Assembly (NCBI RefSeq): GCF_003918875.1
Contig: NW_025766880.1
Coordinates: 930,001-994,000 of the forward strand
Origin: Haliotis rubra
Lineage: Eukaryota
Direction: 5' to 3'
Length of the DNA: 64,000 bases
The translations under genes were made by a program, and so were the position numbers. Of this stretch, positions 1-64,000 are shown piece after piece. The notes beneath the pieces were generated by a model. The model saw only the letters and a list, made by a program, of their open reading frames with translations, made no database searches and had not been told where the DNA came from. Positions within the stretch are counted from its first letter, which is position 1. Each line of letters opens with the position of its first letter.

Positions 1-700
1 CGCACGTCATGAATTTTACTTCAGTAACGGGTTTTCACAAGATTATTACATGGCAACAAGCTGCCAGTTAGCAGTAAGGGGACTTCGTGTGCATAGTTGA
101 TTTTTAGCAATGCGACATCTTTTACATAGCCTACTCATGGACAGACAAACCAGAGACTGGCAGTATGAGCACCAGTTTGTTGTATGATGTCAAAGACAAA
201 TGTAATTCATTATCACCGTATGATTATCAATTTAGTTCCTTTTACATTATGCCTAGCAGCGCTAACTCCTATATTTACTACTTCACTGTAGTCTACTGTT
301 AAAACCTAGTATGCAGCATCTGGCTGGTAGTTTCAAACAAACGTATCATATGTCAAACATCTAAGCAGTTCTTCAATGTTATGAGCAGTGCTGACATTAC
401 TTCGCACAAGTTCAGTGGTAGGGCGTTTAGCCTTGACCATGGACGTTGATAGGCCTTCCTGTTGGCAATCGGTAGATAACAGATGATATCTCGTTATGAT
501 CAGACAATTTGATTTTTTTAGAACCGTTGAAATGCTTTTATCAACAACGTGTACGCCTGCGTCACTTTCGGTTTTAGGCATTATGAATCTGGGGCTCTGC
601 GATGTGAAGAAAATAGGGTTTAAAAAGGCACTAAGCCTAATTCGTCCATATATTACCTCAGCTTCCTTTTTGAACGTACATTATAACATATACATTTCAG

Positions 701-2538
701 ACAAACCCGGATCACATTGTCCCAACAATTACAGATGGAGACTTCACTCTGTGGGAGAGGTAAGGTCAAACAACTGACTCTGGCCTTGGACACGTATAGG
801 CAATGTTGGTAACATGATGGAAGGCATAATCAACAGAGGATTAGTTGGGCAGCCATAATCTCGACAATATCAATACAGTCACAGGGCACAAGGAAGTATC
901 TGTGTAGACATTTCAATCATGTACAATAACAGTTAACTTGACCTCCACGACAAACAGGCCTTTATACTGCATATTATGTTCATCTGCATACATATGTTTA
1001 CACACGCCTGTTAATCCCCATACCCTTGGCTCTTCTTCATAAGTGGATCTGTTCATTATAACACACATACACACGCACACACACCGATCACATTTGGAAG
1101 AGTTAGACACATTTTGACCATGCAGCCTTTCCTAAACCTATTTACGACCTTTATGGTTGTAAGCCTTTTCTTGTTCATATGACATCAATATCAACTGTGT
1201 CTTCATTTTATCATTTGTCTTTCCATCAGTACCATAAACATACTACTTTTTACGATGTTTTAAGTCTCACCTCTTTGTGATATTGTATCCACAGCCGCGC
1301 CATCATGCGCTACCTGGTGGGGAAGTTTGGGGGTGAGGACAACAGCCTGTACCCCCGGGACCTTCAGAAGAGGGCAGAGGTGGACCGACTCCTGGACTAT
1401 GACCTGGGGGTCTTCTACAGAGCCATATTGGAGACTCTGGTCAGTAATATTACAATCATTATATAAAATACATTCCCTAACAGCCTGACCCCTGAGCTTT
1501 CTCTCATGACATAATATCCTTATTACGAAGAATATCCAATGCCAAGACTTTCGGTCAATACAGTATAATATTGCTTGATGCGTATTTCTTTTTCTGAAAC
1601 AAAAATACGTTATTTGGTCGACCCTGTCAACGTGTTAAGTCCAGAACAACTCATTGTGATCTATGGACAAATAACTTAATGAAGCACCCCCTGTATTTTT
1701 GCAATGATGATAGGTTTTCAACACCTACATAAAACCGTTCGTGGTGACCACGGTCGGAAAACTTGAGTTTTATCTGGCCCGTATGATTCTTTGACTCATT
1801 CAAAATGTCCTTTTGCGTGTCTTACAATCCAAGGTTAATACCGAGTGTAACCTCCATGTGACTGTATGACAGCCAGCACTATCCTCCACATGCCCCCTGT
1901 CAGCCCCCTGATCCTCTGACGACCACCACCACACGACGACCAATCATGTCCCAGATATGCTCCAAAGGGTTAAGATCGGGACGCATCCAATCGTGAGATA
2001 TGTCAGGGGGTCCTTAACTAAGTTCTATGTGTATACGTTAGTGTAGGTAAAAGCAGTACTCTGTCAAGCAGTCTACGATAAATCAGTTAGGATGTAAATA
2101 AATGTACAGTGCGAAATCAAAGTATTATCTTGCAGTAGGCAACTGCCTGTAGTTTAGCGTCTTACAATATACAAAAAAAGAAGAAGAAATATATATTTAT
2201 TCGTGAAAATCCGTGCTTCCTAATTTCAGATGCTGCCAGTAAGAAACAGGAATACACCAACAAAAGAACAAGAAGAACAGGTCGTCAAGGCTTTCAACCG
2301 GATTGATACACTGCTCAAGGATAAGAAGTTCCTCACCGGAGATCACATCACTATCGCCGACTTTGCGATGGTCGTTGGGTTTGGATCCGAATTCCTCTTC
2401 CCAGGGGATATGTCTAACTACCCCAATGCCATGGCATGGTACAAGAGAATGCAAGAATTGCCGTACTACCAAGAAGTGAATCAGCCATTTTTTGACTATG
2501 TGGAAAATTTGAAGAAACTAGCAGGTCAAACGTCGTAA
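701..2538 (+). CDS. Glutathione S-transferase, Delta/Epsilon-like, paralogue 1 (5'-partial; exon 1 lies upstream of the window)
   Basis: Exons 701-759 (TNPDHIVPTITDGDFTLWES), 1295-1439 (RAIMRYLVGKFGGEDNSLYPRDLQKRAEVDRLLDYDLG) and 2230-2538 (FLTGDHITIADF..YPNAMAWYKRM). All introns are GT-AG with consistent phases; AATAAA at 2765. Confidence 0.93.
1835..1995 (-). mobile_element. Tc1-family transposase 3' relic in a GST1 intron
   Basis: The minus strand reads PDLNPLEHIWDMIGRR...AVIQSHGGYTRY*, the typical Tc1 C-terminus; compare the ORF at 27078-28043. Confidence 0.75.
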
Positions 2539-4039
2539 GAACACGATTATGCACAGATCCATTTAACTGCTGAAAAAGGCAAACTACATTTATAGTCAAT
2601 TTGTTACTAAGCTATTAGAGAGGCTTAACACAGACGTGCAGTTAAAGAAACTGGGATTGACATAGTTATATTCAGGAATATACTATAACTTACTTCGTCG
2701 CACAGAGTCAAATACCTTTACAAAATCAACAAGGATAGATTTTCCTAAAATAATACTTGTGTACAATAAATTGTTAGAGTAAACATACTATTGTTATTAC
2801 TTTACTGGTTGTATCCACCTTATGTCTCCAGAACAGACAGATGTTGATGACAGATTCAAATATGTGATGAACTCTTGGTTGCCATAATACTATAGAAAAT
2901 TAAGTATCTTTTACGCTTGTATTCATCTGATGATGGTCGGCACACGTGAGACGTGCGTCATTCTAATGACCGGAAACCATACCGACGTTTCCCTATCTAT
3001 CCGCCTTTTTCTAGGCTGGTAATTTCACATTCTAGCAAACCGTTCCTATTGAGTGGTGAAAGTGGCCTTTCTAACCTTTCCACTTTTGTTACAGCTTTGT
3101 TGATAGTTCGAAAGTCAACAAACCAACAAAACAACCAGCCAACCAATATTGGTTCCATACAACACAACACATATAAACTGACATAAAACCGAAAGTACAC
3201 AATTTGGTAATTTTTAAAAGAATACCAACGTAAACATTTTGAAACCTGTGTTGATTGTGCCTTACATGTCACAATAATTAGTACACTGTACAAGCTCCCA
3301 AAACACCAGTTGCGACGTTGCCAGCCCCTTACTTATTATACAACTACTTTAACTTGTTCGTTATTAATATAACAATAAAACATACGAGTGGAATGAAAGA
3401 TTGGCATCTTTATTACACCAGAGGAGAAACTAATACAAAGCCCTCATGCGGGGGGTTAATACCTCCAAACATTCCTCCAAACATCCTGAAATGTAAAATA
3501 TACATATGGGGCCATAGTAATTAGCCATAGCCTCAAAACAGTAATACTACTGGGTGGGTGAGCTGGGGAAAATTATGAGCGCTGTACCGCCATGCGGGCG
3601 GCCATGCTTACTTGTCTAACGTGCAATGGAAGGGAGATAACTCCAGCTGGACTTATGACGATAGGAAATCTAAGGGAGGCAACTGTGCAAATATTTACTG
3701 CCTCACGTTAAAATATATTTTAAAACATTAAAATAACACATCATATTATAACATTTCTTCACTATCTCGATGGATTAATGTTCAGGAATTTCAGTCAGAG
3801 CTTCATTACTTTAAGCAGAAAATATATAAATAAAGCAAATCGATCGCATTCGCTAAAGCGACAGATTTGTTGCTTTTGCACCAAGAAATCACTTACAAGA
3901 ATAGTAATGAACATTTTCGATAAGAATGGACTGTTTTAATCACAATATTTCAGTACCGTATAGTAAAATTTGATAAAATAAAAATCTTTTTTGAGTGATT
4001 TGTTACTTATATCACAAAGCACTTGTATATTCTTCATTG

Positions 4040-4530
4040 GATGTACAATTATTTCCAAACCACATTTATTCATTGCAATAATGGCAACAACAGACTTGTG
4101 CCTCGATAGTCCCACGATGTAGATTAATGATTGCCAGACATGCGGATCCACCATCTTGTCAGCTGATGGAACAGACATCGTCTTCTTTAATGTTGGGGAT
4201 GATAAGTTGTTACGATTGCTTTGATTGTTCTGATTGTTTATTTGACCCTTGCAAGGAAAGTTAACCCATGGTTGCAAATTACTCCATAAAACCAGCTGAG
4301 TCTGCTTGGAAAAGACGTAACGTTTCACGAGAGATGATGAAGCTGGTGTCCTCTGGTAAGTCATGAGAAGATGTGTCATGTTCTTCTCCTGGCCAGGGCC
4401 AGTTCATTCCTAATAATGTTCTCATGTCCCTTATGAAGGAAACATTCTGTTTGACTTTGTTGCATGTCGAGACTCGTCGATCATCCACAATCATGTCATG
4501 CATGTCATCAACAAATTCCTTAAGGTTGGC
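4040..4530 (-). mobile_element. Decayed mariner-type transposase fragment
   Basis: Minus-strand pieces DMIVDDRRVS, LFQADSAGFME*F, SSPTLKKTMSVPSADKM and HKSVVAIIAMNKCGLEIIVHP match mariner motifs (EDRR.T, SAGK.M, H.S......GFE..HPPYSPDL) with stops and frameshifts. Confidence 0.65.
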
Positions 4531-6043
4531 AATTGATGATCGTTGACTAACATCGAGATGATAATGAGATGTTATTTCCGAGTTGCCATAAATGACAGGA
4601 TGTGTAATACATAACAGAATCCATGGTAAATACTCGATAAGACTGGTTCTTGCAAAACTATAATCTCAGTAGGAACACCACAGGTGCAGACAAAGCTTCC
4701 ACAGAGTACCGCAGCGGTTTTCCTTGTTACTATTTGATAATTCGGTGTCCATGTGTATAATACCAGGTGTGGTTAAAATATTCCTTACATGCTTAAGTCG
4801 TCCTAGCGTCTTCGGGAATTTCTAGACCTGCTCAGGAACCATGTTTACCCCCTGGTCTGCAGTATCAGTTTGCCTGTTAGACTATTTACTATTATGTTTT
4901 AGTTTGCATTAGAAAATTTTCAAAACATTTTAGAACTTAAAAAGCATGAATAATAAGTATGATTTCCAGATATATAAGCAAAGTCACTTTACTAGAAATC
5001 GCATATACTCCTTTTAGCTCCAACAGAACATTTTGTTTTAGTATTTAGTGTATTGAGAAATATATTGTATTGACTTTATTTCAGTTACGATAGGGTTTAG
5101 TTTTGTTTGGACAATCAGGTGCGTTGTCTTTCTATATTGCACATGTAAATAATGTAAGATCAAAGATGAATTTAGGATCAGACTGAATCATTCTTTGTAT
5201 GTTTTTTTCTATTCAGATTTTCAAAATAACCATTTTTTTAAATCTGTTTTAGAGCATATCCATGGGTATAATGTTAGTATTTCTAATAATGGCCACACAA
5301 GAAATGGCGTGTATAGTATTTGCATAATTTCATAATGTATAAGCGTTACCCGCCGAAGAATAACCAGGAACAAGAGCATTATCCTAAAGTATTCTATGAA
5401 AATGTCTGTTGTACTCGTCTCCTTTCATCCGTCTGTCTGCACCGTCCAGTTTGCATCTAGTCCATGTCTTTTCAAGTCCTTTTCATTTAAATGAATATTT
5501 TGCATGAATACAGAGACTTCTATTTGGGTTTTTTAAACTTTACTCGCCATTGGTTTTCCCACTTTCAAGTATTAATAGCGACTTTAAACTAAGTTATTTA
5601 TGAACACAAGAAAAAATAACCGTACCAACACCGATCCCTGAGGGACACCTGCCATCACAGGCGTAAACGTCTTTGCCTTTACCTAACGTGCTAAATATAC
5701 ATTTAATGGCTATAAATCGATGAACTGGTATACTCTATTTAATCCATCAGGAAACCATTTGGCCTAGTAATAGTACAGTCACTTGCACTGCCTTTTGTGC
5801 ACAGGAATAACTGTTACTTTTCACATCTTTAGAAATATCGAACTTTGAAGTGACTGATTGAATACAATATGTCCATTGTTGTTGATTTAGAGAAAGTATT
5901 GCCAATTCCATCTGGGCTTTGGCTATGCTAACAACTGAGAGAAATATGTCTTGGAAACCCAAACGATTTCAGGGAAGAGGAATGTGGAATGAGGAGAACG
6001 AAAAATGAACCCGTCCTTCTCATATATATCTTTCTCATTTCAG

Positions 6044-6207
6044 AAGCTTCCTTTGAGGCGACAAAATAACGCGATGGCAAGGCAATGAAGGTCTTCAGGC
6101 AGACCAACATACTAGGCAAAGGAAAAGTTTTTCACCAGAAATGACCTCATCTTTGCCGATTTTGCGTCGATAGTTGGGTTTGCAGACGAAGTCATTTATC
6201 CCGGGAT
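6044..6207 (+). pseudogene. Relic of GST exon 4 upstream of GST2
   Basis: After a tttcag acceptor it reads KVFRQTNILGK/KFFTRNDLIFADFASIVGFADEVIYPG, against KVFTRIDTLLKDKKFLTGDHITIADFAMVVGFGSEFLFPG in the intact paralogues; frameshifted. Confidence 0.75.
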
Positions 6208-6348
6208 GTGGAATTGACCAAGTTGTAAAAAGCTATAAATAAGATGTTGACTATTAGTTATGTCATTGGATATAGCGGACAGGCAGTATCGTCTGTTCAC
6301 TGGTCCGAAGGCGTCGTCTGCTAGCACATCTTGCTTGATTCGAAAGTG

Positions 6349-6824
6349 AGTAAGTGAGTGAGTTAATATTTAGCGTCACATCGGCAATATTGCAGCCATT
6401 TCATGACGAGAACAATTTACTTTATATCAATATTAACATCAATATATATAGAACCTAAATACCTGTCATCGAAGGACAGTAAATTACTACATTATCACAG
6501 CTCTTAATTTAAAACTAGTATGCTATCATACAAATAAATCACTAGAGACAACCGTACTATATAAACAAACGGGCTGTAGATCACAAGCAACTGAAGGTTG
6601 ATCACCATCCTAGGGACTATGGGGACTTACAGTACTTTAGCTACCTGATGGACCCCAGCTTGATTTATATCAACTCTTCAGCAGCTGGCGATTGCAGTCA
6701 AAGTTAGCCAAAATTAAAATGACAAAAATAATACATTTAAAACATCTAGTAAATTTACATTGACTTTGCATGTTTCGGGACTTGCGTACCCTCTCAGGAG
6801 GACAATGATTTTACAATACTTAAA
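6349..6824 (-). mobile_element. 5'-truncated non-LTR retroelement 3' end with (ACTC)n tail
   Basis: Flanked by the 14-bp target-site duplication TTGATTCGAAAGTG (6335-6348 and 6825-6838). Related copies at about 15970-16330, 63080-63350, 8900-9040 and 29200-29320. Confidence 0.8.
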
Positions 6825-6856
6825 TTGATTCGAAAGTGTTATCAAAGCAAGGACAC

Positions 6857-7089
6857 ATCTCATTGACTTTCCTCACTTAGATTACAGAGACACCTGCAAA
6901 GGGCTTTCCTATCGATTTGTTTGTACAGCATATAACCCGTGCAGTGACACACAGATTGCACAATCGTGAGCAATATCTCAATGACTTTCCTCACTTAGAT
7001 TGCAGAGAAACATGCAATGGGCTTTCCTATCGATTTGTTTGCACTGTATATAACCTGTGCAGTGACACACAGATTGCACAATCGTGAGC
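6857..7089 (+). promoter_or_regulatory. 118-bp tandem duplication of the GST2 proximal promoter, each unit with a TATA-like motif
   Basis: Two near-identical units start at 6857 and 6975, contain CATATAACC and GTATATAACC, and end 50 bp before ATG 7139. The repeat is seen; the promoter role is inferred. Confidence 0.65.
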
Positions 7090-7138
7090 CTGCTCAGATA
7101 TAGACGACGTGTTTTGTGTGGAACGTGGTCTAAATAAC

Positions 7139-10100
7139 ATGGCGAACATTCAGGTATATCACTTCATCGGAAGTCCGCCAAGTCAAGCTGTCATCATGAC
7201 AGCTAAGACTCTTGGTGTACCACTGGAGTTGAAACGACTCGACTTTATGAAGAAAGAACATCTTCAGCCAGAGTTTACAAAGGTGATTGAGTATCTTACA
7301 GACACCAGTGTTAGAAAAGGTCCATTGCAGCCGACTGTTGATGGTACGGTGACATTAGTCGGGCTGACTTATTCGTGTAATACAGCTGAAATATCATTAC
7401 TGATTAGTATTCGTATAGCATCTTTTGCTCCAGGCCGAACGCCGTATAACTTCCGCGCCATCTAACTCAAATAATGTTGCATGCATCAAATATGTTGTTA
7501 GATTGACCATCGTAACATGGAAATTCTATGCTTTGAAATAGATTCGTGCCATACATGTGGATTCTTGTCCTTCACATACAGCCTCACGTGCTGATTTGGG
7601 CATAGACATTAAACATACTAAACTGAACTTTATGGATGAGTAATGCATACCGTGATTAGTGGAATCGTATTGTCAGGAAATATTTGTCGAAGATCTAAAC
7701 ATCAACACAGCACAAGGCTCTTTTAATTTTCATTTGGAAAAATTTGCCCTTAATTCTGCCATTTATGCAAACCTTCATCCTGTTCATACAAAACTGTAGC
7801 ATGGCAAGTACTTTTCTCTTGAACAAATATACCTTCATCTGATAGCTTGGTAATTAACTTGGATCACGTGTATAATTACAGACATGTTTTAAAGTCTGCA
7901 TGTAAATAGGGCTTTTAACATTAGCATCATGGCACTCATTATGTTAAAGTCAATGGAACGTCGTTACCTTGAAACCATTAATTCGAAAAGTTGATTACAA
8001 AAGGTGTATTTATAACACTAGTACCTTCTCATTGTCTTCTTATTGCTCGAGTCTGCCTGTTAAATACCCACTCTATGCCCACATTTCGAAGTGGCGTCCC
8101 ACATTCGAAAACATCCGACCTTCAAAGAAATTATTTGCCAGAAGTCGGAAAGACATGCGAGTACTACGGCAGTTCTGATATATCTTAGAACACAGTCGTA
8201 TTGCAGGAAAAAGTTCAGAGTACTATGATGCGTGGTGCAGAAGTGTGAACCCAGATAACCCGGGTTTATAGGTCAGAATGACATTAGTTTAGCTCATGAA
8301 TCTAGTTCATATGAAACTATGTACGAAGATAACGGGTTCAGTAACAAAGTTGACTTCCCGTTGTCTATTTGTCACAAAACAGGTGAACATGTGATATCCT
8401 CACAAAGTTCATGGCCATTTTTATTATCTAAGATATGTTGTATATTAGTATCTATGGTGATCCATGTGATCTCTGATATGTATTGTATTCGATAAATACA
8501 GATTTAATCTGGGAGAGTGTGTTGCAACAACGGAATATTAACCGCTGATTCACGCTATGGGTGGCATATGTCCACAGTCGCTCTCACCCACGTTGCCTAG
8601 ATTAATTGTTTTGAATGAAGCACTACAATACTGGCACAAGGATGAGCACTTCATGAACTCTACTTCAGTAATAAGTGCTTACAGGATTGTGACATAGTAA
8701 CTAGCTACTTTGTGTTCACGTAGGTGATCTTTTCACCGAAATCAATGTAACAACTTTCAAATACTCTATTCCACGACAGAGGATGTTAGTACGAGCACAC
8801 TGTCGCTGTATAATGATACACGTGATAAGATATATCATTCATTGGTCCTAGTTAACATGTTTTAGATTTTATCACTAGTTTTAAATGGATATCTGTGATA
8901 AACTAGTAGTTTTACTGTTCTTCGTCAACAGGTTTTATTTTATTTTATTCATATATGATATAATCATTAATTGTTCTCGTTACGATATGGCTGAAATATT
9001 GCCGATGTGACGCTAAATATTAACTCACTCAGTCACTCACTCATTCATTGGTCAGTTCATCAGTCATCATGGCAACTACGAGTGAGTGTAAACATCATTG
9101 AAGATAAACAGCAGTGTTTTGGCTGAATGTGGAAGTGATGGACGTAATAAAATGTTTACCTCAATTAAATGTCCGTCAAGACCTTAAAACATTAAGGCAG
9201 GGCGTTTACCCAAGGCTTACCTGTTATTATTCGGTTAGGGGAGAGTTTAAATTTCAAATTGAGATAAGTTTCTTTGTGATCTTTGATTATTTGCTGATGC
9301 GTAAAATCTCTATCATTTTTTTTCTAATGTCATATTTCAGCACTCACAACTTTAAATGCTCTGTGACGTCTTAATTACTCAATTAAGTATAATGTATATT
9401 TTAGATAAACCCGGATCAAACCGTCCCAACAATGATAGATGAGGACTTCATACTGTGGGAGAGGTAAGCTTTCATCCTCGACGTCAAATAAATCGAAATC
9501 AATATTGATAAGCCAAAACTGACCCCCCTAAGGTCCTAAACTTACTTTCACTTAATGAATACAAAATCAATCACTAAGCACAGATTCATGTTCATGTAAC
9601 ACCATTCATCGTCAGCAATCACATTCTTGAACTATTTCTAAAATTGACACAATGCCACTTGGTGTCCCCATACTATGTTCTGTGATCAGGATCATGAGAT
9701 GACTGTTCTATATCACGTACTAGTTGTAGTCTACTTAAAAAGAGAACTGATCATGTGTCAATCACAGGATTGTCTGACCCAGACCCGGTTATATACCACA
9801 TAGCTTATTTGGTATGACGTTACTTGCAAAACTCACTAAGTTATAGTTTGTAGCAGGTTGTTCTGAATATCGTGATTCATGTTTGAATAAAGATAAAGTT
9901 ATTGTCAACAATGGAGAATATTTCAACACCAAGTTGGAAGCAGTTTGGTGAGTTCTGGAAGCGAGACGTAATGGAGTTTGCATCATAAGTTAGGAGTTGC
10001 TGGCGATTCCGAACATTTGAAAATACGTTTTGTTTAAAATTTGTTTGAAAATTCATAGCTTCAATTCCCTTCAGTTGTTTTTATTTTCATTCCCAGTGTA

Positions 10101-10976
10101 TCACATTCTAACAACTATCATGAACCAAATATACCTCGTCTATGTTATTCACGAAGGTCGTTACTTTGACATCGGATGTATCGTCAGTTTCTTAAGTTGA
10201 TATTCATTAAGTACCACACACATTTTATTCTGTGGGATATTGCAACTCTCACCACTTGACACTATTGTATTGGCAGCCGAACTATCATGCGTTACCTGGT
10301 GGGGAAGTTTGGGGGTGAAGACAACAGTCTGTACCCCCGGGACCTCCAGAAGAGAGCGGAAGTGGACCGACTCCTGGACTATGACCTGGGGGTCTTCTAC
10401 AAAACCTTGATTGAAGGTGTGGTAAGTACACAAACAATTTTGTTTTTGTTCTTTTCTTTTGCCATGGTGGAAGATGCGGTTAGTAACCGTGTAATGTTGC
10501 TCGGTTAAATAATTTGCAGTATCTCTGTTGAGATGTTTGTGAACAAATTTCGATCTAGCATTAGGCGATAACCCAATACTTTGGATTTACAAATTATTAA
10601 ATATTTTGGAGAAGATAACTATATAAACACCTATTGAGTATTGTGTTACTATGATCCCCTATTTCAGTGGCTGCCATTCAAAGACAGAACTCCGAAGACA
10701 AAAGAACAAGAAGAGAAAGTCACGAAGGTCCTCTCACGATTTGATACACTACTCAAGGATAAGAAGTTCCTGACCGGAGATAATCTCACCATTGCCGACT
10801 TTTCGATGGTTGTTGGCTTTATAGTCGAGTTAGTCTATGAAGGCGATAAGTCAAAGTTCCCCAATGCTATGGCGTGGTACAAGAGAATGCAGGAAGAAAC
10901 ATGCTTCAAAGAAACGTATGACACAATCAAGGACTTTGTGGAAATGATGAAGAAGCAACACGCTGAAATGCCATAA
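7139..10976 (+). CDS. Glutathione S-transferase, Delta/Epsilon-like, paralogue 2 (218 aa)
   Basis: Exons 7139-7282 (MANIQVYHFIGSPPS, catalytic Ser), 9405-9463, 10277-10421 and 10668-10976; GT-AG junctions and an open frame. Confidence 0.95.
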
Positions 10977-11266
10977 CGCAGATGTTCAGGTCTTATGCAA
11001 GGATCGCAACTGCATTGTTGTCACAACGCCAGGTGTTGTAACTAGCTGTAGGTTCACATAATCTTCATCGCTATTTTGCCAAGGGAATCTGCCAAGTAAT
11101 ATTTCGGGGTACATACTGGCTGTAAGGTTGTATCAATTATCATTTTAAAAAGTATGAAAAAAAACCGTAATACAGTATCTTATACAATGTAAGTGATGCA
11201 CGTTTATGTGTTTTTTATCTTTCTGTTGCATGATATGACCCAGTATTATATCTTTCCAGGTCTTGA

Positions 11267-11412
11267 CTGTCTAAGTAAACTTAGGCTCAGTATTATTCGT
11301 TACACTGCTATACTGAGTCTAAAAGGTTACCTGACGCGACCTTCCACAAGGTTTTGTTAGACTCAGTATAGCAGTGTAACGAATAATACTAAACGTAAGT
11401 TTACTTAGACTG
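11267..11412. mobile_element. Hairpin MITE with 10-bp TSD (Mutator-like)
   Basis: Inverted arms of about 65 bp (GTCTAAGTAAACTT...AAGTTTACTTAGAC); CAGGTCTTGA duplicated at 11257-11266 and 11413-11422. Confidence 0.8.
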
Positions 11413-14400
11413 CAGGTCTTGACAACTGAACAGTTATCTTTGCCTTTGCATGTGTTTGTGACGGGTGACATTGAGGGGGCAGAGTATACTCGCCTGGTAT
11501 CATCACAAATTGATAATGATTCATTCTAATGAAGAAGTCGAAATCGTTCAGTGGACGTGACTTTTAGCACTGATTTCCTATTATGATGGACCGTTTTTTC
11601 GCCTCTTCTTTTGGCAACTACCTGGAGGACTAGGTCTTGTACTAGCTACCCAAAGGTTATATACAATGCCGTCCGGTAATTCCGCGCACCTAAGCACATC
11701 GATCACAACACGGCAACTAACGTTTCTTATTCTTTGTGGTTTACGTGACTAAACATGCTATATGACTATATGATTCTAACGTTGCATTATGCCATACGGT
11801 TGTCCTTACCGGCGTTCTGACGACATCGCTTGCTGTCCGGTAATTCTGCGCAGCAACTGATGCGCATAACATCCAGCTGGAGATCCGAAGTATGGAAGCG
11901 TATTAGGGCCAGATTATTTTCAAAAATCACTTCATCAATGTAAGGAAGAGTGTTTCATATTAAATCCAGTTATGAATAATGAAGAAAAAGATTTAAAAGT
12001 CTGTCTGAAGAAAACGAATTTTCATAAAACTGTCAAAATGAAATGGCGTTTGGGATATAATTACATAACAAATGGGTGTTGATAACGTTTTTTTGGGCAT
12101 AATTATACTGGCACGCTTTCATTTGAATAATCAATAAATGAACGTCCAATCAATGGGACCTCCTTGCCCCAAGAGTCACGCACAATCACTACATAGCCTT
12201 AATATAATAATGCCACATACATACACCTGAACTCCATGTCGCACGGGCATGCTCTAAGCGCATACAACATAGTGGACAGTATTACCCCGGATAAGGACTC
12301 TCCAGCGTTGCTTAAATGGAACTGAACCTGAGCTTTATGCACAGGAACACACACCACACCACCACCTTCCTCCAATTGAATACATTTAGCATACATTTAG
12401 TGAAGGACAACTATTCACGATAAAGCATTTGCAACATAAAACATGTTGTTAAAGTGACCATTGTTCCATGGAAATGCTTTGCTTCATGTCCATTGGAAGA
12501 ATGGCGTGGAGCTAATTTAAAAGGATTAAGTTCTTTTGTACAATTTCAAATTTGTGCGTATATGATACCTCCTACAGTCCATCGACGGTCATTAGGAACA
12601 ACAAACGGATGTTTTGAATACAGTTTGTATACAGGTCTTGAACTAACCACGTTAATAGAATAATGGATGGGATTATATTGCCAAGAGGTTTTTGTAAAAG
12701 ACTCCGATATGTTTCAACTTTCCAAGTGAAGACATTTGTCCTACTCGATGTGTGGAGGTGAACAGAGATGTTGCAAGAACGTGATGATTGTGCGACTCAT
12801 GACATCCACCCCAAACCAAACATTCAACACGTTAATACTGCATTATTTGCATGGCAGTATATTATCTTATGAGCAAAAATGTTTTTGTGCGCCAGTAAAT
12901 ATATGCGCGCGCGTGTGCGAATTTGTGTGTGTGTTTGTGTGTGAAACAATCAATAATTTAATGTGACTACTGCTGTAAATATACTACGTACACATTACCA
13001 GAAAACCATATCAAAGCGTGTTGTCTTGAACCCCACTAACTCCAAATATGAATTAAGACGATGTCCTTCACTACCAGGACATTGGCTGAAATGTCTAGTT
13101 GGGGCACCTTGCTAGTATTTGACCATTGATAAAAGGTCCAATGCACGTCTCACGCCCGGATTTCGAATTGAGGACCCACGTTTGACTGAAAATCGGAGTC
13201 ATCCTGAGATTACATAAATATTTGCTTGCAGCGAAAAATACATGACGACTGCAAATGCAGATCTGTTTTGTCGCGTGAGCGGGCAACTCATTGTTAACTA
13301 CCTGAGGGAAGTTGACCTTTATCATAAATTGTAGTTATGTAAAGTGAATAACGAAGTGCTTGCGTTCGAATTTGGTGCTATAACAATGTTAATAATATAT
13401 ATGCTTTTGAATAACAACTCATTTGGACTTTGAACTTAAAACGTTTATTAATTCACACTTGATCCCGTCACTATATCGCTGGAATAATGCCGATGTGACT
13501 TAAAACCCAACTCAACATCAACATGTCAGCAATTTATATGTCGTATACTGGGATATACTGCAAGGTAATATGATGGGAAATACATATAAGTGTTTGTGAT
13601 AGCTGGGACATTGCTTCGTTAAACAACAAACAAACAAACCAATGTGACAGCGAGGTCGCGCGCTGATGAGTCATCAGTCTGATAACTTGACCTGTTTGCA
13701 CATGGCGCATGGCGTGGGCTGTTGGGTCGGGATGACATTAGCTGTGCCTATGAAAACAGTTTATATCAAACACTGTTCAAATATAACTGGTTCAGTATTA
13801 GCGCCCATATGCAGAAGACCCTTTATCAGCAATAGGTGATTTAGTGACACGTGTCCTTGATGTTTTGTTCAGCTTATGAACAGTTTTGTGATGATTTCTG
13901 TTTTGTTTTGTTTTTCCTGGCTTAAACTGAACTGCAAAACCCATACCGTGACGTCATCGTAATTGCGTAATGCTTAAAAAACATTTAAACCCAATAGATT
14001 TAGTCACTCAATCAATTTAATATGTATTGTAACATTTCAGATATACCCGTATAAAACTGCCCCAACAACTATTGATGTAGGGAGAGGTGCGGTCACACCC
14101 CTGAAGTGCACTGCCAGAGTCAAGGCAATATACTAGATTTATGGTCACCCATAGCGCCTGAAACAAATATTCACTCATTGAAATGACATTTAGGACCAAA
14201 CACTAACTCAATAGTCTACCATACGCATAATTTAGAACGACTGAGACATATATTTACATCCTGCCATTTGAAAGTGTTTTTCAACAGATCCATCACATAA
14301 CGATTTTATGATTAAAATGTAATGAATTGTACAAACTTTATTTTGTATTGAAAGGATCAAATCACTACATCCTTTTGATCACGTACCTGAGCATATTTAG

Positions 14401-15352
14401 AAACTTTGAATTCTGTGATGAGAAAATGCCATTTTGTTGCATATGTTGTAATACTGTTGGAATAGTACATCGACTGTCCTTTCGGCAGATAATGGTTATT
14501 TGGACACACAGGTAGTGAAGTGATTTTTGCATTATTTCTTAATGGTTGAATTGCCCGTGCAAACAAACAGGAACACAAAGAATGTTTTAACTTCTGTATC
14601 CGCCTCCTTCATCCAGACGTCCCTGTCTGTCTGTCTGCTTGTTTATCTGTCTGTACAGTCCAATAACAACGAAATGGCTTCTTTCTCAACTACTGAACAT
14701 TTGTAGGAATATTGTGCACGAATATAGAGGTTTCTGACATGCATAAGGTTTTTAATTGAACTGTGTCTTTTTAGTTTTGATTAAACTTGTCATTGATTTC
14801 CCCCCTTTGAAATTATTTCTAAATCAACATTTACAGGGGTTGCTGTCTGAACAGGTTCTTCAGTTATTGCGTTTGGTAACGTATCTTTTGCGAAAGGTAT
14901 ATTATCAATTATGTCATATATCATTTATGAATAGAAGAAATAATGACAGCCAAAACAGCGATCCATCAAGTGGTATTCAATATAATCAGTCTGGGTAAAA
15001 TCCAATTACATTTTGGTAACCACGCTGTTATCGCTGGAGGCGTTCAATGCCTATTTCTGCACATTTAAAAAAAATAAATTTCACGTACATTCACGTACAC
15101 TGCCCATTTGGGGACAGGTATAGGTGAAGAATTTTTCCACATCTATTGAAATATGGAACTTTGAAGTGACTTATTAAAAGCTCATTTAGGTATTGCATTA
15201 CGCAGCTGTTATTATAGGGAAAGTATTGTCCATTCCATCTGGGTCATTGTCTGTGTTTCCAAAAATGAGAGAGGCATGTCTTGGACAAAAGAGTGAGGTA
15301 GTGTTACACTGATACGATATCGTGTAATTTGTCGGTGTGTGGTCCTGTGCGC

Positions 15353-15710
15353 AGAACTCAGGTCACAATCAGCTGAGGTGATTATAAGCAACGTTGGGCG
15401 TGGAGTGTCCTTGGGTGGGTGACCGTGTTTGGCAGCTTGAGTCCTGAGAGTTTCTAGGACTTCGTTCCAGTCCCATAACGAAGCACATGTGATAGATGTG
15501 GTCTCACCTTAGGCAAGTGAGTAATTTGGGTACCTGGTATATAGGATGGCAGTCTAAATTTGAACCTTGAGGACCTGACAGGCGACCTGTTGTGTTCTCT
15601 TCAGGGAGTGTTCTGCCCTCATTTACCAGGGATAATATGTCAGCGCTTTTAGCAAGCATTGTGCATGGATAAATGCGCAATATAAACATACTATTATTAT
15701 CATCATAATA
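15353..15710 (+). mobile_element. Decayed 5S-rRNA-headed SINE (SINE3-like) with an L2-type tail
   Basis: TAAGCAACGTTGGGCGTGG..CTTGGGTGGGTGACCG resembles the 5S A/IE/C boxes; the 3' end reads AGCGCTTT...GCGCAATATAAA..TATTATTAT. Confidence 0.55.
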
Positions 15711-15764
15711 ATGCAATTGCGTCACAATCAAATCACATTCTCTAATTATAGCAACAGGCAAGGG

Positions 15765-15963
15765 AGTGAGTGAGTTTACTTTTACGCCACACTCACCAAT
15801 ATTACAGCTATATGGCGGCGGTCTGTAAATAATCGAGTCTGGACCAGACAATCCAGTGATCAACAGCATGAGCATCGACCTGCGCAATTGAGAACCGATG
15901 ACATGTGTCAACCAAGCCAGCGAGCCTGACCACCCGATCCCGGTAGTCGCCTCTTACGACAAG
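15765..15963 (-). mobile_element. SINE family B (core CTTGTCGTAAGAGGCGACTAACGGGATCGGG)
   Basis: High-identity copies also at about 23052-23260(-), 23725-23962(-), 25263-25515(-), 30090-30340(+), 32265-32425(-), 37140-37255(+), 41468-41681(+) and 53605-53845(+); tails are (ACTC)n or (AAAC)n. Confidence 0.85.
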
Positions 15964-17289
15964 GGCAAGGGAGTGAGTGAGTTAAAATTTATAGTCACAT
16001 TGGCAATATTTCAGCCATATCGTGACTAAATCATGTTATAGATTGACAATGATTAAAAGTAAATTATAGACACCTGTCAACTAAGGACAGTAAACAACTA
16101 GATTATCACAGATATTAATTTAAAACTAGTAATTTAATCTAAAATAACATAACTATGCATGACGATACAATATATAATTCAAGCTATAGATCACCAACAA
16201 CTGAAGGTAGATCACCATACTAGGGGCCATGGGGACTTACAGTACCTTTGCTTCCTGCATGGATCAGCAACAGGCAAGGATACTACAGCTACCCCTGGTA
16301 CCCCAGATACTTTTCTGTATACATACACCGTAGCCAAAATCAGAATACTGAATTTACCCTAAGACGAGTTCATTCCGCTTCGCGCAGAACCGGCTTCTTG
16401 AATGACTACGTATACGTCACTTCCTGGATATGTCAAAACGCGGTAAAATTAAACATGTAAGTTGGGAAAGCTTCCAGAATATCTTCAAAACTTAGAGAGC
16501 TGTTAGTAAAAGATCGTGTAGTGAGGGTGATCGTGTAGTGATGGTGAATATTTTCTAGTTTGCCAGAGTACACGTTAATCATCAGTTCAAACAAAATATA
16601 CTGTTTAATACACCAAGCATAAATGTCCTCTCACATATATATAAGATCATCCACCCATCCATACAATGTTCTCAGGAAACGTGGTTATGTTTTCCATAGG
16701 AGTACTTAATTTTGTACAAAAGTATGTATTTGTTTCATGATTATACTGAAGTCAAAATGTTTCTGTTTCAGATGAAGTGTATTGATCCCTATAATTATTG
16801 TTTATTGAAGTACAAGTTGTAAAGATATTTCTCATCCACTCCTCAGAACTGAATAGCTCTCATGGTCGTTTGCAGTTTTCCATAAACAAATGTCAACTTC
16901 AGAAAGTCCCTACGTATAAAGGTAGTGTGTGTTTGGCAAGAGTTCCACAACACAGCAGAAACATTATAAAACACCCATGTCTGCGACAGTAGTACCAATG
17001 TTAACTTAACAAATACCCGAATATTAAATATGATGTGATCTTAATAAAACACCTATGAGTGTTCACATCATCTGCTGTATGTATAGAGTAATCAAAGAAT
17101 ACAGGTTTGAAGAGCAATATATTTTGTTGCACAGTTTCCGTCTCTGTAACACAGAGACAGTGACTTGTGAAAGTTGAAGGTGTCTGGTACGAGTCAACAA
17201 AGTCGTCTCCAGTACTCTTCTATGAGATCAATTCGACTGCGTTATAACAGAATAACGCGCTTACACAGTGAGGAACACCAATAAAGCAT

Positions 17290-17610
17290 AAAACTTTATG
17301 GATAACAACTTCTTGTTTTTTGCATAGTGAGTGAGTATGTTTAGTTTTACGCCGCTGTTAGCAATATTCAATCAATATCACGGCGGGGGACATGGGTTTC
17401 ACACCTTGTATCCATGTAGGGATTCGAACCCGGGTCTTCAGTGTGATGAGCGAACGCTTTAACCACTACTCTACTCACTGCTCCGTTTTTTGGCATTGAG
17501 CGACGTTTCGGTGTAGATTCTTGAACCGTTCAGAGCTCACTTTTAGCATGAAAACGGTGTAAGAATCCACGCCGAAACATCGCTCTGTGCAATAAACAAG
17601 TTAGTAACCA
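17290..17610. mobile_element. Palindromic Penelope-pLTR-like element with back-to-back decayed hammerhead motifs, interrupted by a SINE
   Basis: Terminus AAACTTTATGGATAACAACTT is shared with 32717 and 43843. Inverted motifs CGGT..AAGAATC..(A/G)CCGAAAC(G/A)TCGCTC at 17498-17538(-) and 17546-17585(+). Confidence 0.65.
17327..17484 (-). mobile_element. SINE family A copy (tRNA-Asp-like head)
   Basis: Reverse complement of the family A sequence at 22815-22978; another minus copy at 18799-18940. Confidence 0.8.
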
Positions 17611-17649
17611 GTATGTCGTATGTTTTATTATTGACTCACCATCTTCTAG

Positions 17650-17792
17650 AATGCCGATCAAACAATTAGTGACGAAACTGATGACAAGGCCGTGAGGGCT
17701 TTGTGCGGATTGACATGTTGGTGAAAGAAAGTTTTTGACTTGACATAACCTCACGTTTGTGGAGTTTAGGGTGATAGTTGGGTTCACGGACA
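17650..17792 (+). pseudogene. Relic of GST exon 4 upstream of GST3
   Basis: Reads MPIK..ETDDKAVRAL/RIDMLVKE/KFLT*HNLTFVEFRVIVGFTD, followed by the same ATGTGGAATTGAC junction as the relic at 6044. Confidence 0.7.
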
Positions 17793-17938
17793 TGTGGAAT
17801 TGACTCAATGTTAGTTAATGTCAAAAGATAGAGAGCAGAAAGTGTCGTCTGCCCAACGGCCGAAGGTGTCGTCTGCTAGCACAAATTGTTCTTATTGAAG
17901 TGTCTTCCACAGCAACGACAGAACCTCAAGCATTCATT

Positions 17939-17978
17939 CACCTGATGAAGGAGTAAGCATATACTCGGAAACGTTGTG
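17939..17978 (+). ncRNA. Minimal type I hammerhead ribozyme motif (Penelope-type)
   Basis: cac-CTGATGA-ag-GAGTA-agcata-TACTC-g-GAAA-CGTT-gtg: canonical core boxes, a 5-bp stem II, palindromic ACGT stem III and a 3-bp stem I. It lies within an insert of about 130 bp (17929-18056). Confidence 0.65.
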
Positions 17979-19436
17979 TTCCTCGTAATGAAGAAGCTGA
18001 TATTCATAAAACTCTCTTTGTTATGTGTACCACTTCTAAACACCATTAAAGACCTGAAGGACAGAACTCATGGGAAATCCTCGCCTAAAGCGCTAGCGCA
18101 TATCCCCTGTTTGTACAATAAACAGCCCACGCGGTGACCCACTTCACAGTGCTGCTCAGATACAGACGACGCGTCTCGTATGGAGCTTGGCCTCAGCTAA
18201 CATGGCGAACATTCAGGTATATTACTTCATGGGAAGCCCGCCATGTCGCGCAGTCTTCATGACAGCTAAGGCTCTTGGTGTACCACTTGAGTTGAAAGAA
18301 CTCGGCTACTTCAAAAAGATCATCTTCAGCCAGAGTATACAAAGGTGAGTGAATGCGCCACAGGCACCAGGCTAGTGTCCCCGGGCCGTCTCTTAGTGTC
18401 CCCGGGCCGTTAGCATAAGAAAGTGGTAAGTTAATGTTAATGTATGGCACTTACGACTATCTTAACGCTAAGAGAGCTTCGAAAATCTAGGCCCAGAAGT
18501 CCATCACTGGCATCAGTGGATCAACAACACTTTATTCGGCGTCTAAATGTGTAATAATATAAATGCAGCAACGGTCAGGCAGCATCCGCAAGGCGACAGT
18601 CAGTTCACAATGCCTAGTCTTAAAACAGGAATTTATCGTATAAACTACCGACTGTCAGGCAGCCCTATATTACGGTACATGTATGGTCGGCCCGCAGTAT
18701 TCAGCAATGTTAAACCTCCGAGACCGACCGGCCATACCCTAAATTTAATTACACGCTGCTGTTATTTCATTTATATTGACAACACTCTGAAGATTTGGAG
18801 TGAGTGAGTTGGGTTTTACACCGCTTTTAGCAATATTCCAGAAATATTAATGCGGAGAACACCAGAACAGGGCTTCACACATTATACCCATGTGGGGAAT
18901 CGAACCCGGGCCTTAGGCGTGACGAGCTACTAGGCTACCCTTGATACACCATCAAATGTGTTGTCACAGCGACCATTGAAAAACATGATAATGCTATACT
19001 TTGAAATAGATTCGTCCACTGAACCGTAAATTTTGTTTGTTTAAAGACATTAGCACGAACTGACCTAAAATCATTCCACTATCAAAATTTATGACGGCAC
19101 ATACGTAATCGGACTGCGACTGCGAAGTCGAGAAATGGTAAATCATTCGCCTGACAGCTGACCTGTTTGTGGTACGGCAGCCTGGCCAAGATAACCCAGA
19201 TTTATGGGTCAGGATGCCGATAGTTTTGCCAATGAAATCAGTTCATATAAAATTATGTGCGAAGATAACGGTTTAAGAACTGTGCTAACCTCCCGTAGTC
19301 TATATGTGAGCAACAAGTAGACGAATGATAAGTGTCCTTCGTATTCCACACAGCTTGTAATCTCTGATAATTCCAGTGAACTAGCAGCGTTTCAGCTTAA
19401 CGTGGAAGCGATGGAAGTCCTACAATGTTTATCCAC

Positions 19437-19948
19437 TTTCTTTGTACAGTACAGATTCTAGTACTTTTGTTGGGTTGAGTCCCATCCGGGATTCGAACCC
19501 AAACCCTCAGAGTCAGGCACCTAATCACCAGCACACAAAGTCAGACGCCAGCACACAAAGTCAGACGCCTAGACCGCTCAGCCGACGCGGCTTCCACAAA
19601 TATAATATAACAAATGTTACATTTGACTACTTTCTAAATGGCATTGTGTATTTCATAGCTTTCGGCCGTGGGAGCCGTGCCAATAAACACTTATCAGAGG
19701 GGTACAGTCCGCAGTCTAGACTACCAGTTGTCCGACTTCCATTTTGTGGAAGCCGCGGTGGCTGAGCGGTCTAGGCGTCTGAGTTTGTGTGCTGGCGATT
19801 AGGTGCCTGACTCTGAGGGTGTGGGTACGAATCCCGGATGGGACTCAACCCCCCAAAAAGTACTAGAATCTGTACTTTACAAAGAAAGTTTAATCCCAAA
19901 TAACAAATGTTACATTTGACCACTTTCTAAATGTCATTGTGTATTTCA
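19437..19948 (-). mobile_element. Composite element: inverted tRNA-like arms, a 50-bp direct repeat and a decayed hammerhead-like motif, with 13-bp TSD
   Basis: AATGTTTATCCAC at 19424-19436 and 19949-19961; arms 19435-19600 and 19742-19889; repeat blocks 19606-19655 and 19900-19948. Confidence 0.75.
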
Positions 19949-19988
19949 AATGTTTATCCACAAACTTGGGAGCACTCTTCAATGTAGA

Positions 19989-20096
19989 GGGGCGGTGGGG
20001 TAGCCTAGTGGGTACAATGTGTGAAGCCCATTTCTGGTGTATCCCTCCGTGATAATGCTGGACTATTGCTGAAAGCGGCGTAATACTTAACTCACT
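19989..20096 (+). mobile_element. Internally deleted SINE family A copy
   Basis: 16-bp TSD CACTCTTCAATGTAGA at 19973-19988 and 20097-20112; the B-box segment is missing. Confidence 0.85.
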
Positions 20097-22814
20097 CACT
20101 CTTCAATGTAGATGATGAGAGGTAAACTCCAAAAGTTCAGCGGAAGGGCGTTTACCCCAAGGCCTCCCTGTTATCATTCAGTTAGGGCAGGGTTTGAATT
20201 TTATATTTAGTCTTTTTATGATCTTTAATTCTTTCTATCAAATGACCTGTTTTCACCACTACTTGTTTTAAATGTTCGTTCAGAATGTCCAGAGTGTTTG
20301 CGTCGCAGAATCAAATGCAAGGAAAATAGCGAAAGGTCACTGTGATGGTTTAACGTTTTGATTATTCACTCAATCTGATAAACTGTATGTTTCAGATAAA
20401 CCCGGATCAAATCGTCCCAACAATGATAGACGGAGACTTCATACTGGGGGAGAGGTAAGATCTTATGATCGATGTCAAGGTAACTTTGCGTCCACCTATC
20501 TCCTGTAACAATTAAGCACTGACTAAAGTTAAAATTAAAAGGAATCGAAAAAAAATTATCATTACAAATGGAACACTCGGGCTAAGTAATGCAGTCTTAA
20601 CGATTTCTGAAACAGTTACATACTTCAATCGATCCGGCACATAGAAATGTATGTGGTCACCATGCAGGTCATCATGAATATTGTTAGGTATCAATTCTCA
20701 TGTTCAAACACAATGTTAATCTGAATGAACCTACAATGACACACCAAAATACAGTGGCAGTACAAATTCAATGTTTATAAAATGCAACGGCAATTAAATA
20801 CATAAGCAGTGATATTGACAATAAGAGACAATGAAGGTAATATGTACCTTGCTACAACACTGATGCCCAGCTCGTCTTCTTTGCATGGATGACAAAGGAG
20901 ACGCCAATTTAACAGAACAAGTTCTGCTTGTCAAGTTGGTAGCAGGTTATTCACTATATACTGGTCCATATTTGAAAAACTATTATTGTCAACATGGAAA
21001 TTATATCACCAACAGGTTGTTAGCATTGTTATAAGTTTAGGAAGCCAGATATAGTGGAGTTTGCATTATAATGTCCACGTTCTACAACACCTCCCTAAAA
21101 AATCAATAACAGGTGTAAAACCAGTCCATATAGGAATTGCTGATGATTCTTGAACTTTGTGGGAGATGCTGTTACTTTATGATCGGTGTGGGAGCTCTCC
21201 GCGGGTAGCGAAGATGCATATTAAGACGACTCTATACTTTTAATTCCACAGCCGAGCTATCATGCGCTACCTGGTGGGGAAGTTTGGGGGTGAGGACAAC
21301 AGCCTATACCCCCGGGACCTCCAGAAGAGGGCGGAGGTGGACCGTCTACTGGACTATGATCTGGGGGTCTTCTTCAGAGTCATTTTGGAGGATCTGGTAA
21401 GTACACAAGCATCGTTACATTGTTCGTGTTGAACAGGCTGTATTCATGCAATATTTCTGAGTCAAATAATGTGTCATAGCTTTATGGGAAAGAAAGTGTT
21501 CAAACTGCCATCTAGTATTAAACGATAACTAATAGCTCTGCTTCTTTAAATGACTGAGCATTTGTGAGAAGATAAATCTATGATCATTCACCGAGTATAT
21601 TGTTTGGAAAATCCCCCATTCACGCGTTCAGTACTATGAGTTCCTATTTCAGTGGCTGCCATTCAGAGACAGAACTCCGAAGACAAAAGAACATGAAGAG
21701 AAAATCATCAAGGTTTTCACACGGATTGATACACTGCTCAAGGATAAGAAGTTCCTGACCGGAGATAACATCACTATTGCCGACTTTTCGATAGTGGCTG
21801 CCTTTACAACCGAGCTAGTCTATGAAGGGGATATGTCCAAGTACCCAAATGCCATAGCATGGTACAAGAGAATGCAGGAATTACCATACTTCAAAGAAGT
21901 GAATGAGAACTTTTATGAATGGGTGACCAAAGTGAAGACGCTTCACGCTGAAAAGTCATAAAGTATGAAAATATAGGTCCGAGTTGCAATGCTTTTGCAA
22001 ACACCTGATGTTATGATTTTCAGTATTGCATTCACATTATTTCACCGTCATATTGCCAGTATATTCTGATTTGGAAATTTGTTATTGACGTTTTTTGACC
22101 ACATACCATGAGTAATGTCAGATTTGAAAGTTATTATATCAAAATACGAAAAACGTAATAAATTATCTCATGCAATGTAACTGATGCACCGTTACAGTTA
22201 CTTCATATTTCCGTCATTTGGTATGACCCGGTGCTATATGTTCCCATATCTTGCCTTTGCGTGCATTTGCCATTGGTTGGGCACCGTTACCTGGCATCAT
22301 CACGACTGGATAGAGATTCATTAACACATTCTCAGGAAGAACTTGGAATCATGCAGCTGCCATTCCCAATGATAATGGAAAGGAATCGGCCTCTTCTATT
22401 TTCTACTCTCTGGAACAACCTTTCTTGTACTAACTATGCAAAACAGGATTTTTTGTATCGTGAATTTATCAAAATGGTCAATGTCATATATCTAAAAAAA
22501 TACACATGAATGTTTGGGATTTAATTCCATAAAGAAGGGGTGCTCATAACCTTTTTTCAGGTAATATGTTTATTGTATGTCTCAATTCATTTATCAATAA
22601 ATAATCACAATTATACTCATGAACTTTTTATGATTGTCAATACAGAATGCCTTTTAGAAAGTGATCAAAACTAACAAATCTTATGTTTGGAATCAAACTT
22701 TCTTAGTACGGTACAAATTCAAGTAGTTTAACGGGCTAAGTTTCGTCCAAATCGCCCACACAAAGCCAGCGATCTAACCCCCTTTATAACAGTACGGTGT
22801 CTTCTTAGTGGCTA

Positions 22815-22978
22815 GGGGCGGTGGGGTAGCCTAGTGGTTAGCGTTGACTCGTCACGCCCAAGACCCGGGTTCGAATCCCCACATGGGTACAATGTGTGCA
22901 GCCCATTTCTGGTGTCGTTTCCGTGATGTTGCAGGAATATTGCTAAAAGCGGCGTAAAACCAAACTCAGTCAGTCAGT
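22815..22978 (+). mobile_element. SINE family A, full length (tRNA-Asp-derived head)
   Basis: A box TAGCCTAGTGG, CTCGTCACG anticodon-like loop, B box GGTTCGAATCC, body GCCCATTTCTGGTGTC...GGAATATTGCTAAAAGCGGCGTAAAAC and a tetranucleotide tail. Confidence 0.88.
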
Positions 22979-24249
22979 CTTTGTGGCTAATGTTTAGAAT
23001 GATCCGAGCTCGAGTACACCAGCCCAGTCATGTCCCGCAGGTGTCGGTTAGTGAGTGAGTGAGTTTAGTCTTACGCAGTAGTCCAGCGATATGGCGACGG
23101 TCTGTAAATAATCGAGTCTGGACCAAAACATCCTGTGATCGAAAACATGAGTACGATTTACGGAACTGGGATACGATGACATGTGTCAACCAAGTCAACG
23201 AGCCTGACCACCCGATCCCGGGTTACTTTAGATCAATTCTAACCCGGATCTTCAAGGGTGGGTGTCGGTTAGGGGTGCAGGTCGTTGATTGTACTGATTG
23301 AAACATACATAAATCAAACATGAATTTGTGTAACTAATGTTTCGACCCATGTTGTGTTGATATAGCAAACACAGTCAACCATTCATACAACTTTCTCTTC
23401 TTTTTGACTTTGACGCTCAGTGAAATCTGTTTTAGAAAATTGTTCATTCTTGGGTTTGGGGTTATATCATCTTTTGTTTTGTGTAATGTGAAACCGTATC
23501 CACTGACACTGATTGGGTGTAGAGATATATTTGTAGTTATATCCTTTTTACCCTCTTTAATTGCCGTTTAATAGTTTCTTTACCTTTAACAATTTGCTGC
23601 TCGTAAAGTACACTCATTGGAGTTATAAGTCTGGAAAACCAACGGTTTTACAGGCTCTTTTACCATTTCTCTTTGGTTTATATTTTCTTCAGTGAAGAGA
23701 TAAGTTGCCGAACAACATGATGTGGAGTGAGTTTAGTTTTACGCCGCACTCGGCAATATTCCAGCTCTATGGAGGCGGTCAGTAAATAATCGAATCTGGA
23801 CCAGACGATCCAGTGATCAAGAATATGAGCATCGATCTATGCAATTGGGATACGATGACGTGTCAATTAAGTCAGCGAGCATGACCACCCGATCCGTTAG
23901 TCACCTCTTACAACAAGCATGGGTTACTGAAGATCAATGCTAACCCGGATATTCACGGGTCTCATTAGTGCAAATGATAAACAGTACCGGAGAGATTACA
24001 CAACCCTGCAGTCTAAATGGAAGTTTGTGGGAGATTGGAAGTAACGGTGGAGCGAGTGTCATTGACAGTGGCAAACGGATCCTGTCAATCACAAAGGATT
24101 GTATACGTTCACAACATTGAGGCCCTGAAATATTAGCTGACACGCAAACTCTAGCTGACACACCAATCTCCCCTCGCTCGACCTATAGATGTATCCCATG
24201 GCCTACATTTGACACTACGCTGCTTAGATAAAGACAGCTTGTGTTAGTG

Positions 24250-24335
24250 TTGAACGTGACCTCAGCTAACATGGCAAATGATCAACAACATTACTATGTA
24301 GTTCTGCCCTCGAGACTGTCCTAAAACCGTATTGT
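24250..24335 (+). pseudogene. Relic 5'UTR/exon 1 of a GST upstream of GST4
   Basis: GAACGTGACCTCAGCTAACATGGCAAAT (ATG 24271) matches the start context of GST3 and GST4; it continues MANDQQHYYV and then decays. Confidence 0.6.
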
Positions 24336-24847
24336 CCGTTTTCACTCAGGCCTTACTGTGATGCAAAAGCCCTAAATGAAGTAAGATATTCCACTGATTC
24401 TGAATCTCCCACCACACTGGGGTTCCTTTTTCTATTTAAATGGGGTTCTTTGCTTTTATCGTAATGATATATTCAGAGACTATGTGTAAATCATTTCTCT
24501 CTTCAGGACAGCCTTGATTTCCTCGGGGAATATTCTCCCTGCAGTGTTGTATTGTTCGATAAACATCTCCCCTCGTCGTATATTTCTAAAATGTATTTGA
24601 AGTATTTATAATTTAGTTATGTCGCTGGGGAGGAAGGAGGGGAACAACGCTGATACAATACCGTCTGAACACCGGGCCGTGGATATCGTCTACAAGCTCA
24701 AAGCAGGGACAGATGTCAATGAAATTCCTGTAAGTGTTACCTGACAATAAACTGCTCACGCTCGACCTCGACCTAACCAATAGCCGGGGTCACACTCTCA
24801 GGTCTGACCTGACACAGGCACAGTGTTTAGAGTGGAACGTGACTAAC

Positions 24848-27800
24848 ATGGCGAACATTGAGTTTTATTACTTTACGGGAAGCGGGCCATGCCGTTCTGT
24901 CCTCATGACAGCCAAGGCTCTTGGTGTACCACTCGAGTTGAAACAACTCGACTACTGGAACAAACAACATCTTAGCCCAGAGTTTACTGAGGTGAGTGAG
25001 TAAACAACAGACAACATGAATGTCGTTGGTCGTAAGACGAAACTAAATCACTATCGGGAATCATGCATATGATATAGTTCCTGAAGCCCTTTCCTTTTGC
25101 CCTGCAAGATTGGGAAGAATGTGTCCCCAGTGACCCACGTTTGGGTGAGCAACAGACTTGCCTTGGCGGCGTGAATAGGCCCCCATGTTTTCTGTCCCTT
25201 GTTTGTCAGAATATATGTCGAGAGATCGCTGATCAAACACCAATCCGCAACTGCTCACTTGAGGAGTGAGTGAGTGAGTGAGTGAGTGAGTTTAGTTTTA
25301 CGCCACACTCAGCAATATTCCACCTATATGGCAGCGGTATGACCAGACAATCCAGTGATCAACAGCATGAGCATCGATCTGCGCAATTGGGGACCGATGA
25401 CATGTGTCAACCAAGTCAGCGAGCCCGACCACCCGATCCCGTTAGTCGCCTCTTACGACAAGCACAGTCGCCTTTTGTGGCAAGCATGGGTTGCTGAAGA
25501 CCTATTCTACCCCGGGCTCACTTGAAGAGGTTCTGTTAGATATGAACCTCTGTAGAATGGATGCCTGCTGCAAACACACGACGTCCCATGTTTCAAGACT
25601 TACTCACTTCAAGTCCACTTCCTCAAATTAAGAATATTGTGAACACAAGATAAAAAAACGTTGTTGAAGGGGCAAAATTAAGAAGCTGTAAATTTATTCC
25701 CACCTATTTGTACATCCATTTAAAATACTCATTTGAGCAAAGTAATTGTTTTCTGTTGTGGAAAACAAAATGGATGAGTGGTAGATCTCGTGATTGGTGG
25801 AGCCAAGTTTTGTTACAGATCAGACGTCGACATGATGGCCAAAACTATGTTCTATGTGAATATATTTGCCCCATGTCGTTTGTCGATGTGTGGGTATTGG
25901 TGGCGATGGTGCAATAATATGATGGTTGTGGACAAGATGACATCTGCAACAGAAATAAATATGAATCCTGAAACATTTTCGAAAGTAATTTTGTGATGAG
26001 CAAATACGTTCATATGAGACTTTTAAATAAATTTACTTGTCTCTGTGTTTATTTGTGTTGCTTTTTTTAATAATACTGTAAAGATAAGAATCAATTTAAA
26101 ACCAACCAAACCTCGACAGCTCGTTAACTCAAAATACGGATTAAGACGATTATTCGAATGACCCTATCAAACTCATCATTGGCTGAAGTGTTTGATGAGC
26201 TCAAAATGCTAGCCTACAACTATTGATAACACTTTTAGCACCCGTCCCATGTACGGACTTCTACTTTAATTTGAAATTATCCCATGGTCAAAATGATTAT
26301 TTGTCAGGAGCTGGCAATACATACAGCTCTGTATGTCGACTGTTATATTCGATCGACATTTTATATGTCTCTGAACATAAGCGTATTGTAGGTTATATTT
26401 CAGCGTAATATTACATACTCGGGGCATGGAGCGAATTCTGCAGAGTCACTAGTCGTACAGCTGCCTTGGGGATTTTTTTGTGAATAGCAACGGTAGCATC
26501 CAACTAGATAACCCAGATTTTATGGGTCGTGGTGAAATCGGTTCGTACAAAGATAACGGGTTCAGTAACAGTGGTATCCTCCCATAGCCCTTATATCAGC
26601 ATGAGATAGTCTTTTACTCTCTCATGCTAGGGCAGTGGCTATTTTTTAACTATAATTATGAATTCAAATACATAGGCCTCACATAAATAAATTACATTAC
26701 AGTAGATTCAAAGTTGAAGAAATAAATACGGCTCTGTGTAATGATATCATTCCAATACAGATGACGTGTTTAACTATACTAGGCACATAAAGAAACTGTG
26801 CATACAAAACTTTAAAATCTAACTTTATCAAACCTGTGTAGACACATAAGGATTCAAACTCAGAGATTAGTGACATGTATCCAACATGCATGCACGTGCC
26901 ACGTTCCGTGACTGACGTCAGTGGGTTCGTCCTTGAGACGTGCAATACGTTGTTGCACGTTCATTCCGGGAAAGAGAAAAAGAGCAAATGAATGCCACAC
27001 AATACTGTCACTTTGGAAAGCTCAACCCCTGCCCTTGCGATCGTTCATAAAATTAAACGGATATTGAAACGCATAGCATGCCAAGGCTCACGTCTGCACA
27101 ACGTCATGAGGCCATTGGGATGGTCCGTGGGGGAATGTCTCAACAAGTGGCTGCACATGTCCACTGCCACCGGAACACCATTTCTGCTCTGGTGAGACGC
27201 TACCAGAACACAACGCCAAGACGGGACAGATGGATAAGGGTGACCCATCTTCGCCTAAGGTTTCAGACTGCAGTGATGGCTGCCCGAACCATCCCAGGAC
27301 TTCGCCGTATCCACCCCAACACAGTTCGACAACGTTTACGTCATCACGGGATCAGACCACGACGTCCCGTCATACGGCCTATCCTGACACAACGTCATCG
27401 ACAAGCTCGCCGAATGTGGTGCCGAAATCATGTCCGCAGACCCTTGTTTTGGTGGAGAAATGTTGTTTTTACAGATGAGTCCAGGTTTAACATTTCCCAT
27501 AGTGATGGACGTCTACGTGCCTATAGACGCGTGGGAGAACGTTATGCACAGGCCTGTGTCTTGGAGAGGAATCGCTTTGGTGGTGGTTCCGTGATGAGTT
27601 GGGGTGGAATAACAGCACGCCAAAGAACTCCTTTGGTGATTGTTCAGGGCAACTTAACTGGTGTGGGCTACAGGGATCAGATTCTTCGACCTGTGGCAAT
27701 TCCTTTTCTGCAACGTCATGGCCCTGGGTTAACATTCCAACAGGATAATGCCCGCCCTCATACGGCAAGGGTTGCTATGGATTTCTTGCAACACCACAGC

Positions 27801-30800
27801 GTTGACTTACTGCCTTGGCCTGCAAATTCACCGGATCTCTCCCCGATAGAGCATGTTTGGGACGAGATGGATCGACGTCTACGCCGTCTTCCTCATCCGC
27901 CAGATAACGTCCTTGACCTTGCAACAGAACTTGAGAGAATCTGGCGTGACATCCCACAAGCCTTCCTTGCACGTTTGATAGGCTCTATGCGTCGTCGACG
28001 CACAGCTGTTCTCAATGCCGATGGTGGACATACCCGTTATTGAGATTGTGACATGGTCGTTTGACCCCTGTCCCGCTTGTGGACTCGTGACGTCATTGTG
28101 ATTGACTTTTCAATTGAAATTCTCCCGACTTGTTATGGTCTCATGATCCCTCCATTAAAGTTTATATGTACCTTTGACACTGTTATCGTACTTATCAACT
28201 GGGATCATATTTTGACAATGCACAGTTTCTTTATGTGGCTTGTATATATCAGACTTTGACAATGAAGAACATCAATTTGAGGGGAATGGAACCGTTCCAT
28301 CGAGCTTGAACATTATATAGATGTAAACAACCCTAAACTGTAGTTTTGAAAGCATAGAAAGTTGGAGAGAACAATACCAATTAGTAAATTCACATTGAAG
28401 AGAAGGAAGCCAGACTTGATATATTTTCTGGTATTAAAAGACATAAAGAAGAAGAACATAAAGCTTTGTTTCCTAAAACCTAGATAGAGATCACCAAAAC
28501 CTTTTGTGCAGTATAATTATTGCTCCCACCATAGACACAGCATTAGAAAAACATTAAAATTAACAAAAGTTCAAAAGCAGTTGGAGTATTGAAAATTTGA
28601 ACATTTCACAAATTTACGGTTTTCAGTTGAGCGTATCACGCAATTCAGTTGGAATAAAAAGCATATAGGGATATTGTAACGTAAAATACAACACGGAAAA
28701 GGTGATCATATATTTGTGGACACACAGTGAGAAATCTGGTCGTGCCTGAGTGTGAATATTTTGCAGAAAATTAGTTCAGATATGGTACTAACTGAAAATA
28801 TGACTGTGTAGCGGATTTTATTGACTTTGTTTTTTCACAGTTGTAGACCCCAATGGTCCCAGTTAACTGAGAATGAGTGCGTAACGGTAACAGTCAAGAT
28901 ATTCCTTGTTATCAGTGATAGAGACAACCATCCATGTAACACTGCACAGTAACTCATAGAAAAGTAGCGTTCAAAATGCACGTCCAGAGAATTCCTGGTT
29001 CAAACTGAACTGCATAACTGACGTCACCTTGACTGGTCATATTCAGAAAGTCACGCAGGAAGCAAAAGCACTGTAAGTCCCCTTGATCCCCAGTAAGGTG
29101 GTCAAACTTTGGTTGTTACTGGTTTATAGCCTAGTTTTCATTGATAAGAACGAATCTATTGAATCTACTGTCTTCTTATTTTAATTATCATCATTTTAAA
29201 ACTGTGATATACCTACCTTTTTTACTGTCCTTTGTCGACAGACATTTTAAAATGATTACCTTGTTTTCATCGCTACATGGTTGTAATATTGCCGACGCGA
29301 TGTAAAATTAACTCACTCACTAATATTCAGAAAGGCGTTAAACACAAATGATGCATGCAATGAGTGAAGTTCAATGTATATTGAAACATTTCAGATAAAC
29401 CCGGATCAAACTGTCCCAACAATTAAAGATGGAGAATTCACACTTTGGGAGAGGTAAGGCCACACCACTAAAGTACATTCCCACAGTCCAAGCAATGTAT
29501 AGATTTTCCGTGAGTCCATATCTTGTGAAACAATTATTCACTGGTTTAAATATATGCAATCTAGGATTATAAACTCATTCTACCAAATTGGACAACTGAG
29601 AAATGTATTAACATCCCGTTTTTGTAAAGTCTTCTTCAACTGATCTGTCACATTCTGTGGTAAGAGGTTAAAATGCAGTACTACAGAAGGTGAATCATAG
29701 TTTGATACCGACAGTAAACAACGAATCTGCATATTTAAACTTAGATTCTGGTGTTCTGAAACTATTTTCACTTTATGAACAAATTATTTAACTTGGATAA
29801 ACTCATGTCACTGCAACATTATTATCACGCATCTGAGTCATATTTAGAAACTTTTTATGATAGTGTTGATGATAAAATGGCATTTGGTACATATGTTTGC
29901 ATTTGTTGCCATGGAACAGTTCGTCAACTCTCCTTATTCTGGAGATTCCCTGTGAATATGGTTAGGGTTTTACTGCTTTTGTTTATCCCTATACCAAATC
30001 TGCCCGTGATCATGGTTATTGTGATAACTGCACTTTGGTGTTTATTACCTGCATGTTTGATGCATGCCCTCGTATGCCTGCTGGGAAACCCCGTGTAGAC
30101 CCGAGTTAGAATTTATCTTCAGCAAATCATGCTTGTGGTCAGAGGCGACAAACAGGATCCGGTGATCAGGCTCGCTGACATGGTTGACACATGTCATCGT
30201 ATCCCAATCGCGTAGATCGATGCTCATGATGTTGACCACTGTAAATTGTCTGGTCCAGATGTATTTATTTACAGACCGATGACAAAGTGTTGGAATATTG
30301 CTGAGTGTGGCGGGAAGCATCAAACAAACAAAACAAAACAAACCTTCACGGAAATAGGACTGGACTATCGTCTTCCAGACTCGAGTAATTATGAAAGACC
30401 GTTATACCGTTGAAATATTTCCGAATGCCACCAGATTTGCCTGAAATCTCATGTAATGCATAGACACTAGTCAGCTGGAATGGTACTTGCTGTAAAATGA
30501 GTAGGATTACTAAAGTCTCTGCAGAAGAGCCCTAGAAGTTAATTTCCATCAAAGTGCCAATCATTGGTTATACCTTGTAATTCGAACTCCAATGCACCCA
30601 CATCTTTATGCTCTATTTTGTTCCACGTGGTGTCTTTAGTTAACCATTCGACGTTTCTTCAAACACTTGCTCACCACTAAATTGTGTCCACAGCCGAGCC
30701 ATCATGCGCTACCTGGTAGGGACGTATGGGGGTGAGGACAACAGCCTGTACCCCCAGGACCTAAAGAAGAGGGCAGAGGTGGACCGCCTCCTGGACTATG

Positions 30801-31653
30801 ACCTGGGGGTCTTCCACAGAACCATGTTGGAGGGTGTGGTCAGTACACAGCTATTGTTCCGTTAAATCACACGTAGCTCTTCACTCAACAAGGACACTTG
30901 TATTGCCAAGTCGACCCAATCAGGATTCCTAAGTACAGGTTACGAGTGCCCAATGTGCATGGCATGACAACTGAATTCTGTAACATAAGGTGTGACCCAT
31001 CCTCTGTCTGCAGTACAGGACAAGGATATACACCTTGTAACGAACAACAATTTAGCACTGAGACAATAACCTGCGACTAATTGTGCCTATTATACATGTT
31101 TATTTCTTAAATAGGCCAACGACCAACACGAAAAATACATTGTACATACTTTCGAAAGCGCATTGCCAACATTTGCCTCCCCCGCACCCAACCCCTTACA
31201 AAGACCTTTCGTGACAAAAAATAGCACTAAAAAGAAGATAGACATTCATGGATATGCGTCGATTACTCTATAAACAAATGAGTATATAACTATACAAATC
31301 CTCATTTCCTAGAGACAACACGAATCATATTGCTCCTGTTTCAGTGGATGCCGATGAAAGACAGAACCGAACCAACGAAAGAACAAGAGGAGAAGGTTGT
31401 CAAGGCTTTCACACGGATTGATACACTAGTCAAAGATAAGAAGTTCCTGACAGGAAATTGTCTCACCATTGCCGACTTTGCTATCGTAATTGGCTTTGGA
31501 GCCGAATACATCTATCGAGGGGATATGTCAAAGTACCCGAATGCCATGGCATGGTACAAGAGAATACAGGAATTACCGTACTATAAAGAAGTGAATCAGT
31601 CATATTATGACTTGGTGGAGTATATGAAAACACGACCAGCTGAAAAGTCCTGA
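24848..31653 (+). CDS. Glutathione S-transferase, Delta/Epsilon-like, paralogue 4 (218 aa)
   Basis: Exons 24848-24991 (MANIEFYYFTGSGPCRSV), 29395-29453, 30694-30838 and 31345-31653; open frame, GT-AG; AATAAA near 31854. Confidence 0.95.
26777..28244 (+). mobile_element. Tc1-family DNA transposon (1.47 kb) in GST4 intron 1
   Basis: TIRs TAC(T/A)AG(G/C)CACATAAAGAAACTGTGCAT at both ends, flanked by TA. Confidence 0.92.
27078..28043 (+). CDS. Tc1 transposase, DD34E (321 aa; GRPR linker deleted in frame)
   Basis: Motifs FTDESRF, FQQDNARPH and SPDLSPIEHVW, with 34 residues between the second D and the E. Confidence 0.92.
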   Translation: MPRLTSAQRHEAIGMVRGGMSQQVAAHVHCHRNTISALVRRYQNTTPRRDRWIRVTHLRLRFQTAVMAARTIPGLRRIHPNTVRQRLRHHGIRPRRPVIRPILTQRHRQARRMWCRNHVRRPLFWWRNVVFTDESRFNISHSDGRLRAYRRVGERYAQACVLERNRFGGGSVMSWGGITARQRTPLVIVQGNLTGVGYRDQILRPVAIPFLQRHGPGLTFQQDNARPHTARVAMDFLQHHSVDLLPWPANSPDLSPIEHVWDEMDRRLRRLPHPPDNVLDLATELERIWRDIPQAFLARLIGSMRRRRTAVLNADGGHTRY

Positions 31654-32716
31654 AAAGTCGTGAAACATTAGCAAAACATGAATACTTACAGATCCACTGA
31701 AGTGTAAAGATGACAAAAGAAGAGAAGAGGACCACAATATATTAGTAGAAGATTTTTTTTACATGTCAGTGTCACATCATTCATCTGTATAAACCAAAGT
31801 CGAATCCATTAACTAATGCTGGATCCCTATTGAATTGTTTCGGAAATGATGACAATAAAGATTTACAGCATATAGGTTGGCTGATATTTTTTGTAAAAAG
31901 ACCTATTTTGGCCAGTTCGATAATTTCAGTATTTTTGAGCGCATGTATCTACACTGAACACAACAGTGGTTGTTGTCTGTACACCTTTACACAATATTAG
32001 ATGTTAATCCCAAAAGTATGACAAATAATTTCGTGATCTGTTACAACTGGACCCCGGACAAGCTCTCAATTTCTGTAACGTGTCGAATCCCGACTTGAAA
32101 CAAACTTTTAACCTAGAAATCTAAACGCAAAATAATGTAGAATGAAGCCAAAAAATATTACAGAATTAACAAATGTATAAACTCAACTAAGCTTACAAAC
32201 GATACAGGTCACTACACTCACACATGCAGTCTAAACACCCTTTTCTGTCTATTAATTGTCTAGAAGAGTCTGGACCAGACAATCCAGTGATCAGCAGCAT
32301 GATCATCGATCTACGCAATTGGGATCAACCAAGTCAGCGAGCCTGACCACCCGATCCCGTTACTCGCCTCTTACGACAAACATGGGCTGCTGAAGACCAA
32401 CTGTAACCCGGATCTTAACTGGTCTCTAGAAGATTCCAAATTACACTTGACTCCAAAAGAACCCAAAATATAGTAGGTTAGATCGTGGTTCAATTCTGGG
32501 CACTAACTATTATTACAGCACAGTATCATGAATTTCTGCTAAATGTTAACAGAAACAATGCAATGCAATTACAACACCATAGCAAGAAGCGCCAATTATC
32601 TAATTACCTTCCATGTTATGTGCCTACAGTTGTTATGTTATCACTATCTGCTTCCTAGCTTTGCATTCATTATTTTTGTCACTTCTTTGAGTGGCATCTT
32701 AGAAGCTGGGAAGTTC

Positions 32717-32833
32717 AATATAGACAAACTTTATGGATAACAACTTAACAACATTCCTGCTTGACAAGAATCTGTATCGAAACGTCGCACTAACGAAATA
32801 GAGAAGTTGTTATCCATTAAGTTTGTCTATATT
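32717..32833. mobile_element. Palindromic Penelope-pLTR-like mini-element with a U3-A8 hammerhead remnant
   Basis: 30-bp terminal inverted repeats; internal TGC-TTGACAA-[deletion]-GAATCTGTATC-GAAACGTC-GCA. Confidence 0.65.
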
Positions 32834-33987
32834 ATTTTTGTGTCTTCAGATGTGCAGCAGCCAGGATTTACTGAGTCAGTTTGCTGCCTGCCGAGCGAAT
32901 GGAACAGTTCTTGTTGTTCGATATCTCTCCAGACGTATGTAAAGAGCGCTTCGTCATATACTGCCCACTGATAGTGGTAAATGACACAACAACCTACATG
33001 TAACAAAAGAAATACGAATCACCTGCAGTGAAGCCGTTAATCAGTGAAGCTCAACGTTTGTCGGCCATTGTGTAATACACATAGCCCCTGCTATACACGC
33101 GGTGAACAGGTGTGTCTGTCAGCTTAAATTACACGACCAAGTCTCATATATAAAACCATATATATTTTAAGAACCTGTTACATAAATGATTGAAGTTTTC
33201 GAGTAAAGACCCTTAAGAGGGAATTAAATTAATGACCTCAACAGTACACACCTTTGTCTGGTGATCATGAAAGTTGATGGTATATATATCGCTCGCCAAC
33301 TTCACTGATGGTAGAATGGGTGTGGTGTCTCCATTTGAATTTCATACCAGCTCTGGTCCTGGCTCACGTTACTGCGATTTGGTCAGGAGTCGTGGTTACG
33401 TGCGGAGCTGATACGAAAATCGAAGAAGTACACCACGCCCATTTTGGGTTAAATAATAATCATGCGCCTCAAGGGGGCGTTATTCTTTGGCACTTTTAGT
33501 GTACGTCGAATAGTCGATATATGGAGTATATTTTCTGTATTGATCCTGTTTATGTAGTTATTTCATTTATTGTTTGTGCATGAACCAATAATTTGTCACT
33601 CATTATCATTTCTGATTTTGACACTTTCGAGGATTCGGGGAAGGTTTGATAATATCTCGACCATTTTTCCCGTCAGTCGCATTGATTCCACCATCATAAG
33701 TTGTGATTTACTTTATTTCATCCTTGTTCTGGTAAGAAGCAGCGATGTGACCACTGCAATGACACGCACACACAGAAACACTCCATGGTGATGAGAAGAA
33801 GACACACAGGAATTTGTCCGATAAGTATGCCAATAATTCAAGATACTTTGTGTAATACTATAATCATAAGAATCAATTTAAAACCAACCAAACCTCGTTA
33901 ACTCAAAATACGGAATAAGACGAATATTCGAATGAGCCTATCAAATTCATCATTGGCTGAAGTGTTTGATTAGGGCAAAATACTAGC

Positions 33988-34632
33988 CTATATGGTATGG
34001 GGTGGAATAGGCCTGAACCACAGAGTGGGTCCTGTGGTGTTCCAGAACCTTTGTCCAGGGAGAGGAGGCGGCATCACAGCGGTGCGCTACATCGACCAAG
34101 TTCTCAGACCCCACGTCATACCACATTTCGCACGTGACCGGAACAACATTTTCCAGCATGATAACGCCCAGGCCCATACTGCCAGAGCTACACGGGACTT
34201 CCTACAGCAGAACAGTGTCACCATTATGCAGTGGCTAGCCCTTAGTCCTGATTGAAACCCAACTGAACATCTTCGGGATGAAATTCAGAGGAGACTGAAT
34301 AATGTCATACCAAGGCCGAACACAGCCGATTTAGTGCGCCAGGCCTTTCCCAGAGTGTGGTTCAAGGTGCCAATGGCCTTCATCAATCGATTGGTGCACT
34401 CCACGCTGTGCTGCAGTCATTGTGGTCACACTAGATACTGAAGTCAAGAGTCTGAATGGACTGCAAACGTGCACGTAATGTCTTAAAAAGGTGCGTTATT
34501 CATTGATGCGTCAAGATATTGTACACATAAAATGTTTTTGATCCGCTTATTATGTCCATTTCTGTAATTATTTGATTACAGTGCCTATCTAATTTTGAAT
34601 TCGTACTGACGTTTTCTTTGCTGCTGAGTATA
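33988..34632 (+). mobile_element. 5'-truncated Tc1 relic
   Basis: MVWGGI..RYIDQVLRPHV..FQHDNAQAH..WLALSPD*NPTEHL..GHTRY*; probable right TIR ending ...GCTGAGTATA. Confidence 0.85.
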
Positions 34633-35413
34633 TATATATATTAAGGATTTGCGACCCAAAGCAGATTAATGTGTCCTGATTCTGCTTAGAACAGTGGACG
34701 ACATTCGCGCTTTGTATTTGGACCCCTGGTCTCTGAAGACCTGGATCATATGGAGAGACACAGAACATCCTACTCAACGAATCCCTGGACTGCTGTAACC
34801 CCATGAAAGTGTTAGTTACATATGCGTCAGTAATCTACCATGAGGGCAGTGGGAATCCCACTTTATCAATAACTAATATGCTCTATGGCCTATGTTACCT
34901 GTATATTTTCATTTTCTGATCATAATAACTCCATCAACTCATGAGCTTTGCTAGAACAATACGTTTGGAATCACTGTTGAGGACAAGATAATCACAGGTC
35001 ATCATATCCATTAATATTATGGTCACTCAGTGCTTCAATATGCATTATTGTCTGAATGCTGTGATATGTTGGGTCGTGTCCGTCAACATCTAAACATGCC
35101 CATTGAAGCTATGATTAAACCGAAAGTGGATGTGATAGGAGGGTGTTCCTTTGTGTCAGAGACGGTGCCGACAATACTGCTATTAAGTTGGGTTTAACTA
35201 CGCCGGTGACCATGCAAGCAAATCAGGCTATAATCAGAAAAAGAAATCAGCTTTTTATAAGGAATGAGATGGGATGGGGGCATTGTTGATTGGAGTACTG
35301 ATTACTGTAGCGTTGGAGCACCAGTTGCAGATCACAACCAGTGAGGCAATCTTTGGGTCCATTTCATCAGTACATGAACTTGATTGGGAGCAGGACTGAG
35401 AGCAGGCTGTGCA

Positions 35414-38400
35414 ATGTCTCCTCCGGTAGATGGAACGTCTCTTTCGAAGAAGTGGACTGCTGTGAAGGTGGTCGTCGATGACTATATGTCCACGGCGACT
35501 GTGCATGGATTCAGCAGGGTCATCGGGAAACAGTTGTACTTTGGGCGAAGGTGAGTTTTCATGAGCCACTGATTGTGGTAACGCATTTTTAAATTTCAAT
35601 ATTCCCATGTGACTAAATTTAGTGGTAATTCCATCCTATTTTCGAACGCAAACTATCCTCAGTATTTTCGATTGTCTTCAGAAAAAGTTGAGGTATGTCC
35701 TACTTTTGTTAGCTTTGCTTCAATAATCGTACAATTTGCGCAGTTACTAGTACGTACGTACACTTCATTCAAGGTTTGTAGCCCTCACAGCGTAATTTGC
35801 ACAATCACTGTCTGTTGCACGACGAAGGTCGAGCATAGTTACGTGTATGTTACAAATATGTTATTTATCATTATAGGATATCTATATTATTATAGGACAT
35901 TTATATAACACACATGTCCACGCAACTAGTACATGCTCAAGGCGCTGGTATTTTGTCCCTCGATCATTGGATGTCAATTTCAACGGCACATCACATTATC
36001 AATCTCAACTCCCGGGGGTTCATGCAACTCTTGCAGTCACTAGGCCCACCGAGCTATTGCAACTTTACCCATTCACAGCTGGGTGGACTGGGATACATAG
36101 TCACAGTACTTTGTCCAAGTACCCTCAACTGTCCCTAGTATGGTGGTCAGTTGTTGGCCATTAATAGCCTGTTTTTATATTATTTATTGTCCAAATAGTG
36201 CTATTAGTTTTAACTTCACATGCTAGTTTTAATTTGAACTGTGATGGTCTAGTTGTTTTACTGTGCTTGAACGACAGGTTTTATTAAACATACAAATTCA
36301 TTATTTGAACATATTCATGTTGCCACCATCTGGTGATTTACCAACGGAGAAACAAATAAAGGAACACAGGAATATTCAAGTGTTCCTTTAATATTTTCTA
36401 GTTTTCATCACCAGCTTTGAACAGCGCTGTGGTGATGGAAAAATGGAAAATAATAAAGGAACGCTTGAATTTTCCTGTGTTCCTTCATTTGTGTCTCTAC
36501 GTATATTTAACCATAATAAATGCTATGTTAAGTGGTCTATGTACCATCCACTCTTTGAGAAGCCTTAGCTTTACTTGATATGCATGTGTGTATTGTCACC
36601 AGCAGCATTTTGTCACTGTTCGTGTGAATCTTGGTATTGCATGTTCATACTGTACGTAGATCTACTCTTTGTATGCATGTGTGTGGCAGTGGTAACTTAT
36701 CCACAAAAAAACCCACCTGAATCCTTTCTTGTGTCTTTTCCTCAAAAGAGGGCAAGTATCTCCCTGGCCCCTTGTCCCCACCTGTAACAGGGATTCAGCA
36801 ATAAAATATTAAATACAAAAACCAAGTACAGATTCAAGTATTTTGGGTGCGATTAGGTGTCTGACTGTGGGTTCAAATCTCGCATGTGACTCAACCCAAA
36901 CAGTACTACAATATTTACCCTACTGATGCACTGGTATTGGTGTTGACATTTATATTTCATGAACCCAAACTGTTTTTGAAGGATATGTGGCGCGATGATA
37001 TAGTTACTCGTGTAAAGTAATATGTCCTTTCCCTGTGACCTAGTCGTCTATTGCGATGTAAGCCGTCGTGTCTCTTAGGCCGGTCAGAAAACTATGAATG
37101 TGGCTTTGAACCCCACATTCGTTTTCAATGTTTCGAGTCGTGCCCATGATGTTGATCACTGGATTGTCTCGCCCGCACTCGATCATTTACACACCGCCGT
37201 CATTTAGCTGGAATATTGCTGGGTGCGGTGTAAAACTAGACTCACTCATTCACTTACTGGAGTCGTGTCAGCTTGATCAAACATGTGGTTGACGCCTAAG
37301 TCTGGATTTTATCCGCTTTCTCAAGCTAACACTCTCATTCATTCCTTTATTACAGTGTCAAGACCATTTCTGGTGTCCCCCGCCGTGATATTGCTGGAAT
37401 ATTGCTAAAAGCGGCGTAAAACCAAACTCTCACTCATTCACTCTTTCATTACATTATTCAGGTTCTTTTGGCTCCTGGTCGTCCTTGGCGCCGGTGTGGC
37501 TCTGGCTATCCAGGTGTACGCGGAGTTTGAAGTCTACAATGCCCGACCTACGTTAATCAAAGAACAGTTCAGGGACATTGTGGACATGGTCAAAGAGCTG
37601 CCGACCATTAGCCTCTGCCCCTTGAAAGGTTTTGAAGGAATAGTGAACCACTCCTCCCCTTCGCCTCTCACTCGAGAAGAGATGGTTATGCAGAGATTCG
37701 CCTACCCATCATCACATATATCAGAGAGTCTTTTGTCCAGTGTCCACATTAAAGTGTACGGATGGGACGATACTGGACATCCCGACACGCCAGGACGTCA
37801 GACGTTTCTCAGTCCATTTAGATTACAGGAGCTGTCTGCGAGTCGCTTCTTGAACAGGTCATGGGAGATAAGTGATGGTCTACCAGCTTTTTTTAATGAC
37901 TCAGATTCTGGAGAGGTGTTGAAGATCCTTGCTAGATCAAGCCGTGTTCTGGATGTGAAGGGCTGCCCAAGAAAGATACAGTCATTGTATGATCTCCCAT
38001 GTTGCAGCAACTTCTTCTCAGAAGTCTTTACAGAGACGGGAGTGTGCCAGACCCTCAATATGACAGCACTTATCAAGGAAGGCAAACGGAAGGGTTTCTT
38101 CGCTGAGAACAGGTTCCTAGTTGTCGTTGATGCCATGATGCAGACAGACTTAACGATGTTCACAAACGTGAAAGGAATTCAGGTACGAAGTTTATGAACT
38201 ATTCACGGCAACGGACGTCAGGTACAGCTGTAATCAGTCTTTAGTTCAGGATATGAATAGTTCCGGATAAACACAAAGCGAGATCCAATCTCAACATTGT
38301 ATGTTTTTTCATTACATTGATGGCAATAGGCATTCATTGAATGACAAACCGTGCAAGTTACGACTAGTAAAAGCTCAATTCTACCATGGCTACGTGAAAT

Positions 38401-41400
38401 ACTCGAATTTGATTGGACAATCAATAAAATTAGATACTATCAATCCTGGATTAAAGATGCGTGTGATTTCATGACCGCTTCACTGCACACGTATACAACA
38501 TTGCCGCACTACAACAGCTTGACCACCAATATGGCTAATATCAACACAACAGACGCAAGTCAAAACATTGATTACACAACAAGGCCTAGATTTTCGAAGC
38601 TCTCTTAGCGCTAAGATAGTCGTAAGTTAATGTTAATGAATGGCACTTACGACAATCTTAGCGCTAAGAGAGCTTCGAAAATCTAGGCCCAGTATCGTTT
38701 CCTGTTGACTGGGTTCCGTCCTATTACGCAACTTATTGAGACCAATTCATTCAACTGGAAACATACATATTAAATTATTAATCAGTATTATTTGATATAT
38801 CTAAGCACTTTTATATTGCAACACTACGCACCTTCTAATCATTGCAAACACGTAGTGCAGCGTCCTCTGTCGTACAGCGTTCTCTGACAAACGGAAATCT
38901 GGAAATCGTGAAAATCTCAAAACGAGGCTTTGCCGCTAGAAAAGTTTGGCGGTCTGATACCGACTTGGTATTATATCAGTCACATTGTGCGTTACAAACC
39001 TACACTGAATAAGCACAAAGAACACATAACAGTGAGTGTAACCAGTGAGCCAGATGCATTGCGAATCATTTTACGACCTCATAAAACGTGGGCAGTCTGT
39101 GACGTCTTAGTTAAGGTCATGCTGCCTACACCTCTCTCTTTTCACTTTCACATGAGAAAATTTGGATCGGCTGAAAAGTAGGTCATTGTCTGAATAGGTT
39201 TGCGGATGGAAATGCTTATAAAACATTTATTAAACTCGAAAAATACAATTATATATATAATGATTTTTCCTCCACAATTATTAAGGAACCTCATTATCAC
39301 ATTACCTTTTATTATAAAAATATTCAAACTCAATTACAACGCACAGTCCCAAACATAAACAAACAATATCTATATTTTAAATCAGAAAGCCTTGTAAAAA
39401 TACATCCCTATCTATACAAAATTTGCAGCAAAGCGTTGACTACCTGGTAAATGGTATATTTGTTTCCGTTTAGAATGGAAAATTCGGAAGATAACGGTCA
39501 GGCGTAACGCCAAATTTATGCCGCTCAGACTCCATCATGTCCCGTTGCATCGTTAAAAAAAAACATGTCAGAAATTGAGCTACCAGAATTCTGGTGTAGA
39601 ATGGAAAATTCGCAAGATAACGGTCAGGCGAAACGCCAAATTTATGCAACTCGGACTCCATCATGTCCCGTTGCATCGTTCAAAAAATACATGTCAGAAA
39701 TTGAGCCACCAGAATTCTGCTCTCTGTCAGCTGCCCCGCACTGCTGGGGATCTATGTTCGTACACTTTGAAAATAGCTTGACCACAATGCAGTCCCAAAT
39801 GATGAATACAATTTCCAAGGAATCCCAAGTTAGTCGCATGCACATAAATCATTGCGATAGGAGTGCCGGGGGCACGTGCGTGAAATCATGATCGTAACTC
39901 GCCGGTCGTAAAAATCAACAGTCTTTGATGAGTTACAACACTGATTCGTAGGTCGATCAAAAAGGATTGGATCTATTCTTCGATTCTGCAGGGTTCAAAT
40001 GAAATTTAGAGACTATCAATTCGGTCTAACATTCATCTAATTTCCAAACACAGTACGTTTATCTCCTAAGTGTGCGTGCTCCAATTTCTGAAACAAAGCT
40101 TTCATTACATTGTTTTCCACTGCTTAAGGTTCTTGTATCATTATTTTGAGTCTTGCTTTCTCTTATTTGTCAGGTCGTCGTCCATGCTAGCGATGATCCA
40201 GTCATGCCGACCAAGAGTGGGGTCTTCGTTCCTTCCGCCACACACTCCAAACTGACCATCGATACCACAAAGGTTAGGACCCTCTTACAAGAACTGTTGT
40301 TTGTATGGTTGTTTCTTCGTTCGTTCGTTCACGCTGCGATCAGCAATAAATCAGCTAGATGACGGGGGCCTATAAAGAACCATGTCTGGGCACATGAATC
40401 AAGTGAGTGATATCATGAGCATCAAGGCATGCCTCACATGACTCACAGAGTCCCCGAGCCTGAACCCACAATATGATACGCCGTCCCTTAGGACCGGCAA
40501 CGGTTGCTAGGGACTTAGCAAGAATCCTCAAGATATTCTTAATGCTAATGTATCCAGTGTTAAAGACTGGGATATTTACGATAACCGTAAAGAACGTATA
40601 GAATATTCCATGAGGTAAGAGTGGAAACGAAAAAGAAGACGATATAACACTGCATATTGTAGCCTCTATTATTACTCAGCTTTGATGAAGCATGAATGTG
40701 TTTGAGTGCTTGAACGTTCTGTCAACCGGCAGTTAGAAATAGTCGACCATTCTGGTAGGAGAGCTGTCGGAAAGATCCGACTGTTCCACGTCGCCGGATT
40801 GTAAGTAATCTGGACTTGATGGATGGGAAAAGATATCAAAAGAAACGTCATCTTGGGAACGATGACGCCATGAAGCCCCGTTCTACGTTAATCGATCAGT
40901 GCATTATTATGCTTGAATATACGAATCTTATGTTTTCTGTGACAAGAGTGATGACTTACATCATCAAAATTACTTTTGATGAGGAGGTTGAAGATATTAC
41001 GTTTGTGTGCATCGGACTGTGGAAGAGTAGTTGCACAAAAATAAATATGATCTCTTTGTTTTACAGAGAATAAATTTACCACCACCGTTTACAACAGCCG
41101 ATGGATTCTGTATTGACACTGATGCCGAACCTTTTTCCCGAGTTTTGACGAGGTTTCCCGAACACAAATACAGTTTGTACGCCTGTGAAAGGGAGTGTCT
41201 CATTAACTACACCGTCAGCGTGTGTGGGTGCAGGCATCCTTGGGATCCAGGTGACAGCTTCATTAATTACCTTGGAAAAACAATACGAGATATTACCAAT
41301 CTGCTTCAACATTATCGGGTTTAAAAAAACACAATGCAAAATACATGATGTCAAAACAATTTTACCTGTAGAGGCAGGCTTGACGTTACGTTGATACTAT

Positions 41401-43336
41401 TGTGGGACGATACTTACAGCGCTGTTTACACGACATGTCATTCCAATGACGGCTTATTGACGAGATTCATGAAGATCCGGATTAGAATTGATCTTCAGTA
41501 ACCCATGCGTGTCGTAAGAGGCGACTAACGGGATCGGGTGGTCAGGCTCGCTGACTTGGCACATGTCATCGTATCCTAAATGTGTAGATCGATGCTCATG
41601 TTGTTGATTACTGGATTGCATGGTCCAGACTCGATTATTTACAGACCGCCGCCATGTCGCTGGAATATTGCTGAGTGCGGCTTGCGCTTCTTACGACAAG
41701 TATGGGTTACTGAAGATCAATCCGAATCCGGATCTTCACGGGTTTCCTTATTTTGAGATTATAATACGTTCGTGTTTGAATCCTATAATCCTCATATACA
41801 TCCCTGACATTTCGCGTAGAGTCATACAGGCAGAAATCTGTATGATGCACGCCCATATGTAATTATCTCTGCCCAATACGTTTGTTTGGCCGAAAAATGA
41901 ACCCGTTAGGTATAGTAATGTTAAGTATATCACCAGTAATTTATGTAGGTTGTCGATCAATTCCAACTAGTTAGCTCCTTTTGGATAGATGTGAAATGAT
42001 ACTCTTTAAATTATACTATTGCTATTCCAGGAGCGGAAGACATATGCAGTATTACCAGGACGGTGGAATGCATCTGGGAAGCTGTTGACCGTAAGATTAA
42101 AGACAGTCGCGAGAAAATGAAATAAAAACATCTTGTACCTTCTGTGCTTTTTTCTATCTGGATAGTTATTTAATCTCGATTATATTTGTTATAACGCATT
42201 TGTAGATTTCCCCTTGGAACCCATAGAATTGGTGAAAACGCAACTTTGCGGTCATGTGACTGTCCGTCCCCCTGCATATCCTCCATCCACGAACTGAAGC
42301 TCCACTCCGCATTGTTGGGTCAGTTTGGAGATAACTTGCGGGAAGGTGCACGTGGAGTTGATGGGGAAACCTGTGATTCTTTGAGAGAAGCATTGTCTAA
42401 AGGGTAAATATTTACTAATCATGTTCTAGTGTCTCCCCTCCTAATTTAAAAGAAATTAGAATCTTTGTATGCATGCACACGTACAGAAGAGCGTCATTTG
42501 AATAACAATACCATAACCATTTCAGATTCCGCGGTATCCAACTCATTGACGTAGGGTTCCCCATGAAAATACGAGAAGTGAGGCAGACACAGATGAAGAC
42601 CATCGGTGATACACTGGGTAGGTGCATGATGGGAAGATGTAGTCACTCGGGTGGTGAGTGTGAGCGTAGATACACAACATGAGAAGTTCTTCACCGGCTG
42701 GTGAATGTGTCGGTTGCTATACGGCTGTTAAGACAGCAATATTATTCATAGCAATAAAACTTCCTACCAGCGTTATATTCAGAAGACAATAAGACAAGCA
42801 AGGGGCGGTGGGGTTGCCTGATGGTTAAAGCGTTCACTCGTCACGCTGAAGACCCGGGTTCGATTCCCCACATCAGCATGTGTGAAGCCCATTTCTGGTG
42901 TCCCCAGCCGTGATATTGCTGGAATATTGCTAAAGCGACGTAAATCACACTGACTCACTCCCTTGCTGGGAAACATTTTATCTCTAGATTTGTTATTTTA
43001 ATGAACACTTCATTATAACCACACACAGTAATGTGTATAAACACTCCGATACATTTGTCTTAATTACAATTTTATATATATCATGTATAAAGTATGGCCT
43101 TCAAGAGTTCGCTATGTTTCGAATATTTTACACAAGGTACATGCCCGCCTTCCCGCACTGATGTGCGTGTTACCAAACCGTTTCTTCCCACAGCTGCCCT
43201 TGGGGGTCTCATCGGCCTGTTCCTTGGATTCAGTATCGTGTCTGTGGCGGAGATTGCCGAACTACTGTTTCTAATGCTCCGAGGCATCACTTGTCGGATA
43301 AGGAAGCAGGAGACCCAGGTTCAAAGTGTGAAGTAA
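35414..43336 (+). CDS. DEG/ENaC (ASIC/FaNaC superfamily) channel subunit, paralogue 1; apparent 1-nt frameshift at the start of exon 6
   Basis: Exons 35414-35550 (STATVHG gating motif), 37462-38182 (TM1, LPTISLCP, FTETGVCQTLN), 40174-40272, 41067-41250 (Cys-rich thumb), 42031-42090, 42227-42403, 42526-42617 and 43194-43336 (GGLIGLFLGFS TM2). Confidence 0.9.
36348..36497. mobile_element. Decayed hairpin MITE
   Basis: Imperfect inverted arms of about 60 bp (AAGGAACACAGGAATATTCAAGTGTTCCTTTA and TAAAGGAACGCTTGAATTTTCCTGTGTTCCTT). Confidence 0.6.
38583..38689. mobile_element. Hairpin MITE (GGCCTAGATTTTCGAAG termini)
   Basis: Near-perfect inverted arms of about 45 bp; a second partial copy lies at 18410-18494. 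Confidence 0.85.
39430..39940 (+). mobile_element. Crypton-type tyrosine recombinase relic with an internal 126-bp tandem duplication
   Basis: CPVASFKKYMS, MMNTISKESQVSRMHINHCDRS and EIMIVT/GRKNQQSLMSY parallel the CPV..F..Y, YTNH..R and GH....SL..Y motifs; repeat units start at 39471 and 39597. Confidence 0.7.
42802..42960 (+). mobile_element. SINE family A, full length
   Basis: Same head, body and tail as 22815-22978. Confidence 0.85.
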
Positions 43337-43639
43337 ATTGATGGTTACATGTCGATTGCTACACGCTGTCCGGCCATAATATACAATTGAGACATGTCAT
43401 CGCAATCAGTGGATCTAAGCGCGTTGGGTTCCTTGTGAACGGGCTGGTTACTTCAATATACATGTATCTGTTTTTGACCCCCCATACTAAGGTATTCTAT
43501 TGCTGACATAAAATTAATTGTTGTCCAAGCATAATGATTGATTACAGACCTTTCGCGTTCATGGAATGCGATGTTCACAGCAGGGGTAAGAAGAAAAAAC
43601 TTCTTCGTGGGTCTCAACGCGGTGATTGTCAAGTTCAGA

Positions 43640-43800
43640 GATGCAAACTGTCTCATGTATCGATGTACGGATTTTACGCAGCTTTGGAATCCAGTACGAG
43701 AGAAATGAATATGTCTTCGGGGTTTAGAGTCAAATTTAAAGCTGATTCTACTAATGAATGGTTTGGGCAGATTTCTTCCTCAGTTGACCTACTGGCCTTA
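43640..43800 (-). mobile_element. Penelope-like RT fragment
   Basis: Homologous to 52900-53040 (YWIPKL motif on the minus strand). Confidence 0.65.
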
Positions 43801-43842
43801 TACAGGTCCTTTTTAGTGGCATTGTTAGAAGTTGGAGAGTCA

Positions 43843-44012
43843 GATAAGGACAAACTTTATGGACGAACAACTTCTTTATTCAGATGATGCAACGTTTCAA
43901 TACAGATTCTTGTATCGTTGTGAAGCAGGTACCTGCTTGACAACGAAACAAGATTCTATACCTGCTTCACAACGATACAAGAAGTGTTTCACCCATAAAG
44001 TTTGTTCTTATC
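43843..44012. mobile_element. Palindromic Penelope-pLTR-like mini-element with hammerhead remnants
   Basis: TIR GATAAG(G/A)ACAAACTTTATGG; centre AAGCAGGTACCTGCTT; minus strand TGC-TTCACAA-C-GATAC-AAGAATCT-GTATT-GAAACGTT-GCA; plus strand TGC-TTGACAA-C. Confidence 0.7.
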
Positions 44013-46507
44013 GTATGCATGACATTATTTTATGTCACTTCTACCAAATTGTATGATTAAACAATTGATGTCGTGATGCCTGGTTGTGTTATTTGAGGCC
44101 TTGTCAGTGGGAACGACTTTAAGGTTTTCATGCAGGGCATCCAGAAATAAAATTCGTTCCTCTTAATGATTTTAATGTTTTAATTCCAATTTTTAGGAGG
44201 CTGCTCATGGTATGGGCTATATTTTATTTATGAAGAAAGGTTGTCATTGCCAGTCATAGAGAGACATATCCTGACATTACATGACCAAACCATGTTGTTA
44301 GCAGATAAGGAGTATTGAAACTACAGACTGTCGTCATACAGCTGGAATATTGCCGAGAGCTTCGTTAAACAAGAAACAAACAAACAAACAATCAAATCAT
44401 TCTGATATGACAGCTGTCGAAAAGATCCGACTGTTCCACTTTGCCGGATTGTAAGTAATCTGGACAAACAATGAACAAGCTACAATGAATGACAATACAG
44501 ATTTCTAGTACAATGCAGTTGAGTCACAAATCTAAAATATTGGTCACAAATATAAAATATTAACTCACCAGGGTCTTGACATTTACAGTGAGAGCAGACA
44601 TACTGATTGAAGGTTGTTTACAATGACAGCAGGCAAGCACGGTCAGTCTAGAAATGTTGAGAAACACGACGATGGCAGACTGATGTGTATAACTCCAGTA
44701 ATGTGAAAAGTCCGTGTGCAACGCAACAACCAGCCTTTATATAGCTTTTTTTACAGTTCTCGAGCATTCTAGCAAAACTAGGCTGCATCATTATTCTCTC
44801 AGAACGATGCGGAATCATGTGGAACACACGACCGGAAGTCAAAACAAATACAAAAGATTGCCCCAAGGGAGGCAACTCTGAAGCGCTATCAAAAAGGGCG
44901 TACCGCTACAAATACTATTGCCGTTGAACATATATGATGCGAGATGCGAGCCAAAACCCACACTCAAAGCTTTAAACACTGTGACCCATAATAACTATCA
45001 CCTAACCAATGACAAACCACAAAAACCACTCTCTCACAACAGATGTTAACAGAGATCATGAGAAACGTCATTTATGGATCGATGACGCGATGAAGCAAAT
45101 CGACCCGTTCCATGAAGCCGCCAGGTAAATACAGCATTAAACAACAAACAAACAAATTATTCTTGGATGTAGTTTATGTATAATATATCAGCACATGTAT
45201 ATCAGTGCAACCAAATCAGTTTGAAACCCAACCACTCCACTCGTCACACACGTCAACTCCCAGAAGGAGAAAAGCATCCTTTGTGATTCACCCGGTGGGG
45301 ATTCCTGGATAGAATAACTCCCCAGCAACCTGTGCGTATTGTAAGAGGCGAGCTAATGAATCTATTCAGGATTTACTGACCGCCTTTGATCATGTCCTGA
45401 CAGACGGGATCGATGTTAGTAATGGGCATATACTATTGTAACAGTATGAGTTATAGTAGTAATGAAAGAATTGGGAACACATTACAACTGGTAGTGAAGT
45501 ATGGCAGTAGTTGTTCTGACAGCCACTGATCTTGTCAAACCATAGGGGTAGCGAGTGAGTTTATTTTTGTGCCGCTTTTAGCAATATTCCGGCAATATTA
45601 CGGCGGTGGGCACATTCGCCACATGTCGCATGTCCAAACTATAGCATGTGTTTTGATGTTTAAGGCTTCGTGGCATAAACGTTCAAGATTGTGAAAGGTG
45701 TATGTTGTCAACGCTCTTCTTTGTTCTTATTCTAGTATTAACATTTATTTTTCATGATCGCCTACCTTTTAAGAGTGTATATCAACCAATGAAGTGTCTG
45801 GTCCAGACTCATTTATCGATCGTCGTCAATGGCTGGAACATTACGCAATGAGGTGCTTACCATCACAATAAACAAACCTGTAATAATTCATAAGCATTAC
45901 GGTTACATTTTTAGTTACGAAGGCAGTTTGAGAATGATGTGACTCACTCTTCCCTCCATAAAGATTTAATGCAACTGGTAGAGGTTTCAACGATGTTGTG
46001 TTGACATCAAACACGTTGCCAGAATAATATTGTTCACAAACACTGTGACTTGTACAGTTGACGCTGTCTGGTTTTGTGTGCTTGAGGGATGTGATCAATT
46101 ATTTCAACAATTAGCATTACTTTTCATTTTCCGGGCCAGGAGGGAACATCCCAAATTCCCAAATCAACACAGACCAGTATTTGCATTTAATTTCGACGGT
46201 TTGTGAAGCCACTATGACTGCACTTAAACCTAATGCAAATCATTTACATACAGCCATTGATGGAACACCAAGCCTAATGGTCCAGTGTTAATCATTGTTC
46301 AAAGTATTGATTACAGGAAAACATATGTAGGTTTTCGTTAGCTTAGAGACAATGGTAGGTAGGGTGTTCAGTTTGATTTTGCACATGTGGCTATCTCGTT
46401 GTCTCCATTAAGGATATCCGTGTGGTATACAGGTCGTTTTATTCCATAGTGGCTGAACAAACTACCACAGAACTGTATTTGGAATGTGAAAAAGGACTAG
46501 ATTCCAA

Positions 46508-49500
46508 ATGGCCGCGTTTGATTCAAGAGCAGAGGTAGTTTTGCCTCCTCGGGAGAAGAAATGGGATGCCGTCAAAGGTGCCGTTCATGAATATATGTCT
46601 AATTCTACAGTGCATGGTTTCAGCAAAGCTGTTGGTCAACAGTTGTACTTTGGAAGAAGGTGAGCGAACGATTTAAATTGTTTCGAACTGTGTTTTCGTC
46701 TGTAGTTTCTCAGTCACACCATATGTCGCCAGTAATCAGACTTGGGTTGTTACAATGTGATGGGGTTGCCATGTTGTCTTGTCTAACCTAATATGTTAGG
46801 CAATGGTCTGTACTGGCACAGATTGTGTAAGAGATGTAGATGGAAGGTTGCTGACTGCAGGGTAAAGCATCATTCAATCTCTTATTGTGTTCAATACACT
46901 GTCCATCTTACAACATTGACAACGCATCTCACAAAAACACACACCTCACATCGTCCATAAATAACTCTCACGAACAATAAACATCTCACACAACCAACAG
47001 ATCACCTGAAAAAAAACCATAACACATCTATTTCCTCCATAAATAAATCTAACTAACAATAAACATCTCAGGCTACCAATAGTTTATCTCATATCGACGC
47101 ATGGCCCTTCTCACGCCGTATATAACCCATCTTACAACATCCATAGCACATCTAAACCCAACCGCAAGGCATCTATTATCCTCCGTAACTCTCACAAACT
47201 ATAAACATCTCAATCTACCAAAAGCCTATCTTAAACCAACCATAACTCACACTGTCCATAGCCTATCTCATTTATCTCTCCCCTTGATACCAAGGAGCTC
47301 CTGTCTGCCTCTTGTTACCAAAGAGTCTCTGTCTCTCCCTTGTTACCAAAGAGTCTCTGTCTGCTCCTTGTTGCCAAAGCGTTCCTGTCCCCCATTGTTA
47401 CCAAAGAGTCTCTGTCTGCCCTTGGTACCTTGAGTACGTCTGTCCCTTGATACACAAGAGTCCTGTCTCCCCTTGTTACCAAATAGTCTCTGTCTGCTCC
47501 TTGTTGCCAAAGTGTTCCTGTCCCCATTGTTACCAAAGAGTCCCTGTTCATGTCTCCCCTTGTTGCCCCAAACCCCTGTCTCCCATTGTTACCAAAGAGT
47601 CTCTGTCTGCCCCATGTTACCAAAGAGACTCTGTCTGCTCCTTGTTGCCAAAAGTCTCCCATTGTTCAGTCTCTGTATCCCTTGTTACCAAATTCTCTGT
47701 CTGCCTTGTTACAAAGAGTCTCTGTCTGCCCATGTTACCAAAGAGTCTCTGTCTGCTCCTTGTTGCCAAAGCGTTCCTATCTGCCTCTTGTTACCAAAGA
47801 GTCCTGTTCATGTCTCCCATTCCTGTCTGCCCTTGTTAGCAAAACGTCACCCCTTGTTACCACAGAGTCCCTGTCTCCCTTTGTTGCCAAAGGAGTCTCT
47901 GTGTTTCCCCTGTTGCCGAAGCGCCCTGTCTGCTTGTTATCAAAGGGTGTGTGCCCATTTGTTACCAAAGAGTCCCTGTCTGCCCCTTCTTACTACTAGC
48001 TACTGTCTCCCCGTTGTTGCCAAACTACTGTTTCCTAGCGTTTGTCAGCGTCAGCTACTAGTGCTGTCCATTTGGATGGTACCATCACTGCCACCACTAC
48101 CACTACTACTACTACCACTATATACTACTACTTTTACGCCGTCCTTAGCTCATATCACCCATCCGAAACGCATATCTCACTGTATTTAGAAACTTGCCTC
48201 CCACAACCAATAACTCTTCTTAAAGTCGCCATGTTGTTATTTTCTTGTAGGCTGCTTTGGATGTTAATCATCCTAGGTGCAGCTTTGGGTCTTGCATCTC
48301 AGATCTACACGGAGGTGGAAACCTACAATGCACGACCAACATTAATCCAAGAACAGTTCTTTGACGTTGTGGATGTTGTGAAGGAGGTCCCGACCATTAG
48401 TCTCTGTCCCTTGAAAGCTTTGGAAGTAAGTGTCAACCATGCAGACTCAAATACACCTCTCACTAAAGAAGAGATGACACTCCAACGGTTGGCTTATCCT
48501 GCGTCCTACATATCGGAAAGCTTCTTGTCAACCCTCCACATCAAACTTTTCGGCTGGGTTGAGGACGATTCAAGTTCATCCGCCCTACTACACTCTTCTT
48601 CACCGGCTGATCCATCATTGCAGGTCTTTGCGGATAGGTCATGGGAGAAGGAGGCTGGTTTGCCGCAGGTATTCAATGACTCTGATTCTGGCGAGCTCCT
48701 GAAACGCCTTGCCATTTCAAGTAAGAATTTAAATTTGACGACCTGTCCCAGAAAGAGAGGTTCTTTGTATGATCTCCCATGCTGCAATAACCTCTTCACA
48801 GAGGTTCTCACCGAGACAGGGTTGTGCCACACCCTTAATATGACGGCTGTGGCCACCGAAGGAAAACAGGTGGGATTTTTCAGCGATAACAGGTTCACCG
48901 TGGTCGTTGGTGTGAAGGTCTTCAATGATCTGACGCTGTTTGAAGATGTGAGGGGACTACAGGTCAGTATCCTACTCCAAGTAGGCTGTGACGTTACAGA
49001 AGACGTCAATATCGGCTTACGTTGACTGCGTATAAAGCAGCAGGAGAACTACGTGAGAGCAAATTGGTAGTGTAAGCATGCTTTGTTCAGTGCCATTTTT
49101 GCATGATGTAGGCAATCTACGAACACGATGAAGACATTATACCAGTGTCTGCATTACGCAAGGACAATCCGGAGAAAACATAATAACGTTAGACGTAACA
49201 CGAGACAGGTCACACTCACAGTCCTGACGTTACACAATTGAAAGACAACACAAACTAGGCATAAGAAAAAATCTGGACGTTACATAAGGACAATCTAGTC
49301 GTTATATAAGGCCAGTCTGCACGTTACACAAGGACAATCTGGGCATTACACAAGGACAATCTGGACATTACACAAGGATAATCTGGACATTACATAAGGA
49401 CAATCTGGACATTACACAAGGACAATCTGGACATTACATAAGGGCAAACTGGTCGTTACACAAGGGCAATCTGCACGTTACATAAGTACAATCTGGACAT

Positions 49501-52500
49501 TACACAAGGACAATCAAGTCGTTATATAACGCCAGTCTTCACGTTACATAAGGACAATCTGGACGTTACATAAGGACAATCTGGACATTACATAAGGACA
49601 ATCTGGACATTACACAAGGACAATCTGGACGTTACATAAGGGCAATCTGGTCGTTACACAAGGGCAATCTGCACGTTACATAAGTACAATCTGGACATTA
49701 CACAAGGACAATCTGGACATTCACAAGGACAATCTGGACATTACACAAGGACAATCTGGACGTAACATAAGGACAATCTGGACATTACACAAGGACAATC
49801 TGGACATTACACAAGGACAATCTGGACATTACACAAGGACAATCTGAACATTACACAAGGACAATCTGGACATTACATAAGGACAATCTGGACATTACAC
49901 AAGGACAATCTGGATGTTACATAAGGGCAATCTGGTCGATACACAAGGGCAATCTGCAAGTTACATAAGTACAATCTTGACATTACACAAGGACAATCTG
50001 GACATTACACAAGGACAATCTGAACATTACATAAGGACAATCTGGACGTTACATAAGGACATTCTGGACGTTACAGAAGGACAATCTGGACATTACACAA
50101 GGACAATCTGGACATTACACAATGGCAATCTGGACGTTACGCAAGGACAATCTGGACGTTACATAAGGACAATCTGGACATTACACAAGGACAAGTTGGA
50201 CATTACATAAGGACAATCTGGATGTTATCTGAGGGCAATCTGGGCGTTACATAAGGACAATCTGGACATTACACAAGGACAATCTGGACATTACACAAAG
50301 GCAATCTGGACATTACACAAGGACAATCTTGACGTTACATAAGGACAATCTGGACATTACACAAGGGCAATCTGGACATTACACAAGGGCAATCTGGACG
50401 TTACACAAGGGCATTCTGGACATTACACAAGGGCAATCTGGGCATAACACAAGGACAATCTGGACATTACAAAAGGGCAATCTGGACATTACAAAAGGAA
50501 AATCTGGTTATTAGTTACGGACAATCTGGACGTTACACAAGGACCACCTGTGTGCTACACTAGGACCATCTGGACAATCTGGATGATACAAAAGGACAAT
50601 CTGGATGTTACGCAAGGACAATCTGGATGTTACGCAAGGACTATCTGGACTTTACAAAAGGACAATCTGGACGTTATACAAGGACAATCTAGACAATCTG
50701 GATGTTACATAGGGACAGTCTGGACGTTGAAAAGGACAGTTTAGACATTACATAAGGACAATTTGGACGTACATCTAAGCTTCTGAAAGGGCGATCAATC
50801 AAACTATAGCCTGTTTGGGACAAAATGATACCGATTAATCACAATCCAAATGTAATGAAAATATCACACCAACTCTGGAAAAGTTTCATAACGTTTGTCT
50901 CCAAAATAAAAACGTTACTTAACAAACTATCATCATTCATTTTATTTTCCGTGTGAAATTTTACTAGTGTAAAGTAACGGCAATACTTTTGTGGGAACGT
51001 TCTGCGTTGAAAAGAATGTTTGATCAAGAAAATATTTGGAGGTAGATTGTGATTCATCTGTATCATTTTGACCCACACAGACATTACATGACTGCTGTTG
51101 TAGGTAGTTGTCCATAACACTGGCGACCCAGTCCTGCCGACCAAGAGGGGTGTGTTTGTATCGGTCCGTACTCAGTCCAGGCTCACAATACAAACTACAA
51201 AGGTGAGAACAACCTGTGAACAACAACTATTGACACGAATAGGAGCAATAGCACTTGAGGGGTAATTTATACTTGGAATGTGCAACGTTTTTAAAAAGGA
51301 AAGATGTGCGATTCTCACTAGATATGGTTGAACTAATTAGTATTCCCTCTTCCAAATGCCTGTTGTCGATTCTCATCCAGGTACACTGTGCCCCGTGGCA
51401 ATTCTTGTGTCCCCCCGCCGTGATATTAATGGAAAATGGTAAATGTGGCGAAAGATCATTGCCACTCACTCGTTCATTCTATACAAATGATTGCCGGTTA
51501 GAATAAGGATTGGCCTCTATAGTTCTGTGTCGTCATGGCGACGTTGGTTGCTAACTGTCATATTTGTCTTCTACCGTCCAGAGTCCGTTTGTCGTGAATA
51601 TTGTTTACAATGAGGTTCATATGAAACAGTTCACTTAGCCAAAACCTTTTTTCAAAATTTTCGTTTTTTGTCAGAGAATAAACTTGCCTCCGCCGTTTCG
51701 ATCAGCCAATGGCTACTGCCTTGATACTGATGTAGAATCGCCGATTTTAACGAGATTCCCCGACTACCAGTACAGTGTGTACGCCTGTGAGAGGGAATGT
51801 CTCATCAACTACACTGTACATGTCTGTGGGTGTAGGCACGCCTGGGACCCAGGTGAGTATAGTATACGATAAGAATTATTTTGGTTCACGTAAATTCACA
51901 TAACACTCATGACTTGCCACAGGCATGTCACATGTGACGTCACGTCAACAAGACAACCATAGTTACAATTTAGAATGTTTTCGTGTAAGCCCGACAGGTT
52001 GCAAAGCTTTGTATTTAGATAGTATTGAGGGCTTGCCCCGCCGGTGACACCCATCATGATCACATGCAAAGTCTAGTCAATCAGTTCTCTACTGGAACTA
52101 ATACCTTTTGTTATACAGTCTTGTGGAGAGTTTTTTGGATTGTTTTTTTGTTTTTGTTTTTTGTCAATCTGATTCTTTATGAATAGAGCTAAATATGAAA
52201 TAGCTGAGGCGGTCTCGCTTGACTCTTTACATTCAAGTTCAAGTGGGTAAATCAGTGTGAGGGAATTGGCTATTTGGTGGTTATTGAACGATATTAGATC
52301 ATCATACCTGAAGCGTGAATTAAACGTCTTGGCTAAATTCTTGTTTCGATCTTGCCAACCCTAGCAGAAATTCTGATCTACGTGTATGAAGAAACAGATA
52401 TACAAGGAGGGAGGACAACTGGGGACCATGGGGATGCCTACTTCTTGTCGAAATGTTTTACACCTAAAAATAATACAAATGAGGAAGTCCAACATTTGAC

Positions 52501-55500
52501 ATAATGTTTCTCAGTAAACTTCATCTGACGTTTGTTTTCATTTTCAAACAAGTGTCCTGAACCTCTGAATGTGGATATATCTGTGTTCCCCACGATGATT
52601 TACAAATACCCCATAGATCTGGGAATGAAGATTTTCCTTGAGTTTGCCATGTGGGATAATGGTGTACAACGTTGAAATATCAAATGTTTTGACCGAACTG
52701 AGTTCCGTTTCTGAGATTGTAAAAATTCCAGCTAATCTTTGAAATCATGAGAATCAACATAATAGTAATTCCGCTTGTCTAAAAAAATACGTTATGTGAA
52801 TATGAAGAAGGTCCTTCCTTGATAGTATTAAGGATTATGGATAATCTTTGAGACAGGGATTTGGTTGTACATTTGCTCGACCCAGCAATATACAGCTCTT
52901 TGTACGGATTTTCATGTAGCTTTGGAATCCAGTACAAAAGAGGAATAGGCATGTCTTCAGGTTGTAAAGTCAAGCCGAAAGTTGATAGCAACAATGAATG
53001 TTTTTCGTCTTCCTCAGACTTCTTCCTCAGTTAACATACTGGCTTATGTGACATTTTGTTAATATGCCATGTATACCAACACCACCACTAAGGCTGTATT
53101 AAATCATTTGGAGTTTTGTGCTTCCATTGTTTCTGTTAGTCTACTGCTTTGGCCAGACTCGATTAATTACGGTCCTCGTGGTAGAGCGAAACCACTACTG
53201 ACGTTAAACATCATTCTACCATATGATGTTGAAAAAAATGTTCTAAAGTATCGAATCTTCATAAGTACGATCTGAGACATGAAAGCACAGTGAGGTTTTA
53301 GCCTTACGCTGTGGGGCATTCCGCAACGCATTTCTTGATTTTCCTCATTAACGTTCAACAACTACGGTCAATGGTACAAAATGTCTTAAAGAGGAAATAT
53401 TGCGTTTCAGGTCAGGAAGACATGTGCAGCATCATAGATACTGTTAACTGCATATGGCCAGCAGCTGCCGGTGGGTTTTACTTAACTAATTAGCTTCCAT
53501 GTTAACTTTTAAATCAGTAAGGGCAGTGTTCATTTCAGACATTTTTAGTGTAAATCCTTTGATGGGTACCGGTCTGTATTTCTCACTTTCTCAATTGACC
53601 AATCCCTGAAGGCCCGGGTTAGAATTGATTTTCACAAACCATGCTTGTCGTAAGAGGCGACTAACGGGATCGAGTGGTCAGACTCGCTGACTTGGTTGAC
53701 ACGTCATCGTATCCCAATTGCGTAGATCGATGATCATGATGCCAATCACTGGCTTGTCTGGTCGGGACTCGATTATTTACGTGCTGCCTTCATAAAGCTG
53801 AAAAATTGCTGAATGTGGCTTTAAAAACAAACAAACAAAACAAGCAGTTGATCAGGGTTGCGCTCTCAAATATAAGTGTGTCTTTATGCTGAACAACTAA
53901 CCTTAGCAAGCAAATAGAACCCAGATCACTGTGCTGCGTTTGAATGCTTTCATTTGTAAAGATATTTCGTCTACCATTTCAGTGTCCAAATTATATTATA
54001 CAAATTGGAACAGCATTTAGAGAGTTGAACGTTGTCGTTTGTTGCATTTATTTAGAATACGGTGACAACCCAAGTTTGCAAACATGCCACTGCCCCACTC
54101 CGTGTCGAACCTCAACTCATGAAGTCACGATCTACCCAGCAGCGTTGGGGAAGTTCCAGCCCACACGGTTTAGGCCAGGTGACCAAGGAGTGGACGGTGA
54201 AACATGTAGAGACACACAGGTGTTGAGTGGCAGGTACAGATTATGTACACGTTCCCAGTCAAGAAAGGCGTGGGTTGAAGTCGTAAAAGGCAAAGGAAAC
54301 GCAACTTCCAGACCTGATTCTGTAGTTACCACCATATACACCAGTTTATATTACTAGACAGGTCGTTTCACTGATGTCAGAGTGCGTACATCATGTAGTA
54401 CTGTTTTTTATCGCTTTTCGTGGGAGAATGCAATATCACAAAGCTGAATTAATTCATAACACTTATAAAGTTACGATACATACAAGCTGTGTTAGATTCT
54501 GTATTTTTTCAGTAATTACGAGGTGCTGCTGTTAGATGTGGGTTTTCCTGTCAAGATAAGAGAAGTAAGGCAATTGGAAGCAAAGACTTTGGGGGATATT
54601 CTTGGTGAGTACACACGATGAGCCATTGTTAAACAAGACTGTAGATTGTACCCAAAGTGAGTACAAAATGTGATACTGGCCTAGACTAGGACACTAGATG
54701 GTACCCTACGAAAGTACAGAATTGTGACACTTAACAAGGACAATAAATGGTATCCCAGGTGAATACAAAAGGTGATACCGGTCTAAACAAGGACAACAGA
54801 TGGAACCCATGTGAGTACAGTGTACCACCTGTTGTCCTTGTTAGAACAAGGCTATAAAGGGTACCCTCGGTGAGTTCACAAAGTAAGACTGTTGTGAACA
54901 AGGGCTCTAAAAGGTATCCACAGGGAGTTCATAAAGTAAGAGAGTTATGAACAAGTACAATATATGGTACCCTCGGTGAGTCTATGAAGTTAGACAGTTG
55001 TGAACAAGTACAATAGATGGTACCCTCGGTGAGTCTATAAAGTTAAACAGTTGTGAACAAGTACAATAGATGGTACCTCTCGGTGAGTCTATAAAGTTAG
55101 ACAGTTTGATTTAAACATATTTATTCAAGAGAATGGATTGGGTACAAGTTATGCCAACTTAGTGAAACCCTCTCCTAGTTAGACAGTTGTGAACAAGTAC
55201 AATAGATGGTACCTCTCGGTGATTTCACAAACTTAGACAGTTGTGAACAAGTACAATAGATGGTGCCCTTGGTGAGTCTATAAAGTTAAACAGTTGTGAA
55301 CAAGTACAATAGATGGTGCCCTCGGTGAGTCTATAAAGTGAAACAGTTGTGAACAAGTACAATAGATGGTGCCCTCGGTGAGTCTATAAAGTGAAACAGT
55401 TGTGAACAAGTACAATAGATGGTGCCCTCGGTGAGTCTATAAAGTTAGACAGTTGTGAACAAGTACAATAGATGGTACCTCTCGGTGAGTCTATAAAGTT

Positions 55501-58500
55501 AGACAGTTGTGAACAAGTACAATAGATGGTACCTCTCGGTGAGTGTCTAAACTTAGACAGTTGTGAACAAGTACAATAGATGGTACCTCTCGGTGAGTGT
55601 CTAAACTTAGACAGTTGTGAACAAGTACAATAGATGGTACCTCTCGGTGAGTGTCTAAACTTAGACAGTTGTGAACAAGTACAATAGATGGTACCCTTGG
55701 TGAGTCTATAAAGTTAGACTGTTGTGAACAAGTACAATAGATGGTACCCTCGGTGAGTCTATAAAGTTAAACAGTTATGAACAAGTACAATAGATGGTGC
55801 CCTCGGTGAGTCTATAAAGTTAGACAGTTATGAACAAGTACAATAGATGGTACCCTCGGTGAGTCTATAAAGTTAAACAGTTGTGAACAAGTACAATAGA
55901 TGGTACCCTCGGTGAGTCTATAAAGTTAGACTGTTGTGAACAAGTACAATAGATGGTACCCTCGGTGAGTCTATAAAGTTAAACAGTTATGAACAAGTAC
56001 AATAGATGGTACCCTCGGTGAGTCTATAAAGTTAAACAGTTGTGAACAAGTACAATAGATGGTGCCCTTGGTGAGTCTATAAAGTTAGACTGTTGTGAAC
56101 AAGTACAATAGATGGTACCCTCGGTGAGTCTATAAAGTTAAACAGTTGTGAACAAGTACAATAGGTGGTGCCCTCGGTGAGTCTATAAAGTTAAACAGTT
56201 GTGAACAAGTACAATAGGTGGTGCCCTCGGTGAGTCTATAAAGTTAAACAGTTGTGAACAAGTACAATAGATGGTGCCCTTGGTGAGTCTATAAAGTTAG
56301 ACTGTTGTGAACAAGTACAATAGATGGTACCCTCGGTGAGTCTATAAAGTTAAACAGTTATGAACAAGTACAATAGATGGTACCCTCGGTGAGTCTATAA
56401 AGTTAGACTGTTGTGAACAAGTACAATAGATGGTACCCTCGGTGAGTCTATAAAGTTAAACAGTTGTGAACAAGTACAATAGATGGTGCCCTCGGTGAGT
56501 CTATAAAGTTAAACAGTTGTGAACAAGTACAATAGATGGTGCCCTTGGTGAGTCTATAAAGTTAAACAGTTGTGAACAAGTACAATAGATGGTGCCCTTG
56601 GTGAGTCTATAAAGTTAGACTGTTGTGAACAAGTACAATAGATGGTACCCTCGGTGAGTCTATAAAGTTAAACAGTTGTGAACAAGTACAATAGATGGTG
56701 CCCTTGGTGAGTCTATAAAGTTAAACAGTTGTGAACAAGTACAATAGATGGTGCCCTTGGTGAGTCTATAAAGTTAAACAGTTGTGAACAAGTACAATAG
56801 ATGGTGCCCTTGGTGAGTCTATAAAGTTAGACTGTTGTAAACAAGTACAATAGATGGTACCCTCAGTGAGTCTATAAAGTTAAACAGTTGTGAACAAGTA
56901 CAATAGATGGTGCCCTTGGTGAGTCTATAAAGTTAAACAGTTGTGAACAAGTACAATAGATGGTGCCCTTGGTGAGTCTATAAAGTTAGACTGTTGTGAA
57001 CAAGTACAATAGATGGTACCCTCGGTGAGTCTATAAAGTTAAACAGTTATGAACAAGTACAATAGATGGTACCCTCGGTGAGTCTATAAAGTTAGACTGT
57101 TGTGAACAAGTACAATAGATGGTACCCTTGGTGAGTCTATAAAGTTAAACAGTTGTGAACAAGTACAATAGATGGTGCCCTTGGTGAGTCTATAAAGTTA
57201 AACAGTTGTGAACAAGTACAATAGATGGTACCCTCGGTGAGTCTATAAAGTTAAACAGTTGTGAACAAGTACAATAGATGGTGCCCTTGGTGAGTCTATA
57301 AAGTTAAACAGTTGTGAACAAGTACAATAGATGGTACCCTCGGTGAGTCTATAAAGTTAAACAGTTGTGAACAAGTACAATAGATGGTGCCCTTGGTGAG
57401 TCTATAAAGTTAAACAGTTGTGAACAAGTACAATAGATGGTACCCTCGGTGAGTCTATAAAGTTAAACAGTTGTGAACAAGTACAATAGATGGTACCCTT
57501 GGTGAGTCTATAAAGTTAAACAGTTGTGAACAAGTACAATAGATGGTGCCCTCGGTGAGTCTATAAAGTTAAACAGTTGTGAACAAGTACAATAGATGGT
57601 GCCCTTGGTGAGTCTATAAAGTTAGACTGTTGTGAACAAGTACAATAGATGGTGCCCTCGGTGATTTCACAAAGTTAGACAGTTATGAACAAGTACAATA
57701 GATGGTGCCCTCGGTGATTTCACAAAGTTAGACAGTTGTGAACAAGTATAATAGATGGTACCCTCGGTGATTTCACAAAGTTAGACAGTTATGAACAAGT
57801 ACAATAGATGGTGCCCTCGGTGATTTCACAAAGTTAGACAGTTATGAACAAGTACAATAGATGGTGCCCTTGGTGAGTCTATAAAGTTAGACTGTTGTGA
57901 ACAAGTACAATAGATGGTACCCTCGGTGAGTCTATAAAGTTAAACAGTTGTGAACAAGTACAATAGATGGTGCCCTTGGTGAGTCTATAAAGTTAAACAG
58001 TTGTGAACAAGTACAATAGATGGTGCCCTTGGTGAGTCTATAAAGTTAAACAGTTGTGAACAAGTACAATAGATGGTGCCCTTGGTGAGTCTATAAAGTT
58101 AGACTGTTGTAAACAAGTACAATAGATGGTACCCTCAGTGAGTCTATAAAGTTAAACAGTTGTGAACAAGTACAATAGATGGTGCCCTTGGTGAGTCTAT
58201 AAAGTTAAACAGTTGTGAACAAGTACAATAGATGGTGCCCTTGGTGAGTCTATAAAGTTAGACTGTTGTGAACAAGTACAATAGATGGTACCCTCGGTAA
58301 GTCTATAAAGTTAAACAGTTATGAACAAGTACAATAGATGGTACACCTCGGTGAGTCTATAAAGTTAGACTGTTGTGAACAAGTACAATAGATGGTACCC
58401 TTGGTGAGTCTATAAAGTTAAACAGTTGTGAACAAGTACAATAGATGGTGCCCTTGGTGAGTCTATAAAGTTAAACAGTTGTGAACAAGTACAATAGATG

Positions 58501-61500
58501 GTACCCTCGGTGAGTCTATAAAGTTAAACAGTTGTGAACAAGTACAATAGATGGTGCCCTTGGTGAGTCTATAAAGTTAAACAGTTGTGAACAAGTACAA
58601 TAGATGGTACCCTCGGTGAGTCTATAAAGTTAAACAGTTGTGAACAAGTACAATAGATGGTGCCCTTGGTGAGTCTATAAAGTTAAACAGTTGTGAACAA
58701 GTACAATAGATGGTACCCTCGGTGAGTCTATAAAGTTAAACAGTTGTGAACAAGTACAATAGATGGTACCCTTGGTGAGTCTATAAAGTTAAACAGTTGT
58801 GAACAAGTACAATAGATGGTGCCCTCGGTGAGTCTATAAAGTTAAACAGTTGTGAACAAGTACAATAGATGGTGCCCTTGGTGAGTCTATAAAGTTAGAC
58901 TGTTGTGAACAAGTACAATAGATGGTGCCCTCGGTGATTTCACAAAGTTAGACAGTTATGAACAAGTACAATAGATGGTGCCCTCGGTGATTTCACAAAG
59001 TTAGACAGTTGTGAACAAGTATAATAGATGGTACCCTCGGTGATTTCACAAAGTTAGACAGTTATGAACAAGTACAATAGATGGTGCCCTCGGTGATTTC
59101 ACAAAGTTAGACAGTTATGAACAAGTACAATAGATGGTGCCCTCGGTGATTTCACAAAGTTAGACAGTTGTGAACAAGTACAATAGATGGTACCTCTCGG
59201 TGAGTCTATAAAGTTAGACAGTTGTGAACAAGTACAATAGATGGTACCCTCGGTGAGTCTATAAAGTTAGACAGTTGTGAACAAGTACAATAGATGGTGC
59301 CCTTGGTGAGTCTATAAAGTTAAACAGTTGTGAACAAGTACAATAGATGGTGCCCTCGGTGATTTCACAAAGTTAGACAGTTATGAACAAGTACAATAGA
59401 TGGTGCCCTCGGTGATTTCACAAAGTTAGACAGTTGTGAACAAGTATAATAGATGGTACCCTCGGTGATTTCACAAAGTTAGACAGTTATGAACAAGTAC
59501 AAAAGATGGTGCCCTCGGTGATTTCACAAAGTTAGACAGTTATGAACAAGTACAATAGATGGTGCCCTCGGTGATTTCACAAAGTTAGACAGTTGTGAAC
59601 AAGTACAATAGATGGTACCTCTCGGTGAGTCTATAAAGTTAAACAGTTGTGAACAAGTACAATAGATGGTACCCTCGGTGATTTCACAAAGTTAGACAGT
59701 TATGAACAAGTACAATAGATGGTGCCCTCGGTGATTTCACAAAGTTAGACAGTTGTGAACAAGTACAATAGATGGTGCCCTTGGTGAGTCTATAAAGTTA
59801 AACAGTTGTGAACAAGTACAATAGATGGTACCCTCGGTGAGTCTATAAAGTTAAACAGTTGTGAACAAGTACAATAGATGGTACCCTTGGTGAGTCTATA
59901 AAGTTAAACAGTTGTGAACAAGTACAATAGATGGTGCCCTCGGTGAGTCTATAAAGTTAAACAGTTTTGAACAAGTACAATAGATGGTGCCCTTGGTGAG
60001 TCTATAAAGTTAAACAGTTGTGAACAAGTACAATAGATGGTGCCCTCGGTGATTTCACAAAGTTAGACAGTTATGAACAAGTACAATAGATGGTGCCCTC
60101 GGTGATTTCACAAAGTTAGACAGTTGTGAACAAGTATAATAGATGGTACCCTCGGTGATTTCACAAAGTTAGACAGTTATGAACAAGTACAATAGATGGT
60201 GCCCTCGGTGATTTCACAAAGTTAGACAGTTATGAACAAGTACAATAGATGGTGCCCTCGGTGATTTCACAAAGTTAGACAGTTGTGAACAAGTACAATA
60301 GATGGTACCTCCTCGGTGAGTCTATAAAGTTAGACAGTTGTGAACAAGTACAATAGATGGTACCCTCGGTGAGTCTATAAAGTTAGACAGTTGTGAACAA
60401 GTACAATAGATGGTGCCCTTGGTGAGTCTATAAAGTTAAACAGTTGTGAACAAGTACAATAGATGGTGCCCTCGGTGATTTCACAAAGTTAGACAGTTAT
60501 GAACAAGTACAATAGATGGTGCCCTCGGTGATTTCACAAAGTTAGACAGTTGTGAACAAGTATAATAGATGGTACCCTCGGTGATTTCACAAAGTTAGAC
60601 AGTTATGAACAAGTACAAAAGATGGTGCCCTCGGTGATTTCACAAAGTTAGACAGTTATGAACAAGTACAATAGATGGTGCCCTCGGTGATTTCACAAAG
60701 TTAGACAGTTGTGAACAAGTACAATAGATGGTACCTCTCGGTGAGTCTATAAAGTTAAACAGTTGTGAACAAGTACAATAGATGGTACCCTCGGTGATTT
60801 CACAAAGTTAGACAGTTATGAACAAGTACAATAGATGGTGCCCTCGGTGATTTCACAAAGTTAGACAGTTGTGAACAAGTACAATAGATGGTACCCTCGG
60901 TGAGTCTATAAAGTTAAACAGTTATGAACAAGTACAAAAGATGGTACCCTCGGTGAGTCTATAAAGTTAAACAGTTATGAACAAGTACAAAAGATGGTAC
61001 CCTCGGTGAGTCTATAAAGTTAGACAGTTGTGAACAAGTACAATAGATGGTACCTCTTGGTGAGTCTATAAAGTTAAACAGTTATGAACAAGTACAAAAG
61101 ATGGTACCCTCGGTGAGTCTATAAAGTTACACAGTTGTGAACAAGTACAATAGATGGTGCCCCCGGTGAGTCTATAAAGTTAGACAGTTGTTAACAAGTA
61201 CAATAGATGGTGCCCCGGTGATTTCACAAAGTTAGACAGTTGTGAACAAACGCTATAAAGGTACCATCGGTAAGAGATATAGGTGTTTTAACCATGAATG
61301 AGATATTGTGACAGAAAAGAAGAAAAATGTAAGTCCTTGTCATTACAGCTGGTGGTGTATTGATGCATCAGTACTCAGACAGTACTTACCTGAGTCATGG
61401 GAGTGGGCCGAGTTGAAACTCTCTGGTCGTACTCAAAGAACAAAACATTACATACATGTTTGTCATAAGGATATATATTACTGATTAATGCATCTACGAA

Positions 61501-61701
61501 ATTGTGAAAAGCGTTCTGATAATGTAAATGTACATTTGATACAATCTGTTTCTTCCCATAGCTGCCCTCGGGGGTCTCATTGGCCTGTTCCTTGGATTCA
61601 GTATCGTGTCTGTGGTGGAGATTGCAGAGCTCCTATTCCTCATCCTCCGAGGCATCACCTGTCGGATGAGGAAACAGGAGATCCAGGTTGAGGATAAATA
61701 A
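46508..61701 (+). CDS. DEG/ENaC (ASIC/FaNaC superfamily) channel subunit, paralogue 2 (536 aa, intact)
   Basis: Exons 46508-46659 (SNSTVHG), 48251-48962, 51104-51202, 51675-51852, 53411-53470, 54056-54233, 54513-54604 and 61562-61701. All phases are consistent; AATAAA at 62043. Confidence 0.93.
47280..48030. repeat. Minisatellite of about 27-28 bp (CCTTGTTACCAAAGAGTCTCTGTCTG)
   Basis: Roughly 25 diverged tandem copies in channel 2 intron 1, followed by an (ACT/ACC)n microsatellite at 48083-48131. Confidence 0.9.
49270..50770. repeat. 22-bp minisatellite (GGACAATCTGGACATTACACAA)
   Basis: Roughly 65 tandem copies in channel 2 intron 2, diverged at both edges. Confidence 0.95.
52380..53040 (-). 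mobile_element. Decayed Penelope-like reverse transcriptase fragment
   Basis: The minus strand gives LYWIPKLHENPYKELYIAGSSKCTTKSLS, KTFDISTLYTIIPH and GIPMVPSC in the order expected for a PLE RT. Confidence 0.8.
54605..61275. repeat. 53-bp tandem satellite (about 120 units) filling the last intron of channel 2
   Basis: Unit GAACAAGTACAATAGATGGTACCCTCGGTGAGTCTATAAAGTTAAACAGTTGT; diverged units at 54605-54950, homogeneous thereafter. Confidence 0.97.
55107..55176 (-). mobile_element. 70-bp LINE 3'-end insertion inside the satellite
   Basis: 12-bp TSD AGTTAGACAGTT (55095-55106 and 55177-55188); the minus strand carries a stem-loop and AATAAA. Confidence 0.75.
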
Positions 61702-62226
61702 AAGTGAAAAAAAAGTGACATGAGTTGCACATGCTTTTGTTGCAACATGGAGGGGAGTGTTTTTATCATGATAAGCCCAACACTAGGTGATTATTTGTCT
61801 GTTGCAATCTTTTGTTAAACCTCTTGGAACTGACATATACTGAAGAGCAAAAGAAAGTATACACCAATAGTTACTTGAAGGTGATGTGTTTGGGGCCATA
61901 TGGTGGCAGTGTTTCATGAAGTGACTGTTTACAACCTTCTGACTTTTGGGGCAAATCCAATTCTCAAGTGTATATTCTTTCTTTCAGTTGGGTCTGAAAC
62001 TATATATTTTGTCACGATACAATGTGTACATTGAAGCCATGTAATAAACGATAATCTATCATCTCAAATCTTTGTGCTTTGTTATGAGACATACACATCC
62101 GTTCCGTGTGGAACCAAAGACAGCAAACGTCATCAGCAACAGCACAGAGCATTAGTTTATCAACCCCTCCCAGGTTGCTGTATCTGTATCATACATACAT
62201 ACACTGCACTCATTATACAGCCATTA

Positions 62227-62578
62227 GGTGAGGTGAAATTGGGTTTAACGTCGTGCTTGAGAATATTTCGCTCATATGACGACGTGCATGCGTGTGTATG
62301 TGTATGTGCGGCTGCTTGTACTAGCCCAGACTTAAGCTGGTTTTATAGTGCTAGCCCACTGAGATACCATGCCGCAGTGAAGCATGAATACCCCACTCAG
62401 ACACATTATACTGACTCCGAGCCGACCAGTCCTTGTTGTACCCATTAATGCCAAGCGCCAGGCAGGGACCAACAAGTACCATATTTTAACGTCTTTTGGT
62501 ATGACGCGGCCGGGGATCGAACCCGCGACCTTCCGCTCTCCGGGCGGATGCTCTAACCACTACACCACGGAGGCGGTC
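62227..62578 (-). mobile_element. tRNA-derived SINE (V-SINE-like), full length
   Basis: Minus-strand A box TGGTGTAGTGG and B box GGTTCGATCCC, then CCAAAAGACGTTAAAATATGGTAC; 12-bp TSD ATACAGCCATTA (62215-62226 and 62579-62590). Confidence 0.88.
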
Positions 62579-64000
62579 ATACAGCCATTAACATGAATAC
62601 CACCAATCACCAATCACTTAATGACAGCATCCTGTACTTTACCTGACTATATTAACTACCATTGATATTAACGGTTCATGGAGCCTTTTTGTGGTGGTGT
62701 GTTTTAAGCATTCGTTTGGATGGTTTGTAAATTCTCACAGGAGCCCTTGTAGCTATACCTGACCTGTTTGTTTCCAACTTTTGATATTAGTATCACGTAG
62801 TCCAGAGGTTCCAGTTTTATAGTTTGGCAAGACCTCAATCTGCCTTTGTATACTTTCAAACTGGGCGTGGTCTCTGCCAAAAGTTAAATGAAACCAAAGA
62901 AATACCTTCTGAAATGAACAGCTTTGCTTTATAGGAAATGCACAAAACTATAGAATTATAGACTTGTTCCTCACATGATGCATGTAAAGGCATGACGTGA
63001 CAAATGGCGTTCCCAATCCATTGCTTTTTCTCACAAGCTACACCAATGTACACCAATAAAGAACTTTCATCATTAAGAGAGAGTGAGTGACTTAAAATAT
63101 ATTGTCACATCAGCAATATTTCAACCATATCATGACAAGAAAAATCTATATATTTAACCTCAATAAATCTATACCATAAAAACCTGTCATCAAAGGACAG
63201 TAAAATCACCAGAATATCACATATTTGGTTTAAAACCAGCATGCTATAATAAATGGTATCACTAACAGCAATCAATACAATATAGAAAGGGGTTAAGATC
63301 ACCAGAAGTCCAAGTTAGGCTACCACACTAGGGGACGTTGGGGACTTACGGTATGAGTCAGTTAGTTAGGTTTAACCTCACTTTGAGCAGTGTTCCAGTT
63401 ATATACCATGGCGTGTCAGCTTGATGTGAGAGGAAAGCCCGAAGTGGTGCATGTCTCGTTTACCACTGGTGAAACACAGGTATGGATCTGACAAACCCAG
63501 AAACAAACTAAGAGGACCCTGGATTCAAGCCCACAATTACAGACTTCTGGGGGCCCAAGGGACACAACTCTGCATGAGTTGCGTCCCCTTAGACGACAGG
63601 ACTTCCTTGCCTCTTCATCAACTGAAAGATGGCTAAGACGGGTTTCACTTGTTTGCTCAACACCATTAGAAAATGAGAAAATCACAGCTATCTCACATGG
63701 CCATGTTTGTTTCTTGCTTACCTCTGCACACTATTCCAGCTGCATGATGGCAGGGTATAAACAGTCTAGTCTGGATCAACCTGATTATTCATTCAGTTGC
63801 ATTCAGAATGCTGTGGGCCTATACCTACTTGGAATCACAGTGATACGGCAACCTGTATATTATGAAATGTGGACCAGCCAAATGTGTGGCCTCATGTCTT
63901 AGTTTTCCACCCTAAGGGTCTCCAACCCAGTATCTCTCTTCCTAACTTCAGCATCGGTCAGTGTGAGATTCAGCCAAACCAAGAGGTGCGAAACTTGGGA

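What the first reader, a model, noticed from the sequence alone, without database searches (positions are those of the whole stretch)
19424..19961. Composite tRNA-headed inverted-repeat retroelement whose end coincides with a hammerhead cleavage site
Seen: a 512-bp insert between 13-bp direct repeats. On the minus strand it reads block X' - inverted tRNA-like arm - spacer - hammerhead-like motif - block X - tRNA-like arm. The arms carry A box TGGCTGAGCGG and B box GGT(T/A)CGAATCC. The motif (19690-19646) reads gtgttta-TTGGCAC-GGCT-cccac-GGCC-GAAA-GCTA|tgaaatacac, with a palindromic AGCT stem III. The element's 5' terminus (19948) begins at tgaaatacac, exactly the base after the predicted CUA cleavage triplet. 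A collapsed relative lies at about 36823-36915. Known: Penelope-like elements and non-LTR retrozymes carry minimal hammerheads, and PLEs often show inverted ends. Inference: a non-autonomous Pol III/ribozyme-processed element (a SINE-retrozyme hybrid) mobilised by a Penelope RT. The core in this copy is degenerate (UUGGCAC versus UUGACAA), so activity is unproven.
Basis: partly seen in the sequence, partly recalled or inferred. Interest (0 to 1): 0.8.

Follow-up and report, generated by a model that had tools for sequence, protein, structure and literature searches.

The report
tRNA-SINE inserted Penelope-style, no hammerhead
The 512-base insert is one copy of an abundant tRNA-headed jumping element whose two-armed, partly tandem shape is the scar left by Penelope-like retroelements, and the proposed hammerhead ribozyme lacks the catalytic core and lies on the wrong strand.

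Summary
The structure is real. A 512-bp insert (19437-19948) lies between perfect 13-bp target duplications. It has two inverted tRNA-like arms, a 56-nt direct repeat (block X) and an 87-nt spacer (MID).

It is one copy of a dispersed ~300-bp-unit family (X-MID-ARM), with thousands of sites in this genome. The + strand is the sense strand: the 3' ends are fixed, the 5' ends are truncated, and the A/B boxes lie on it. Copies carry 10-15-bp duplications, head-to-tail partial multimers, an inverted 5'-truncated copy upstream, and a 37-38-nt extension on one end only. Resident Penelope-like elements (PLEs) show 5' truncation, the inverted upstream copy and a one-ended extension; partial tandems are documented for PLEs in the literature. 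The inner junctions differ between copies, so the two-armed form is made at integration and is not a composite family.

The hammerhead claim fails. All 33 sampled units read UUGGCAC-like, never CUGAnGA or UUGAnAA. The motif is antisense to the retrotransposed strand. The "cleavage-site" end is the element's slightly ragged 3' terminus. Real PLEs here keep canonical CUGAAGA...GAAA cores.

No lending PLE was identified, because tail similarity to two PLE families is not significant. Earlier agents of this scan reached the same reading for this family on other DNA of this genome.

The parts
19424..19436 (.). Left target-site duplication, AATGTTTATCCAC
   Evidence: Exact 13-bp direct repeat, family D3.
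19437..19600 (-). Inverted 5' arm. It is a full tRNA-like ARM module read on the minus strand, with its outer end at the ARM 3' end and no block X. It holds a 20-bp tandem duplication at 19528-19567.
   Evidence: Inverted repeats I1-I3 and direct repeat D2. It is 83.5% identical to the family consensus.
19601..19655 (+). Upstream partial copy (pLTR-like). Block X from about position 10 to 61, ending ...GTGTATTTCA.
19656..19742 (+). MID spacer. Its first ~35 nt are the complement of the claimed hammerhead-like string. Its 3' half is about 70% complementary to the 5' 43 nt of ARM. It ends in a T run.
19646..19690 (-). Claimed hammerhead-like motif. The core reads UUGGCAC. It is judged not to be a ribozyme.
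19743..19888 (+). Direct ARM module. It is a tRNA-Leu/Ser-like SINE head with the A box at 19759-19769 and the B box at 19824-19834, followed by about 50 nt of body.
   Evidence: (weak tRNA-clan hit).
19889..19948 (+). Terminal block X. The core end ...ATGTT lies at 19911, and the 37-nt one-sided extension spans 19912-19948.
19949..19961 (.). Right target-site duplication
22639..22729 (-). Solo 5'-truncated copy of the same family (ARM 3' end plus block X), about 83% identical to the consensus.
36824..36924 (.). Diverged twin-arm fragment of a related element. A short inverted ARM 3' piece is followed by a direct ARM piece, with no block X.

Best explanation
The insert is a single retrotransposition event of an abundant, non-coding, tRNA-headed SINE. 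Its ~300-bp unit is ARM (tRNA-like head plus body), then X (61-nt tail), then MID.

The sense strand is the window's + strand. An internal Pol III promoter (A and B boxes) would start transcription at the ARM 5' end. A T4-5 run at the end of MID would stop it (inferred).

Reverse transcription is primed at the target nick from a fixed point in block X. That point is either X23-25 or X61. The result is a fixed 3' end, a variable 5' end, and a 10-15-bp target duplication.

The enzyme often continues onto a second template, which gives the upstream partial copy or whole extra units. A second cDNA is primed from the other target strand. That cDNA gives the inverted 5'-truncated arm, so both 3' ends face outward.

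This scar set is described for Penelope-like elements (PLEs), and most of it recurs in the RT+GIY-YIG PLEs of this genome. The family most likely borrows a PLE enzyme (inferred; the lender was not found).

The minus-strand hammerhead-like string is a chance look-alike inside MID. It has no catalytic core.
For: Family and unit:
- 153 scored matches from 6431 first-look candidates.
- 300-bp tandem period in L012.
- 3423 exact sites of a 20-mer of block X.

Sense strand and scars:
- The 3' end ...GTGTATTTCA is constant, and 5' starts vary inside the ARM 3' part.
- Target duplications of 10-15 bp flank at least 9 independent copies, including whole composites (L002 14 bp, L006 12 bp, L016 11 bp) and a 4.2-unit array (L012).
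- The outer end of the inverted copy is regularly at X23-25, and the other end at X61. This gives a 37-38-nt extension on one end only, on either the direct or the inverted arm.
- Inner junctions differ in every composite copy, so each arose independently.
- In the first 100 sites listed in contig order there were 12 divergent pairs closer than 600 nt, 0 convergent pairs and 6 direct pairs at about 258-299 nt.

PLE comparison:
- Published PLE features are 5' truncation, partial tandems, an inverted 5'-truncated copy and a 30-40-bp one-sided tail (PMC8557442).
- Resident PLEs have RT+GIY-YIG ORFs.
- They show 5' truncation, inverted copies, and a 37-45-nt extension on one end only.

No hammerhead:
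- The core heptad in 33 units is TTGGCAC 27, CTGGCAC 2, TTGGCAT 2, CTGGCAT 1, TTGGAAC 1. None is CTGANGA or TTGANAA.
- In the minimum-energy fold the supposed core pairs with the supposed cleavage triplet, forming a plain hairpin.
- Real PLEs here keep CUGAAGA...GAAA-CAUG-UU|GGAG on the sense strand.
Against: - No autonomous partner was found. The SINE 3' region shows no significant similarity to the 3' ends or extensions of the two PLE families examined (p 0.02 to 0.35 depending on scoring). BLAST against 30 PLE loci found nothing.
- Those PLE families insert into (TA)n microsatellites. The SINE does not.
- Variable duplications, 5' truncation and 5' inversion also occur with LINEs (twin priming).
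- No RNA data could be obtained. Transcription, strand and RNA ends are therefore inferred.
- Rfam's lack of a hammerhead hit is uninformative, because Rfam also misses the genuine minimal PLE hammerheads.
Confidence: 0.68

Rival explanations
1. A LINE-dependent SINE. The inverted arm arises by twin priming, as in L1 5' inversions, and the tandem units arise by template switching of a LINE reverse transcriptase.
For: Variable 10-15-bp target duplications and 5' truncation are also LINE hallmarks. No PLE with a matching tail was found. A neighbouring, clearly LINE-type SINE with a 14-bp duplication shows that LINE machinery is active in this genome.
Against: There is no A-rich or simple-repeat 3' tail. 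Partial tandems and outward-facing twin arms are systematic (12 divergent versus 0 convergent pairs). Two fixed termini lie 37-38 nt apart, with the extension on one end only. This matches the resident PLEs and the published PLE description, and is not described for LINE insertions.
Confidence: 0.17
2. The element is a SINE-retrozyme hybrid whose minus-strand RNA is cut by a variant hammerhead after GCUA, which defines the element's end and allows circular RNA.
For: The string offers a 4-bp stem next to GAAA, a palindromic AGCU, a UA dinucleotide and a possible helix I. The predicted cut coincides with the X61|MID boundary, where roughly a thousand copies end. Tandem units resemble non-LTR retrozymes.
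Against: - Four of seven core positions differ from CUGAnGA. Allowing the U3-A8 covariation, A6 and A9 are still replaced. Both are invariant in hammerheads (established mutational knowledge).
- None of 33 units has a better core.
- The motif is antisense to the strand with fixed 3' ends and the Pol III boxes.
- The end is ragged by 0-2 nt, and a second terminus exists at X23-25.
- Twin-arm copies without MID are common.
- Neighbouring units of one array differ by 6.6%, which does not fit copying of a single circle.
- A second register with CUGAUAA leaves 9 unpaired nt before helix II.
Confidence: 0.03
3. Two ordinary SINE copies that landed head to head by chance, or a DNA-level foldback element or MITE.
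For: The two arms are only 93-97% alike, and one carries a private 20-bp duplication.
Against: - A single perfect 13-bp duplication brackets the whole 512 bp.
- The same holds for independent composites elsewhere.
- Orientation is always divergent, 12 to 0.
- The duplication length varies from 10 to 15 bp, unlike DNA transposons.
Confidence: 0.03

Closest known systems
Penelope-like element insertion architecture and non-autonomous PLE dependents (for example MRC1 of Chlamydomonas); Craig et al. 2021, PMC8557442
   Same: 5' truncation, partial head-to-tail tandems (pseudo-LTR), an inverted 5'-truncated copy upstream, a 30-40-bp extension on one end only, and multicopy head-to-tail insertions of non-autonomous forms. 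All were found here.
   Different: This element has a tRNA-derived Pol III head. It shows no demonstrable 3' similarity to the PLE families sampled and no microsatellite target bias. Published non-autonomous forms share their 3' ends with autonomous families.
Animal non-LTR retrozymes (Cervera and de la Pena 2020, PMC7229834; Li et al. 2026 preprint, 10.64898/2026.07.22.740005)
   Same: Short non-coding units in tandem, target duplications longer than 4 bp, and a proposed dependence on PLEs.
   Different: Retrozymes are defined by a type I hammerhead in every unit and by circular RNA. This family has no hammerhead core on either strand and carries a Pol III promoter instead.
Classical tRNA-derived SINEs of molluscs (Matetovici et al. 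2016, PMC4758252)
   Same: A tRNA-like head with A and B boxes, a short non-coding body, and variable target duplications.
   Different: Those SINEs end in simple repeats or A-rich tails and insert as single units. This one ends in a unique sequence and inserts as partial multimers with inverted arms.
L1 twin priming (5' inversion); from my own knowledge, Ostertag and Kazazian 2001
   Same: An inverted 5' segment and a direct 3' segment lie within one pair of target duplications.
   Different: In twin priming the two segments are different parts of one RNA. Here the two arms repeat the same sequence, each starts at a fixed site in the tail, and extra tandem units occur.
Schistosoma Sm-alpha, a SINE-like repeat with a hammerhead; from my own knowledge, Ferbeyre et al. 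1998
   Same: A short tRNA-related retroposon.
   Different: Sm-alpha has a canonical, active CUGAUGA...GAAA hammerhead on its sense strand. This element does not.

Membership tests
Hammerhead ribozyme (minimal type I, PLE type) | Conserved CUGAnGA box (C3 U4 G5 A6 N7 G8 A9) | tested here: not met
   The window copy and 27 of 33 units read UUGGCAC. The other 6 are single-base variants, and none is CUGAnGA or UUGAnAA. A second register with CUGAUAA has A8 and 9 unpaired nt before helix II.
Hammerhead ribozyme (minimal type I, PLE type) | GAAA box next to helix II, a UH cleavage dinucleotide, and helices I and III | tested here: inconclusive
   GAAA, a 4-bp GGCU/GGCC stem, AGCU and UA are present. 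In the minimum-energy fold, however, UGGC of the 'core' pairs with GCUA, giving a plain hairpin.
Hammerhead ribozyme (minimal type I, PLE type) | Match to a hammerhead covariance model | tested here: inconclusive
   No Rfam hammerhead hit at E up to 10 in the locus or in 6 young copies. Rfam also misses the genuine PLE hammerheads used as a positive control.
Hammerhead ribozyme (minimal type I, PLE type) | Self-cleavage activity | not testable with these tools
   Needs in vitro transcription of a unit or dimer.
Non-LTR retrozyme | Tandem units of about 150-1000 bp with target duplications | tested here: met
   300-bp period, 4.2 units flanked by a 10-11-bp duplication in L012.
Non-LTR retrozyme | Type I hammerhead in every unit | tested here: not met
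Non-LTR retrozyme | Unit-length circular RNA | not testable with these tools
tRNA-derived SINE | Internal Pol III A and B boxes in a tRNA-like head; short and non-coding | tested here: met
   The A box matches 10 of 11 consensus positions and the B box 11 of 11 in the family consensus. There is a weak tRNA-clan hit of 18.8-21 bits. ARAGORN calls no tRNA.
tRNA-derived SINE | 3' tail shared with an autonomous partner | tested here: inconclusive
   No significant similarity to two PLE families or to 30 PLE loci. Other PLE and LINE families could not be fetched.
PLE-dependent non-autonomous element (PLE-type insertion) | 5' truncation, partial tandems, and an inverted 5'-truncated copy within one target duplication | tested here: met
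PLE-dependent non-autonomous element (PLE-type insertion) | 30-40-bp extension on one end of the insertion only | tested here: met
   X24-61 (37-38 nt) is present on either the direct or the inverted arm, never both. Resident PLEs behave the same way, with 37-45 nt.
PLE-dependent non-autonomous element (PLE-type insertion) | Autonomous PLEs present in the same genome | tested here: met
   At least 140 GIY-YIG matches. ORFs with RVT_1 plus a C-terminal GIY-YIG domain. Copies are 95-100% alike.

The most novel reading that the evidence does not exclude
The family is a ribozyme-less, Pol III-driven analogue of a retrozyme. Unit-length RNAs would be defined by an unknown, non-hammerhead processing or initiation signal at the two fixed break points. 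These are X23-25, next to the palindrome AACATATGTT, and X61|MID. A Penelope-type reverse transcriptase would then copy the RNAs by template jumping or rolling circle. The 300-nt unit itself would be a fossil of an earlier twin-arm PLE insertion, because the MID 3' half is complementary to the ARM 5' half. If so, a 300-nt RNA would give a direct handle on the still unknown PLE integration mechanism.
Probability: 0.1. Interest if true: 0.8.

Novelty: new variant of a known kind. Interest (0 to 1): 0.45.

Why it matters
SINEs are textbook parasites of LINEs. I found no description, in the paper library searched, of a tRNA-headed SINE that carries the full scar set of Penelope-like elements.

If the partnership holds, it extends the known PLE dependents, which are retrozymes and elements such as Chlamydomonas MRC1, to Pol III-transcribed SINEs. 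It would also offer a short, abundant substrate with two sharply defined start sites for studying how PLEs make their tandem and inverted insertions.

Tried and rejected
- **Rfam scans.** Scans of the locus, the whole window and six young copies gave no ribozyme of any family. The positive control failed, because Rfam misses the genuine minimal PLE hammerheads. I therefore give this negative no weight. A whole-genome RF00163 search also returned nothing, with its own warning.
- **Reads.** There is no evidence on expression, strand or circles.
- **Lender search.**
  - BLAST of the element against 30 PLE loci found nothing.
  - Smith-Waterman against PLE 3' ends and extensions with shuffles gave p 0.02, 0.21, 0.35, 0.09 and 0.21.
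  - A pattern for 'hammerhead boxes plus SINE tail' hit one place only, which is a SINE copy with an inverted MID piece.
- **B-box relic idea.** I tested whether the GAAA of the motif is a relic of an inverted B box. It is not supported (p 0.64).
- **Sense-strand relic idea.** I considered whether the sense-strand ARM/X boundary (CUAAGAA...AACAUAUGUU) is a decayed PLE hammerhead. The resemblance is by eye only and no better than shuffles.
- **Negative control.** I tried the neighbouring SINE as a control for twin-arm frequency. It was uninformative because the listed sites are too sparse a sample of more than 100,000.
- **Own covariance model.** I aligned the PLE hammerheads but built no model. 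Helix II is poorly defined in them, and the test would only restate the sequence comparison.
- **Rfam microRNA hits.** MIR2619 and mir-9457 are hairpin artefacts of the inverted arms.
Full report
**1. Observation**

AATGTTTATCCAC occurs at 19424-19436 and again at 19949-19961, bracketing exactly 512 bp.

On the + strand the insert reads as follows:

| Part | Coordinates | Strand |
|---|---|---|
| Inverted tRNA-like arm | 19437-19600 | - |
| Block X, partial | 19601-19655 | + |
| MID spacer | 19656-19742 | + |
| Direct tRNA-like arm (ARM) | 19743-19888 | + |
| Block X, terminal | 19889-19948 | + |

- The arms pair over 85, 55 and 34 nt at 93-97%.
- The left arm holds a private 20-bp tandem duplication at 19528-19567.
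- A and B boxes are present in both arms.
- ARAGORN calls no tRNA. Rfam gives only a weak tRNA-clan hit of 18.8 bits. The head is tRNA-derived, not a tRNA gene.
- The minus-strand string at 19690-19646 reads as quoted.

**2. The family**

- A search of the window's own genome (1.38 Gb) gave 153 scored matches out of 6431 first-look candidates.
- The commonest form is not the 512-bp composite. It is the right-hand 345 bp, X-MID-ARM-X, at 92-94% identity.
- This form is often repeated head to tail with a 300-bp period. L012 has 4.2 units.
- A majority consensus of 23 such copies is 94.6% identical to the right part of the window copy.
- A 20-mer of block X has 3423 exact sites in the genome, with none for the reversed control.
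- The window holds two more pieces of the family or its relatives. One is a solo 5'-truncated copy at 22639-22729. The other is a diverged twin-arm fragment at 36824-36924.

**3. Which strand moves**

- On the + strand nearly all copies end at the same point, ...GTGTATTTCA.
- The left ends vary. Direct copies start 12 to 51 nt before the end of ARM, or an inverted segment is attached there.
- Target duplications of 10-15 bp flank at least nine independent copies. Among them are whole composites (L002 14 bp, L006 12 bp, L007 11 bp, L009 10 bp, L016 11 bp, L021 11 bp), a simple copy (L019) and the 4.2-unit array L012.
- A fixed 3' end, a variable 5' end and variable duplications are the signature of target-primed reverse transcription of a + strand RNA.
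- The A and B boxes lie on that same strand. A T4-5 run at the end of MID sits just upstream of the next ARM. A Pol III transcript ARM-X-MID is therefore plausible. This step is inferred, not shown.

**4. The composite is made at integration**

- The inner junction between the inverted arm and the direct part differs in every composite copy examined. The inverted arm stops at AAGCC, at TTTGTGG, at CCATTTTTGTGG, or up to 30 nt inside MID.
- It joins block X or the ARM 3' end at different points, sometimes with a few bases of microhomology. These are therefore independent events, not descendants of a composite master.
- The outer ends are regular. One arm ends at X61. The other ends at X23-25, just after the palindrome AACATATGTT, in 9 of 10 independent composites.
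- The window copy is the exception. Its inverted arm stops at the ARM 3' end.
- The 37-38-nt stretch X24-61 is thus an extension present on one end only. That end can be the direct arm (L002, L006, L016) or the inverted arm (L003, L009, L029). In L012 and L030 it is on neither end.
- An unselected sample supports this. In the first 100 sites of the 20-mer, listed in contig order, I counted 12 pairs in divergent orientation closer than 600 nt. There were no convergent pairs, and 6 direct pairs at about 258-299 nt. Under random nesting, divergent and convergent pairs would be equally likely, so 12 to 0 has a probability of about 0.0002.

**5. Comparison with Penelope-like elements**

- Craig et al. 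2021 describe PLE insertions as follows. They are strongly 5'-truncated and often in partial tandems that form pseudo-LTRs. They often have an inverted 5'-truncated copy next to the upstream pseudo-LTR. A 30-40-bp tail is often present at only one end of the unit.
- The same paper reports non-autonomous forms that make multicopy head-to-tail insertions (PMC8557442).
- This genome holds many PLEs. There are at least 140 GIY-YIG matches, ORFs with RVT_1 followed by GIY-YIG, and copies 95-100% alike with varied 5' truncation points.
- Their insertions show inverted copies at the 5' side (L039, L054, L056, L057). They also carry a family-specific 37-45-nt extension on one end only, either direct or inverted.
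- The SINE reproduces this scar set in detail. That is the basis for inferring a PLE lender.

**6. The lender was not found**

- BLAST of the element against 30 PLE loci gave nothing.
- Local alignments of the SINE's 3' region with the 3' ends and extensions of the two PLE families sampled are no better than shuffles, with p from 0.02 to 0.35 depending on scoring.
- The two PLE families are not alike in their own extensions either.
- Both sampled PLE families sit in (TA)n microsatellites. The SINE's targets are ordinary sequence.
- Further PLE families could not be fetched.
- PLE dependence therefore rests on architecture alone. A LINE with twin priming remains a live rival.

**7. The hammerhead claim**

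- The proposed core is UUGGCAC. Against CUGAnGA it differs at C3, A6, G8 and A9.
Both are invariant in hammerheads, by established mutational knowledge.
- In 33 units from 28 loci the heptad is TTGGCAC 27 times. The other six are single-base variants, and none moves toward either core.
- In the minimum-energy fold of the 61-nt region, UGGC of the 'core' pairs with GCUA of the 'cleavage site', giving a simple nested hairpin (-17 kcal/mol, z -2.7).
- A loose descriptor scan finds one other register, CUGAUAA...GAAA. It has A8 and nine unpaired nucleotides before helix II. The same scan recovers the true PLE hammerheads.
- Those true hammerheads read CUCC-CUGAAGA-(7-9 nt)-GAAA-CAUG-UU|GGAG on the sense strand, about 40 nt from the core 3' end. 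Helix I covaries in a third family. Canonical cores are therefore present in the bona fide PLEs of this genome.
- Rfam's silence on the SINE is not evidence, because Rfam also misses these genuine minimal hammerheads.
- The motif lies on the antisense strand of the element.
- The end that 'coincides with the cleavage site' is the 3' terminus of the sense strand. It is ragged, running 0, 1 or 2 nt into the TA of MID. It is one of two regular termini.
- Genome-wide, the tail 17-mer is followed by TAG (internal, continuing into MID) 413 times, and by something else with a non-A third base 629 times. Ends do cluster there, as the fixed start point of reverse transcription would predict.

**8. Against a rolling circle on one RNA**

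In L012, units 1 and 2 are 99.7% alike and units 3 and 4 are 99.7% alike. Units 1 and 3 are only 93.4% alike. Neighbouring units therefore came from different templates, or from a heterogeneous master followed by local duplication. This fits template switching better than many rounds on a single circle.

**9. An internal fold**

- The Pol III-phase unit ARM-X-MID folds into a long rod (-105 kcal/mol, z -4.2).
- The reason is that the 3' half of MID is about 70% complementary to the first 43 nt of ARM (p 0.012).
- The unit may itself descend from an older twin-arm insertion. This is a suggestion only.

**10. Literature and earlier notes**

- The paper library holds non-LTR retrozymes as PLE dependents (PMC7229834 and preprint 10.64898/2026.07.22.740005).
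- It also holds mollusc SINEs with LINE-type tails (PMC4758252).
- I found no tRNA-headed SINE with PLE-type insertions.
- Earlier agents of this scan examined other copies of this family in the same genome and called the organism an abalone. They reached the same reading, including rejection of the hammerhead, and they also found no lender.
- I checked the points I reuse on my own data. Their agreement is not independent evidence.

**11. Limits**

- The consensus I built is of the non-coding SINE only.

**12. Verdict**

The ribozyme reading is rejected. The Penelope-style mobilisation is supported by architecture, but the partner is unproven.

Noticed in passing
L046:1360-1400 (minus strand), L054:5963-6002 (minus strand), L041:1205-1250 (minus strand): Resident Penelope-like elements carry a canonical minimal hammerhead, CUGAAGA...GAAA-CAUG-UU|GGAG, on the sense strand about 40 nt from the core 3' end. 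Helix I covaries in a third family. Rfam hammerhead models do not detect them.
   Followed up: partly
L031-L060 (for example L039:1080-1320, L054, L033): The two PLE families sampled sit in (TA)n microsatellites. They carry a family-specific 37-45-nt extension on one end of the insertion only, either direct or inverted.
   Followed up: partly
L012:1472-2717: A 4.2-unit array inside a 10-11-bp target duplication has an A-A-B-B pattern. Units 1=2 and 3=4 are 99.7% alike, and units 1 and 3 are 93.4% alike. A paralogous locus with the same flanks (L026) holds about 2 units.
   Followed up: partly
L012:1646-1944 and window 19700-19790: The 3' half of MID is about 70% complementary to the first 43 nt of ARM (the A-box region). 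The Pol III-phase unit therefore folds as a long rod (z -4.2). It may be a fossil of an older twin-arm insertion.
   Followed up: partly
window 19528-19567: A perfect 20-bp tandem duplication (CCAGCACACAAAGTCAGACG twice) is private to the inverted arm of this copy.
   Followed up: no
window 19975-20114: A different, about 110-bp tRNA-like SINE ending in (ACTC)n lies between 14-bp duplications CTCTTCAATGTAGA, 27 bp from the insert. A 20-mer of it has more than 100,000 sites within 3 mismatches in the genome.
   Followed up: partly
window 17943-17973: A CTGATGA...GGAAAC string, the subject of another first-stage note. No Rfam family reaches its gathering score anywhere in the window.
   Followed up: no
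L003, L004, L005 (contigs C2496, C888, C35): The same composite insertion, with the same 12-bp duplication and flanks, appears on three contigs. This points to a segmental duplication or uncollapsed haplotigs.
   Followed up: no
L051:3512-6703: Next to a GIY-YIG match, all six reading frames stay open for 1-3 kb. This indicates stop-poor, low-complexity sequence and not a real 1064-aa ORF.
   Followed up: no
window 19568-19775; L017:1850-1917: Rfam microRNA-precursor hits (MIR2619 at E 0.0023, mir-9457 at 59 bits) are hairpin artefacts of the inverted arms. Such loci could still yield hairpin RNA if transcribed.
   Followed up: no
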